This document shows, one piece after another, positions 1 to 64,000 of a DNA stretch of 64,000 nt (position 1 is its first letter; every line of letters starts with the position of its first letter). The stretch spans positions 2,848,001-2,912,000 of the forward strand of contig OZ255836.1 in the NCBI GenBank assembly GCA_965277715.1. The letters are read 5' to 3'. The notes beneath the pieces were generated by a model. That model saw only the letters and a program-made list of their open reading frames with translations. It did not search any database and was not told where the DNA came from. The DNA is from Gammaproteobacteria bacterium. GTDB taxonomy: Bacteria > Pseudomonadota > Gammaproteobacteria > JBCCGL01. The position numbers were made by a program, and so were the translations under genes.

Positions 1-2898
1 GATTTCTACACCGAAAATCTCTACAGCGAACTGGGTTTTCTTCACAGTGTGCGTGGCAGTCGTCTCCGGGCAGAAACCGGTGATCTCAGCCAATTAGCCC
101 CGTTAATTCTGGCCGCGACAGACCTGGCTGAAAGCTACGAAACCCGTGCGCACACCTTGCGGCGCATTGGGCAGCGGTATCGCGCCAAACTCGACGACTA
201 CCGCGCATTACTTGCCATACAAACCCGTGCAGAGGCGAAATATCAGGCTGACCTTAAAGAAGCTGAGAAAGAAGCTGCCAGTCAACCCTTGGTGAGCGTA
301 CAGGTACCGATTAGTGTTGGAGATATCACCATTTTCGTACCTGGCTGGCGCAGTCAATTGGTTCTGCCAACCAGAGACCCTGTGCCTGTACCGCATTTAA
401 GCGATGACTTGCAAGCCGATCTGAATAGCCAGAAAAGTTTGCTAACAGAAAGTATAAATAATGCCAAGATAGAAAAACCCCATGTAATTACCCTGGCACC
501 AGTTAATGTCAATGGTATAAGTATTTTCATACCGGTCGAGAATGGCCAAGGAGTAACACCTACCCAGAACCTTAGTTCTGACGAACAAACAAAGCTAACG
601 GCGAGTATTGGGCAAAACCAAACCCTCTCACCGGCATTTTTAGGCCACCTCAACAATACCGTTATTGAGCTTGAGAATGTCATTGCGTTACTCGATCAGC
701 ATATCGGCAGTTACACCCAATTGATCGAACAAATCACCGTATTAGCCGAGCAAACGCTGGCAGCGGCAGATCAAAGCTTCCATTACACACGCAGCCTTGA
801 AAACGGTGCTGAAAGCTATCAAGCACAAACGGCTGATACCCAACATATCACCTACTGGCAGGCGCTTGATGCCGATGCGTCCGGGCGCATTACTGCAGAA
901 TCGTATGGTAACGGTATCGTTAACGACTACAGCTACAATACCGCCACTGGTCAGTTGCAAGTTATCCATAGCGGCCTGCTTGCCAGCACCGCGATACGGC
1001 ATATCGAATACCAATACGACGCCTACAATAATGTCACATTGCGCGATGATCTGGTTAACGACATCCGCGAAACCTTCGAGTACGACCGCTTAGACCGGCT
1101 GACCGCCACGCACTTGGTCAGTGAGCGCTTTATCGGTGGTGGTCTCGATATTGCGCAAACCCAGAATTATGACGTTTACGGCAATATCACCTACAAATCT
1201 GACGTGGGTCACTACCAATACACCAGTGGTCGGCCACATGCTGTTAGCAGCGCGGGTAATCATCAATACCACTACGACGCCAACGGCAATATGCTCGAAG
1301 GCGATGGGCGCCGTTTCACCTGGAACAGTTTTAACAAACCGATCCATATCAGTAAAAACGGCAAATCGGCCCGTTTTAGTTATGGCCTTGACCGGGCGCG
1401 CTATAAAAAGATCAATCACACAGGTGATACCACCTGGTACGTAGGGGGATTGTACGAGAAACAGGTCACTGACAACGGTCAACACACCCGGCATCAACAC
1501 TACATCTATGCTGCAGGCAATCGGGTCGCCAGCCACAGTGTTTCCAGCAAGGAGGGTGTTAAAACCCACTATCTGCACAAAGACGCGCTCGGCAGTATCG
1601 ACACGATGACGGATGCTGACGGTCAAGTGGTTGATCGGCGCAGTTACGATGCCTGGGGCAAACAACGCCATTTTGACTGGCAAGGTGCGGGGTCGCTGTA
1701 CAGCATGCGTTTACTGTTTACCACCCGGGCTTATACCGACCACGAATCGATTGAAGAAGTGGGCCTGATTCATATGAATGGGCGGATTTATGATGCAAGC
1801 CTGGCGCGGTTTGTTAGCGCTGATCCGCATATACAGGCGGCGGGCATGAGCCAAAGCTATAACCGCTATAGCTATGTGCAGAATAACCCCATGAAGTATA
1901 CGGACCCTAGCGGGTACTTTTTTAAGAAGCTTTTTAAGTCGATTAAAAAAGCGGTTAAAAAAGTGGTAAAAGCTATTAAACCATTTATAGGGGTGATCAT
2001 TGCGGCTGTGGTGACTTTTTATTGTCCACCCTGCTTAGCGTTAGTGGGGGGAAACGCAGTTGCACTGGGCGCACTGGCCGGGGCAGCAGCAGGGGCAGCC
2101 AGTGCGGCTGTTAATGGTGGTAATATACTTAAAGGTGCCATTACTGGCGGTATATCGGGTGCTATATTTGCGGGAATAGGTGTGTCAGGTTGGGGAGATA
2201 CAGCGAAGGTATTGGCTCATGGTGTAGCGGGAGGATTTATGTCTGTGGTGCAAGGAGGGAAGTTTGGGCAGGGATTTTTGAGTGCTGGGTTTGCTAAATT
2301 TGCAACGACCAACCTGACTAATGGCGGTGTTTTTAATATGGCTGATCGAAGTGCTGAGAGTATTGTGGGCAGAACGGTGGTTGCGGCAGTGGTGGGGGGT
2401 ACGGCATCTAAGCTTGGTGGGGGTAAGTTTGCAAACGGGGCGAGGACGGCGGCTTTTGCGCATTTACTTAATGCTGAGGGGACGAATCCACATAGGAAAA
2501 ATGGAACAGGCCCGGGGGGCATTGGATCAAATGGACCTAAGAATTTTCACTATGAAGGACGCGACGCATTAAATGTCGGTTTGCCAGAAAATTTAAGTGA
2601 TGCAAGGCACTTTCGAACTGGTACTGAACTACCTTCAAGTCAGGCAATATTTCATGATAATGGAGATTCGTATCCTGAACATAAATTCATTTTTAACGAC
2701 GGAAGGGAAGCTGTTTATGACGGTTTAAGTCAAGATTTGATTACTAACCCAGAATATGCGGGTACTTATAACTATGTGAATCCCAAACCAGGTGCTCCTT
2801 GGTACCATCCTAAGAATATTTTACATGGGATTGTGGATGTTGTTCCTTACTGTATAGGTGGAAATAATCGAGCGGGAGCTGGGCCATCATGTTTTTAA
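1..2898 (+). CDS. Rhs/YD-repeat polymorphic toxin, C-terminal part (5' end lies outside the window)
   Basis: Frame is open from base 1. YD repeats (YDAYNN, YDRLDRL, YDANGN), Rhs core HMNGRIYD...YSYVQNNPMKYTDPSG, then a Gly/Ala-rich hydrophobic region and a variable C-terminal tip. Confidence 0.95.
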   Translation, partial: DFYTENLYSELGFLHSVRGSRLRAETGDLSQLAPLILAATDLAESYETRAHTLRRIGQRYRAKLDDYRALLAIQTRAEAKYQADLKEAEKEAASQPLVSVQVPISVGDITIFVPGWRSQLVLPTRDPVPVPHLSDDLQADLNSQKSLLTESINNAKIEKPHVITLAPVNVNGISIFIPVENGQGVTPTQNLSSDEQTKLTASIGQNQTLSPAFLGHLNNTVIELENVIALLDQHIGSYTQLIEQITVLAEQTLAAADQSFHYTRSLENGAESYQAQTADTQHITYWQALDADASGRITAESYGNGIVNDYSYNTATGQLQVIHSGLLASTAIRHIEYQYDAYNNVTLRDDLVNDIRETFEYDRLDRLTATHLVSERFIGGGLDIAQTQNYDVYGNITYKSDVGHYQYTSGRPHAVSSAGNHQYHYDANGNMLEGDGRRFTWNSFNKPIHISKNGKSARFSYGLDRARYKKINHTGDTTWYVGGLYEKQVTDNGQHTRHQHYIYAAGNRVASHSVSSKEGVKTHYLHKDALGSIDTMTDADGQVVDRRSYDAWGKQRHFDWQGAGSLYSMRLLFTTRAYTDHESIEEVGLIHMNGRIYDASLARFVSADPHIQAAGMSQSYNRYSYVQNNPMKYTDPSGYFFKKLFKSIKKAVKKVVKAIKPFIGVIIAAVVTFYCPPCLALVGGNAVALGALAGAAAGAASAAVNGGNILKGAITGGISGAIFAGIGVSGWGDTAKVLAHGVAGGFMSVVQGGKFGQGFLSAGFAKFATTNLTNGGVFNMADRSAESIVGRTVVAAVVGGTASKLGGGKFANGARTAAFAHLLNAEGTNPHRKNGTGPGGIGSNGPKNFHYEGRDALNVGLPENLSDARHFRTGTELPSSQAIFHDNGDSYPEHKFIFNDGREAVYDGLSQDLITNPEYAGTYNYVNPKPGAPWYHPKNILHGIVDVVPYCIGGNNRAGAGPSCF

Positions 2899-3410
2899 AA
2901 AAAATATTATTTTTTTTATTTTTAGGTTTGTTAGTTGGATGCAAACAGGTCGTTTTTATAGAAAACAAAATATCCAATGACTATTTGGGCGGTAATCTAA
3001 ATTATTCTGACAATATCATATTAAATGCTAATAAATTAGATGGATTGCTGTTTCTAGTAGACACTGCTTCGTATATTCGCAGCCAAAACTCGACATATGA
3101 TGTTGTGATTTTTTTGATTCTGGATTCAGATTCTGATCGAGAAATCATGCTTGAGAAGATAGTGTTAGTCGGTGATCAAGAAATTAGCCTAATCGGCACT
3201 ATAATTGAGAAAGATCTAAAATTTAAAAATTTGAATTCTAGTAGCAAAATACTCCGATCTAGGTCGAGAGTAGAGTTTAATATTCATAGCCCCAATGACA
3301 TATTGACAAGCGAAAACTTACATCTATATATTCAATATATTGAAAACGGAGTTCGTAAATCTATAGACCTTGACTTATTTGCAAGAAAAGAACGGGTTTC
3401 TATTACGTAG
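2889..3410 (+). CDS. Putative immunity lipoprotein for the Rhs toxin
   Basis: Overlaps the toxin stop codon, AT-rich, signal peptide with lipobox LVGC. Confidence 0.75.
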   Translation: MFLKKILFFLFLGLLVGCKQVVFIENKISNDYLGGNLNYSDNIILNANKLDGLLFLVDTASYIRSQNSTYDVVIFLILDSDSDREIMLEKIVLVGDQEISLIGTIIEKDLKFKNLNSSSKILRSRSRVEFNIHSPNDILTSENLHLYIQYIENGVRKSIDLDLFARKERVSIT

Positions 3411-3414
3411 TATA

Positions 3415-3441
3415 ATCGCGATAGGAATGCCGGTCACCCGG
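3415..3441 (-). mobile_element. Probable remnant of a group II intron 3' end (domain VI)
   Basis: Minus strand reads CCGGGTGACCGGCATTCCTATCGCGAT, resembling a bacterial group II intron DVI hairpin and terminal AT. Only 27 nt, cut at the GGGGTCA motif. Confidence 0.4.
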
Positions 3442-3461
3442 GAACAAAAGGGGTCAAGGCA

Positions 3462-3661
3462 GAATGGCACTTCCTTAAGCTCTAAGTACATGAAAAATAT
3501 GGAAGTACTTTCATTGTAAATGATCTATTTCTGTTTTTTGGGATGGCCATATTTTTTAACAACACTTCTGGCCACGTCCCTTGGCTGCATCAATAAAGGA
3601 TACGGTTTGGGTCTTCGTTTAACCACTCTTGGTTCAATACGCCCTGGTCGATTACCCACAC
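3462..3661 (-). mobile_element. IS4-family right-end fragment (inverted copy of the end of the 6667-8231 element)
   Basis: Near-identical reverse complement of ~8032-8231, starting with the TIR GAATGGCACTTCCTTAAGCT. Confidence 0.9.
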
Positions 3662-3681
3662 TAGAAAAAGGGGTCAGGCTA

Positions 3682-3921
3682 GAATGGCACTTCCTTAAGC
3701 TGTAAGTATTTGAAGTAATTACAAAAAAAGCTGGTTCTATGGTAGGTTATTTGTTGCCAACACAAATACCCTTTATCCCACAGGAACCAGCCATCATGCA
3801 GAGTAATGTAAAAGTCAACATTCTTCAACGTCGCATCAAAAGCCGAGCTCAATCCTCGGATGCATTGAGTTTTTATCACTTGCTGACATCCTCTCAGTTA
3901 CTTACGAAACTGGAAGAATTA
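3682..3921 (+). mobile_element. IS4-family left-end fragment
   Basis: Near-identical to 6667-6906, truncated at the next motif copy. Confidence 0.9.
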
Positions 3922-4046
3922 AAGTAAAAGGGGTCAGGCTAGTTATTTACTAAAGTAAAAGGGGTCAGTAAAAGGGGTCCAGTAAAAGGGGTCAGGCTAG
4001 TTATTTACTATTTAAAAGATGAAAGTAGAAATAGGACAGGCACTAT

Positions 4047-5539
4047 AGGTCACTGACAACGGTCAACACACCCGGCATCAACACTACATCTACGCTGCAG
4101 GCAATCGGGTCGCCAGCCACAGTGTTTCCAGCAAGGAGGGTGTTAAAACCCACTATCTGCACAAAGACGCGCTTGGCAGTATCGACACGATGACGGATGC
4201 TGACGGTCAAGTGGTTGATCGGCGCAGTTACGATGCCTGGGGCAAACAACGCCATTTTGACTGGCAAGGTGCGGGGTCGCTGTACAGCATGCGTTTACTG
4301 TTTACCACCCGGGCTTATACCGACCACGAATCGATTGAAGAAGTCGGCCTGATTCATATGAATGGGCGGGTATACGATGCAAGCCTGGCGCGGTTTATCA
4401 GCGCCGATCCATATATACAGGCGGCGGGCATGAGCCAAAGCTATAGTCGCTATAGCTATGTGCAGAATAATCCGATGAAGTATACGGATCCTAGTGGGTA
4501 TATTTTAAAGGGATTGCTTAAAAAAGCATTCGGGGGACTTGCGGGTCTTGTATTAGGGCCGTCGGTGGCTTTTCATCATCAACTTGTGAAGAAAGCTACA
4601 AGAGCCGTTATTCGGGCTGTAGGTCCAAAAATTGCCAATCTCGCGGCGACCATTGGTTCAGCATTTTGTGGCCCTTTTGCGGCGCTGTGTTATGCGCACG
4701 CGCAATACGATATAGCCAGAGCGTATGGGGCTTCGCCCTCGGAAGCCGCTAGAGGTGCCGCTGTAGCGGGGATAACGTATTATCTTGGCCAACAAGCCAG
4801 TAGCTGGGTTGGTTCAACCTTTGACATTAATGCTGGTGCAGGTCAGTATGCCTTGAATGTAGCTGCTAATGGTGTGGTTGGTGGTACTTTGGCGGTTGCG
4901 CAAGGCGGAAAGTTTGGTTATGGGTTTGTTTCGTCGGCCTTTGCTGCAGGGGCAAAGTCGTTGAACTTTGATATTTGGGGGAAGTCCGCTAATTATAAAA
5001 TTCATCGGACGGTTACTGCTGCGGTGATTGGGGGGACGGCATCTAAGCTTGGTGGGGGGAAGTTTGCAAATGGGGCGGCTAGTGCGGCGTTTACTCATTG
5101 GCATAATACAGAGAATACTCTTGCTGCACAGAAAGCGAAGGTTGTTAGTGTTACCGATAAAAAAGGTAATACTGTTTACACGCTTGGAAAAGGTACTGTT
5201 ATTGTGAATAAAGGTGTTACAGTCAAAAACACAACGGATGGTGATACTATTGTTGATGTTTTGACTGTTAGTGAAAAAATAGAAAAAACTATCTATGTAA
5301 TAAGTGGCCACCGAACAAAAAGCACTGCCAGTGAACATTATCGAGTAGCTGTTGATTTATATGTTCCTGGACAGACAAAGACTACAACGCCAGCATTGCG
5401 AGATACAATTCATGATATGAATATTTTTAATAGGGTAGCTTCGTACCACGATAAAAATACTGTGCATGTAGATTATAAATCCACTGGTAACCAAGGGCGG
5501 TTTCACGACAGTGGAGATGGTTGGGTGCATATTCCATGA
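4047..5539 (+). CDS. Orphan Rhs core plus C-terminal toxin with a peptidase M15 (LAS Zn-metallopeptidase)-like tip
   Basis: 4047-~4500 nearly duplicates 1463-~1917 up to DPSGY (longest ORF 4190-5539). Tip has SGHR...SEH...AVD...HVD, the M15 motif set. Confidence 0.85.
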
Positions 5540-6069
5540 AAAAGCTTTTTTATTTTTTTATTTTAATTTATACATCTAGCTGTGGAAGCATAGAAGTTGC
5601 TTCTTTGGGTGATTATATTGATGATTATCACAAATTAATTGGTTTTGAAATAGCTGAATTGAAAGAGATTTTTAGTGATTCAAGTGTGGAATTTTCCCCT
5701 ATTTCAACTCACGAACCAGAAGAGTCAATGCCTGCTTTTTTAGTTTCTTTTAAGGATAAGAGTTTTTTTTCTATAGGCGGTGATAAAATCGATGCTTTGT
5801 TGTTTAGAGAGAAAAATTTTAAATTTCGCAAAGGTGCCAAAATCGGCCAAGGTTTTTGCGAAATTATAAAGTTATATTCAGAAGCGAGGTTTTATTTTGA
5901 TTTTTCTGAGGGAACGTTATTGCAATTGCATATTGAAAATGGAAGAGTTATTTTAAATTTTGATACATCAAACTTACCTCTTGGACAATACATATCACAG
6001 GGCTACCCAAGTAAAGATGATTCTACTCTTTGTTCTTCACACCTTATCTATATAAAGCTTTCCAATTAA
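5536..6069 (+). CDS. Putative immunity lipoprotein for the orphan toxin
   Basis: ATGA overlap with the toxin stop; MKKLFYFFILIYTSSC lipoprotein-type signal. Confidence 0.7.
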   Translation: MKKLFYFFILIYTSSCGSIEVASLGDYIDDYHKLIGFEIAELKEIFSDSSVEFSPISTHEPEESMPAFLVSFKDKSFFSIGGDKIDALLFREKNFKFRKGAKIGQGFCEIIKLYSEARFYFDFSEGTLLQLHIENGRVILNFDTSNLPLGQYISQGYPSKDDSTLCSSHLIYIKLSN

Positions 6070-6414
6070 ACTATAAGAAAAAATAGGACAGATACCGTAT
6101 TAAGAAGCAAGTAATTTTTGATCATCGAAAAATAGGATGTATAGGGGGCAAGTATCATATTGAACACTATAAATTGAATCACGTAATACTAGAAATATGT
6201 GTAGCGTGCCACTTTCTGATCGTATAAATCCCCCAAATTATCTATCATAGTATTTTTCAGTTTTTCGGCGTTTTTGCCACATTCCGATCATAATAAAAAA
6301 TACTTTTACCGCATTAAAATCTGACGTTTTACCCATCCATATTATACCCGTACGATAACCTTGGCTGACCACGATACTCTCGTAGGTTGCCCTTTATGAT
6401 GTCATGGGTTAACT

Positions 6415-6649
6415 TGTAACAGGGAGCACATAGCCCCCTGTTACGATAGATGTCGCAAACAACGTTTCTCTAAGAGTTGATGCTATTTTCACTGTCCGAA
6501 AAGGATAAGGTGGGTATCCTGGTTCTCTCCCTTACGCCACTTGCTGTTTGATTAATTCTTCATGAGAGCGCCAATGGGGTTGTACCAACACATTGTTGAC
6601 ATAACTGATTGTCACGATTTTTTTGGTTTCTCTACAAGCTTCGATAAAC
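6415..6649 (-). mobile_element. Right-end remnant of an IS21/Mu-like element with the C-terminus of an ExeA-like AAA ATPase
   Basis: Minus-strand frame FIEACRETKKIVTISYVNNVLVQPHWRSHEELIKQQVA* (6532-6648) resembles transposon helper ATPase C-termini; TGT end near 6415; truncated at the 6651 motif. Confidence 0.4.
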
Positions 6650-6666
6650 AAAAAGGGGTCAGGCTA

Positions 6667-8231
6667 GAATGGCACTTCCTTAAGCTGTAAGTATTTGAAG
6701 TAATTACAAAAAAAGCTGGTTCTATGGTAGGTTATTTGTTGCCAACACAAATACCCTTTATCCCACAGGAACCAGCCATCATGCAGAGTAATGTAAAAGT
6801 CAACATTCTTCAACGTCGCATCAAAAGCCGAGCTCAATCCTCGGATGCATTGAGTTTTTATCACTTGCTGACATCCTCTCAGTTACTTGCGAAACTGGAA
6901 GAATTACAACCGGATTTTCGAGCGCGTCGCTATCCTCCTCTAGACACCTTATCGCTGTTTTTATACCAAACAATGAGTGCAGATCAGTCCTGCCAACAAG
7001 CTGTCAACACACTCGCTGTACAGCGATTAAGTGAAGGTTTATCAGTGAGTAATACGTATACAGGGAGTTATTGTAAAGCGCGACAAAGGCTGCCAACCCC
7101 CCTCGTCTCAGGGCTTGCCCGTTGTACAGGCGAGTGTGTGGCGAATGAAGCGGCCAGTCACTGGCACTGGCAAGGGCGTTCAGTTAAATTGGTTGACGGC
7201 ACCACTGTGACAATGCCCGATACGCCTGAAAATCAGGTAGTTTATCCGCAATAGTCAGGCCAGCAAGTGGGGATCGGTTTTCCTCTTTGTCGCTGGGTAG
7301 GAATTATTTGTTTAGCCAGTGGTGGTGTTCTCGATGCGGCAATGGGTCCTTTTAAAGGTAAGGGAGCGGATGAGCAAACGTTATTGAGAAAAATACAAAA
7401 TGCGCTTAAACCGGGTGATATTGTGGTGGGTGATGCCTATTTTGCGGGTTATTTTTTTCTAGCAAACCTTATAGAGCAAGGAGTAGACGGTGTATTTGAG
7501 CAGCATGGTGCGCGGCGTAAATCCACAGATTTTCGAAAAGGCAAAAGGCTTGGATCGAAGGATCATCTGATTTGTTATACAAAGCCCAAGAAAAGACCAG
7601 AGTGGATGAGCGAAGAAGCCTATGAAGCGGCGGCTGATGAAGTGGTTATACGTGAACTGAAAGTGGGTAAAAAACTGTTGGTGACAACGTTGTTATCAGT
7701 TAAATCGGCGTCTAAAGAGGCTCTTAAACAGCTCTACAAAGAACGCTGGCATGTCGAACTTGATTTACGCCATATAAAAACGACAATGAAGATGCACACC
7801 TTCCGTTGTAAGACGCCAGAAATGGTTGAGAAGGAAATGTGGGTACACATATTAGCTTACAACCTTATTCGCTTATTAATGGCGCAATCTGCCTTACTAG
7901 TGGACATACTGCCTCGACAGATAAGTTTTAAGCATACGTTACAAATTTGGGTAGCGTATCGTTATCAGAAAGGCGGTAGCTCTCTGGGTAGTGATAAGGT
8001 GTTGGCGCTATGTGCGTTGATTGCAGAAAACTGTGTGGGTAATCGACCGGGGCGTATTGAACCAAGAGTGGTTAAACGAAGACCCAAACCATATCGTTTA
8101 TTGATGCAGCCAAGGGACGTGGCCAGAAGTGTTGTTAAAAAATATGGCCATCCCAAAAAACAGAAATAGGTCATTTACAATGAAAGTACTTCCATATTTT
8201 TCATGTACTTAGAGCTAAGGAAGTGCCATTC
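6667..8231 (+). mobile_element. IS4-family insertion sequence, full length
   Basis: TIRs GAATGGCACTTCCTTA at both ends; flanks gggtcaggcta / gggtcaagaca (imperfect 11-bp duplication). Confidence 0.92.
6781..8169 (+). pseudogene. IS4 transposase with an in-frame nonsense codon
   Basis: DDE motifs (LVDGTT, VGDAYF, YKERWHVELDLR); TAG at 7252-7254 splits one continuous frame. Confidence 0.9.
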
Positions 8232-8329
8232 GGGTCAAGACAGTTATTTCCTATATTTCTTGCTGGAAACCACTGTTTTTATCTGTATTAGTCGTTGTAT
8301 GGTGAATAATAAGCCTGACCCCCTTGCTT

Positions 8330-8528
8330 TGGGCTCGCCAACTATAAAGCGTACCTTGTGCAATGCCTTCTTCTTTGGCTAACCGGGAAATTGTCTGATT
8401 GTTCGGCGGCAGCATCTTCTTTAAAACAGCGGCCTTTCTTTCTATTGGATAACGCATACCACTCTCTCTTTGCCTCCTGTAATAACTTATTGAATCCCAA
8501 TTTAGGGAGGGGGACAACTACCCTGACA
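8330..8528 (-). mobile_element. IS3-family left end with truncated OrfA
   Basis: TG-starting end; MRYPIERKAAVLKKMLPPNN...EEGIAQGTLYSWR HTH (ATG 8457), cut at the inverted motif. Confidence 0.8.
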
Positions 8529-8535
8529 CAGGGAG

Positions 8536-8886
8536 CTCTGTCATAGCAGACCAATAGCGAAAATATTCGCCCCGAATTGGCGAGATATAAGCGAGGGTTT
8601 TTATAACGAATTTCACGGAATGGCGAAGCAGGCAATAACGGCGAAAGAATTGGCTGACGTACCCTTCCAGATGCTCAAGTCGTTGAAGACAAATTTCACC
8701 CCAAGGGATCACCACTTTATAATGTCGTTCAAAAATGGAAAAACCGACTGGGCGTATGCGCCGAATGAGCGTATCCAAGATTTACCTGCTATAAAGTGGA
8801 AACTAATGAATATTCAAAAAATGCCTGCCAATAAGCATCAAAAAGCTGTGGAAAAACTGAAAATGGTATTGGATGCATGGCTGTGA
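8536..8886 (+). pseudogene. C-terminal fragment of an AbiEii-family nucleotidyltransferase toxin
   Basis: HSRPIAKIFAPNWRDI...SFKNGKTDW...LPAIKWKLMNIQKM matches my recollection of AbiEii C-termini; 5' part is missing next to the IS3 end. Confidence 0.65.
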
Positions 8887-9016
8887 ATCACCAACCATAG
8901 TAAAATCTACAGGCAGCGCCTGATAGTTTCGTACCAGATTACAGAGAATAAACTGTCAAGATATATGTTAATACATTCCTATGCCTCCTTTTTTTCAATT
9001 TAAGCAGGTTGCGCCC

Positions 9017-9203
9017 CAGGGCAATTGCACTACAACACCCTGTATGAAAGCACTACAGATATAGGGTTTTCGGGGTTCAGCCAAATTGGGGGAATGTAAA
9101 ATAACTCAACATATAGCGCTTTACAAAATCATAAAACCCTGAAAATGCTTAAACGTGGTGTTATCAGGAGCGAAATCATAAGGATTGTAGTGCAATTGCC
9201 CTG
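9017..9203. mobile_element. 187-bp MITE
   Basis: Perfect 19-bp TIR CAGGGCAATTGCACTACAA; 10-bp target duplication GGTTGCGCCC (9007-9016, 9204-9213). Confidence 0.9.
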
Positions 9204-9744
9204 GGTTGCGCCCTTAGCTCCTCAGCTTTAGATAATAAATCTTTTGTTTTTGACAACCTTTTAATATCTTGTCTATCTGATTTATCGAAATCAGCCTCAT
9301 CAATAACTTTGATACACTGATTAAATGCATCCAACGATTTTGAGTCATCTCCTAGTAAATTAAGAATAATTTGACAGTACCCATCCATTTTTCTGGAATT
9401 AAACTGAGGAAGAGGATTGTCTTGGAATAGAACCCTAAACAGCAGCAATATATGAAATCTAACCTTTTTATATGATGTGTCAATATTTTTTCTTCTAAAA
9501 TGTGTTTCCAACTTATAATAGGCAAAAGCACTAGTATAATATGGAGAATATACATGGTCGTTAGAAAAAATATTCGCCTTTCCCTTATTAATTTTCCCAA
9601 CGAGAGTGCCGAAAAAACTGGTTACTTGATGAGGGTTTTCTAAAAACATTGCGGCAAACGATTTTATTTGATAAGGGACAGTAATGATTTTAGTTTTTAA
9701 TACCGAACTATCACCATTATATTGCTTTGACCTCCTCTCATAAT

Positions 9745-11284
9745 CATGGGTGTACCACTAGAATCCTGCCAGGAAGCTAATAACGCAATGAATAACACCT
9801 GACAAGAGCCGCCATGAGCTACAAATAGTATTTTTTATAATATTTGTACTGTTTTTTTATAAACCGATAACACGCTTTATAATTCATAAAATAAATAAAA
9901 TTATCCAAAAAAACACTTGCATTCACCAGCAGAATTTTTTTTAAAATACCCATTTAATATCTGATTAAATGGGCAAATTGAATATGAACGAAATGATGAC
10001 CGTTGAAGAATATATCACCGAACACTGTAAAATAAGTATGGAAAAAGCAATTGCTGCTGAACGCTTCCCTTTATGGAAAAGATCATGTGATGCCATTGAT
10101 GACGTAGCTTTTTCTCGCCATGGGTTACTTCGCTGTATAAGTCTTGTACATAGTGGTCGTCACTATCTACAGGTTACGGATGAAATATACGACGAGACAA
10201 TTTGTCATTCAAGCTATTTTAACGCATTGAAGTCGACAAGACGGATGAAGATGATGCAAGCCATGGAAAAGCAAAGCTATCAACTGCAAAGTGAGAAATT
10301 ATCTTCTTTGGACATTGATTATTTAAAACAATTTCCTGAACTTGAAGAATATCGAGTAGAAGCAGCTGATGGTCATTTTATACAGCATGCTTGTCACACA
10401 GAGAAAAATCGTCAGGGCAACGTCTTCGCAGCAGGCTTTATTCATGCCTTGAACCTCAGAAATGGACTTCTAAGACCACTTTGTGTCGTGACTAACGGTA
10501 CTGAACGGCACCAGGAAATACCCGCGTTACGTTCTTATATTGAACAACGTTGTGGCGAAAAAGAGACTTGGCAAAAGCATCTCTATATATACGATAAGGC
10601 GGTGACTGATTATGCATGGTGGGAAAAGCAAAAACAGCATCAGAATTTTATGATTTCAGTACTCAAAGAAAATGCAGTTGCAACTTTTGTCAACTCTATA
10701 CCCTATGACCAGGGTAGTGAAATTAATACAGGGGTTGAAGGCTATAGTGTATATAAAAATAAAAAGGTTCAATTTCATATTGTTAAATACCGCGACCCAG
10801 AAACAGGTCAATTACATCAATTTATTTCAACGCTACCAGAGTCAATTAACCCAGGCACTATTGCTATGCTCTATTACAAGCGTTGGACGATAGAAAAATC
10901 ATTCAACAATAGTAAAAGTGATTTCACCGAAAGAAAAGCCTGGTCTTCAAACCTGAATGCGCTGAACAGTCAAATGCGTTTTACTGCTATGGCCTATAAT
11001 ATCATGCGTATTTTTGAAGAAATATCAAAAACAAAAAACCTGGAATGTATTCATCCATCTGATAAAAAATACACTAAAATGCTTGATAAGAGACAACAAA
11101 TTGCCCAGAAAAAAGGCGGCTTTGTTAATCCATTGTTTTTTTACGCTAGAATTACCCGTATATGCTCATTCACCATCCGCTCTCTGCAAAATGCAATAAT
11201 GACAAGAAAGTCCCTTAGAACTATTATGCATAGCTTAGTGAGGCATTTAAAACCTCGACAGCCAGGAATTTTGAAACACTGATG
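9745..11284 (+). mobile_element. IS4-like insertion sequence
   Basis: CAT-starting imperfect TIRs (CATGGGTGTACCA / CATCAGTGTTTCA); perfect 8-bp TSD CTCATAAT (9737-9744, 11285-11292). Confidence 0.9.
9969..11282 (+). CDS. DDE transposase (IS4-like), intact
   Basis: AADGH, YDKA, LYYKRWTIEKSF (YREK-type) motifs. Confidence 0.88.
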   Translation: MGKLNMNEMMTVEEYITEHCKISMEKAIAAERFPLWKRSCDAIDDVAFSRHGLLRCISLVHSGRHYLQVTDEIYDETICHSSYFNALKSTRRMKMMQAMEKQSYQLQSEKLSSLDIDYLKQFPELEEYRVEAADGHFIQHACHTEKNRQGNVFAAGFIHALNLRNGLLRPLCVVTNGTERHQEIPALRSYIEQRCGEKETWQKHLYIYDKAVTDYAWWEKQKQHQNFMISVLKENAVATFVNSIPYDQGSEINTGVEGYSVYKNKKVQFHIVKYRDPETGQLHQFISTLPESINPGTIAMLYYKRWTIEKSFNNSKSDFTERKAWSSNLNALNSQMRFTAMAYNIMRIFEEISKTKNLECIHPSDKKYTKMLDKRQQIAQKKGGFVNPLFFYARITRICSFTIRSLQNAIMTRKSLRTIMHSLVRHLKPRQPGILKH

Positions 11285-12847
11285 CTCATAATAGAGTTTT
11301 GAATCACCACTATATGAATTGTAGTACTCTTCCAAACTTCTTTGAAACATAGTCAGGGATGCCAACTGTTCTTTTTTTATTGGGGTTTGATTATTTGTAG
11401 CTAAAGTAATACGAGTCTTTATTTCATCGCTATCTGTTGCGATTATCTTGATAGGGACATTGACGTTTTTAATGTGTTCACTATTCCTATTGTTAAAAAG
11501 AACATTACTTGTTTGACATCCATTAACGATTTGATAGTCCCTGATAGTAAAACTATCTCCAGTTGGTGAAATTGAACTAGCAACAATAGTTACTCCATTA
11601 TTTAGAACACTAAATAAATCTGAACTGCCCTCATTAAGAGTCTTTTTTATTCCGCTGTTAACATCATTGTTCGAACCCTGAAAGTCCCTAACGTTATCCT
11701 CAAAAACGTTAATCAAGTTATCCTCTTCATCGGTCAATATCTTCTTAAATTCCGAAAATGGGAGCAGGCCAATATACGCTTCTGAAATGCCCTTAATTGA
11801 AGGAAGTGTAACCCTATTGTTAAAATTTATAGTTGTAGAAATCGCCTCTTTAGTCTTTCGAAATGACGCAGCAATTTCCTTCGCTCCATAAGGGTTAAAT
11901 AGAACCTTTTCAAAAAGATTTAGTTGCTCCAACTCATTGATGCCTTGACTAATCACGGCAGAAAGGTTTTGATCACCAGTCCACTTGCCTGTGTTGCAAT
12001 AAAACAACTTTATTATTGGGTTTTCCTTGAAATGGGGTGCTTTAGAATATATGTGGTCTGAAATATCTGCAATTCGCATAACGTCTGCGTTTCGCATAAG
12101 GGATGGTTTTAGGGCGAAAAAATCTTTCACCCCAAAAATAAAGGTACTTAGATCCCCGTTACTATAACTCGAGGAAGTCTTCGATTGAACAAATACATAA
12201 TTCACTTCCAAAGAAGAGTTCTTCTCAAGTAAATCATCTACTTCATCTTTGTCCTCAATCAATTGTCCGTTTACTATAATTGCGATACCATCAAGCCCTG
12301 TATCGCCACCGTCACCTACGGTTACTTGGCCAATATCGAAGGTTTTAGTATACTCATTTGAAATAATGCAGTAATTTGCTAACTTTTCAAAATCTTTTGA
12401 TTCACCTTCAGAGTTTAGTTCTTGATTACTTAGGAGCTCACTAATCAAACTTTGTGTAATTCTATCCATTTTTAACCCTTCAAAATAATTGTAATATAAA
12501 ATTCATGGCTGATTTATATAGCCATACTTTCTCTCATTTTAATGCTGAAAATAATAAAAATGCCTTTAGTATTTATTATTGTTATTTTCCAGCCATAGTT
12601 AGAGTAGCATATTTATGGTTTTCGAAAATGACTTCGCTATGAGTAAACCATCATTTCTCACGTCTATATCTGAATTTGTGCAGATGCGTCGATACAGAAA
12701 GCGCACTATAATTGCTTGCATTTCCGAATTAAGGTATTCGTAATTTTGAATTGTAAAACACTCGAAAGACCTAGGCAACAGGTAAAATAGAAGAAATTTC
12801 TTAGCTGTTTATTATTCACCATCTGGCCATCATGTGAATTCTCTTAC

Positions 12848-13744
12848 CTAAATTAAATGGCCGCTGTTGAGACGCTCAACCTTCTCCAAACAAAGCCTTT
12901 CCACCATCCCCTGCAAACACTCAACCCGCTCAGCCAACCACTTAAGCTCCTCCTCTGTAATTTCATAATGCTCAGAATAACGGGCATCGACATACGCCTT
13001 TTTCAACAACTGAAACCGGCGGCGCTGAACTTTGGTATCTTGCGGAAAAACTCCGGCAATATCTTCATACTGCAAAATAGCCAGGGAGTTAAGTTGTTGC
13101 AAATTGTGGGTATTGGGTTTGTAGTTGGTGACTACCAATAGCAGGCAGGAATATAGACGCTCTGCGACTTGATGTAGCAGAAAAGCGGCAATTTTAACCT
13201 CCCCATCTTTTATTGCGTACTGATATTGTTTGAAGAATCCATTAGCACTTTCAAACCATTGCTTATAATGCTTTTCCGCAACGGCTTTATATTGCGCCGC
13301 TGATAAATTACCCTCTTGCACCAACTCAGTTTTGTCAAATTCATACAGCAAAACGCCCTGCTGTTTAATATCAGAAAAAAAATACTGCCCCTCCATTAAG
13401 GCATTATTCACTTCCTTCAGGGTATGTACCAGAATGTTGATAGGGGGCCGCACACGCAGGGCAACTCGCTCATCAACGGCATTCCAGAGTTTATAGTCCT
13501 CCACTAATTCGGCTTTATTCAGAATCACCAGAATATCGTAATCGCTGACGTAACCGTGGGCCGGATCATTCACCCACTTACCCGTGGCAAAACTGCCAAA
13601 CAGAATAATCTTGGCGATACGGCTGTGCTTTTTCTTGCCGTTGGCAAAGCCGGTTACTTGCTCAAATTCGTCGCGTATTACTGAAACGATATGGGCAATA
13701 TCATTTTGCTTGGAGGTGGGTAAATGATCGAGGGATCGCTGCAT
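12848..13744 (-). CDS. Fused nucleotidyltransferase (MNT) and HEPN domain protein
   Basis: ILFGSFATG...SDYDILV N-terminal NTase; AAFLLHQ...NTHNL...AYVDARY HEPN domain. Confidence 0.88.
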   Translation of the reverse strand: MQRSLDHLPTSKQNDIAHIVSVIRDEFEQVTGFANGKKKHSRIAKIILFGSFATGKWVNDPAHGYVSDYDILVILNKAELVEDYKLWNAVDERVALRVRPPINILVHTLKEVNNALMEGQYFFSDIKQQGVLLYEFDKTELVQEGNLSAAQYKAVAEKHYKQWFESANGFFKQYQYAIKDGEVKIAAFLLHQVAERLYSCLLLVVTNYKPNTHNLQQLNSLAILQYEDIAGVFPQDTKVQRRRFQLLKKAYVDARYSEHYEITEEELKWLAERVECLQGMVERLCLEKVERLNSGHLI

Positions 13745-13862
13745 AAGGGCATTATACCCGCGTAATGTAATGATGGGAAAACGCTTCGTATTACCGTGTC
13801 CTATGCTTGTATTAACGTACTAACGACCATCAATTAGCACTTACCTCCTCTACATCTCCTAT

Positions 13863-14162
13863 TTATGACGCTAAGGGCGCAGAATTTTGCCCAATACCAT
13901 CAAGATTTTCTTCAGGGGAACGGTATTTTTTATTCAACGCTTTTTCCATATCTTGTATGGCATTGGCCAGCAGCGTGACAATATAACCCCCTCCCGCCTC
14001 TGCGCTATCAAAATCACTTAATTGTGGATTGGTATCCAGTGACTTACCGATAAAGTGCAATGAGCTGGCGATAAACGACAAGGTGTCGATAGGGTTGTCT
14101 TCTACTACGGCTAAAATAGAACGTTGTATTTCTCGCTTAGTGGGCGGGAGGGTATTGGGCAT
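13863..14162 (-). CDS. Hypothetical 99-aa protein behind a structured leader
   Basis: GAGGA RBS before ATG 14162; no recognisable domain. Confidence 0.55.
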   Translation of the reverse strand: MPNTLPPTKREIQRSILAVVEDNPIDTLSFIASSLHFIGKSLDTNPQLSDFDSAEAGGGYIVTLLANAIQDMEKALNKKYRSPEENLDGIGQNSAPLAS

Positions 14163-14300
14163 GGTGGTTTCCTCTTTGGGTGTGTTTAACCACCACGGAG
14201 GTCTCAATCTCCATTTGGTGTCAGACCAACAGGGTTGAGACTACCGACCCAAAGAGCGGCCCACCCGAAGGCGGCCCCATTAGCCTGATGCTCCGTGGGT
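14163..14300 (-). promoter_or_regulatory. Structured leader resembling c4-a1b1/phage antisense-target leaders
   Basis: Complementary pairs CTCTTTGGGT/ACCCAAAGAG (covers RBS), GTCTCAA/TTGAGAC, CCACGGAG/CTCCGTGG, and a cUUCGg hairpin. Confidence 0.55.
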
Positions 14301-14981
14301 ATAGGCTGCGCCCGCTGTCAGCAATTCACTAAAATCATTGGTCATGGGGTAGTCGTTGTGTGCCAATGGCGGCAACTGGCTGTCTGGCTGTCGCACGCCG
14401 ATTACGTAGCCGACGCCATTGGCTTTTGCGCTGGCTAGTACTTGGCGGTTGTCGTCGATAAAGAGGCTGCGGGCTAGGTCGATGCTTTGGCTTTGCGCTA
14501 AGCTGCGCCAATACTGGTGGTGTTCTTTGGCATAACCGTAGTCGTGCGAGCTGCTGATATCATCGAAAAAAGGCTGCAAGCCGGTTTTCTCGAATTTTAA
14601 ATCGATGGTGGCGCGGTGGGCGTTGGTGGCCAGTACGATGCGTTTGTTGCCAGCGCGCAGGTGTTTGAGGAAGGCGATGGCGCCTTCGCGTACGGCAATT
14701 TTATCGGACACTTGCCGTTTGAGGGCGAGTATGTCAACGGTGAATACATCGCTCCAATAATCGATACAGTAACCAGGCAGGGTGCCAAAGGCTTCGCGCA
14801 GTTTGGGCAGTACGTATTGTTTGGCCGATTGCAGCGAAATGCCCTCGCGTTCGCTGACTTTGAGTGGCAGGAATTCCAGCCAGAAATAGCTGTCATAGTG
14901 CAAATCGAGCAGTGTGCCGTCCATGTCGAGTAACACGGTATCGATGTGCTGCCAGTCAACGGTGAGTGGTGGGTGTGCCAT
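14280..14981 (-). CDS. yrfG: GMP/IMP nucleotidase (HAD family)
   Basis: DTVLLDMDGTLLDLHYD, TNAH, SSHDYGYAKE, LFIDD. Confidence 0.85.
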   Translation of the reverse strand: MAHPPLTVDWQHIDTVLLDMDGTLLDLHYDSYFWLEFLPLKVSEREGISLQSAKQYVLPKLREAFGTLPGYCIDYWSDVFTVDILALKRQVSDKIAVREGAIAFLKHLRAGNKRIVLATNAHRATIDLKFEKTGLQPFFDDISSSHDYGYAKEHHQYWRSLAQSQSIDLARSLFIDDNRQVLASAKANGVGYVIGVRQPDSQLPPLAHNDYPMTNDFSELLTAGAAYTHGASG

Positions 14982-15073
14982 ATTAATTTCGGTTAGATGA
15001 GTCGTTTGCCTTTTGTATTGGCGAATGCGGTAGCATAATACACGTTGCAACACGTGACTAAACAGGATTCCCC

Positions 15074-15508
15074 ATGCCATCCAAACATTATTCAACACCC
15101 GATAAAGCAGAGGCCGCTTTTTACGAGGCATTTCAGCAGGGTGATCTGTATGCAATGATGGATGTCTGGTCAGACGACGATAGCATCGTCTGTATCCACC
15201 CCGGTGCGCCCCGGTTGGAAGGTGAGGAGATGGTGCGGGAAGGCTGGCGGCAGATACTGGAAAACAGTATTGGTCTGGAATTTGTCCTCACCGATATACA
15301 GGCCACTGAAGATGACCTTTTATCGATACACATGGTGCGTGAGGAAATCAATATCGACGGTGAATTTTCCGGTGTGATGCTGGTCACTAATATCTACCGG
15401 CGCGTCGATGATAAGGGGTGGCGCATGATGCTGCACCACGCATCACCAGAACCAGAGCCGTTTTACGATGAACTCGAAATGCCCTACGAAGAAGTCGTGT
15501 TGCACTAA
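15074..15508 (+). CDS. SnoaL-like/NTF2 family protein
   Basis: AFYEAF...CIHPG...TNIYRR...WRMMLHHASP. Confidence 0.8.
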   Translation: MPSKHYSTPDKAEAAFYEAFQQGDLYAMMDVWSDDDSIVCIHPGAPRLEGEEMVREGWRQILENSIGLEFVLTDIQATEDDLLSIHMVREEINIDGEFSGVMLVTNIYRRVDDKGWRMMLHHASPEPEPFYDELEMPYEEVVLH

Positions 15509-15579
15509 CCTTTTAACGCTATGTCACAATTAAGCGCCTGCCTTGTTCGGGTGCGGCCATTGTTGTTGCGCGTACGCTA

Positions 15580-16392
15580 ATGTCCAGCCGTTCATTCGTC
15601 TTTGATATAACTCCGGAAAACTTTGCGACTATGGTGTTGCAAAACTCGGAAAAAGGCCCGGTATTGGTCTATTACCTGTCACCTAACGCAGGGCCGTGCA
15701 TGATGTTACTGCCGAGGCTGGTGAACCTGGCGGAAGAGTTCGGCGGGCGTTTCCTGTTGACGTTGTTGAACATCGATGAGTACAGATTATTTGCACAGCA
15801 TCGTGGCATTACCAGCATCCCAACGGTACAGATCTATCAACATGGTGACGTTGTCGAGACAGTTAACAGCGCCTGGTCAGAACAATACTTTCGCAACGTA
15901 CTGGATAAATACTTGCCACGCAAAGCGATCCCTGAAGTCAGTGGCCTATCCGACCGCGCCCACCAGGGCTACCGCACCGTACTCGACCGGGCCAAACAAC
16001 AGATGCAGACAGGGGACATCTTCAGCGCTTATGAAATGCTGGAAAAACTCCCGGAAGCCGCCCGCCGTGACCCGGAAATTGACCTACTAACAACCCACCT
16101 CGGCTTAATCTGCACCGCCGAGCGGGCGCCAACAATCAATACACTACTGGAACAACAGCGCAAGCACCCGGAAAACCCTGATATTGCCCAGCAACTGGCT
16201 GCGCGTTACTTAATACAGGATGAATATGAAAAATCACTCGGTGTGTTGAGTGAACTGCTAAGCCACCGTGATGTGCCGGTGCAACAAAAAGCACACCGCG
16301 CCATGCTGGCTATTTTTGCCTTACTGGGGCCTGAGCATAAGCTGGTACAAAAGTTTCACACAATAACAATGGGCGACTCGTTTAGCACCTGA
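15580..16392 (+). CDS. Thioredoxin-TPR protein (YbbN/CnoX-like)
   Basis: Trx fold with NAGPC in place of WCGPC, SIPTV, helical TPR C-terminus. Confidence 0.75.
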   Translation: MSSRSFVFDITPENFATMVLQNSEKGPVLVYYLSPNAGPCMMLLPRLVNLAEEFGGRFLLTLLNIDEYRLFAQHRGITSIPTVQIYQHGDVVETVNSAWSEQYFRNVLDKYLPRKAIPEVSGLSDRAHQGYRTVLDRAKQQMQTGDIFSAYEMLEKLPEAARRDPEIDLLTTHLGLICTAERAPTINTLLEQQRKHPENPDIAQQLAARYLIQDEYEKSLGVLSELLSHRDVPVQQKAHRAMLAIFALLGPEHKLVQKFHTITMGDSFST

Positions 16393-16501
16393 ACTAACCC
16401 CTATTTTTGAATTGAGAACGCCTCTAAGAGTCTGTCGGCTTTTCCGCAGTAGAGCAACCCTGAATCCGGCCGGTTCCTGGGTCAGAAGGAGTACATCAGA
16501 G

Positions 16502-16583
16502 GCACAACCCCATGCTACCAGCAGTCAGTGTCAATCTGCTTTCCACAGAAACAGTTGGCGTACTACAGCATTGATTAGCAAGG
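16502..16583 (-). repeat. Dispersed ~82-bp repeat; second copy at 41676-41757
   Basis: Reverse complement aligns with 41676-41757 (CCTTGCTAATCAAT...GTACGCCAACTGTTTCTGT.GAAAG...TGCTGGTAG...GGGTTGTGC). Confidence 0.8.
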
Positions 16584-16630
16584 TATTCTCACGGCCTGTA
16601 CCACACTCATCTGCGGCCCAATTGTTCAGT

Positions 16631-17791
16631 TCACCGTGCAATAGCACCCTCAGTAACAGCACGCTTAATCCGAGCCACCGCCTCCTCTAAATTAGTACGG
16701 GTACAGCCAAAATTAATCCGCTGAAAACGCGGATCACCAAACTGCGCCCCATCTGAAAAACCTAACCCGTGTTGCAAAAACAACCCGTGTGCATCATCTG
16801 TGGCCAGCGCCTGAGTATCGATCCAACCGAGATAACTGGCCTCGACATGCGGCATAGACAAACCGGGTATTTGCGCCACTTCCGCCTGCAAAAAGTCACG
16901 GTTGGCGCGCAAATAATCCAGCAGCGCCTGATGCCAGGCATCCCCATCGCGGTAGGCCGCCAACGCCGCAGCATAGGCCAGCGCGCTAACCGGCGGTGCA
17001 GCACCGCCAATCGAACCGCTAAATTTTTTGCGCAAAGCCGGATCTGAAATAATCGCAAATGAGCAGTTCACCCCAGCGAGGTTAAAGGTTTTGCTGGGTG
17101 CCATCAGCGTAATGATATTGTGCTGGTAATCTGGGCAGGCAACGGCGGTGGGGGTATGCCGGGCACCGTGGTCGAGCACCAGCTCACAGTGAATCTCATC
17201 AGAACAAATTTGGATACCGTGCTGCGCACAAATACGGCCCAGCTCAGCCAGTTCGTCGGCGCGAAATAAAGTGCCGACCGGATTGTGGGGACTGCACAGT
17301 AACAGCATCCGTGTACGCGGGGTGATGGCGGCGCAAATGGCATCAAAATCGAACGTCCAGCGACCATCGACACAGTGCAGCGGTGCATTCACTAAGGTGC
17401 GCAATGACTTCTCTGGCACGGTAATTAAATGGTGGTAAACAGGTGGATTGATAATGACTTCATCGCCGATCTCACCGGCTGTGCGGCAGCTCGCCGCCAG
17501 CCCCGGCACAACGCCGGGTATCCAGACAATCCAATCCGCCTCGATAGACCAGTTGTAACGCTGTTGCAGCCGCGCTACAACCACCTCGGCCAGGCCTGGC
17601 TTGGGTGTCGCGTAACCAAAAATACCGTGGTCAACCTCCTGGTGGAGTGCCTGAATTACCGCCGGGGCAGTCTGGAAATCCATATCGGCAACCCACAGAG
17701 GCAGTACCGGGGAGGGGTATTTATTCCATTTATAATTGGCGTGGGAACGGCGGTCTATCGGTGTATCAAAATCGAAATGTGTAGCGGTCAT
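16631..17791 (-). CDS. PatB/MalY-family PLP-dependent C-S lyase/aminotransferase
   Basis: PLWVADMDF, CSPHNPVG, SDEIH, APSKTFNLAG. Confidence 0.9.
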   Translation of the reverse strand: MTATHFDFDTPIDRRSHANYKWNKYPSPVLPLWVADMDFQTAPAVIQALHQEVDHGIFGYATPKPGLAEVVVARLQQRYNWSIEADWIVWIPGVVPGLAASCRTAGEIGDEVIINPPVYHHLITVPEKSLRTLVNAPLHCVDGRWTFDFDAICAAITPRTRMLLLCSPHNPVGTLFRADELAELGRICAQHGIQICSDEIHCELVLDHGARHTPTAVACPDYQHNIITLMAPSKTFNLAGVNCSFAIISDPALRKKFSGSIGGAAPPVSALAYAAALAAYRDGDAWHQALLDYLRANRDFLQAEVAQIPGLSMPHVEASYLGWIDTQALATDDAHGLFLQHGLGFSDGAQFGDPRFQRINFGCTRTNLEEAVARIKRAVTEGAIAR

Positions 17792-17846
17792 CAGTATTTT
17801 TTAAATAAAGCGTGGGTGTGGGTAACGAGTTTACAGCATTCAGATG

Positions 17847-18647
17847 TTAGCGTTTTCCCGGTTTATTGGCGACACGGCGCTTGGCAGCCTGCCAGAACTG
17901 ATCCAGTTGTTCGGCGTCACAGTCGCTTAAATCCTGCTTGGCGTGGGCCGCGTCCGCCTCGACGCTTTCAAAACGCCGCTGGAATTTATCATTGGCCTTG
18001 CGCAGTGCCTGCTCGGCATCGACCTGGGTGTGGCGTGCCAGGTTGACCACGGCAAACAACAAATCCCCCACTTCTTCTTCAATACGCGCCTGGGAACCAT
18101 CGAGCACTTCCTCACACTCCGCTAGCTCCTCGCGGATTTTTTCATTGACGGCGGCCACCGATTTCCAATCAAAACCGACGTGGGCGGCGCGCTTGCCAAT
18201 TTTTTGTGCGCGCGACAAAGCGGGCAGTGCCCGTGCAATGCCCGACAATGCGGAAGGCCTGCCACCAATTGCCTTTTCACGGCGTTCCCTGGATTTTTGC
18301 TGTTCCCAGGCGGTGTGCAGATCAGCCTCGCGCTGGGGCTGGTCTGTAAACACATGCGGGTGTCGGCGCACCATCTTATCGCAAATGGCGGAGACTACAT
18401 CGTCGAAGCTAAACGCCCCTGACTCTTTGGCGATTTGTGCATGAAAGACAACATTGAGTAGCAGGTCGCCCAGTTCATCGCGCAGATCGTCTGAATTGCC
18501 ATGCTGTATTGCATCGCTGACTTCGTAGGCCTCTTCAATGGTATAGGGGGCAATCGAGGCGAAGGTTTGTTTCTTATCCCAGGGACAACCGCTGTCTGGG
18601 TCGCGCAGTTGCGCCATAATATCGAGCAGTGCGCGAATATCATTCAT
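17847..18647 (-). CDS. mazG: Nucleoside triphosphate pyrophosphohydrolase
   Basis: LRDPDSGCPWD, EEAYEV, ELGDLL, RRHPHVF; start taken at MNDIR. Confidence 0.93.
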   Translation of the reverse strand: MNDIRALLDIMAQLRDPDSGCPWDKKQTFASIAPYTIEEAYEVSDAIQHGNSDDLRDELGDLLLNVVFHAQIAKESGAFSFDDVVSAICDKMVRRHPHVFTDQPQREADLHTAWEQQKSRERREKAIGGRPSALSGIARALPALSRAQKIGKRAAHVGFDWKSVAAVNEKIREELAECEEVLDGSQARIEEEVGDLLFAVVNLARHTQVDAEQALRKANDKFQRRFESVEADAAHAKQDLSDCDAEQLDQFWQAAKRRVANKPGKR

Positions 18648-18663
18648 CGGGGGTAACGGATTA

Positions 18664-19233
18664 TTAGTTGAAGGTAATGCGGATGCCGACATGCGCCTGA
18701 TCGTCAAACTCAATGCCGTCGAGTGAGTCAAAATCGGCTTCGAGCAGTCGGTAACCGACAAACACACGCGCCGTCTCAACAACCTCAAACTCATAGCGAA
18801 ACGATATCTCGGCGAGTTTTTCAGTATCACCAAAGCTGGTGATTTCCGGGGCGTAATGCCCTTCCAGTGTGGCAGCCATCGGCACCGACGCCGGGATGGT
18901 GTAGCGGATCTGGCCACCGATGGCAATGCTGCCGAGGTCAAGATCGCTGACATCGTACTTGCCCAGATAAGCTTTGGCACCAATGCCAAACTGCCATGGA
19001 TGATCAGCACCGGCAGGTTCGCCAACCACCATAAAATTGGCGTTGAGGATAAAGTCGTCGCTGTTGTTAAAAAATACACCGTAGCCAATGTCGGTGCCGT
19101 TTTCACCAAAATCAGCATCGTTTTGAAGATAAACCAACGAGGCTGCTTCATCGTTGAGGCTAATGTCGAAACCAGAAGCCTGTGCAACGCCACTGCCGAT
19201 CAGCAGCAGTGAGGCCAGTGTTCGCTTGATCAT
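18664..19233 (-). CDS. YfaZ-family outer membrane beta-barrel protein
   Basis: Signal peptide, YAPEITSFGD, VFVGYR, terminal aromatic strand. Confidence 0.75.
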   Translation of the reverse strand: MIKRTLASLLLIGSGVAQASGFDISLNDEAASLVYLQNDADFGENGTDIGYGVFFNNSDDFILNANFMVVGEPAGADHPWQFGIGAKAYLGKYDVSDLDLGSIAIGGQIRYTIPASVPMAATLEGHYAPEITSFGDTEKLAEISFRYEFEVVETARVFVGYRLLEADFDSLDGIEFDDQAHVGIRITFN

Positions 19234-19479
19234 ACGTCGCCTGCATGTGTTGTGATTGACCTATGTAGTGTATGTGCTGTCTGTGTGGTTAATCAAGTAA
19301 TATCCTTAATTATTTTTTCAAAAAATACTTTTAAATACGATGAGTTACAGAGCTTTTTTAAGGTGTTTTAGAATATTTCTTTCAGAATCAGGGAGCTAGC
19401 GGGTTCGGTGTTTGTTATGCAGCACGCGGGTTAATATCGTATTGTTGCCTTATCCATACACTCGAAGTGCTATCAAACA

Positions 19480-20181
19480 ATGCGCGCAATGATTTTGGCA
19501 GCAGGCCGGGGCGAGCGCCTGCGCCCACTGACTGATACAACACCTAAACCGCTGATCAGGCCAGGCCGTTGGCGTTTGATTGAATACCAGATCCTCGCGT
19601 TGAAAAAAGCCGGGGTTACGCAGATAGTGATTAACGTTTCGTGGTTGGCGGAACAGATCCGTGAGGTATTAAAAGATGGGGCGCAGTATGGGGTTGAAAT
19701 TACCTACAGCGATGAATCAGGCGCTGCGCTGGAAACGGCAGGGGGGATTATCAAGGCGCTGCCGTTGTTGGGTGATGCACCTTTTATTGTGTGCAATGCG
19801 GATGTGTGGACAGATTTTGATTACGCCGGGTTGCGGTTGCGTGAAGACCATTTGGCCCATCTGGTACTTGTGGAGAATCCCAGCCATCACCCCGAGGGGG
19901 ATTTTTTGTTGCGTGATAGGCAGCTTGTTGGGCGGGCGGCTGCTATGCCATTGATGGATGATTTGTCTGTTCAGACGTTGACGTTTAGTGGGATAGGTTT
20001 GTATCACCCAAAATTGTTTGCAGGCCTGGCGCAGGGTAAGCGTGCGCTGGCGCCCATTTTGTATGGTGCGGTAGAGAGCCATTTGGTGGCTAGCGAGGTA
20101 TTTAAAGGGGCTTGGCATGATGTGGGGACGCTTGCCCGGTTTGAATCGCTTAGGGGTTATTTGCACACTATCGAGTCATAG
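19480..20181 (+). CDS. murU: MurNAc-alpha-1-phosphate uridylyltransferase
   Basis: MRAMILAAGRGERLRPLTDTTPKPL, LETAGGI, NPSHHPEGDF. Confidence 0.88.
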   Translation: MRAMILAAGRGERLRPLTDTTPKPLIRPGRWRLIEYQILALKKAGVTQIVINVSWLAEQIREVLKDGAQYGVEITYSDESGAALETAGGIIKALPLLGDAPFIVCNADVWTDFDYAGLRLREDHLAHLVLVENPSHHPEGDFLLRDRQLVGRAAAMPLMDDLSVQTLTFSGIGLYHPKLFAGLAQGKRALAPILYGAVESHLVASEVFKGAWHDVGTLARFESLRGYLHTIES

Positions 20182-20296
20182 CAAGAACACCTTCATCCAG
20201 GCCTTCCCCGTTGCCGGGTACATAGGTCGATTGGTAAATGCTGGCTTGGCGGTACAGGTTTTTTTGGTATGCCTCGTAGGCCACTCTCCAGCTTCA

Positions 20297-22541
<2,245 letters not shown>

Positions 22542-22673
22542 TTAACATCAAGCGTTTCTTTAACACGGGTTTTGAACCAAAAAGAAAACCGCTGCCTCTA
22601 AGCATGGTGCAGACTCAAACTATTGAGAGTTCGCGCTTTTTTTCAATTCATAGCTGATTACGAGGAATTACAC

Positions 22674-23564
22674 ATGATAATAAATAAACTGGTGCTCTCG
22701 GCAGCACTGGCTGTCGCGATACCATCGGCCTCCATCGCCCAAACGATCACTATCAGAATCACCAACCTGACGCAGGGACAGCATTTTACGTCGCGCCTCG
22801 TGGTTGCGCACAATGATACTGTTGACCTCTTTCAGGCGGGTGTCGATGCCGCCAATACTGCCGCCACGCCACCATCGCCCAGAAATGGTACAAATACAGC
22901 GCCCAGGGCGCTGGCATGGCTTGCCGAAGCCGGTGTTCGTAACAACGCGGACAACACTAACTCAACGGGTAGTAATTTCGAATCACTTCTGGGTCCTGCA
23001 TTGACCAATAACGGCTCCAATCGCTGGCAGGGCTTCGGCGAGCTTCTAGCGCCAGCGACGACCTCGGGTAACTATACTTTTGACACAGGAGGCTTCCCCA
23101 GGCTTTCAGTACTCGCGATGTTAGTGCCAACCAATGATGCATTTCTGGGTCTCGATAGCATCACCATTCCGACGACCTCGGGTACTCACACCTTCAACGT
23201 AAACGCCTACGATGCAGGAACCGAACTTAACGATGAGTTGAACCCTGCCGCCAATGATGGCGCAAACGGTAGCACACGCACGGTCACTGAAGCGGGTACG
23301 GGTATTGCGCTAGGTGGTTACGCGGTGCCCGGCATGGCTGCACCTGCACCAACGCAAGCGAGTTTACAAACAAACTCTACTGCGACGGGCGTTGCTGCAC
23401 AGGTTGACTCCAGCAACCAAGTTGCCGACGGCACCGATGGCCCGGTACATATCCACCGCAACACGCTGGGTGACACCAATTCCACCGCAGGCGCTAGCGA
23501 TCTGGATTCCAGAGTGCACCGCTGGTTGAATCCCGTCGCCCGCATTACCATTGTCATTCCCTAG
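22674..23564 (+). CDS. Secreted Spondin_N domain protein
   Basis: Signal peptide; ITNLTQGQHF, MLVPTNDAFLGLD, YDAGTELNDE, WLNPVARITI. Confidence 0.8.
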   Translation: MIINKLVLSAALAVAIPSASIAQTITIRITNLTQGQHFTSRLVVAHNDTVDLFQAGVDAANTAATPPSPRNGTNTAPRALAWLAEAGVRNNADNTNSTGSNFESLLGPALTNNGSNRWQGFGELLAPATTSGNYTFDTGGFPRLSVLAMLVPTNDAFLGLDSITIPTTSGTHTFNVNAYDAGTELNDELNPAANDGANGSTRTVTEAGTGIALGGYAVPGMAAPAPTQASLQTNSTATGVAAQVDSSNQVADGTDGPVHIHRNTLGDTNSTAGASDLDSRVHRWLNPVARITIVIP

Positions 23565-23582
23565 ACGCTGGGGGGAGAAATC

Positions 23583-24332
23583 GTGAAAACTCAATTATAT
23601 AAATCAGGTGTGATGTCGCTACTGGCAATAGCTGTGATTGGCTGTGGTGGTAGTGGCAGTAGCAGTCCTAACGCGGCGAATTACTCCGTTCAAGTGACTA
23701 ACCTAACGCAGAACCAACCACTTTCACCACCAGCGATCATATTGCATAGGGCGGGATATAACGCATTCATCGATGGCGAGACGGCGAGTGTTGAATTGGA
23801 ACAACTAGCGGAAGGCGGAGATCCAGCCATGTTAATAGCGAGGGCGCAAAGTACATCGCAACACCTCGCTACCGTAGCTGGCAGTGCCGTTTCTCCACGC
23901 TCGATAGGCACTGCATCTACGCTGTCGGTAGCGCCAACCGCTGTTGATAATCTGCGTTTAACCGTAGTGACAATGCTGATCGATACCAATGATGCCTTCA
24001 CAGGTGTCAATGCAGTCAATATCAGTAATATGACCGTCGGCCAAAGCATGACGTTCTCTGCGCCCAGTTGGGATTCAGGGACGGAAGCCAACCTGGAAAC
24101 TGCAGCAACCATGCCTGGCCCGGTAGCAGTAGCGGCAGGCGGTGGTGGCGCAGCGGCAGGCTTTAATGCGATCCGCGATGATAGTGTTCCAAGAGTACGC
24201 TTTCACCAGGGTGTGGTTACTAACGCCAATGTCAATGACGCCAGTAGCGAAGGCTTGGCAACGTCAATACTGACTGAAAGGGAGCGTTGGGATAACCCCA
24301 CATCCCGCATCGTGATTACGAGGACGCAGTAG
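23583..24332 (+). CDS. Spondin_N domain lipoprotein
   Basis: Lipobox VIGC; VTNLTQNQPLSP, LAEGGD, MLIDTNDAFTG, WDSGTEAN. Confidence 0.8.
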   Translation: MKTQLYKSGVMSLLAIAVIGCGGSGSSSPNAANYSVQVTNLTQNQPLSPPAIILHRAGYNAFIDGETASVELEQLAEGGDPAMLIARAQSTSQHLATVAGSAVSPRSIGTASTLSVAPTAVDNLRLTVVTMLIDTNDAFTGVNAVNISNMTVGQSMTFSAPSWDSGTEANLETAATMPGPVAVAAGGGGAAAGFNAIRDDSVPRVRFHQGVVTNANVNDASSEGLATSILTERERWDNPTSRIVITRTQ

Positions 24333-24354
24333 TAAAAAAGTAGATGCTTAGTTT

Positions 24355-24383
24355 AAGGCGCCTTTTTTAAGGCGCCTTTTTTT
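24355..24383 (+). terminator. Rho-independent terminator
   Basis: AAGGCGCCTT-TTTT-AAGGCGCCTT followed by a T-run. Confidence 0.75.
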
Positions 24384-24475
24384 CAATGATAAAGAGTGAA
24401 AATATTTGATATGGCTATTAGCTCGGAATAGCTCTTGGGGAGTACTATTAAATCTACACTTAATTTTCGTTATTT

Positions 24476-24583
24476 TCAGCCTGCCTCGCTTCTTCTTATA
24501 TACTCATACCGAATATCGCTTTCAAGCTCTCTGGCCAGATATCCCTCTTCACTAATACTCTCTGATTTTTTGGCAATGGCCAT
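24476..24583 (-). pseudogene. N-terminal fragment of a Uma2-family endonuclease
   Basis: MAIAKKSESISEEGYLARELESDIRYEYI resembles the Uma2 N-terminus; stops after 35 aa. Confidence 0.5.
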
Positions 24584-24851
24584 AGCTCATTTCTCTTGCA
24601 AATAAAAACAAAAGATAGACAGCTGTTAATTAACCGCTAATCCTACTCTCTATGTAGATACCATCTCCCTCCATATAAATACCGGTGGCTTCTCTCACTC
24701 CTTCCCAGCTCGGGAGAGGGGCTTTTAAGACACTCTTTATCGTGGTTTGCGCGCTGATTTGCGGTGTATTGAGCACGCGTGGCGCGATTCTTTCCAATAT
24801 TTTGTGTTGCAGAGGTATTCTCTGGAGAGAATACAACACAGGTTCTCCGGT

Positions 24852-25415
24852 TTAGGTTTTAGGGAGTGTTACCCCGGTTTGTCCCTGGTATTTGCCGCCA
24901 CGGTCGGCGTAAGAGGTTTCACACACCTCATCGGATTCAAAAAACAACATCTGTGCTACCCCTTCATGCGCATAAATCTTTGCGGGTAGCGGCGTGGTAT
25001 TGGAAAATTCCAGGGTCACGTGCCCCTCCCATTCAGGCTCCAGTGGGGTAACGTTTACGATAATCCCACAGCGTGCGTACGTTGATTTGCCCAGACACAC
25101 GGTTAATACACTGCGTGGGATGCGCAGGTATTCCACGGTGCGAGCCAATGCAAAAGAGTTCGGCGGGATAATACACACATCCCCTTTAAAATCGACAAAG
25201 CTATCCGGGTCAAATGCCTTTGGGTCGACCACGGCGTGGTTGATATTGGTAAATATCTTGAATTCATCGGCGCAGCGCACATCGTAACCGTAGCTTGACG
25301 TACCGTAAGAGACGATTTTCTGTTCGCCAACGTAGCGCACCTGGCCGCTTTCGAAGGGTTCGATCATACCTTGATGCGCCATACGGCGAATCCAGTTATC
25401 AGATTTGATGGTCAT
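24852..25415 (-). CDS. dcd: dCTP deaminase
   Basis: [30 protein letters not shown]. Confidence 0.96.
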
Positions 25416-25500
25416 AAGGCCAAAGCAGTGAAGTTAAAGCGGGGATTTTACGGAGTGAGAGGAGGTAATACTACTTATATTGGTAGCTTGGAGTGGCGCG

Positions 25501-25532
25501 TAAAAAACGCCCGGTTCAGGCGGGCGTTTTTT
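25501..25532. terminator. Bidirectional Rho-independent terminator
   Basis: AAAAAACGCCCG...CGGGCGTTTTTT. Confidence 0.8.
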
Positions 25533-25548
25533 GATTTAACGTTGAAAA

Positions 25549-26160
25549 TCAAAAGCGATAAATTACGCCGATATTAAGTGAATCTACAGTAACTCCGACA
25601 ATTGACGAATCAAACGAATTATCATTGAAGTATCGTATGTAATCTGCCGATAAAGACAATGAGTTGTTAAAGTCGTATTCAAAGCCAAAACCATACCCTA
25701 TATCATCATCACTATCAGTGCCATTTTCAGTCAAACTTGTGTCGCTACTATTACTACGTACTAATTCAAAATCAGAAAAACCAATGAGTCCATATAATTT
25801 AAAATCATCCGTTATAGGTAGATTACCTTTTACATAGAGAAAAATGATATTCGTATCAAGGTCTATATTAGCGCTTTGGTTGGTAGTAGCAGTTATGGTC
25901 GAATTTTGGGTTTCGTCTGATGTCAATGTTCGATTAAGCTCAATGCCAAAATCAAGATAATCATTAATAGAAAGTCCGCCACGAAAATAAGCATTTACTG
26001 TATTGGCGTCACCAAATACCATAGTCTCGGTGCCAGAATTTATGTCAGTAATATCTGTAGATACATATCCACCGCCGCCACCAATAAACCAACGCACATC
26101 AGCCTGCGTTATCGATAAAGGTAGAATGCTTAGCGCGATGATAAAAAAAAATTTCTTCAT
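25549..26160 (-). CDS. OmpA-like 8-stranded outer membrane beta-barrel protein
   Basis: Signal peptide, GYGFGFEYDF, C-terminal IGVIYRF; AT-rich. Confidence 0.8.
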   Translation of the reverse strand: MKKFFFIIALSILPLSITQADVRWFIGGGGGYVSTDITDINSGTETMVFGDANTVNAYFRGGLSINDYLDFGIELNRTLTSDETQNSTITATTNQSANIDLDTNIIFLYVKGNLPITDDFKLYGLIGFSDFELVRSNSSDTSLTENGTDSDDDIGYGFGFEYDFNNSLSLSADYIRYFNDNSFDSSIVGVTVDSLNIGVIYRF

Positions 26161-26406
26161 TCGGTTTTTCTCCTGAAAATCCGTAGTGTTTAAACAAACA
26201 CAGGGCGTGTTTTAAAAAAAGGGTCTGTAGCTAGTCCACAGACCTTTAACATTAAGTGAAAACCTACAAAGTTTCAATAGCCTATATGGCTTCTATCAGA
26301 TAGTTAAGAGCAATGGTTTATTTGCCAGCAGCATTGCTCAAGTTTGTTGTTATTGGGTTTATCTACTCTGCGCTTGAAGGCATGCGTATCCCGGTTTTTT
26401 CATTTA

Positions 26407-27492
26407 TCAGGAATTCTGTATCACTATATTGGGGAAGCTCGCGCTGTAGTCTTTTGCCTGCATCGCCAGTTTGGCTGACATTTTACGAGCAATGGCGCCA
26501 TAGGCGGCGGCGATCTGGCCATCGGGGTTGGAAACCACAGAGGGTTTGCCGCTGTCTGCGTGTTCGCGGATGGTGATATCGAGCGGCAGTGAACCAAGAA
26601 AATCGACACTGTGTTGTTCGGCCATTGACGCCCCACCGCCCGCACCAAAAATATGCTCTTCGTGGCCACACTGGCTACAAATATGCGTGCTCATATTTTC
26701 CACTATGCCGAGTATAGGCACTTCGACTTTCTCAAACATCTTTAAGCCTTTGCGCGCATCCAGTAGGGCAATGTCCTGGGGTGTAGTAACGATAACGGCA
26801 CCGCTGACCGGGATTTTTTGCGCCAGTGTCAGTTGGGTGTCGCCAGTGCCAGGGGGCAGGTCGATAATCAAATAATCCAGCCCGCGCCATTGTGTGTCGT
26901 TGAGTAGTTGCTCCAGTGCCTGGGTGACCATTGGGCCGCGCCAGATCATCGGTGTTTCCTCATCGATCAAAAAGCCAATAGACATGGCCTGTAAACCGTA
27001 GTTTTCCATTGGTTCCAGGCTGTTGCCGTCCTGCGATTCCGGTTTACCGCTAATACCGAGCATACGCGGTTGACTGGGGCCATAGATATCGGCATCGAGA
27101 ATGCCAACTATCGCCCCCTCGGCGGATAAAGCCAGTGCCAGGTTGACAGAGGTCGTCGATTTTCCTACGCCACCTTTGCCCGAGGCAACGGCGATAATAT
27201 TCTTGATATTGTTCATCCGCTTCACGCCTTTTTGTACTGAGTGCGAGGTGATTTTGGATGTGACGATAACACTGGCCTGCTCAACGCCCTCGACGCTGGC
27301 GACCAGCGTTTGCAACTCACCCGCCAGTGATGCGTGAATCGACTTGGCAGGAAAGCCCAGTTCAACCTGGATGTTCACTGTGCCGCCATTAATATCGATG
27401 GCCTTAACGCATTTGGCACTGACTAAGTCAGTACCGAGATTAGGTTCAGTAAAGGTACCGAGTGCGGCCTGGATGTTTTCTTTGTTGGTCAT
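26407..27492 (-). CDS. apbC: Fe-S cluster carrier ApbC/Mrp
   Basis: ASGKGGVGKST, DADIYGPS, DLPPGTGD, CSQC. Confidence 0.95.
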   Translation of the reverse strand: MTNKENIQAALGTFTEPNLGTDLVSAKCVKAIDINGGTVNIQVELGFPAKSIHASLAGELQTLVASVEGVEQASVIVTSKITSHSVQKGVKRMNNIKNIIAVASGKGGVGKSTTSVNLALALSAEGAIVGILDADIYGPSQPRMLGISGKPESQDGNSLEPMENYGLQAMSIGFLIDEETPMIWRGPMVTQALEQLLNDTQWRGLDYLIIDLPPGTGDTQLTLAQKIPVSGAVIVTTPQDIALLDARKGLKMFEKVEVPILGIVENMSTHICSQCGHEEHIFGAGGGASMAEQHSVDFLGSLPLDITIREHADSGKPSVVSNPDGQIAAAYGAIARKMSAKLAMQAKDYSASFPNIVIQNS

Positions 27493-27671
27493 AACCTGAA
27501 AAAGCCTCGTGGTAACGCCTACCGCCGCACAGGCAAGGCACGGCGATTGGTGATGGTTTTAAAACCTCGGAATAATACACTAATTTACTCAGGTATAGAC
27601 CTGCTACCTATACATCAACGCTGCCAGGCTCTAAACTTCCCGCTCAGTTCAACTCCATCAGGAACCCATTA

Positions 27672-29690
27672 ATGGCAAGTGCCGCCCGCAAAATCCTCGT
27701 TACCAGCGCCCTTCCTTACGCCAATGGTTCAATCCATCTCGGTCATATGTTGGAATATATCCAAACGGATATTTGGGTACGTTTTCAGCGCATGCGCGGG
27801 CACGACTGCACCTGGGTGTGGGCGGATGATGCCCACGGTACGCCGATTATGCTAAAAGCACAGGCCGATGGTGTTTCTCCACAGGCGCTGATCGATGCAG
27901 TAAAAATCGAGCACGAATCGGACTTCGTCGATTTCCAACTCAGCTTTGATAATTTTCACACCACCCACTCGGATGAAAACCGCGAAATTGCCGAACTGAT
28001 TTATACCCGCCTGAATGCCGCCGGTCACATCACCCGACGCACAGTGCGCCAGGCGTATGATGAGCAGGCGGGCATGTTCCTGCCGGATCGTTTTGTGCGC
28101 GGCACCTGCCCCGTGTGTGGTCTGCAAGACCAAAATGGTGACTCGTGCGATAACGGCCATACCTATTCGCCGCTGGAGGTGAAAGATGCCGTTTCGGTAA
28201 TTTCTGGTGAGCCACCTGTAGCGCGTGATTCAGAGCACTACTTTTTCAAACTCGGCGATTTTGAGGCGATGCTGAAAAACTGGACGGGCAGTGGTCAGCT
28301 ACAACCTGAAATAGCCAACAAGTTACAAGAGTGGTTTACCGCCGGTTTGCAGGATTGGGATATATCCCGCGACGCCCCTTATTGGGGGTTTGAAATTCCC
28401 GGGGCGCCGGGCAAATACTTTTATGTCTGGCTGGACGCGCCCATCGGCTACATGGCCAGCCACAAAAACCTGTGCGACCGCACCGGGCAGAATTTTGATG
28501 ACTACTGGAAACCGGATTCCGATGCCGAGCTGTACCATTTTATCGGCAAGGACATCGCCTATTTCCATACCCTGTTCTGGCCCGCCACGCTGGAAGGTGC
28601 GGGGTTTCGCAAACCCACGGCTGTGTTTTGCCATGGTTTTTTGACCGTTGACGGCGCTAAAATGTCGAAATCGCGTGGCACGTTTATCAAGGCACGCACC
28701 TACCTCAACCACCTCAACCCCGAATATCTGCGCTACTATTTCGCGGCCAAGCTCAACGCGCACGTCGAAGATATCGATTTGAACCTGGAAGACTTTGTGG
28801 CACGCGTCAACTCAGACCTGGTGGGTAAACTGGTGAATATCGCCAGCCGTTGCCAGGGGTTTATCAACAGCCGCTTCACCGGGAAGCTGGCCACTGCACT
28901 CCCCGAGCCTGCAATGTACAGTGAATTTGTCGATGCGGGCGATAGCATTGCCGCATTTTACGAGCGTCGTGAATTCAGCAAAGCCATACGCGAGGTTATG
29001 GCGCTCGCCGATCGCGCCAACCAATATATCGCCGAGCAGGCGCCGTGGGTGCTGGCGAAGCAGGCAGACAGGCAAGGCGATGTGCAGGCTATCTGCTCGC
29101 AGGGTTTGAACCTGTTTCGCGTGTTGGTGGCTTATTTAAAGCCTGTGCTACCCGCGCTCGCCAAAAATGCCGAGGAGTTTTTAAATACCGATGATGTACA
29201 GTGGCATGATGTGCACACCCCCTTGCTCAATCACACTATCAAGAAATTCCAGCCACTTGCTCAGCGGATTGACGCTAAAACCATCACCGCCATTATCGAA
29301 GACTCAAAAGAAGACCTGAACGCAACGCAGCCCGCCAGTGGCCCCTTGGCCGGGCCACCCATCGCCCCCGAAATTAGCTTTGACGACTTCGCCAGGCTCG
29401 ATTTGCGTGTGGCAAAAATTGCCCGCTGTGAGCACGTTGAAGGTTCAGACAAATTACTGTGCTTAACGCTGGATCTCGGCAGCGAAACCCGCACCGTATT
29501 TTCCGGTATTCGTGCGGCGTATAAACCGGAGGATCTGGAAGGCAAGCTCACCATTATGGTTGCTAATCTGAAGCCGCGAAAAATGCGTTTTGGGGTTTCA
29601 GAGGGAATGGTGTTGTGCGCGGGCGATGATGACGATATTTATTTGCTGGGTGCAGACGATGGTGCACGGGCGGGAATGCGGGTGACATAA
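27672..29690 (+). CDS. metG: Methionyl-tRNA synthetase
   Basis: [18 protein letters not shown]-terminal tRNA-binding domain. Confidence 0.97.
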
Positions 29691-29748
29691 GCAGTCACCG
29701 GTTCACCCTTATAGGGGTGTCTTAAAAAGATCAATAAGCACAATACGC

Positions 29749-29775
29749 TAAAGTATCAAACCACCGTGCCGATAG
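29749..29775 (+). promoter_or_regulatory. Candidate sigma28 (FliA) promoter
   Basis: TAAAGTAT-N11-GCCGATAG versus consensus TAAAGTTT-N11-GCCGATAA. Confidence 0.6.
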
Positions 29776-29804
29776 TATAACTGTCGACGAGTGGTGGAAC
29801 GTTT

Positions 29805-30266
29805 GTGCTTAAAACACGTATTAGGTATGTAGGGTTTACGCTGATTGAACTGATGGTAATCGTGGCGATACTGGGCATCCTCGCTATGATTTCGATACCG
29901 GGTTTCAGCAGCATGATTTATCGCGGCAAGGTGGCGTCGACGGTTGCGGATATCGCCAAAATAGGCCAGGCGGTATTTGCGTATGAGATGAACACCGGCG
30001 CACTGCCCAATTCACTGACAGAACTCAGCAATATCCCCATTGAAGACCCCTGGGGAAATGGCTATCAGTACATCAATTTTGCCCTGGTCAAGGGGAAAGG
30101 GAAACAGCGAAAAGACCGGAATCTGGTGCCTATCAATACGCTATTTGATTTGTACAGCACAGGCGAAGACGGTTCTTCGGTATCCCCACTAACCGCTAAT
30201 GCAAGCCGCGATGATATCGTCTGGGCAAACGGTGGCCAGTTTATCGGTCTCGCTGTAGATTACTGA
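29805..30266 (+). CDS. GspG-like prepilin/pseudopilin
   Basis: GFTLIELMVIVAILGIL cleavage motif; DPWGNGYQY; FDLYSTGEDG...DDI. Confidence 0.85.
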   Translation: MLKTRIRYVGFTLIELMVIVAILGILAMISIPGFSSMIYRGKVASTVADIAKIGQAVFAYEMNTGALPNSLTELSNIPIEDPWGNGYQYINFALVKGKGKQRKDRNLVPINTLFDLYSTGEDGSSVSPLTANASRDDIVWANGGQFIGLAVDY

Positions 30267-30340
30267 TGTAACATTTTTTTCACATTGCCAGCCCATAAAT
30301 TTATCCACCATACTGTCAATGTGAAAATTTGGCACAGATA

Positions 30341-30730
30341 ATGGCAACCACATTACCCCGTATTACGGCGAGAATCGATCTCGATACACAGGGCTTGCTG
30401 GCCAAAGCCGCCGCTTTCTCTGGTGTATCCAGTATTAATTCATTTGTTCTAAATGCTGCAGTGGAAAAAGCCAGGCGGATTATTGAACGCGAGCAGGCTT
30501 TGGTGCTTAAACAACAGGATGCCACGTTGCTAGGGTTTGGCGAGTGGCTGTTAATCGATGCGCTGCATAAGCTTTTGTCTGCCAGTGAAACGGTGGCTTT
30601 TCCAGCAGTGATTGTTGATGCAAGGGATGGTGCAAAGCGTTTTTACGAGAAGTATGGTTTTACCGCCTTTCACTATGCAATAGATAGGCTGTTTATCACT
30701 GTTGCCGATATTCGTACAAGTTTTGGTTAG
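30341..30730 (+). pseudogene. In-frame fusion of a DUF1778 (TacA-type) antitoxin N-part and a GNAT (TacT-type) toxin C-part
   Basis: RITARID...AAAFSGVSSINSFVLNAAVEKA joined directly to GFGEWLLIDAL...VIVDA...FYEKYGF. Confidence 0.75.
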
Positions 30731-30834
30731 CCGGTACGCTATCGACGTTGAATGGATGGACTGTTAGTTTCAATAAATTCACTTCAGTGCCAACAGCGCA
30801 ACGTTGAGCCCGTCAATATAAGGTAGACAGTGTA

Positions 30835-30882
30835 CTAGACCCCATGTATTGACTTGCACACAAGACAATACATGATGTCCAG
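30835..30882. repeat. 48-bp palindromic element, copy 1
   Basis: CTAGACCCCATGTATTGACTTGCACACAAGACAATACATGATGTCCAG. Confidence 0.85.
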
Positions 30883-30905
30883 CCACGATGAAAAAGGTTT
30901 TTTTG

Positions 30906-32948
30906 ATGAACACCAATGACCCCTTGCTGCAACCGTTTACGCTCAAGCATTTGACACTGCGTAATCGTTTGATGACCACGGCCCACGAACCGGCTTATTC
31001 TGAAGATGGTATGCCAAAAAAACGCTATCGGCTGTACCACCAGGAGCGCGCCAAAGGAGGGATCGCGCTGACCATGACGGCAGGCTCTGCGGTGGTATCG
31101 GCAGATTCCCCGGCAGCGTTTGGTAATCTTTTTGCCTATAAGGATGAAATCGTGCCCTGGCTCAGCGAGTTAACCGATGCCTGCCACGCGCACGGCACGG
31201 CGGTGATGATTCAGTTAACCCATTTGGGGCGTCGCTCCGGGTGGAATACGGGCGACTGGCTGCCACTGGTGGCCGCTTCCCGCGTGCGTGAAAGTGCGCA
31301 CCGCAGTTTTCCCAAAGCCGCCGAGGACTGGGATCTGGAGCGTATTGCCAATGATTATGCCGCCGCTGCACAACGCATGGTAGCGGCCGGGCTGGATGGC
31401 TTCGAGATCCAGTGTAACGGTCATTTACCCGACGGATTTTGGTCACCGGCGACCAATCACCGCAATGATCAATACGGCGGCAGTCTGGAAAACCGCACTC
31501 GCTTTACCCGGCAAATACTCGAAAAAATCCGCCACACCATCGGCCCTGAGTTTATCGTGGGCGTGCGCATGACATTCGATGAGTACTGGCCACAGGGGTT
31601 TGATCAGGCAGAGGGGCGACGGATTGCACAGGTCCTGCTCGACTCCGGACAGGTCGATTTTATTAATGTCATCCGTGGTCGCATCGAAAGCGAGGCGGCG
31701 TTGCTCGATCAGTTTCCCGGCCACGGGATGCGCCGTGCGCCGGATCTGAATTTTGCTGGCGAGGTGCGCCAACAGTTTTCCGTGCCGACTTTTCACGCCA
31801 CCGGCATCAACGATATCGCCACCGCACGCCACGCCATTGCTGAGGGAAAACTGGATATGGTTGGCATGGTGCGGGCGCATATCGCCGACCCGCATATCGT
31901 GCAAAAAATCATCGGGCAGCGTGAGCATGAAATCCGCCCTTGTGTCGGTGCCACGTATTGCCTCGATCGCATCTACGAAAATGGCGAGGCCCTGTGTATT
32001 CACAACGCCGCCACCGGGCGCGAGGCCAGTATGCCGCAAACCATCGCGGTAAGCGGTGGCCACAAAAAACACATCGTCGTCGTCGGCGCAGGCCCAGCGG
32101 GTCTGGAGGCGGCCAAGGTTGCCGCAGAGCGCGGGCACCAGGTGACGTTGCTTGAAGCCGCCGCGCAAACCGGCGGGCAACTACAACTCATTGCCCGCAG
32201 TCAGCGCCGCGCCGAGTTGTTAGGTATCACTACCTGGCGTACAGCCATGTGTGAATCGCTGGGTGTCGATATGCGTTTCAATCTGTACGCTGAGGTCGAC
32301 GATGTACTCGCGTTTGAGCCGGATATTGTGGTCATCGCCACAGGCGGGGTGCCGGATACGGAAATCCTCCCCTCTGGCAATCAGTGGGCAGTATCCAGTT
32401 GGGACATTATCGCGGGGGATGTGACACCCAAAGCCACTGTACTAGTGTATGACGACAACGGCGGTCACCCCGGTATGCAGGCCGCTGAGATGCTCGCCGA
32501 GGCAGGCTCGGCGCTGGAGATTGTGACGCCTGAGCGGTTTTTTGCCCCTGAAATTGGGGGTATTAACCACGTTGCCTATGCGCGTGCGTTTCAAAAGCAC
32601 CAGGCGGTTATCACCCTCAGTCGGCGGGTAGTACGTGTAGAGCCTGAGGGCGATCAACTGCGCGTATCGCTGGCCAGTGATTACGGTGACTTTCCCGATT
32701 CCCGTCTGGTTGATCAGTTGGTTGTAGAGCACGGTACGCTGCCGAATGATGCGCTGTATTTTGGGTTGAAAGCCGGTTCGGTTAATGGGGGTGAAGTTGA
32801 CTACCAGGCCTTGATTCAGGGTGAAGCACAAACGGTTGTACGCAATCCGCAGGGCAAATATCAGTTATTTCGGATTGGCGATGCGGTTGCCAGCCGCAAT
32901 ATTCATGCTGCGGTTTACGACGCGTTGCGGCTGGTCAAGAATTTTTGA
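30906..32948 (+). CDS. NADH:flavin oxidoreductase, N-methylproline demethylase (StcD/HpbA)-like
   Basis: DPLLQPFTLKHLTLRNR, HEPAYSEDGMPK, CVGATYC, GAGPAG, SRNIHAAVYDALR. Confidence 0.8.
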   Translation: MNTNDPLLQPFTLKHLTLRNRLMTTAHEPAYSEDGMPKKRYRLYHQERAKGGIALTMTAGSAVVSADSPAAFGNLFAYKDEIVPWLSELTDACHAHGTAVMIQLTHLGRRSGWNTGDWLPLVAASRVRESAHRSFPKAAEDWDLERIANDYAAAAQRMVAAGLDGFEIQCNGHLPDGFWSPATNHRNDQYGGSLENRTRFTRQILEKIRHTIGPEFIVGVRMTFDEYWPQGFDQAEGRRIAQVLLDSGQVDFINVIRGRIESEAALLDQFPGHGMRRAPDLNFAGEVRQQFSVPTFHATGINDIATARHAIAEGKLDMVGMVRAHIADPHIVQKIIGQREHEIRPCVGATYCLDRIYENGEALCIHNAATGREASMPQTIAVSGGHKKHIVVVGAGPAGLEAAKVAAERGHQVTLLEAAAQTGGQLQLIARSQRRAELLGITTWRTAMCESLGVDMRFNLYAEVDDVLAFEPDIVVIATGGVPDTEILPSGNQWAVSSWDIIAGDVTPKATVLVYDDNGGHPGMQAAEMLAEAGSALEIVTPERFFAPEIGGINHVAYARAFQKHQAVITLSRRVVRVEPEGDQLRVSLASDYGDFPDSRLVDQLVVEHGTLPNDALYFGLKAGSVNGGEVDYQALIQGEAQTVVRNPQGKYQLFRIGDAVASRNIHAAVYDALRLVKNF

Positions 32949-33120
32949 TCCGTGGTTATAGCCAATCTTCTGTGAGTACTGGCTCCTGGCGATCAGGTCC
33001 ACAATATGGGTTTTGGTGCTGGCAACAGAAACAGGTATTGCATTCATTCGTACGATAACTCATACCATTATTAATGGGCGGTTATGACCTTTTTGACCAA
33101 ACTATCAAGCTAAAAATAGC

Positions 33121-33540
33121 TTACTGTGTCGTACTTTCACCCTCTTTAAGTAAGCCCTCCCACTTTGCCTTGTTATCACTACTTGGGGAAATATTGGCGC
33201 GCTGTGGGTATAAACGCTGGGTTAGGTCAGCGACTGCACTGACAAACAGGGTGCGCCGACTGCCACTGCAGTAATTATCCAGCCAGTTAAGAATTTCATT
33301 ACTGCCACGCTCCCCGGTGATGTCGTAGGTATTATTGACGATAACGTTAAACGCCGAGAAATAGGCAAAGACCCAATCGGTGTATTGTTGCGTCTCGACC
33401 GGGCCTTGTCGGCGCGATGTGAGGTAGTCCCCGCAATTTTGCGCACCTGCACCAAAAACGGCGTGTTCACCGTCAAAATCCTTGGCATCGATCAGTGTCA
33501 AAGGGCTGCACAGTACAAGCAATAGAATCAGTGATTTCAT
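33121..33540 (-). CDS. Small secreted protein with two Cys (HdeA/Rap1a-like pattern)
   Basis: Signal peptide; GAGAQNCGDY...WLDNYC. Confidence 0.55.
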   Translation of the reverse strand: MKSLILLLVLCSPLTLIDAKDFDGEHAVFGAGAQNCGDYLTSRRQGPVETQQYTDWVFAYFSAFNVIVNNTYDITGERGSNEILNWLDNYCSGSRRTLFVSAVADLTQRLYPQRANISPSSDNKAKWEGLLKEGESTTQ

Positions 33541-33584
33541 GCGCGACTTAACGGCACCGCTGGGGCAATCTTTAGCCTCAGCTT

Positions 33585-34631
33585 TTAGTCACGCATAAAA
33601 ACCACCAGGTGATCCAGCTCCAGGCGTATACCAATGCGCTCGCCAATTGCGTGGTTGTGATGGCTGGGTGCCAAACACATCACCCGCGTGGCACCTGGCA
33701 ACAACAGGGTGTAGAGGTGGTCTGCACCGCGAAAGGATTTTTTTTCCACCGTTGCCATTTGTGGGCTGAGGTCATCGTGAAGAATATCGTCGGGGCGAAC
33801 CAATAGCTCGACTTCAGTGCCCACCGGGTAGGCGGTGGATATTTCCCCGCTGACGATGCCCAGCTCGGTTTGCAACTGCATTTCGTTGAGCACACTGCCA
33901 CAAACAAATACGCCCTGACCGATAAAATCAGCGACGAAACGGCTCCCGGGGCGGTGGTACAAATCGTAGGCGCTATCCCATTGGTAGAGCGCACCGGCGT
34001 TAATAACACCAATCACATCGGCAAAGGCAAACGCCTCTAACTGATCGTGGGTAACCAGCAGCGCGGTGATGCCATCATGGCGTAAAATTTCGCTGACCTC
34101 ACGCGCCAGTTGTTCACGCAGCTCGATGTCCTGACCGCTAAAGGGTTCATCCAGCAGCAGTACATCGGGGCTCGGTGCCATCGAGCGAATCAGTGCTATG
34201 CGTTGCTGTTGACCGCCGGATAGCTGGTGCGGATAGCTGTCGCGGTAGGCACTTAAACCGACCAGGGCGAGTAGCTCGTCAACCCGGGCGTTGCGTTGCT
34301 GGGCGGAATAGTGGCGAATACCAAAGCCCACATTGGCCGCTACAGACAGATGGGGAAACAGCGCCAGATCCTGAAATACCATACCAATATTGCGGTGTTC
34401 CGGGGGCAATAGGTGCTCATGGCTGGCGATTGGTCGGTTGCGTAAGTGAATGCTGCCCTCGCTGGGCTGTTCAAAACCGGCGATGGTGCGTAACAGGGTG
34501 GTTTTACCGCAGCCACTGGGGCCAAGCAAACTGCCAATCTGACCGCTGTTCAGTGTGAAACTGATGTTTTCGACGATGCGTTGGCCATCGAGGTCAACGC
34601 TGATGCCGTTCAGTGTTAAGTGTGCTTTCAT
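33585..34631 (-). CDS. fbpC: Fe3+ ABC transporter ATP-binding subunit
   Basis: GPSGCGKT, LSGGQQQR, TOBE-like tail; operon context. Confidence 0.85.
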   Translation of the reverse strand: MKAHLTLNGISVDLDGQRIVENISFTLNSGQIGSLLGPSGCGKTTLLRTIAGFEQPSEGSIHLRNRPIASHEHLLPPEHRNIGMVFQDLALFPHLSVAANVGFGIRHYSAQQRNARVDELLALVGLSAYRDSYPHQLSGGQQQRIALIRSMAPSPDVLLLDEPFSGQDIELREQLAREVSEILRHDGITALLVTHDQLEAFAFADVIGVINAGALYQWDSAYDLYHRPGSRFVADFIGQGVFVCGSVLNEMQLQTELGIVSGEISTAYPVGTEVELLVRPDDILHDDLSPQMATVEKKSFRGADHLYTLLLPGATRVMCLAPSHHNHAIGERIGIRLELDHLVVFMRD

Positions 34632-36355
34632 CGATTTTTATTGTGGTGGTGCCCGGCACGCGAACGCGCAATGGCGATACTTAGCAGGATAACCGGAATA
34701 ATACCTACCGCGACGATAGCCAATGCAGCGGTTGATGCATCAGCCAAACGCTCGTCAGAGGCGAGCTCATAAGCGCGCACAGACAGGGTGTTGAAATTAA
34801 ACGGGCGCAACACCAGTGTGGCGGGCAGTTCTTTAAGCACATCGACAAACACAATCACCACCGCTGTCAGTAAGCTGGCGCGCATCATCGGCAGGTGCAC
34901 CGAGCGTAACACCTGGGCGCTGGACTGCCCCATTGAGCGCGCCGCCTCGTCCATCGAACCTTTGATTTTCCCCAGCCCGGCCTCAACGGTTTGCAGCGAT
35001 ACGGCTAAAAACCGCACGGTGTAGGCAAACAACAGGATAAACACCGTGCCGCTCAACATCAGCCCACTACTGATCGAAAAGGTCTCGCGCAACCAGGCAT
35101 CGATGGCGTTATCGAAAGCGCCAAAGGGAATCAAGACACCGACGGCAATCACCGTACCGGGAATCGCGTACCCCATCAACGCCAGCCGTGAAAAAAAATG
35201 CATCAACGCCGATGGTTGTATGCGGTTACCGTAGGCCAGTAACAACGCGGGAACCAGCGCCACCAGCGCCGCAATACCGGCGAGTGAAAAACTGTTAATG
35301 ACCAGCTTGATAAAACTGGCGTCAACCATTTCTGCCCAGGTCCATATCGCCCACTGCACCAACTGCGCAAGCGGCACGATAAACCCCAGCAGCAGGGGTA
35401 TAAAACAGGCGATAGTCGCCAACCACGCCTTGGCGAGTGACAGGCGCACCGCTGGCAGTGCCTGGTAGCGATTACTGGTGTGGTGAAAGCGCGCCCGCCT
35501 GCGCGACCAGCGCTCCAGCGCGATCAGTGCAAACACAAACAGCATTAATACCGCCGAGAGCTGTGCGGCAGCCACCGCATCGTACATACCAAACCAGGTG
35601 CGGAAGATGCCCGTGGTAAAGGTGGCCACACCAAAGTATTCAACGGTGCCAAAGTCGGCCAGGGTTTCCATTAGCGCCAGTGATAAACCGGCGGCAATCG
35701 CCGGGCGGGCCAGTGGCAGGGCCACGCTCCAAAAGCTGCGCCAGGGACCACAGCCCAGTGTGCGGCTGGCTTCCAGCACGCACACCGATTGTTCAATAAA
35801 TGCCGCACGCGCCAGTAGGTAAACGTAAGGGTATAGCACCAGCGAAAACATCGCGATAGCCCCCCACAGCGAGCGCACATCGGGAAACCAGTAGTCGCCG
35901 TACTGCATATCAAACCAGGCGCGCAGCCCGGTCTGCACTGGCCCGCTGGCTTCGAGCATACCGGTGTAGGTGTAGGCGATGATATACGCAGGCATCGCCA
36001 GCGGCAAAAGCTGTGCCCAGATCAAAAACCCCCTGCCGGGAAAGCGGTACATGCTGGTCAGCCAGGCAGTGGTTACGCCAATGCTACCAGCGCCCAGTGC
36101 CACACCGAACATCAACAGCAAGGAGTTGTTGATGTAGTCGATTAATACGGTATCAGTCAGGTGTGACCAGTTCTCGCTGGCGGGGGCAAACAGGAATGCC
36201 AGGATAGTAAAAACAGGTGTCAGGATAATCAGCGCGGAGAGCAGGCCGGATACTGTCCACAGCGTTGGCGCCCGCCATTTGGGGCGAGCGCGGTATAGCC
36301 GTGCTACGGTATAACCGACGGTCACCTGCGCTTCATTTCCAACCGGCCCGGTCAA
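34628..36355 (-). CDS. fbpB: Fe3+ ABC transporter permease
   Basis: Duplicated EAA motifs, LKELPATLVLRPFNF. Confidence 0.88.
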   Translation of the reverse strand: MTGPVGNEAQVTVGYTVARLYRARPKWRAPTLWTVSGLLSALIILTPVFTILAFLFAPASENWSHLTDTVLIDYINNSLLLMFGVALGAGSIGVTTAWLTSMYRFPGRGFLIWAQLLPLAMPAYIIAYTYTGMLEASGPVQTGLRAWFDMQYGDYWFPDVRSLWGAIAMFSLVLYPYVYLLARAAFIEQSVCVLEASRTLGCGPWRSFWSVALPLARPAIAAGLSLALMETLADFGTVEYFGVATFTTGIFRTWFGMYDAVAAAQLSAVLMLFVFALIALERWSRRRARFHHTSNRYQALPAVRLSLAKAWLATIACFIPLLLGFIVPLAQLVQWAIWTWAEMVDASFIKLVINSFSLAGIAALVALVPALLLAYGNRIQPSALMHFFSRLALMGYAIPGTVIAVGVLIPFGAFDNAIDAWLRETFSISSGLMLSGTVFILLFAYTVRFLAVSLQTVEAGLGKIKGSMDEAARSMGQSSAQVLRSVHLPMMRASLLTAVVIVFVDVLKELPATLVLRPFNFNTLSVRAYELASDERLADASTAALAIVAVGIIPVILLSIAIARSRAGHHHNKNR

Positions 36356-37373
36356 AGGTGCGCACGGCCTCGGCGTTGTGCGCGCCCAGCTTACCGATAT
36401 TCAGCGCGTCAGACTTAAACGGAAAGCCCCAGCTTGCGACAATCTCACTGACGGCAACACCGTCGACCACCGGGTACTCGTGGTTAGCCTGTGCGTACCA
36501 GGCCTGTGCCGCGTCACTGGCCAGAAATTCGAGCAGGCGCACGGCGTTATCCCGATGCTTTGCCCCTTTGATTACGCCTGCACCGCTGACATTCATATGC
36601 GCGCCACGCCCCGCCTGATTAGGGAAAAATACCGCCACTTTGGCGGCGGCCTCGCGTTGACCGTCGTCCTTGTTGGCCGTTTGCATTTTGCCCAGGTAGT
36701 AGGTATTGGCGATAGCAATATCGCACTCACCCACCGCCACGGCCTTTATCTGTGCACGGTCATTGCCTTTTGGTGTGCGCGCCATATTGGCGACAATACC
36801 ACGCGCCCAGTCTTCTGCGGCAGGTGTGCCGTTGTTGGCAATCATCGAGGCCAAAAGGGATTGATTGTAGATATTCCCCGATGAGCGAATGCAGATTTTG
36901 CCCTGCCAACGCGCATCGGTCAGCGCTTCATAGGTAGACAAATGTGCCGGGGCAACACGCTCCAGGCTGTAAATAATCGCCCGTGATCGTGCTGAAAGGG
37001 CAAACCAGGTATTGTCTTCATCGCGGTAGTGTTGAGGAATTTGTGACTGCAGTATGGGGCTGCTGACAGCCTGAAAGAGACCCGCCGCTTTGGCTGCATG
37101 CAGTCGACCGGCATCGACCGTCAGGAGTACATCAGCCGGGGTGTTAGCCCCTTCGCTTTGTAGGCGTTTGATCAATGCACCCGCCTTGCCAGTGACCAGA
37201 TTGACGGTGATACCCGTCTCCTGACTAAACTGGTCTAACAATGGTTTAATCAGTTTTTCATTGCGGGCGGAGTAAATATTCACTTCATTGGCTGCCCGTG
37301 CTGGCTGTGCCAGTGCCGTCAATACAAGGGAGAAAAGAAAGGCGGCACAGAAGCCATATTGAGTGCATCTCAT
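36333..37373 (-). CDS. fbpA: Fe3+ ABC transporter substrate-binding protein
   Basis: VNIYSAR, NIYNQSL, ANTYYLG (FutA/FbpA-type Tyr ligands). Confidence 0.88.
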   Translation of the reverse strand: MRCTQYGFCAAFLFSLVLTALAQPARAANEVNIYSARNEKLIKPLLDQFSQETGITVNLVTGKAGALIKRLQSEGANTPADVLLTVDAGRLHAAKAAGLFQAVSSPILQSQIPQHYRDEDNTWFALSARSRAIIYSLERVAPAHLSTYEALTDARWQGKICIRSSGNIYNQSLLASMIANNGTPAAEDWARGIVANMARTPKGNDRAQIKAVAVGECDIAIANTYYLGKMQTANKDDGQREAAAKVAVFFPNQAGRGAHMNVSGAGVIKGAKHRDNAVRLLEFLASDAAQAWYAQANHEYPVVDGVAVSEIVASWGFPFKSDALNIGKLGAHNAEAVRTFDRAGWK

Positions 37374-37438
37374 GGTGTCTCCAATAATAGACAGTTATTG
37401 AATGTAGAGAAAGTATAACTAAAGTAAAACTTATTGCA

Positions 37439-37457
37439 AATGATAAACATTATCATT
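37439..37457. promoter_or_regulatory. Fur box
   Basis: AATGATAAACATTATCATT palindrome upstream of the iron transporter. Confidence 0.8.
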
Positions 37458-37547
37458 CGTATTAATATTTAATAACAAGCCTACCCATGCGGCGGCCTAC
37501 AGGCTAATATGCCGCTATTTTCCGCCCATTCCGCAGTAACGTTTTAA

Positions 37548-37718
37548 CCTAAATTCCGCAGTTGAATCGTAGCGAGGGCGTCTAAGGGGCTGAAGATGAA
37601 GTGTTTTTACCAGAATTTTAGCAATCCTTGATTCTACAGGTGAACCTGAAATGCTGGTAAAAGCGCTTTAGATTCAATGCATTAGGTGCTCGCAGTAGAT
37701 TCAACTGAGGAATTTAGG
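37548..37718. mobile_element. 171-bp palindromic MITE with IS1380-like ends
   Basis: TIRs CCTAAATTCCGCAGTTGAATC / GATTCAACTGAGGAATTTAGG; 5-bp TSD TTTAA. Confidence 0.8.
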
Positions 37719-37722
37719 TTTA

Positions 37723-40614
37723 ATGGCATCCACAACAACACTCCCCCCTCCAATACAGCAACTTGCCGAGGCTCGCTTACAACGCATTGTCGACGCGGCA
37801 GACCATGCAGGCATTGATATGGGTGATCGGCACGCGCTAAAACCCGCGCTACCCGTACTTGCCTATAGTGAATTTGTAACCCGTATCTGCTCCCGGGAGC
37901 CTGCACTGTTGTTGCAGTGCCTCGCCAATACGGCGCCTTTACCCTGTACTTACCCTCAACTGCTTAGCGATACATTGTCGGGGGCACATGATGACCACAG
38001 TGCCAAAGCCAGGTTAAGACAGTTGCGCAACCGCGAAATGGTGCGGATTGCCTGGGTTGACCTATCCGGGCAATGCGCTATTGATAATGTACTGGCCGCC
38101 ACCAGCGCGCTCGCCGAGGCGATCATCGATGGCACATTGGCACACCTCTACACACAAATGTGCACACAGTGGGGTACACCACGCAATGCCGGGGGACAGA
38201 CACAGCAATTGGTGGTGTTAGGGATGGGCAAACTGGGAGGGGGGGAGTTGAATTTTTCCTCTGATATCGACTTGATCTTCGCCTTTGCCGATAACGGCCA
38301 ATGTGACGGCGGCAAAGCGCTCGACAACCGGGAATTTTTTACCCGCCTGGGGCAGCGTTTGATCACTATGCTCAACGATATAAGCGCGGATGGTTTTGTC
38401 TACCGCGTCGATATGCGTTTGCGCCCATTTGGTGATGTGGGGCCGCTGGCGGTCAGCTTCGATGCCCTGGAAAACTATTTCCAGACACACGGGCGGGAAT
38501 GGGAGCGCTACGCGATGGTTAAAGCGCGGGTTGTCGCCGGTGACCAGCAGGCGGGCAGCCAGCTATTATCGATTCTAAAGCCCTTTATATACCGCCGTTA
38601 CATGGATTACGGCGCGATAGAATCGCTGCGCGAACTAAAGATAAAGATAGCCGGTGAGGTTGCGCGCAAAGGTATGCAGGGCAATATTAAGCTCGGCCCA
38701 GGTGGTATTCGTGAAATTGAGTTTATCGCCCAGGTGTTTCAACTGATCCACGGCGGTCAGAATGCGGCGCTACAAACCCGTTCATTGATTGATGCGGTCG
38801 AACACGTATCAAACGCCGGTCATTTACAGCCACACCAGGCGGCGACGCTGTTATCGGCCTATCGGTTTTTGCGCCGTCTGGAGAACCGCCTGCAAATGCA
38901 CAATGACGAACAGATACACAGCCTGCCCGCGTCGGCGGAGGCACGCGTATCACTTGCCCTATCAATGGGTTTCACGGGTATAGCGGATTTCGGGCAGGCA
39001 TTGAGCCGACACACTGAGGCGGTCGAGCAGCTTTTCCAGTCGGTCTTTAAAGTAGACACTGCACAGGCGGGAACGCCCAGTGAACTGACCGCAGTCTGGC
39101 AGAACAGTGATACAGACAGCACCGCTATAGCCACACTCACCAGGGTAGGGTTTCACCACCCACAGCAGGCGTTTGACAGTCTACAAACCTTAAAGCGCAG
39201 CCGCTTTTATCACAACCTCAGCACACGGGCGCGCACCCGCCTGGATGCGTTGCTGCCCCGTGCGCTGGGCCATGTCGTTGAGCAGGATAACCCCGATGTT
39301 ACATTGCGGCGTTTATTGGGTTTATTACGTGCTATTGCCGGTCGTAGTGTGTACTTGGCCATGCTACTGGAAGTGCCTGCCTCGCTGGTGCACCTGATTG
39401 ACCTGTTATCGGCTAGCGCCTGGGTAGCTGAGTTTGTCACCCGTCACCCACTGGTGATTGACGAACTGCTCGACCCGTCACCACCAGCACAATGCCCGGA
39501 TTATACCGGCCTGGAAAATATGGCCCGCCAGTCGTTGCGACGCCTGCCAGACAATGGTCTGGGCGAGCGCATGGATGCCCTGCGCCGCTACCAGCAAACA
39601 CAGATGTTGCGCATTGTCAGCGCTGACCTCGATGGTGTGTTTACGGTAACGGAGGTTAGCGAACACTTGAGTTGTCTGGCACAGGCACTGTTGCAGGTGG
39701 CGTCTGATGTAACCTGGGATGAGCTGGTAGCGCGCTATGGGCGGCCAACCTGCCGGGTGAATGGCCAGCTACGGCGGCCTGGCTTCGGCATCGTCGCCTA
39801 TGGCAAGCTCGGGGGTATGGAGCTTGGCTATGGCTCGGATCTCGACATCGTTTTTCTACACGAAAGCGAAGGCAGTCAACAACAAACCGATGGCGCCCAG
39901 GTGGTCGATAACGCCGTATTTTTTGCCCGCCTGGCGCAAAAGCTGGTGCACTTTATCAGCACCCTGACCCCGGCGGGGGTGCTCTATGATGTCGATACAC
40001 GGCTGCGGCCAAACGGTGCATCCGGCTTATTGGTTAGCCGTATCGATGCCTTCGCAGAATACCAGCTCAAGCAGGCCTGGACATGGGAACACCAGGCACT
40101 GGTGCGCGCCCGCATGGTCGTGGGCAGCAGGAGACTGCAGCAGCGCTTTGCAGCGATACGCCAACAGGTATTGCAGCTACCGCGTGACCGCCGTCAACTG
40201 GGGCACGATGTTGCCGCCATGCGCAAGCGTATGTTTGATCAATTATGTAAAGGTAATGAGCGCTTATTTGATATTAAACAGGATCGTGGAGGTGTCGCTG
40301 ATATTGAGTTTATGGTTCAATATCTGGTTCTTGCCTGGGTACAGCAGTATCCGGTGTTAGCGCAGTATACCGACAACCTTCGCCTGCTCGAATTTATCGG
40401 TACCCAGCAGATCATCGAACGCGAACAGGCAGAAAAACTGGCACAATCCTACCTGACACTGCGCAACGGCATTCATCGCCGGGTATTGCAGGGTGAACCG
40501 GGCGTAATCGAGCGGGCAGACGCTGATACAGCGCTCATCGACGGGGTTGTGGAAATATGGCAAACAGTCATGCCGACTGTGGATGCACCCGTAAATTCGC
40601 CTGGCAAAGACTGA
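37723..40614 (+). CDS. glnE: Glutamine synthetase adenylyltransferase
   Basis: Two NT domains (GMGKLGGGELNFSSDIDL, YGKLGGMELGYGSDLD). Confidence 0.96.
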   Translation: MASTTTLPPPIQQLAEARLQRIVDAADHAGIDMGDRHALKPALPVLAYSEFVTRICSREPALLLQCLANTAPLPCTYPQLLSDTLSGAHDDHSAKARLRQLRNREMVRIAWVDLSGQCAIDNVLAATSALAEAIIDGTLAHLYTQMCTQWGTPRNAGGQTQQLVVLGMGKLGGGELNFSSDIDLIFAFADNGQCDGGKALDNREFFTRLGQRLITMLNDISADGFVYRVDMRLRPFGDVGPLAVSFDALENYFQTHGREWERYAMVKARVVAGDQQAGSQLLSILKPFIYRRYMDYGAIESLRELKIKIAGEVARKGMQGNIKLGPGGIREIEFIAQVFQLIHGGQNAALQTRSLIDAVEHVSNAGHLQPHQAATLLSAYRFLRRLENRLQMHNDEQIHSLPASAEARVSLALSMGFTGIADFGQALSRHTEAVEQLFQSVFKVDTAQAGTPSELTAVWQNSDTDSTAIATLTRVGFHHPQQAFDSLQTLKRSRFYHNLSTRARTRLDALLPRALGHVVEQDNPDVTLRRLLGLLRAIAGRSVYLAMLLEVPASLVHLIDLLSASAWVAEFVTRHPLVIDELLDPSPPAQCPDYTGLENMARQSLRRLPDNGLGERMDALRRYQQTQMLRIVSADLDGVFTVTEVSEHLSCLAQALLQVASDVTWDELVARYGRPTCRVNGQLRRPGFGIVAYGKLGGMELGYGSDLDIVFLHESEGSQQQTDGAQVVDNAVFFARLAQKLVHFISTLTPAGVLYDVDTRLRPNGASGLLVSRIDAFAEYQLKQAWTWEHQALVRARMVVGSRRLQQRFAAIRQQVLQLPRDRRQLGHDVAAMRKRMFDQLCKGNERLFDIKQDRGGVADIEFMVQYLVLAWVQQYPVLAQYTDNLRLLEFIGTQQIIEREQAEKLAQSYLTLRNGIHRRVLQGEPGVIERADADTALIDGVVEIWQTVMPTVDAPVNSPGKD

Positions 40615-40646
40615 TAATAACGACTGAATAACGAAGGGGCAAAGTA

Positions 40647-41567
40647 ATGTCGATGGCTGATCGCGATGGCTTAATCTGGTTTGATGGGGCGTTTGTTCCC
40701 TGGCGTGAGGCGCAGGTTCATGTGCTCACGCACACACTGCATTATGGCATGGGTGTATTTGAAGGCGTGCGCGCCTATGAAACCGCGCGCGGCCCGGCCA
40801 TCTTCCGCTTGCAGGATCACACCAAACGCTTTTTAAACTCGGCCAAAATCATGCACATGGATTTACCCTGGGATGCCGATGCCCTCAACCAGGCCCAACG
40901 GGAAGCGGTGCGCGTGAACAACTTATCATCCTGCTATATCCGCCCGATGGCCTTCTACGGCAGTGAAGGTATGGGGCTGCGCGCCGATAACCTCAGCGTA
41001 CACTGCATTATTGCCGCCTGGGAGTGGGGGGCGTATTTAGGTGACGATGGGCTGAACAAAGGCATCCGCATCAAAACATCCTCCTACACACGCCACCACC
41101 CCAATATCTCCATGTGCCGCGCCAAGGCTAACGGCCAGTACATCAATTCAATGTTGGCGTTGCGTGAGGCGCTAACCGATGGCTACGATGAAGCCTTGTT
41201 GTTGGATGTCGACGGCTATGTGGCCGAGGGCAGCGGCGAGAACTTTTTCATCGTCCAGGATGGCACCATCTACACCCCTGACGTCGCCTCCGCGCTGGAT
41301 GGCATCACCCGCCGCTCGGTCATTACCCTGGCCCAGGATTTAGGGCTCACTGTAAAAGAGAAACGTATCACCCGTGATGAAGTGTACGTCTGTGATGAAG
41401 CATTTTTTACCGGCACTGCCGCAGAGGTAACCCCCATCCGCGAGCTGGATAACCGCCCTATCGGTAGCGGTACACGCGGCCCGATTACCGCGCAACTGCA
41501 AGCCCTGTTTTTCGACCAGGTACAGGGTAAGCGTAGCGAGTACCCACAGTGGCTAGATTATATCTAG
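40647..41567 (+). CDS. ilvE: Branched-chain amino acid aminotransferase
   Basis: LHYGMGVFEG, EGSGEN, FFTGTAAEVTP. Confidence 0.96.
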   Translation: MSMADRDGLIWFDGAFVPWREAQVHVLTHTLHYGMGVFEGVRAYETARGPAIFRLQDHTKRFLNSAKIMHMDLPWDADALNQAQREAVRVNNLSSCYIRPMAFYGSEGMGLRADNLSVHCIIAAWEWGAYLGDDGLNKGIRIKTSSYTRHHPNISMCRAKANGQYINSMLALREALTDGYDEALLLDVDGYVAEGSGENFFIVQDGTIYTPDVASALDGITRRSVITLAQDLGLTVKEKRITRDEVYVCDEAFFTGTAAEVTPIRELDNRPIGSGTRGPITAQLQALFFDQVQGKRSEYPQWLDYI

Positions 41568-41611
41568 ACATAATATATCGACCTGCTCACCCTCAAAGTC
41601 CGTGGGTTACC

Positions 41612-41659
41612 CTAGACCTCATGTATTAACTTGCACACAAGTCAATACATGAGGTCTAG
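41612..41659. repeat. 48-bp palindromic element, copy 2
   Basis: CTAGACCTCATGTATTAACTTGCACACAAGTCAATACATGAGGTCTAG. Confidence 0.88.
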
Positions 41660-41904
41660 CCAGGCTGGAATATTGCCTTGCTAATCAATACAGGTGTACG
41701 CCAACTGTTTCTGTAGAAAGTAGGTTGACGCTAATTGCTGGTAGTATAGGGTTGTGCATTGGCGTGAAGAGGCTCTAGCTGGAATAGAGGAGCGTATACA
41801 GTGTGCTAAACTCACCGCATAAATTTGATTTGTTTGTAAAAAATATCCTTACTCAAGAATACCCAGTACACCGTAATCGATTAGAGTAAAACCGGAATAT
41901 AGCG

Positions 41905-42123
41905 ATGCCAAACCCCAATACCGCTGAGAACACACAGCTAAACCAACCCAATGCCAACAACAGCCAGGCGATAACACACGCCGAATTACCCCTGCATTGC
42001 CCACTGCCGGATAGCAGCTTGTGGAACTCACATCCACGTGTATACGTGCCGCTGGAAGATGCTGCCGATGGCAAAGCCAAGTGCCCTTACTGTGGAACTG
42101 ATTTCCACCTTGTTGATGATTAG
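41905..42123 (+). CDS. zf-CHCC zinc-finger protein
   Basis: LPLHCP...WNSHPRVY...CPYCGT. Confidence 0.85.
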   Translation: MPNPNTAENTQLNQPNANNSQAITHAELPLHCPLPDSSLWNSHPRVYVPLEDAADGKAKCPYCGTDFHLVDD

Positions 42124-42128
42124 TTGGT

Positions 42129-42860
42129 TTATGTGAGCGTCAGACTCTCTAAGTTCGAACCGCCCCCCCTTTTATACCCATTAAGCAACGCCCCCCACTC
42201 CACCCCATCAACATACCCACCACCCAAGGTGCATAACTTATCAAGAGAACGACGCAACCGGCGCAAATTAGCCTCCTGCCAACCGGTACGCGCACCATCA
42301 CGCAACCGACAATTATCAAAATCAATCAGATAAACCCTATCACCACTATCCAGCAAAATATTATTGGCATTCAAATCCACATGATCGACACCCGCCAAGT
42401 GAAAACGGCGGATAGTCGCACCGACCTGTGCAAAAACACTGGGCGACAAATGCGCTCCAGCCAAACGCTCACCGAGTGTTTCTGTATCATCAATATAATG
42501 AGTAATAATATCGCAGGTATACAACAACCCGCGTTTTTCAACGTGCGCCGCGTAAGCCCGTGGAGCGGGTAGCGCCCGCTTCTGTAAAAATGACAGCAAA
42601 CGGTATTCACGCCAGGCACGGGTGGATTCAATACCTGACCAACAGTACTTATCTGCATTAAACCGCGCCGGCAGACCACCACGGCAGTAGTGGCGCAACA
42701 CCAGGGCATCACTATTGCGCTGAAAAAAAACCACCTCACCACGCCCGGCCGGTTTTCGCCCGGTGACAACGCATTCGTTTGCGAGTTGCTGGGAATCAAA
42801 CAACGCCGCGCTGATATTATGGTCAGTATCAGCGAGAAAAAAATGCCTGGAATTTTGCAT
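42129..42860 (-). CDS. kdkA: Kdo kinase
   Basis: GRG, VLRHYCRGG, HVDLNANNIL, LIDFD, NLRRLRRSL. Confidence 0.88.
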   Translation of the reverse strand: MQNSRHFFLADTDHNISAALFDSQQLANECVVTGRKPAGRGEVVFFQRNSDALVLRHYCRGGLPARFNADKYCWSGIESTRAWREYRLLSFLQKRALPAPRAYAAHVEKRGLLYTCDIITHYIDDTETLGERLAGAHLSPSVFAQVGATIRRFHLAGVDHVDLNANNILLDSGDRVYLIDFDNCRLRDGARTGWQEANLRRLRRSLDKLCTLGGGYVDGVEWGALLNGYKRGGGSNLESLTLT

Positions 42861-42950
42861 ACGAAAGCGTCATCGCCATTTAACTGCGTATTGCAATTGT
42901 ACCCGGCTTGTATAGGATTACACTGCTTTCACTATCGATACCCTCCCGCA

Positions 42951-43997
42951 TTGACGACACCACCCGCCAGTATTTGCATTCTGCGCCTATCCGCGCTGGG
43001 TGATGTCAGCCACATCGTGCCCATTGTGCGCACCCTTCAACACCATTGGCCAAATACAAAAATCACCTGGATCATCGGCAAACTGGAACATACGCTGGTG
43101 GGCAATATAGCGGGTATTGAGTTTATCGTATGTGATAAATCCCAGGGTTGGGCGGCCAACAAGGCCGTTTGGCAGCACCTGCGTGGCAGACGTTTTGACG
43201 TGCTGTTGCTGATGCAGGCGGCATTGCGCGCCAGCGTGCTCTCGCTGGGCATTCGCGCACAATTGAAAATAGGCTTTGACCGTGCGCGTGCACGCGACTT
43301 TCAATGGCTGTTCAGCAACAAAAAGATTGCCGCCTGCAAACACCAGCATGTGCTCGATGGTTTCTTTGGGTTCCTGGAAACGCTGGGTTTGCAACAGCGG
43401 GTACTGCGCTGGGATATTCCCATCGATAACACAAGTATGCATTTCGCCAAAACCTGGCTTGGTGACAAGCCCATTTTACTGATCAACCCATGCAGTAGTG
43501 CGCGGGCGCACAATTTTCGCAACTGGCGGGCCGGGCGCTATGCGGCAGTAGCCGATTATGCTTACACGGCCTATGGCCTGCGTACCGTACTCACCGGCGG
43601 GCCTACAGAGAATGAACAAAGTATGGCCAATGCGATTGCCCGGGCCGCCCATGTTGAACTGATTGATTTGGTTGGCAAAACTACTATTCCACAACTGAAT
43701 GCGCTGGTAAACCACGCCCAAGTGGTTATCGCACCGGATACCGGCCCGGCACATATGGCCTCGGCGGCGGGCACGCCGGTAATTGGCCTTTACACCACCA
43801 GCAACCCAGGTCGAACAGGGCCGTACAATGCCACAGAATGGACAGTTAACCGCTACCCACAGGCGGTGCAGCAGTATCTGGGTAAACGCGTTGAGAATGT
43901 GCGCTGGGGTATACGCGTGCGCCATGCCGATGCTGTCGACCTGATTAGTGTCGATGATGTCATCGAACAACTTAATAAGATCATGGCAGTGGGCTGA
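42951..43997 (+). CDS. GT9 heptosyltransferase (OpsX-like)
   Basis: ILRLSALGDVSH, PDTGPAHMA; divergent from kdkA; start codon approximate. Confidence 0.85.
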   Translation: MTTPPASICILRLSALGDVSHIVPIVRTLQHHWPNTKITWIIGKLEHTLVGNIAGIEFIVCDKSQGWAANKAVWQHLRGRRFDVLLLMQAALRASVLSLGIRAQLKIGFDRARARDFQWLFSNKKIAACKHQHVLDGFFGFLETLGLQQRVLRWDIPIDNTSMHFAKTWLGDKPILLINPCSSARAHNFRNWRAGRYAAVADYAYTAYGLRTVLTGGPTENEQSMANAIARAAHVELIDLVGKTTIPQLNALVNHAQVVIAPDTGPAHMASAAGTPVIGLYTTSNPGRTGPYNATEWTVNRYPQAVQQYLGKRVENVRWGIRVRHADAVDLISVDDVIEQLNKIMAVG

Positions 43998-44027
43998 CGG
44001 TATTAGGCCGTCAGGTTATAATGCACA

Positions 44028-44075
44028 CTAGATCCCATGTATTGACTTGTGTGCAGGTCAATACATGATGTCTAG
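44028..44075. repeat. 48-bp palindromic element, copy 3
   Basis: CTAGATCCCATGTATTGACTTGTGTGCAGGTCAATACATGATGTCTAG. Confidence 0.85.
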
Positions 44076-44130
44076 GATCAGCTTAAGCTGGTAATCCTAA
44101 AGATCGCTCCTCTCACCTTTTGGATAAACA

Positions 44131-45081
44131 ATGTACGTAGTCACTGGCGGTGCTGGCTTTATTGGCAGCAATATAGTCAAAGGCCTCAATCAACGGGGAA
44201 TCGACGATATTCTCGTGGTGGACGATCTCAGTGAGGGCATTAAATGCCACAACCTGGCCGATTGTGATATCGCCGATTATATGGATAAAGACGTGTTTCT
44301 TGCCCGGATCAATAACGGTGGCAAACTGAATATGGAAATCAACGCCCTGTTTCACGAGGGTGCCTGCTCATCGACTACCGAATGGGATGGCAAATTTGTA
44401 ATGTCGACCAATTACGACTATTCCAAAGCGCTGTTACATTACTGCCTGGTACGGGGTATTCCATTCTCTTACGCTTCATCCGCCTCCGTGTACGGCAATG
44501 GGCCTGTCTTCACAGAATCGCGTGAGTTTGAGCAGCCATTGAATATGTACGCATTTTCAAAATTCCAGTTTGACCAATATGTGCGCCGCCGCCTGCCACA
44601 AATACGATCACAGGTGACGGGGTTTCGCTATTTCAATGTCTACGGCCCGCGTGAGGCGCACAAAGGCACTATGTCGAGCGTTGCCTACCACCTGCACAAA
44701 CAGATTCTGGCCGGTGAGCAACCCAAACTATTTGGCGCTTACGATGGCTATGAAGCCGGTGGCCAAAGCCGTGATTTTATCTACGTTGGCGATCTCGTCG
44801 ACGCCAAGCTGTGGTTTCTTGATCACGCAGATATTTCAGGTATATACAACCTGGGCACAGGCCGTGCCGAATCGTTTAAATCAATTGCGGAGACCGTCAT
44901 CGCCCACCACGGGCGCGGCCATATTGAATACATCGACTTTCCTGAACACCTCAAAGGCAGATACCAGAGCTTTACCCAGGCCGATATCAGTGCGTTGCGT
45001 GCCAGTGGTTGTGACACCGTGTTTAAGACAGTGAGCGAAGGTGTACGCACCTATATGGAATGGTTGGATAAGCATGGTTAG
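44131..45081 (+). CDS. hldD: ADP-L-glycero-D-manno-heptose 6-epimerase
   Basis: [33 protein letters not shown]. Confidence 0.95.
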
Positions 45082-46084
45082 CCACCTGGTTGTCGGTCCC
45101 TCCTGGGTCGGTGACATGGTGATGGCACAAAGCTTGTTTATCACGCTGCAACAACGTGACCCCAATACACTTATCGACGTGCTGGCGCCCACCTGGTCTT
45201 TGCCAATACTGGCGCGCATGCCACAAGTGCGCCGCGCCATCCCGCTGACAATTAAACACGGTGAATGGAGTTTTTTTGCCAGGCGCCAGCTAGGGTATTC
45301 GCTGCGCGCTACAGGCTACGATAAAGCCATCGTATTGCCGCGCTCCTGGAAGTCAGCACTGGTGCCTTTTTTTGCCAAAATTGCCACACGTACAGGCTTT
45401 CGTGGTGAACAACGTTACGGCCTGCTAACCGACTGTAGACAGCTTGACAAACAAGTACTCGACCAAACCGTTAAACGTTTCGTCTCCCTGGGCCTGCCCG
45501 CCAACGAAGCATACCCACCCGCCACTATTCCCTCACCAGCATTACATGTTGATACCGGCAACCAGGCCAAATGCTACCAACAATTTGCCCTGCCAACCGA
45601 AACAGCCGCCGTGGCGATTATGCCAGGGGCCGAATACGGGCCAGCCAAACAATGGCCGCTGTCACACTACCGCCAATTGGCCGCGCACCTACTTGAGCAA
45701 GGCTATCAGGTATGGGTATTGGGTGGCGGGGCAGACCACAGCGATGGGGAAATCATCGCGCAACAACTCCCTGGGCCAGTTTTTAATCTATGCGGCAAAA
45801 CAAACCTGGCCGATGTTGTAGACTTAATTGCAGCAGCTAAATTTGCAGTGTGCAACGATTCGGGGTTGATGCATATTGCCGCCGCAGTGGGCACACCTAT
45901 CCATGCACTATACGGTTCGACCAGTGCGGCCTACACCCCCCCACTGAGCAAACAGGCGACAATACATTCACTCAACCTTGACTGTTCGCCGTGTTTTGCC
46001 CGCCAATGCCGTTACGGACACTATAATTGCCTGCGCCAGTTGCAACCCAATCAGTTAATTGATGCACTGCCAGCCAAGGGCTAA
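45074..46084 (+). CDS. waaF: LPS heptosyltransferase II
   Basis: [33 protein letters not shown]. Confidence 0.93.
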
Positions 46085-46097
46085 GCGACGAGTAACC

Positions 46098-46877
46098 ATG
46101 CCGACCCTCTCCATCGTACTGATTATTAAGGATGAATCGAAAAACATTGAAGCCTGCCTGGCAACCGCTGGCTTTGCCGATGAAATCGTCGTGGTCGATG
46201 CGGGCTCAACAGATGACTCTCTCGCACTCTCATCCCAATTTACCGACGCTGTTTTCACCGAAAAAGACTGGCAGGGTTACGGTATACAACGTCAGCGGGC
46301 GCAGGCTTATGCCAAGAGTGATTGGGTGCTTATGCTCGATGCGGATGAGCGAATCACCTCAGCCTTGCGACAATCGATCATCCAGGCGGTGCAGGAAAAT
46401 GATCAAAACTGTGTGTATGCCGTTGCCCGGCTCTCTTACTGCTTTGGTCGTTTTATCCGGCATAGCGGCTGGTACCCCGACACGGTGGCGCGGCTCTACC
46501 CGCGCTTGAAAGCCGCCTACAACGCATCAATGGTGCATGAAAAGCTGGTTTACCCCAGCAGCTTAAAACAATACACATTGAAAGGTGATTTACACCACTA
46601 CACCTACCGCGACTTACACCACTACCTGGTAAAGTCAGCGGGCTATGCACAAGCGTGGTCAGCACAACGCCACGCACAGGGGCGGCGGGCCACATTGCGA
46701 CAGGGCGTGCTGCACGCTATCGCTTGTTTTATCAAAATGTACTTACTGCGTGCGGGGTTCCTCGATGGCAGGCAGGGATTGTTATTAGCATTGCTTTCCA
46801 GCCATTCAACCTTTGCAAAGTATGCAGCCCTGTGGGAGCGCGCACAGAAACCGAGCGAAGCCGGTGAAGATTCTTGA
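46098..46877 (+). CDS. GT2 LPS core glycosyltransferase (KdtX/WaaE-like)
   Basis: VVDAGSTD, LDADER, HSGWYPD, GFLDG. Confidence 0.85.
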   Translation: MPTLSIVLIIKDESKNIEACLATAGFADEIVVVDAGSTDDSLALSSQFTDAVFTEKDWQGYGIQRQRAQAYAKSDWVLMLDADERITSALRQSIIQAVQENDQNCVYAVARLSYCFGRFIRHSGWYPDTVARLYPRLKAAYNASMVHEKLVYPSSLKQYTLKGDLHHYTYRDLHHYLVKSAGYAQAWSAQRHAQGRRATLRQGVLHAIACFIKMYLLRAGFLDGRQGLLLALLSSHSTFAKYAALWERAQKPSEAGEDS

Positions 46878-47985
46878 GCTGTGCCTCTCGCCGGGTATCG
46901 GCGGGCTGGAAATGTATGCGGTTAAGTGCTGCGCATCGCTAGGTCATAAAAATACTGTCCTGGCCGTCACCGCCAGCCGGGGAATGGTTTATAGCGGTGT
47001 GACAAAACTGTCTGCCTGGCACACCACACTCAACCCGTTTGTACGCAAACTCCCCCTTTACAGCGCGTATTGTCTGGCGAAAATAATTGACCGGGAATCG
47101 GTCGACATCATCCATATACACTGGAACAAAGATTTGCCACTGGCGTCGCTGGCAAAACGCCTTTCAAAACGCAAACCGCGTTTAGTCGTTTCCAGGCATA
47201 TGAAAATCACACGCAGCAAACGGGATGTTTACCACCGGTTTATGTATAACCCCATCGATTTGATACTCAACGTCACCCGAACCCTTGCAGAAGTTGCCGT
47301 GCAAAAACTACCTGTCACCGATGCGGCCAAGTCACATTATCTCTATTTGGGTGTGGAAGCGCCTCGTCAACTACTGGATAAAACACAGATTGGCCAGCAC
47401 CGTGAAAAGTTAGGTATTGGCAGAGAAAAATTTGTTGTCGGTGTATTTGGCCGTATCGAGGCATATAAAGCACAGCACCTGTTAATCCAGGCAGCGGCAC
47501 CACTGATTGAGCAGAATCACCCCATTCACTTAATGGTAATAGGGTCTGCGATGGATAGCGACTACCTGCAATCACTACACACTATGGCGAAAGCGTTAAA
47601 TATCCACAAAAACATTTTATTCCACGATTTTGTCGAAGACCCACAAACCTGGATGCAGCTTTGTGATTGTGTGGTACTAACCACCATCGAAGAAACGTTT
47701 GGCCTGGTATTGATTGAAGCGATGCGTTCCGGGGTGTGTGTATTGGGCAGTAACCGTGGTGGTGTATTGGAAATTATTCAGCATGGGGAAAATGGGCTGT
47801 TATTTGAATCGGGGAGCAGTGCCGATTTAAGCAGTCAATTGGCATCTCTGGTAAAAGACAAAAATTTACATTTTACCCTCTCTGAAAAGGGTAAAGTTTT
47901 TGCCGATAAACACTTTGACCAAAGAAAACACTTTGATAAATTAGAGAATATATTCGTTAATTTACTGCAAAAACAGCAACCGTAA
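46864..47985 (+). CDS. GT4 glycosyltransferase
   Basis: ETFGLVLIEAM motif. Confidence 0.85.
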   Translation: MKILELCLSPGIGGLEMYAVKCCASLGHKNTVLAVTASRGMVYSGVTKLSAWHTTLNPFVRKLPLYSAYCLAKIIDRESVDIIHIHWNKDLPLASLAKRLSKRKPRLVVSRHMKITRSKRDVYHRFMYNPIDLILNVTRTLAEVAVQKLPVTDAAKSHYLYLGVEAPRQLLDKTQIGQHREKLGIGREKFVVGVFGRIEAYKAQHLLIQAAAPLIEQNHPIHLMVIGSAMDSDYLQSLHTMAKALNIHKNILFHDFVEDPQTWMQLCDCVVLTTIEETFGLVLIEAMRSGVCVLGSNRGGVLEIIQHGENGLLFESGSSADLSSQLASLVKDKNLHFTLSEKGKVFADKHFDQRKHFDKLENIFVNLLQKQQP

Positions 47986-48005
47986 AGAATTCTTATTTAA
48001 CGCAG

Positions 48006-49055
48006 ATGAAAATACTTTTTGTCGACAACAAGTCGTCTGAAAACTACGATTTTAGCTATATACAGTCAAATTCACTTGGGGGCACTGAATCTACTGTATT
48101 GAAAATTGCACGGGAACTGGCGAAGGAACACCAGGTAACGATTTCGCAAATTAACCGAACCACCGACCACCAGGAACAAGGTGTACGCTTTATTCATCGA
48201 CAACAAGGGCTAGCAGAGTCTACCGCGCCCGATAAAATAATCATCTTAAGAAAGTACAGATTGCTGACACAATACCGTACTGCATACCCTAATGCGCAGC
48301 TATTTGTCTGGATTCACAATTTTCAGAAGTATGAATCACTGGCAAAAAGACAGATAATACTCAATGCAAATGCGCACATTATTTGTGTTTCAAAGTACCA
48401 TAAACAGCACACCCATAAAATTTTAAATGGATGGTTATCGTGGGTAGTCCGGCTGGTAACACTGAAATTTAAAGACGTACCCACTACCACAATATACAAC
48501 CCGGTGGACGAGGCATTTACCCAGAGTAATGTCGCGGTAGACCCGAATAAATTATTTTTTTTCAGCACGATAAACAAAGGGTTACCACAGGTGCTTGAGC
48601 ATTTCCAAAAACTGCTTCAGCAAGCGCCAGACTACACACTTTACATTGCCGGGGCAACGGCTCAACAGCTTTATAGCGCGGATCTCGACAAAGAAATGCT
48701 CAATTCAGCTTCAGTGGTGATTTTGGGAAAAATCCCAAAACAGGCTCTCATCGATCATTTACGTAGCGCATTTTGCGTTTTTTACCCACAGAACATTCAC
48801 CCGGAAACGTTTGGTTTAATTTATATTGAGGCCAATTGTGTAGGTACTCCTGTATTGGCACACCCATTTGGTGCCGCCGCTGAAATACTCGACGACACAG
48901 ATCAGCTTGTAGATGCGAACAATACCTCCGCCGTTACTGGTAAACTATTGAGCTGGAAAAAAAATGGAAGACCGCGTGTTAACTGCCAACAACGGTTTCA
49001 ACTGCCCGGTATAATTGCGCGTTGGAAAACACTGCTTGGACTACACAATGACTAA
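48006..49055 (+). CDS. GT4-like glycosyltransferase
   Basis: LGGTES, ETFGLIYIEA. Confidence 0.8.
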   Translation: MKILFVDNKSSENYDFSYIQSNSLGGTESTVLKIARELAKEHQVTISQINRTTDHQEQGVRFIHRQQGLAESTAPDKIIILRKYRLLTQYRTAYPNAQLFVWIHNFQKYESLAKRQIILNANAHIICVSKYHKQHTHKILNGWLSWVVRLVTLKFKDVPTTTIYNPVDEAFTQSNVAVDPNKLFFFSTINKGLPQVLEHFQKLLQQAPDYTLYIAGATAQQLYSADLDKEMLNSASVVILGKIPKQALIDHLRSAFCVFYPQNIHPETFGLIYIEANCVGTPVLAHPFGAAAEILDDTDQLVDANNTSAVTGKLLSWKKNGRPRVNCQQRFQLPGIIARWKTLLGLHND

Positions 49056-50115
49056 AAAATCAATGCGTATTCTAGTCGTTCGCAACGATAAACTGGGTGA
49101 TTTTATGTTGGTATGGCCCGCATTGGCCTTACTCAAACGCTATTTTCCAGAGGCGCATATTATTGCACTAGTACCTGAATATACTGCGCCTATTGCTACA
49201 CTTTGTCCCTCTATCGACGAGCTGTTGATTGAACCTGAAGACTGTGGTGTTTTCACATTGTCTACGCTATTTAAAGGTGCAAAATTAGATGCTGCTTTAG
49301 TTTTTTTTTCCACGGCGCGCATTGCATTCGCCAGCTTATTGTCAGGCGTGCCTTACCGGCTTGCACCTGCAACTAAAATTATACAATATCTCTACAATCA
49401 TCGATTGGTGCAGAGGCGTTCACACTCTAAAAAACCAGAGTATCTTTATAACCTGGAGCTTGCCGCTCAGCTTTTAATCGATTTTAATCAGTTATCAGAT
49501 AAATTTTCTTTTGCTGGCAAAAATGATGACTACCTACCAACTGAAATCAGCCGCCCTTTTCTGGCATTTAATAATGATCTAGAGCGTATGAAATGTATTT
49601 TTCTGAAAGAGCACAAACTCTCAGAGCAAACAAAGCTGATTTTTATTCACCCGGGAAGCGGCGGCTCTGCAGCAAACCTAACAATTGGTCAGTATGCGCA
49701 CCTTGCTGACGCAATCGTTAATCAACTCGCGAAAAAACAAATAACCGCCTCTATTGTAATATGTGCGGGTCCTAATGAAATGAAACAGGCCGAAGCGATG
49801 CAGGCACAACTCGCGGCAGTGACGCCATCCTGCCTATATCATTCGACAGAAGGGCTTCGGCGGTTTGCAGAAACATTAGAAATAGCGGATGTATTTATCA
49901 GTGGATCTACTGGCGTGTTGCATATCGCGGGGGCGCTCGATATTTTTAATGTCGGCTTCTACCCAACAAAACGCTCGTCGAGCGCACTCAGATGGCAAAC
50001 GCTTGGCAACCCTGAAAATGGCCTGGCGTTCACTTTGCCTGAAAATGGCAGCAACTTGGCCAATAGAACACTTGATAAAAATGGTATTGTGCAAGTAATA
50101 ATAAATAAATTCTGA
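49048..50115 (+). CDS. GT9 glycosyltransferase
   Basis: RNDKLGDFML, HPGSGGSA, STGVLHIA. Confidence 0.85.
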   Translation: MTKKSMRILVVRNDKLGDFMLVWPALALLKRYFPEAHIIALVPEYTAPIATLCPSIDELLIEPEDCGVFTLSTLFKGAKLDAALVFFSTARIAFASLLSGVPYRLAPATKIIQYLYNHRLVQRRSHSKKPEYLYNLELAAQLLIDFNQLSDKFSFAGKNDDYLPTEISRPFLAFNNDLERMKCIFLKEHKLSEQTKLIFIHPGSGGSAANLTIGQYAHLADAIVNQLAKKQITASIVICAGPNEMKQAEAMQAQLAAVTPSCLYHSTEGLRRFAETLEIADVFISGSTGVLHIAGALDIFNVGFYPTKRSSSALRWQTLGNPENGLAFTLPENGSNLANRTLDKNGIVQVIINKF

Positions 50116-50139
50116 CTGCCAAAACCCCCCATATTTATG

Positions 50140-51396
50140 CTATTCAATGATTTTATCACTCTCACTTTCTCTGACCGTATCGCACACTGTGCATGCTAGG
50201 TACACCAATACAAATGCGATGTAGTTACCTTTTATAATTGGTGAAGACTCAAACAACCCAGCAACGAAGAAAGCAACCACTACTATAATCATAGAATTTG
50301 ATGCATATACACCTTTTCGAAAGTGAACGAAGAGACGATAAAACAGATAAACAAACAAAGACAATAAAATTGATAACCCAATAACTCCTTTGGATACCAT
50401 ACTCTCAATAAAAATATTGTGGGGATGCCCATGCGTGGCCGCCACAGGATTTACCTGTCCAGTATCGACATATTGCTTTACCACATAAGGATAACCGCCT
50501 CTTCCAACACCGAACAACACATTATCAGAAAATATCTGATAGGCAGCATGCCATAGTGCAATTCGCTGTTTGGTGCTGGCTCCTTTTCCATGTATATCCA
50601 TATCTAAATTAGATATGTTATCAGCGCTAATGATCTCATCAAAAGCGACAACAACACGGTCAACCCCATACGTAACTCTCGGGGCGTATTGATATGAAAG
50701 AAATAAGGCACATATAAGTAAAGCAAATATGCTTATTTTTATCTTACTATTATTCAGTAATAAAAATATTGTCGTAACAGACAGTGTGACAATTAAAATA
50801 TAAGCGCTTCTGGTTGTAGAAAGATAAGCAGCATAAAGACCAAAAGGGATGCTGATTAGCGAAAGGTTTGCCCAAAACTTAGAATCTTTTATTAGGTGAT
50901 AGCTATTAATTATGAAAAAAACCATAATGCTGGTAACAGGGCCAAGTAACAATGAACTATAGGCTCCAGTAGCTCTCGGAAGGTCCATAATATAGATCTC
51001 ATAACAGGCAATCCAAAATACTAATAAAATGCTTAATACTGAACCCTTCACTAAAGGTCTTATCAAATCTCCTGTGTTTTTTAACAAAAAATATAACGGT
51101 ATAAATAACAAAAACCGGATTTCATCTTCAATAAAGCGAATATGCAAACTATCCCAATTATTAGCACGAAAACTTAATAGAAATGAAAAGAAAAACAATG
51201 CCATCAACAAGAGAACAGTTTTCTCTTCCCGGAAAAGTTTTATTGAAGTGATATTTCTACGAAAATAAAATATCGCCAATAGGCACAATAAGACAAAAAA
51301 ACCGGAAGACCAGTGCCTTACTGTAGTTAATCCTATAGGAAATAGAAATAATATTGCCCTGGTAGTTGTTGTTAAGGAAATTGCCGACTCTTTCAT
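50140..51396 (-). CDS. O-antigen ligase (WaaL-like)
   Basis: Multi-pass membrane protein; STTRSA, RIALW, FGVG, HPHN motifs; AT-rich. Confidence 0.82.
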   Translation of the reverse strand: MKESAISLTTTTRAILFLFPIGLTTVRHWSSGFFVLLCLLAIFYFRRNITSIKLFREEKTVLLLMALFFFSFLLSFRANNWDSLHIRFIEDEIRFLLFIPLYFLLKNTGDLIRPLVKGSVLSILLVFWIACYEIYIMDLPRATGAYSSLLLGPVTSIMVFFIINSYHLIKDSKFWANLSLISIPFGLYAAYLSTTRSAYILIVTLSVTTIFLLLNNSKIKISIFALLICALFLSYQYAPRVTYGVDRVVVAFDEIISADNISNLDMDIHGKGASTKQRIALWHAAYQIFSDNVLFGVGRGGYPYVVKQYVDTGQVNPVAATHGHPHNIFIESMVSKGVIGLSILLSLFVYLFYRLFVHFRKGVYASNSMIIVVVAFFVAGLFESSPIIKGNYIAFVLVYLACTVCDTVRESESDKIIE

Positions 51397-51708
51397 AATA
51401 GGGCTTGTTGGTTAGATCTATTAGGTAATTTCTGCACAACTCAGTAGTGCACGCATTGAAAACATCCATTTTTTGGATGCAGAAAAAAATACAATTGATT
51501 AAAGAATAACAAAGGAGGAGTAAGGATAAGTGTTCTTTTGTCGATAATCAACTGCGGTTATAGATTCGACCTGCGCCGGTCAATTTGAACTTCTAAACCT
51601 GAGTGAGTATCATCCAATTCGATCCTTCATCCGACACACTCAACGGTAGTTTGAACATTTCATTGATGCGCTCCATGATTCCCCTCTCACTTAGGTCACT
51701 GCAAGACT

Positions 51709-53136
51709 ATGACGATCCAAATTCCTGAGTTTGCCCACGCCCGCGTGTTGGTGGTGGGTGACGTGATGCTTGATCGCTACTGGAGTGGTCCCTGCTCGCG
51801 TATATCACCTGAAGCACCCGTCCCCGTGGTTAAAATCCAGCGACAGGAAGACCGGCCGGGCGGTGCCGCCAACGTCGCATTGAATATTGCCAATCTGGGC
51901 GGTCAAGTGCGTTTAATCGGCCTGGTCGGTACTGACGAAGCCGCAAAATCACTGCAAGATCAACTGCGTGGCGACGGTGTTGACTGTGATTTTGTTGAAG
52001 TCGAAGGCGCTTCAACCGTTACCAAACTCCGCACCCTGGCACACAATCAACAATTGCTACGCCTGGATTTTGAAGATGGCTTCGCCGCGTTCTCTCTGCC
52101 AACACTTGCGGGAAAAGTTGAACAGGCGATTAGCCATTGCGATGTGCTGGTGCTATCAGATTACGACAAGGGGGCGTTACGCGATGTGCAGGGACTGATA
52201 GACATGGCACGCAAACAGCACGTGCCCGTTATTGTCGACCCCAAGGGAAATGACTTTTCCCGCTATCGGGGGGCGACTGTTATCACCCCCAATTTCAGTG
52301 AATTTGAAGCCGTTGTCGGGCACTGTAGTGATGAGCCGACCATTGCGCATTACGCTGAATCACTGTGCAGGCAACTTGAGCTGCAGGCTCTACTGGTTAC
52401 CCGCAGTGATAAAGGCATGAGCCTATACGAAAGAGGGCGATCAGCATTACATCAACCAACCCATGCCCGCGAGATTTACGATGTAACCGGTGCGGGCGAT
52501 ACGGTGATTGCAACATTGGCGGCTGTTTTAGCCACAGGCGCCGATCTGGAACAAGCCATGTTACTGGCCAATTGTGCCGCCGGGGTCGTGGTGGGTAAAC
52601 TGGGAACGGCTACACTCAATGCAGCAGAACTGCGCTCGGCAACATTGACCCATAAGCCGCTGGATCGCGGTGTTGTCAACCAGGAAACATTGCTAACCTT
52701 AATACAACAGGCCCGTGATGCAGGTGAGCGGATTGTGATGACTAACGGTTGTTTTGATATTTTACACGCCGGCCATGTCGCTTACCTGGCACGCGCCCGT
52801 GAACTGGGCCAGCGTTTAATCGTTGCCGTTAACGATGACGATTCGGTGCGTCGGCTCAAAGGCCCTGAACGCCCTGTTAACCCGATTGATCTGCGCATGG
52901 CTGTTCTCAGCGGCCTTGAATCGGTGGATTGGGTTTTATCCTATTCAGAAGATACGCCTGCCCGCTTAATCGAATACCTGCTACCCGATGTATTGGTCAA
53001 AGGGGGTGATTGGGCGGTGAAGGATATTGTCGGACACGACACTGTGACAGCCAATGGTGGCGAGGTACACTCATTGGCATTTCTTGATGGTTGCTCGACC
53101 AGCGAAATTATCGATACGATTCGCAAGCCGCGTTAA
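51709..53136 (+). CDS. hldE: Bifunctional heptose 7-phosphate kinase / heptose 1-phosphate adenylyltransferase
   Basis: RISPEAPVPV, DVTGAGD, TNGCFDILHAGH. Confidence 0.96.
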   Translation: MTIQIPEFAHARVLVVGDVMLDRYWSGPCSRISPEAPVPVVKIQRQEDRPGGAANVALNIANLGGQVRLIGLVGTDEAAKSLQDQLRGDGVDCDFVEVEGASTVTKLRTLAHNQQLLRLDFEDGFAAFSLPTLAGKVEQAISHCDVLVLSDYDKGALRDVQGLIDMARKQHVPVIVDPKGNDFSRYRGATVITPNFSEFEAVVGHCSDEPTIAHYAESLCRQLELQALLVTRSDKGMSLYERGRSALHQPTHAREIYDVTGAGDTVIATLAAVLATGADLEQAMLLANCAAGVVVGKLGTATLNAAELRSATLTHKPLDRGVVNQETLLTLIQQARDAGERIVMTNGCFDILHAGHVAYLARARELGQRLIVAVNDDDSVRRLKGPERPVNPIDLRMAVLSGLESVDWVLSYSEDTPARLIEYLLPDVLVKGGDWAVKDIVGHDTVTANGGEVHSLAFLDGCSTSEIIDTIRKPR

Positions 53137-53166
53137 TCAATGTTGTCCATCCACTGATTGCCAAGG

Positions 53167-64000: not shown

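Follow-up and report, generated by a model that had tools for sequence, protein, structure and literature searches.

An IS4-subgroup element targets a dispersed repeat between Rhs cassettes that probably represents gene-less transposon ends of the TIRYT type

In the window, i.e. the whole stretch of 64 000 nucleotides from a gammaproteobacterial contig (OZ255836.1) that was analysed, the main Rhs gene and the 173-aa ORF behind it are followed by a succession of truncated mobile elements, an orphan Rhs piece and copies of a short repeat (Table 1). Within this succession, 3665–3921 is a direct repeat of 6650–6906, the homology of the orphan to the main Rhs gene starts at 4047 (corresponding to 1463), and the contigs of other runs break at 6200 and 6647. 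Remnants of mobile elements of at least four kinds have accumulated in this region.

Table 1. Parts of the stretch between the main Rhs gene and the IS3-type fragment.
Position	Strand	Feature	Basis or remark
3411..3441	+	Unique tail behind the 173-aa ORF downstream of the main Rhs gene; not a repeat fragment	No Rfam match; in run X1 on one contig with 2800-3441, ending at 3441
3442..3461	+	Split end repeat, outer part (8 outer nt + GGGGTCAAGGCA), cut by IS4	Repeat comparison
3462..3661	-	IS4 right-end fragment (IS4 positions 1565 to 1367), inverted, truncated beside the next repeat	97.5% over 200 nt
3662..3681	+	Split end repeat, outer part (TAG + AAAAAGGGGTCAGGCTA), cut by IS4	Repeat comparison
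3682..3921	+	IS4 left-end fragment (positions 1-240), truncated beside the next repeat	99.6% over 240 nt
3922..3953	+	Complete single end-repeat unit (AAGT + 23-mer + ACTA), without IS4	Motif and repeat search
3954..3980	+	Two partial copies, 13 and 14 nt, each from 7 nt outside GGGG to just past GGGGTC(C)	Tandem-repeat and offset analysis
3981..4010	+	Complete single end-repeat unit, followed by 36 nt of other sequence and then the Rhs orphan	Motif and repeat search
4047..6069	+	Orphan Rhs C-terminal piece and subsequent 182-aa ORF (context)	99% repeat of the main gene
6198..6647	-	Multi-copy DDE + AAA-ATPase transposon, 3' end with the last 38 codons and the non-coding end, truncated at 6647	57% to ATPase C-terminus, E 2e-14
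6648..6666	+	Split end repeat, outer part (AC + AAAAAGGGGTCAGGCTA), cut by IS4	Repeat comparison
6667..8231	+	Full-length IS4-subgroup element, 1565 bp, decayed	NF033592
8232..8329	.	Rest of the ~95-bp inverted pair: left-arm inner remainder (GGGTCAAGACAGTTATTT), spacer, inverted right arm (8301-8325)	Fold -9.4 kcal/mol, z -2.1
8330..8530	-	IS3-type element 5' fragment (HTH_Tnp_1 ORF), cut short at the pair's right arm	Full copies continue past 8329 in X6, X2, X3

The repeat is a dispersed, multi-copy end that occurs in the window as singles, as one inverted pair of ~95 bp and as one cluster, and in four runs, the contig depth summed over the repeats is 5–25 times the depth of the unique flanks. 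The full 23-mer is found exactly twice, at 3926 and 3984, with no third match in the window at up to 3 mismatches (0 expected); the core AAAGGGGTCAGG has 11 matches at up to 2 mismatches (shuffle mean 4.46; 0 of 100 shuffles reach 11), 8 of which lie within 3447–8325, 7 on the plus and 1 on the minus strand. Each motif position given by an earlier note, made from the sequence alone, is present, partly as fragments: the copies at 3446, 3666 and 6651 retain only the outer 16–17 nt because the IS4 element begins directly after each, 8232 is the inner remainder of an IS4-split copy, and the inverted arm at 8301–8325 is 83% complementary to the copy at 3927. The stutter of the motif into itself was likewise borne out (period 13, 3.2 copies, 3954–3995). 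Two copies read GGGGTCAA, and only one of the 8 left-type ends in the 3.4–8.3 kb segment has a right partner. Folding revealed no hairpin in the motif, neither one of the attC type nor a palindrome within the single repeat.

The 1565-bp IS4-subgroup element targets the head of the motif, where it inserts behind base 12, counting from GGGG, and generates an 11-bp duplication (GGGTCANNNNA). Three junctions fall at the same base, with the flanks in register (left, GGGTCAGGCTA; right, GGGTCAAGACA), and run X1 contains a fourth motif variant with IS4 at this base. Because the element sits there in both orientations, at least two independent insertions occurred in the window. The flanks of the full-length copy derive from two different motif variants; therefore, IS4 copies have recombined with each other. 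The IS4 termini at 3462, 3682, 6667 and 8231, which could be taken for truncations, are insertions into the motif, a point that the earlier note missed.

Relatives of this element were detected in 11 of the 399 sampled Gammaproteobacteria genomes, where they lie beside GGGGTCAG in the same register, with 12 of 14 ends abutting GGGTCAG or CTGACCC and with 11-bp direct duplications at five loci (L078, L079, L082, L087 and L090). The closest plasmid relatives (57% amino acid identity) are placed after GGGGCCAGGCCC, which matches 9 of the 12 bases in register.

In other Gammaproteobacteria, GGGGTCAG is also the head of the inverted repeats around Y1/HUH transposase genes, in units known as TIRtrons. 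The transposases, termed TIR-associated tyrosine transposases (TIRYTs) by Di Nocera et al. 2013 (PMC3733652), belong mostly to TnpA-Y1 subclass 2.1 according to an excerpt of Quentin et al. 2018 (PMC6006769); the excerpts of both papers give the consensus GGGGWSAS and describe gene-less singles, dimers and groups, so that the ‘undescribed system' proposed in the earlier note finds no support. The same excerpts state no biochemical test of a TIRYT. In genome G118, a 232-aa ORF that reaches 80 bits with the REP-associated tyrosine transposase model (cut-off, 80 bits) and 49 bits with Y1_Tnp is preceded at a distance of 66 nt by AATGGGGTCAGACAC, and an inverted copy follows its stop codon. When the IS4 target is compared with the Y1 end of the same genome, 12 of 12 bases agree in G118, 12 of 12 in G173 and 11 of 12 in G319. 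Given that the IS4 relatives also enter look-alike sites in ordinary genes, e.g. an istB-like gene, IS4 occupancy alone is no proof of TIRYT origin. Of 30 TIRYT homologues, 22 have GGGGWSAS upstream and 14 have it in inverted form downstream, compared with 1 of 29 (upstream head GGGGTCA) and 0 of 29 (inverted downstream) canonical RAYT loci.

The stutter is shared as well. Just outside the TIRYT ends, a partial copy is present in 13 of 36 cases vs 8 of 1303 random places, a 60-fold enrichment of this scar, and the next copy begins 6–9 nt outside GGGG (mode 7) in 22 of 47 stutter pairs, the same offset recurring at unrelated flanks in many genomes; the two short stutter pairs of the window have offsets of 7 and 8. 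Furthermore, G118 contains a one-sided array in which Y1 units are truncated at positions 472, 304 and 27, each followed by a new left end, with no remainders of these units within 7 kb. The likeness of the window motif to the sampled TIRYT ends is limited to the first 9–10 nt; the profile score for motif positions 10–26 is not significant, with 7–17% of the window positions scoring as high.

The outer side of the motif is, as the earlier note held, a fixed boundary to unrelated truncated DNA, and it is so in the window, elsewhere in this organism and in a genome unrelated to it. Of the five fragments listed in that note, four are truncated mobile elements that end 5–8 nt from GGGG; the fifth, 3415–3441, interpreted there as a probable group II intron end, is unsupported as such, having no Rfam match and sharing a contig with the unique upstream gene in an independent run. 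The junction offsets from GGGG, read by hand, are 8, 8, 7, 8 and 5–6 nt in the window and, in contigs from other places of the organism, 7, 6, 10 and 8, with 4 variable nucleotides outside the A-run. The statement that the window encodes no recombinase for the motif stood up: among 30 ORFs, searches against Pfam or NCBIfam yielded only two IS4-family transposases and no further recombinase or integrase, and tblastn with 10 Y1 transposases detected no Y1 gene (best E 0.24).

The IS4 register, the head in common with Y1 ends, the shared stutter and the one-sided arrays jointly make gene-less TIRYT-type ends the best reading of the window motif, which thus probably is an end repeat of this type serving as an IS4 landing site rather than part of a new array-building system. 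The class of its element is most likely a known, barely studied one, the ends of which normally flank a single-strand-DNA tyrosine transposase. Presumably, the motif is served in trans by a Y1 enzyme whose gene lies at another place in the genome, the cognate enzyme being putative in this organism. Accordingly, the Y1/RAYT guess of the earlier note survives in part: GGGGTCAG-headed repeats with the same stutter flank Y1/HUH (RAYT-like, TIRYT) genes elsewhere but the window lacks such a gene, and of the two candidate enzymes named, one, the HUH Y1/RAYT-like transposase, fits the comparative evidence.

Such an enzyme might nick the GGGGTCAG strand ~7–8 nt outside GGGG and stay covalently attached to the 5' end. 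Extension of the free 3' end before resealing would produce a partial tandem copy, the stutter, and longer extension would yield 3'-truncated tandem copies, whereas a 3' end that is trimmed or swapped for a foreign one would cause loss or replacement of the neighbour as far as a fixed border. This scheme would explain why IS4, transposon and IS3-type pieces all end 5–8 nt from GGGG. On the preferred reading, the motif gathers in dispensable DNA between the Rhs cassettes without organising them. An origin of the window junctions through nesting of insertions and later deletion between the numerous repeats is also conceivable; recombination between repeats does occur here, as is evident from the hybrid IS4 flanks.

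Several features connect the window repeat with the TIRtrons: its outer part fits GGGGWSAS, it occurs in gene-less singles, dimers and groups, its arms are inverted-repeat ends and not hairpin REPs, and the outer-side stutter and its offset match the 36 TIRYT ends measured. In contrast to the TIRtrons, the window copies have no adjacent Y1 gene, the repeat body past 9–10 nt has no match among the sampled ends, the two GGGGTCAA copies deviate from the consensus, and the high copy number, neighbour erosion and IS4 occupation are absent from the excerpted accounts (PMC3733652, PMC6006769). In REPIN/RAYT systems, as outlined in PMC3116915, PMC3337134 and PMC5581495, two inverted short repeats similarly form a ~100-nt unit with single copies as remnants, and the repeats are thought to be mobilised in trans by an often single-copy Y1 enzyme; however, the window repeat has neither the GTAG tag nor a palindrome, and the GGGGTCA head is nearly absent from canonical RAYT loci.

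Entry of an insertion sequence into a single fixed place of a small dispersed repeat has precedents in ISRm22 (IS4 family, 10 of 10 copies in REPs), IS1397 and ISKpn1 (IS3 family) and IS621 (IS110 family), as summarised in part of PMC1525189, and in IS1111 inserted in QMITE2 of Coxiella, where, in the passage on it (PMC5896051), the outer 10–20 nt of the repeat likewise remain beyond the IS. The present case differs in that the target is a TIRYT-type GGGGTCAG end rather than a GTAG hairpin REP, and in that the element belongs to the IS4 subgroup and shares its target with the relatives in the sampled Gammaproteobacteria; a passage of PMC2266710 credits members of this subgroup with "spectacular" insertion specificity. 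The joining of one fixed end to variable DNA recalls the one-ended transposition described in excerpts on IS801/IS91 (PMC3189936) and Tn21 (cited in PMC4133298), in which fragments that retain a single intact end often lie close to toxin or virulence genes. Those systems, as excerpted, rely on Y2 rolling-circle enzymes or DDE enzymes and on a target tetranucleotide, unlike the window, where the 4 nt outside the A-run vary; moreover, the authors of the IS801 study, in the part cited, attribute most genomic fragments to reorganisation and not to one-ended events.

A less likely reading, although one to be taken seriously, is that the motif is the TIR of a MITE from a DDE transposon, e.g. of the Tn3 family, that the IS4 target lies in this end by coincidence, and that the truncations reflect nested insertions and subsequent homologous deletions among repeats in a decaying, IS-rich symbiont genome. 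The ~95-bp inverted pair, the recombination between copies that the hybrid IS4 flanks prove and the motif tail unlike that of TIRYT ends are compatible with such an origin, and the Tn3-family ends fetched for comparison also begin with GGGGT. Solo Tn3-type ends and one-ended transposition are on record in the cited part of PMC4133298, and a passage of PMC5604178 reports the entry of IS231, of the IS4 family, into an end of another mobile element, the inverted repeat of Tn4430, with an 11-bp direct repeat of IS231C (TGGCGGTACCC) that, as printed, also begins with GGGT on the other strand. However, Tn4430 is a Tn3-family DDE transposon of Bacillus, whereas the host element in the window most likely is a Y1 element end, and no Tn3-type inner end motif could be shown. 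Simple MITE insertions also predict more right partners than the single one present, the stutter outside the end at the same 7–8 nt offset is a trait of Y1-gene ends, which are moreover the targets of the IS4 clade in three other genomes, and nesting fails for the matching one-sided array of G118 since remainders are missing there.

It is quite improbable that no dedicated enzyme was involved, with the stutter produced by replication slippage at A4G4 runs and the one-sided junctions by chance illegitimate recombination and IS4 activity near a hot-spot. The stutter joints do show AG microhomology, the region is littered with mobile-element remains, and tandemly reiterated REP clusters including flanking DNA, with a mechanism given as not known, are described in an excerpt of PMC3733652; nevertheless, the offset is identical at unrelated flanks in many genomes, the scar is enriched at ends over random places, and IS4 excision footprints do not fit the stutter because IS4 duplicates +2 to +12 of the head whereas the stutter duplicates -7 to +6.

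The integron-like system capturing and arraying Rhs toxin/immunity cassettes that the earlier note envisaged is highly implausible: the motif cluster does lie between the main Rhs cassette and the orphan, and in contigs of other places, Rhs sequence (4146, 4752 and 5076) borders the motif on its outer side, but these links arise by construction from a contig comparison covering this stretch alone, the motif abuts only 1 of 4 cassette borders, the orphan Rhs starts 37 nt past the nearest unit, hairpin and integrase are missing from the motif and the scanned ORFs, respectively, and the same repeat abuts IS4, the DDE + ATPase transposon and the IS3-type element, without cassette preference.

Scarcely any more credible is an assembly artefact from collapsed repeats at 3442–4046, although every part is multi-copy except 2800–3420 and 5284–6111 and no listed contig covers the whole stretch: a contig of run X6 bridges 3441/3442 together with the first motif/IS4 joint, comparable joints (a partial end, then a new end) are present in contigs of three other studies, and the same architecture is found in unrelated genomes. 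The decayed full-length IS4 copy carries a TAG in frame at 7252 and lacks 1 nt in its right terminal repeat; at 7252, all four runs have a C, and behind 8215, three of the four have an extra T.

The GGGG-headed motif scattered over positions 3442–8329 is the end of a multi-copy repeat and has a fixed outer border. With up to two mismatches, its core AAAGGGGTCAGG gives 11 matches in the window, compared with a mean of 4.46 in shuffled sequence, and the count of 11 is reached in none of 100 shuffles; eight of these matches fall in 3447–8325, seven on the plus strand and one on the minus strand. Beyond 3.4–8.4 kb, the window holds no further motif copy, IS4 copy or inverted pair. The stutter, i.e. 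a partial tandem copy of the end directly outside the GGGG, is confirmed by tandem-repeat search, and the two short stutter pairs of the window have offsets of 7 and 8. The 4 nt beyond the A-run that lies outside the GGGG are variable (GAAC, CTAG, AAGT, CAGT, AAAC, AAGC, GGAG and AGAG in the window and the contigs of the sequencing runs). The single motif has a predicted fold of -1.4 kcal/mol (z -0.7), which amounts to none, and GTAG is absent from it.

Positions of the motif copies and of the IS4-subgroup element in the window
Feature	Position	Remarks
Head GGGGTCAG (five heads)	3670, 3930, 3988, 6655; 8322 on the other strand	fits GGGGWSAS
Departing heads (two, GGGGTCAA)	3450, 8232	3450 = GGGGTCAA, 8232 = (G)GGGTCAA; last letter off GGGGWSAS
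23-mer AAAAGGGGTCAGGCTAGTTATTT	3926, 3984	exactly two copies in the window; none expected by chance
Gene-less copies, singles	3926, 3984	
Gene-less copies, dimer	6651/8232-8325	
Gene-less copies, group	3922-4010	
Stutter	3954-3995	period 13, 3.2 copies
IS4 element, full copy	6667-8231	1565 bp
IS4 fragment	3462-3661	IS positions 1565-1367; inverted
IS4 fragment	3682-3921	IS positions 1-240

Mobile DNA piles up between the Rhs cassettes of this region, and no cassette-building site is seen there. The main Rhs gene ends at 2898 and is followed by a 173-aa ORF; the orphan Rhs starting at 4047 is 99% identical to 1463–1762 over 300 nt, and what looks like a loose end before 4047 is sequence belonging to the main Rhs gene itself. 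The earlier note had read the arrangement as an integron-like cassette system, a claim that is not supported: the motif forms no hairpin, it adjoins only one (3441/3442) of the four Rhs cassette borders, and the scanned window ORFs include no integrase. The group II intron end proposed for 3415–3441 finds no support either, given that 3411–3441 has no match in Rfam and that a contig of run X1 joins this tail to a unique upstream gene. For annotation, the gain is that a false lead is removed: the motif is selfish DNA that piles up and erodes its neighbours between Rhs toxin cassettes, not a new cassette builder, in a host described as an IS-rich, sponge-associated bacterium. A separate short repeat, AAATAGGACAG, lies at 4030–4040 before the orphan Rhs and at 6080–6090 after its downstream ORF, with a similar ATAGGA...CCGGT at 3425–3440, after the ORF following the main Rhs gene, and may be the conserved tail of Rhs cassettes; contigs from other places run on from 4047 with the letters of 6186 onward.

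The truncated mobile-element pieces beside the motif end close to its GGGG, at distances of 8, 8 and 7 nt and, for the inverted arm, 5–6 nt (hand count); the distance from the end of the unique tail (3441) to the GGGG is 8 nt. Homology to IS4 stops at 3661 and 3921. The piece at 6198–6647 (minus strand) ends in the final 38 codons of an AAA-ATPase (57% identity, E 2e-14), and the matching ATPase adjoins a DDE integrase gene on an Undibacterium plasmid; since contigs of other runs break off at both 6200 and 6647, this piece is itself a repeat. The stretch at 8330–8530 codes for the start of an HTH_Tnp_1 protein, full copies of which continue past 8329 in three runs. The end of this IS3-type fragment (TGTCAGGGTAGTTGT, 8506–8530, minus strand) resembles the motif at 12 of the 15 core positions, a likeness that is given no weight because the window contains one equally good chance match elsewhere.

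Contigs from four runs belonging to four studies, three of them sponge metagenomes and one labelled ‘organism A’, were compared with 2800–9000; for runs X1, X2 and X3, the uncovered parts of this stretch are uninformative. In run X6, the summed contig depth, which reports repeat status only and is no copy number, is ~185–190 at 2800–3420 and 5284–6111; over the repeats, the four runs show depths 5–25 times those of the unique flanks. An X6 contig bridges the 3441/3442 junction, and no single listed piece covers the entire stretch. In contigs from other places, the outer side of the motif is joined to Rhs positions 4146, 4752 and 5076, and also to the ATPase-transposon piece at 6258, with 0–7 extra letters between. 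More tandem ends are present in the run contigs, and a partial end is followed by a new one both in X2 and X3 (4007, 9 letters, 8232) and in X6 (8262, 9 letters, 8232). An X6 contig from elsewhere in the organism joins 3680 to 6667 on opposite strands (from the table of joints), apparently bringing two heads together head to head in a spacer-free perfect palindrome.

The element inserted in the motif belongs to the IS4 subgroup by its DDE_Tnp_1 transposase, its terminal repeats and its 11-bp in-register flanks. The terminal repeats start with GAATGGCACTTCCTTA and extend over at least 16 nt, and the transposase of the full copy matches PF01609 (61 bits) and, with its two halves, NF033592 (70.4 and 134.7 bits). 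This resident copy is broken by an in-frame TAG at 7252–7254, and its right terminal repeat is short of 1 nt (8215); position 7252 is a C in all four runs and an extra T follows 8215 in three of them, which implies that intact copies exist elsewhere. At all three IS4 joints, the terminus comes directly after the 12th base counted from the GGGG, with ...GGGGTCAGGCTA preceding the left end twice and ...GGGGTCAAGGCA preceding the right end once, and the far flank of the full copy reads GGGTCAAGACAGTTATTT. Placed in register, the flanks yield an intact target, AAAAG-GGGTCAGGCTA-GTTATTT, with an 11-bp duplication, and as the element is present in both orientations, it must have inserted independently at least twice. 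Between the two flanks of the full copy, 3 of 11 positions differ, so that this copy is a recombinant of IS4 copies from different motif variants; on an X1 contig, the IS4 left end follows a fourth variant, ...GGGGTCATATAT. A clade of IS4 elements has the motif as its target.

This IS4-subgroup clade uses such ends as a target in several Gammaproteobacteria. Relatives at E <= 1e-50 are found in 11 of the 399 sampled gammaproteobacterial genomes; the IS ends are readable in 9 of 15 loci, and 12 of the resulting 14 ends adjoin GGGTCAG or CTGACCC. The target duplications of the relatives are intact, at 10–11 bp, with clean 11-bp direct duplications in loci L079, L082, L087 and L090, plus L078. 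The closest plasmid relatives, from Pseudomonas veronii (L075) and Aeromonas caviae (L076), have 57% amino acid identity and the same terminal repeat; the IS (about 1919) follows GGGGCCAGGCCC, a head look-alike inside an istB-like ATPase gene, with 9 of 12 bases in register. In both plasmids, an IS30-type element truncates the IS on its right side. Several flanks of the relatives contain stutter arrays built from the same head: the right flank of locus L081 (G173:C14) contains about six partial head copies (TAATAAATGGGGTCAGACAC and shorter) in 150 nt, which have the outer border in common and differ in their inner ends. Another locus, L087 (G109:C23), carries at 1–110 an inverted pair of ~85 nt with arms AAAAGGGGTCAGG(G/A)CTCTTTT that mirrors 6651–8325 of the window, one arm holding an IS4 relative with 38% amino acid identity.

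The targets of this clade in other genomes are ends of TIRYT genes, i.e. the long inverted repeats that flank Y1/HUH transposase genes in TIRtrons, and these ends carry the same scar. In genome G118, AATGGGGTCAG occurs ~27 times, and many copies start a repeated unit leading into an ORF that begins MARLPRYVIPGQPQHIIQRGNNRQ. The intact ORF (232 aa) scores 80 bits against the NCBIfam model of the REP-associated tyrosine transposase (cut-off 80) and 49 bits against Pfam Y1_Tnp; a head lies 66 nt upstream of its start codon, and an inverted copy comes after the stop codon. Among the homologue loci from four other genomes, of which 15 of 20 were read (L118, L120, L124, L125 and L131 were left out as fragments or overlaps), 7 have GGGGTCA no more than 140 nt upstream and 3 have TGACCCC across the stop codon. 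Within the same genome, the IS4 target and the Y1 end agree at 12/12 positions in G118 and in G173 and at 11/12 in G319.

A wider sample was obtained with the query P0001, a 285-aa TIRYT (Y1_Tnp, 56.7 bits) with a weak HTH tail, which has homologues in 69 of 299 sampled genomes. In the best 30 of the TIRYT loci, GGGGWSAS occurs within 160 nt upstream in 22 and inverted downstream in 14. The control consists of the 30 best loci of canonical RAYTs, the REP-associated relatives (136 of 249 genomes matched, a tally that includes G044 and G145, two genomes flagged as unpublished on which nothing else rests); locus L156 of G145 was left out, and the 29 loci used show GGGGTCA upstream in one case and TGACCCC downstream in none. 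In a profile of 36 TIRYT ends from 23 loci, the window copies rank 1st, 3rd and 6th among the window positions; with profile positions 10–26 alone, 7–17% of the window positions score equally high, which is not significant, so that the kinship apparent from sequence is that of the head.

Independent support comes from the scar outside the end, a trait measured here and no published TIRtron criterion; it was scored as a partial copy comprising the 6 outer nt and the first 6 of the head, with at most one mismatch, within 70 nt outside. It is found at 13 of the 36 TIRYT ends (11 of 23 loci), compared with 8 of 1303 random places. Of 47 stutter pairs taken from the window and from the retrieved loci, 24 have a partial copy that stops after 6 or 7 nt of the head, and in 22 the next copy restarts 6–9 nt outside the GGGG, with the mode at 7. 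This restart offset matches the stopping distance of the truncated neighbours in the window.

As defined by Di Nocera et al. 2013 (PMC3733652), a TIRtron is a RAYT-like gene with long inverted repeats, its enzyme being termed TIRYT; the repeats share the motif GGGGWSAS and occur also without the gene, as singles, dimers and groups, and REP clusters are reiterated tandemly along with flanking DNA. Quentin et al. 2018 assign most TIRYT genes to TnpA-Y1 subclass 2.1, with the consensus GGGG[AT][CG]A[CG] (PMC6006769). The window's motif fits the TIRtron head, it is found in all three gene-less arrangements, and its stutter (7, 8) agrees with the partial copy outside TIRYT ends, with its restart at 6–9 nt; in contrast, the bodies of the TIRtron ends (positions 10–26) are not matched. 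We infer that the window copies are TIRYT-type ends without a gene and that an enzyme serves them in trans.

Enzymes of the HUH/Y1 type make a site-specific nick in single-stranded DNA and become bound to the 5' end, as established in work on IS608. In the mechanism proposed as most likely, the nick would fall ~7–8 nt outside the GGGG of end-repeat DNA; a 3' end that is extended before the break is resealed would give rise to the stutter and to longer truncated copies, and a trimmed or foreign 3' end would produce a deletion or fusion up to the fixed border. It is conceivable, albeit somewhat doubtful, that the GGGGTCAG heads still serve as substrates for a TIRYT (Y1/HUH) enzyme acting in trans, which would nick 7–8 nt outside the GGGG and reseal the break to an extended, trimmed or foreign 3' end. 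If this is true, a single reaction explains the stutter, the tandem 3'-truncated arrays and the one-sided erosion of the neighbouring insertion sequences and Rhs genes, and the scars record within genomes, for the first time, the site and manner of cutting by the TIRYT class of predicted Y1 enzymes.

When 10 Y1 proteins are compared with the window by tblastn, no Y1 gene is detected (best E 0.24). Under a rival explanation, less likely but plausible as far as the window alone goes, the motif would be a DDE-type MITE, shaped by nested insertions and homologous deletions. In locus L099 (G118:C3:777500-784500, 1246–4351), Y1 units cut at 472, 304 and 27 form a tandem series ahead of a full 803-nt unit, every new unit begins 6–9 nt outside the GGGG, and the third head is occupied by an IS4 relative. 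The missing remainders of the truncated units are not present in this 7-kb locus, so that nested insertion fails to account for the array. Among the Tn3-family ends read, 5 of 8 start with GGGGT, and that start is all they have in common with the motif; no inner end motif of the Tn3 type could be shown in the window's motif, the five genomes checked have no Tn3 transposase, and the invariant A-run outside the GGGG is unlike independent 5-bp duplications. Elements of the IS91/ISCR type have a conserved target tetranucleotide by a fixed end, whereas the outer 4 nt of the motif vary, and the REP sequences of RAYT systems are palindromic and tagged with GTAG or GTGG, whereas the single motif has neither the tag nor the palindrome. 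Footprints of IS4 excision were rejected as a source of the stutter because the duplicated segments are not the same.

The reading of the motif as a TIRYT-type end bears on how REP-like repeats and their tyrosine ‘transposases’ spread. In the full-text literature, the term ‘TIRYT’ appears in PMC3733652 and PMC6006769 only, the accessible portions of which contain no enzyme tests of the TIRYT branch; ‘IS4’ has no occurrence in the text of PMC3733652. The IS4-family element ISRm22 has been found in REPs (PMC1525189). A literature search outside supplementary lists returned no account of an IS4-subgroup clade targeting GGGGWSAS ends, nor of a 7–8-nt scar. The window and the comparison provide numbers that can be tested: a fixed border ~7–8 nt outside the GGGG, a scar of 13–15 nt and one-sided truncated arrays.

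The exact 19-mer of the motif has no match in 185,579 species-representative genomes and none in metagenome contigs. The degenerate 23-mer has 8 matches in metagenomes, all without the variant letters of the window, and none in viral contigs; the flanks read at the metagenome matches are apparently unrelated and partly coding sequence. A 20-mer of the IS4 end has no match in viral contigs, and the 111-nt inverted pair has no meaningful match among plasmids. The nearest genomes by MetG have 75–69% identity (best 75% and 72%), the top one being alone in its order, and at up to two mismatches the motif is absent from all five. Within what could be searched, the repeat is thus private to its lineage.

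Farther along the window, 9969–11282 (plus strand) encodes a different transposase of 437 aa that weakly matches IS4-family and IS701-family models, with no GGGGTCA seen near its ends. Two putatively defence-like ORFs, so called by their domain matches, lie beside this patch of mobile elements, both on the minus strand: the product of 11141–12469 weakly matches the AIPR protein MzaE of an anti-phage system, and that of 12848–13744 combines nucleotidyltransferase and HEPN domains.
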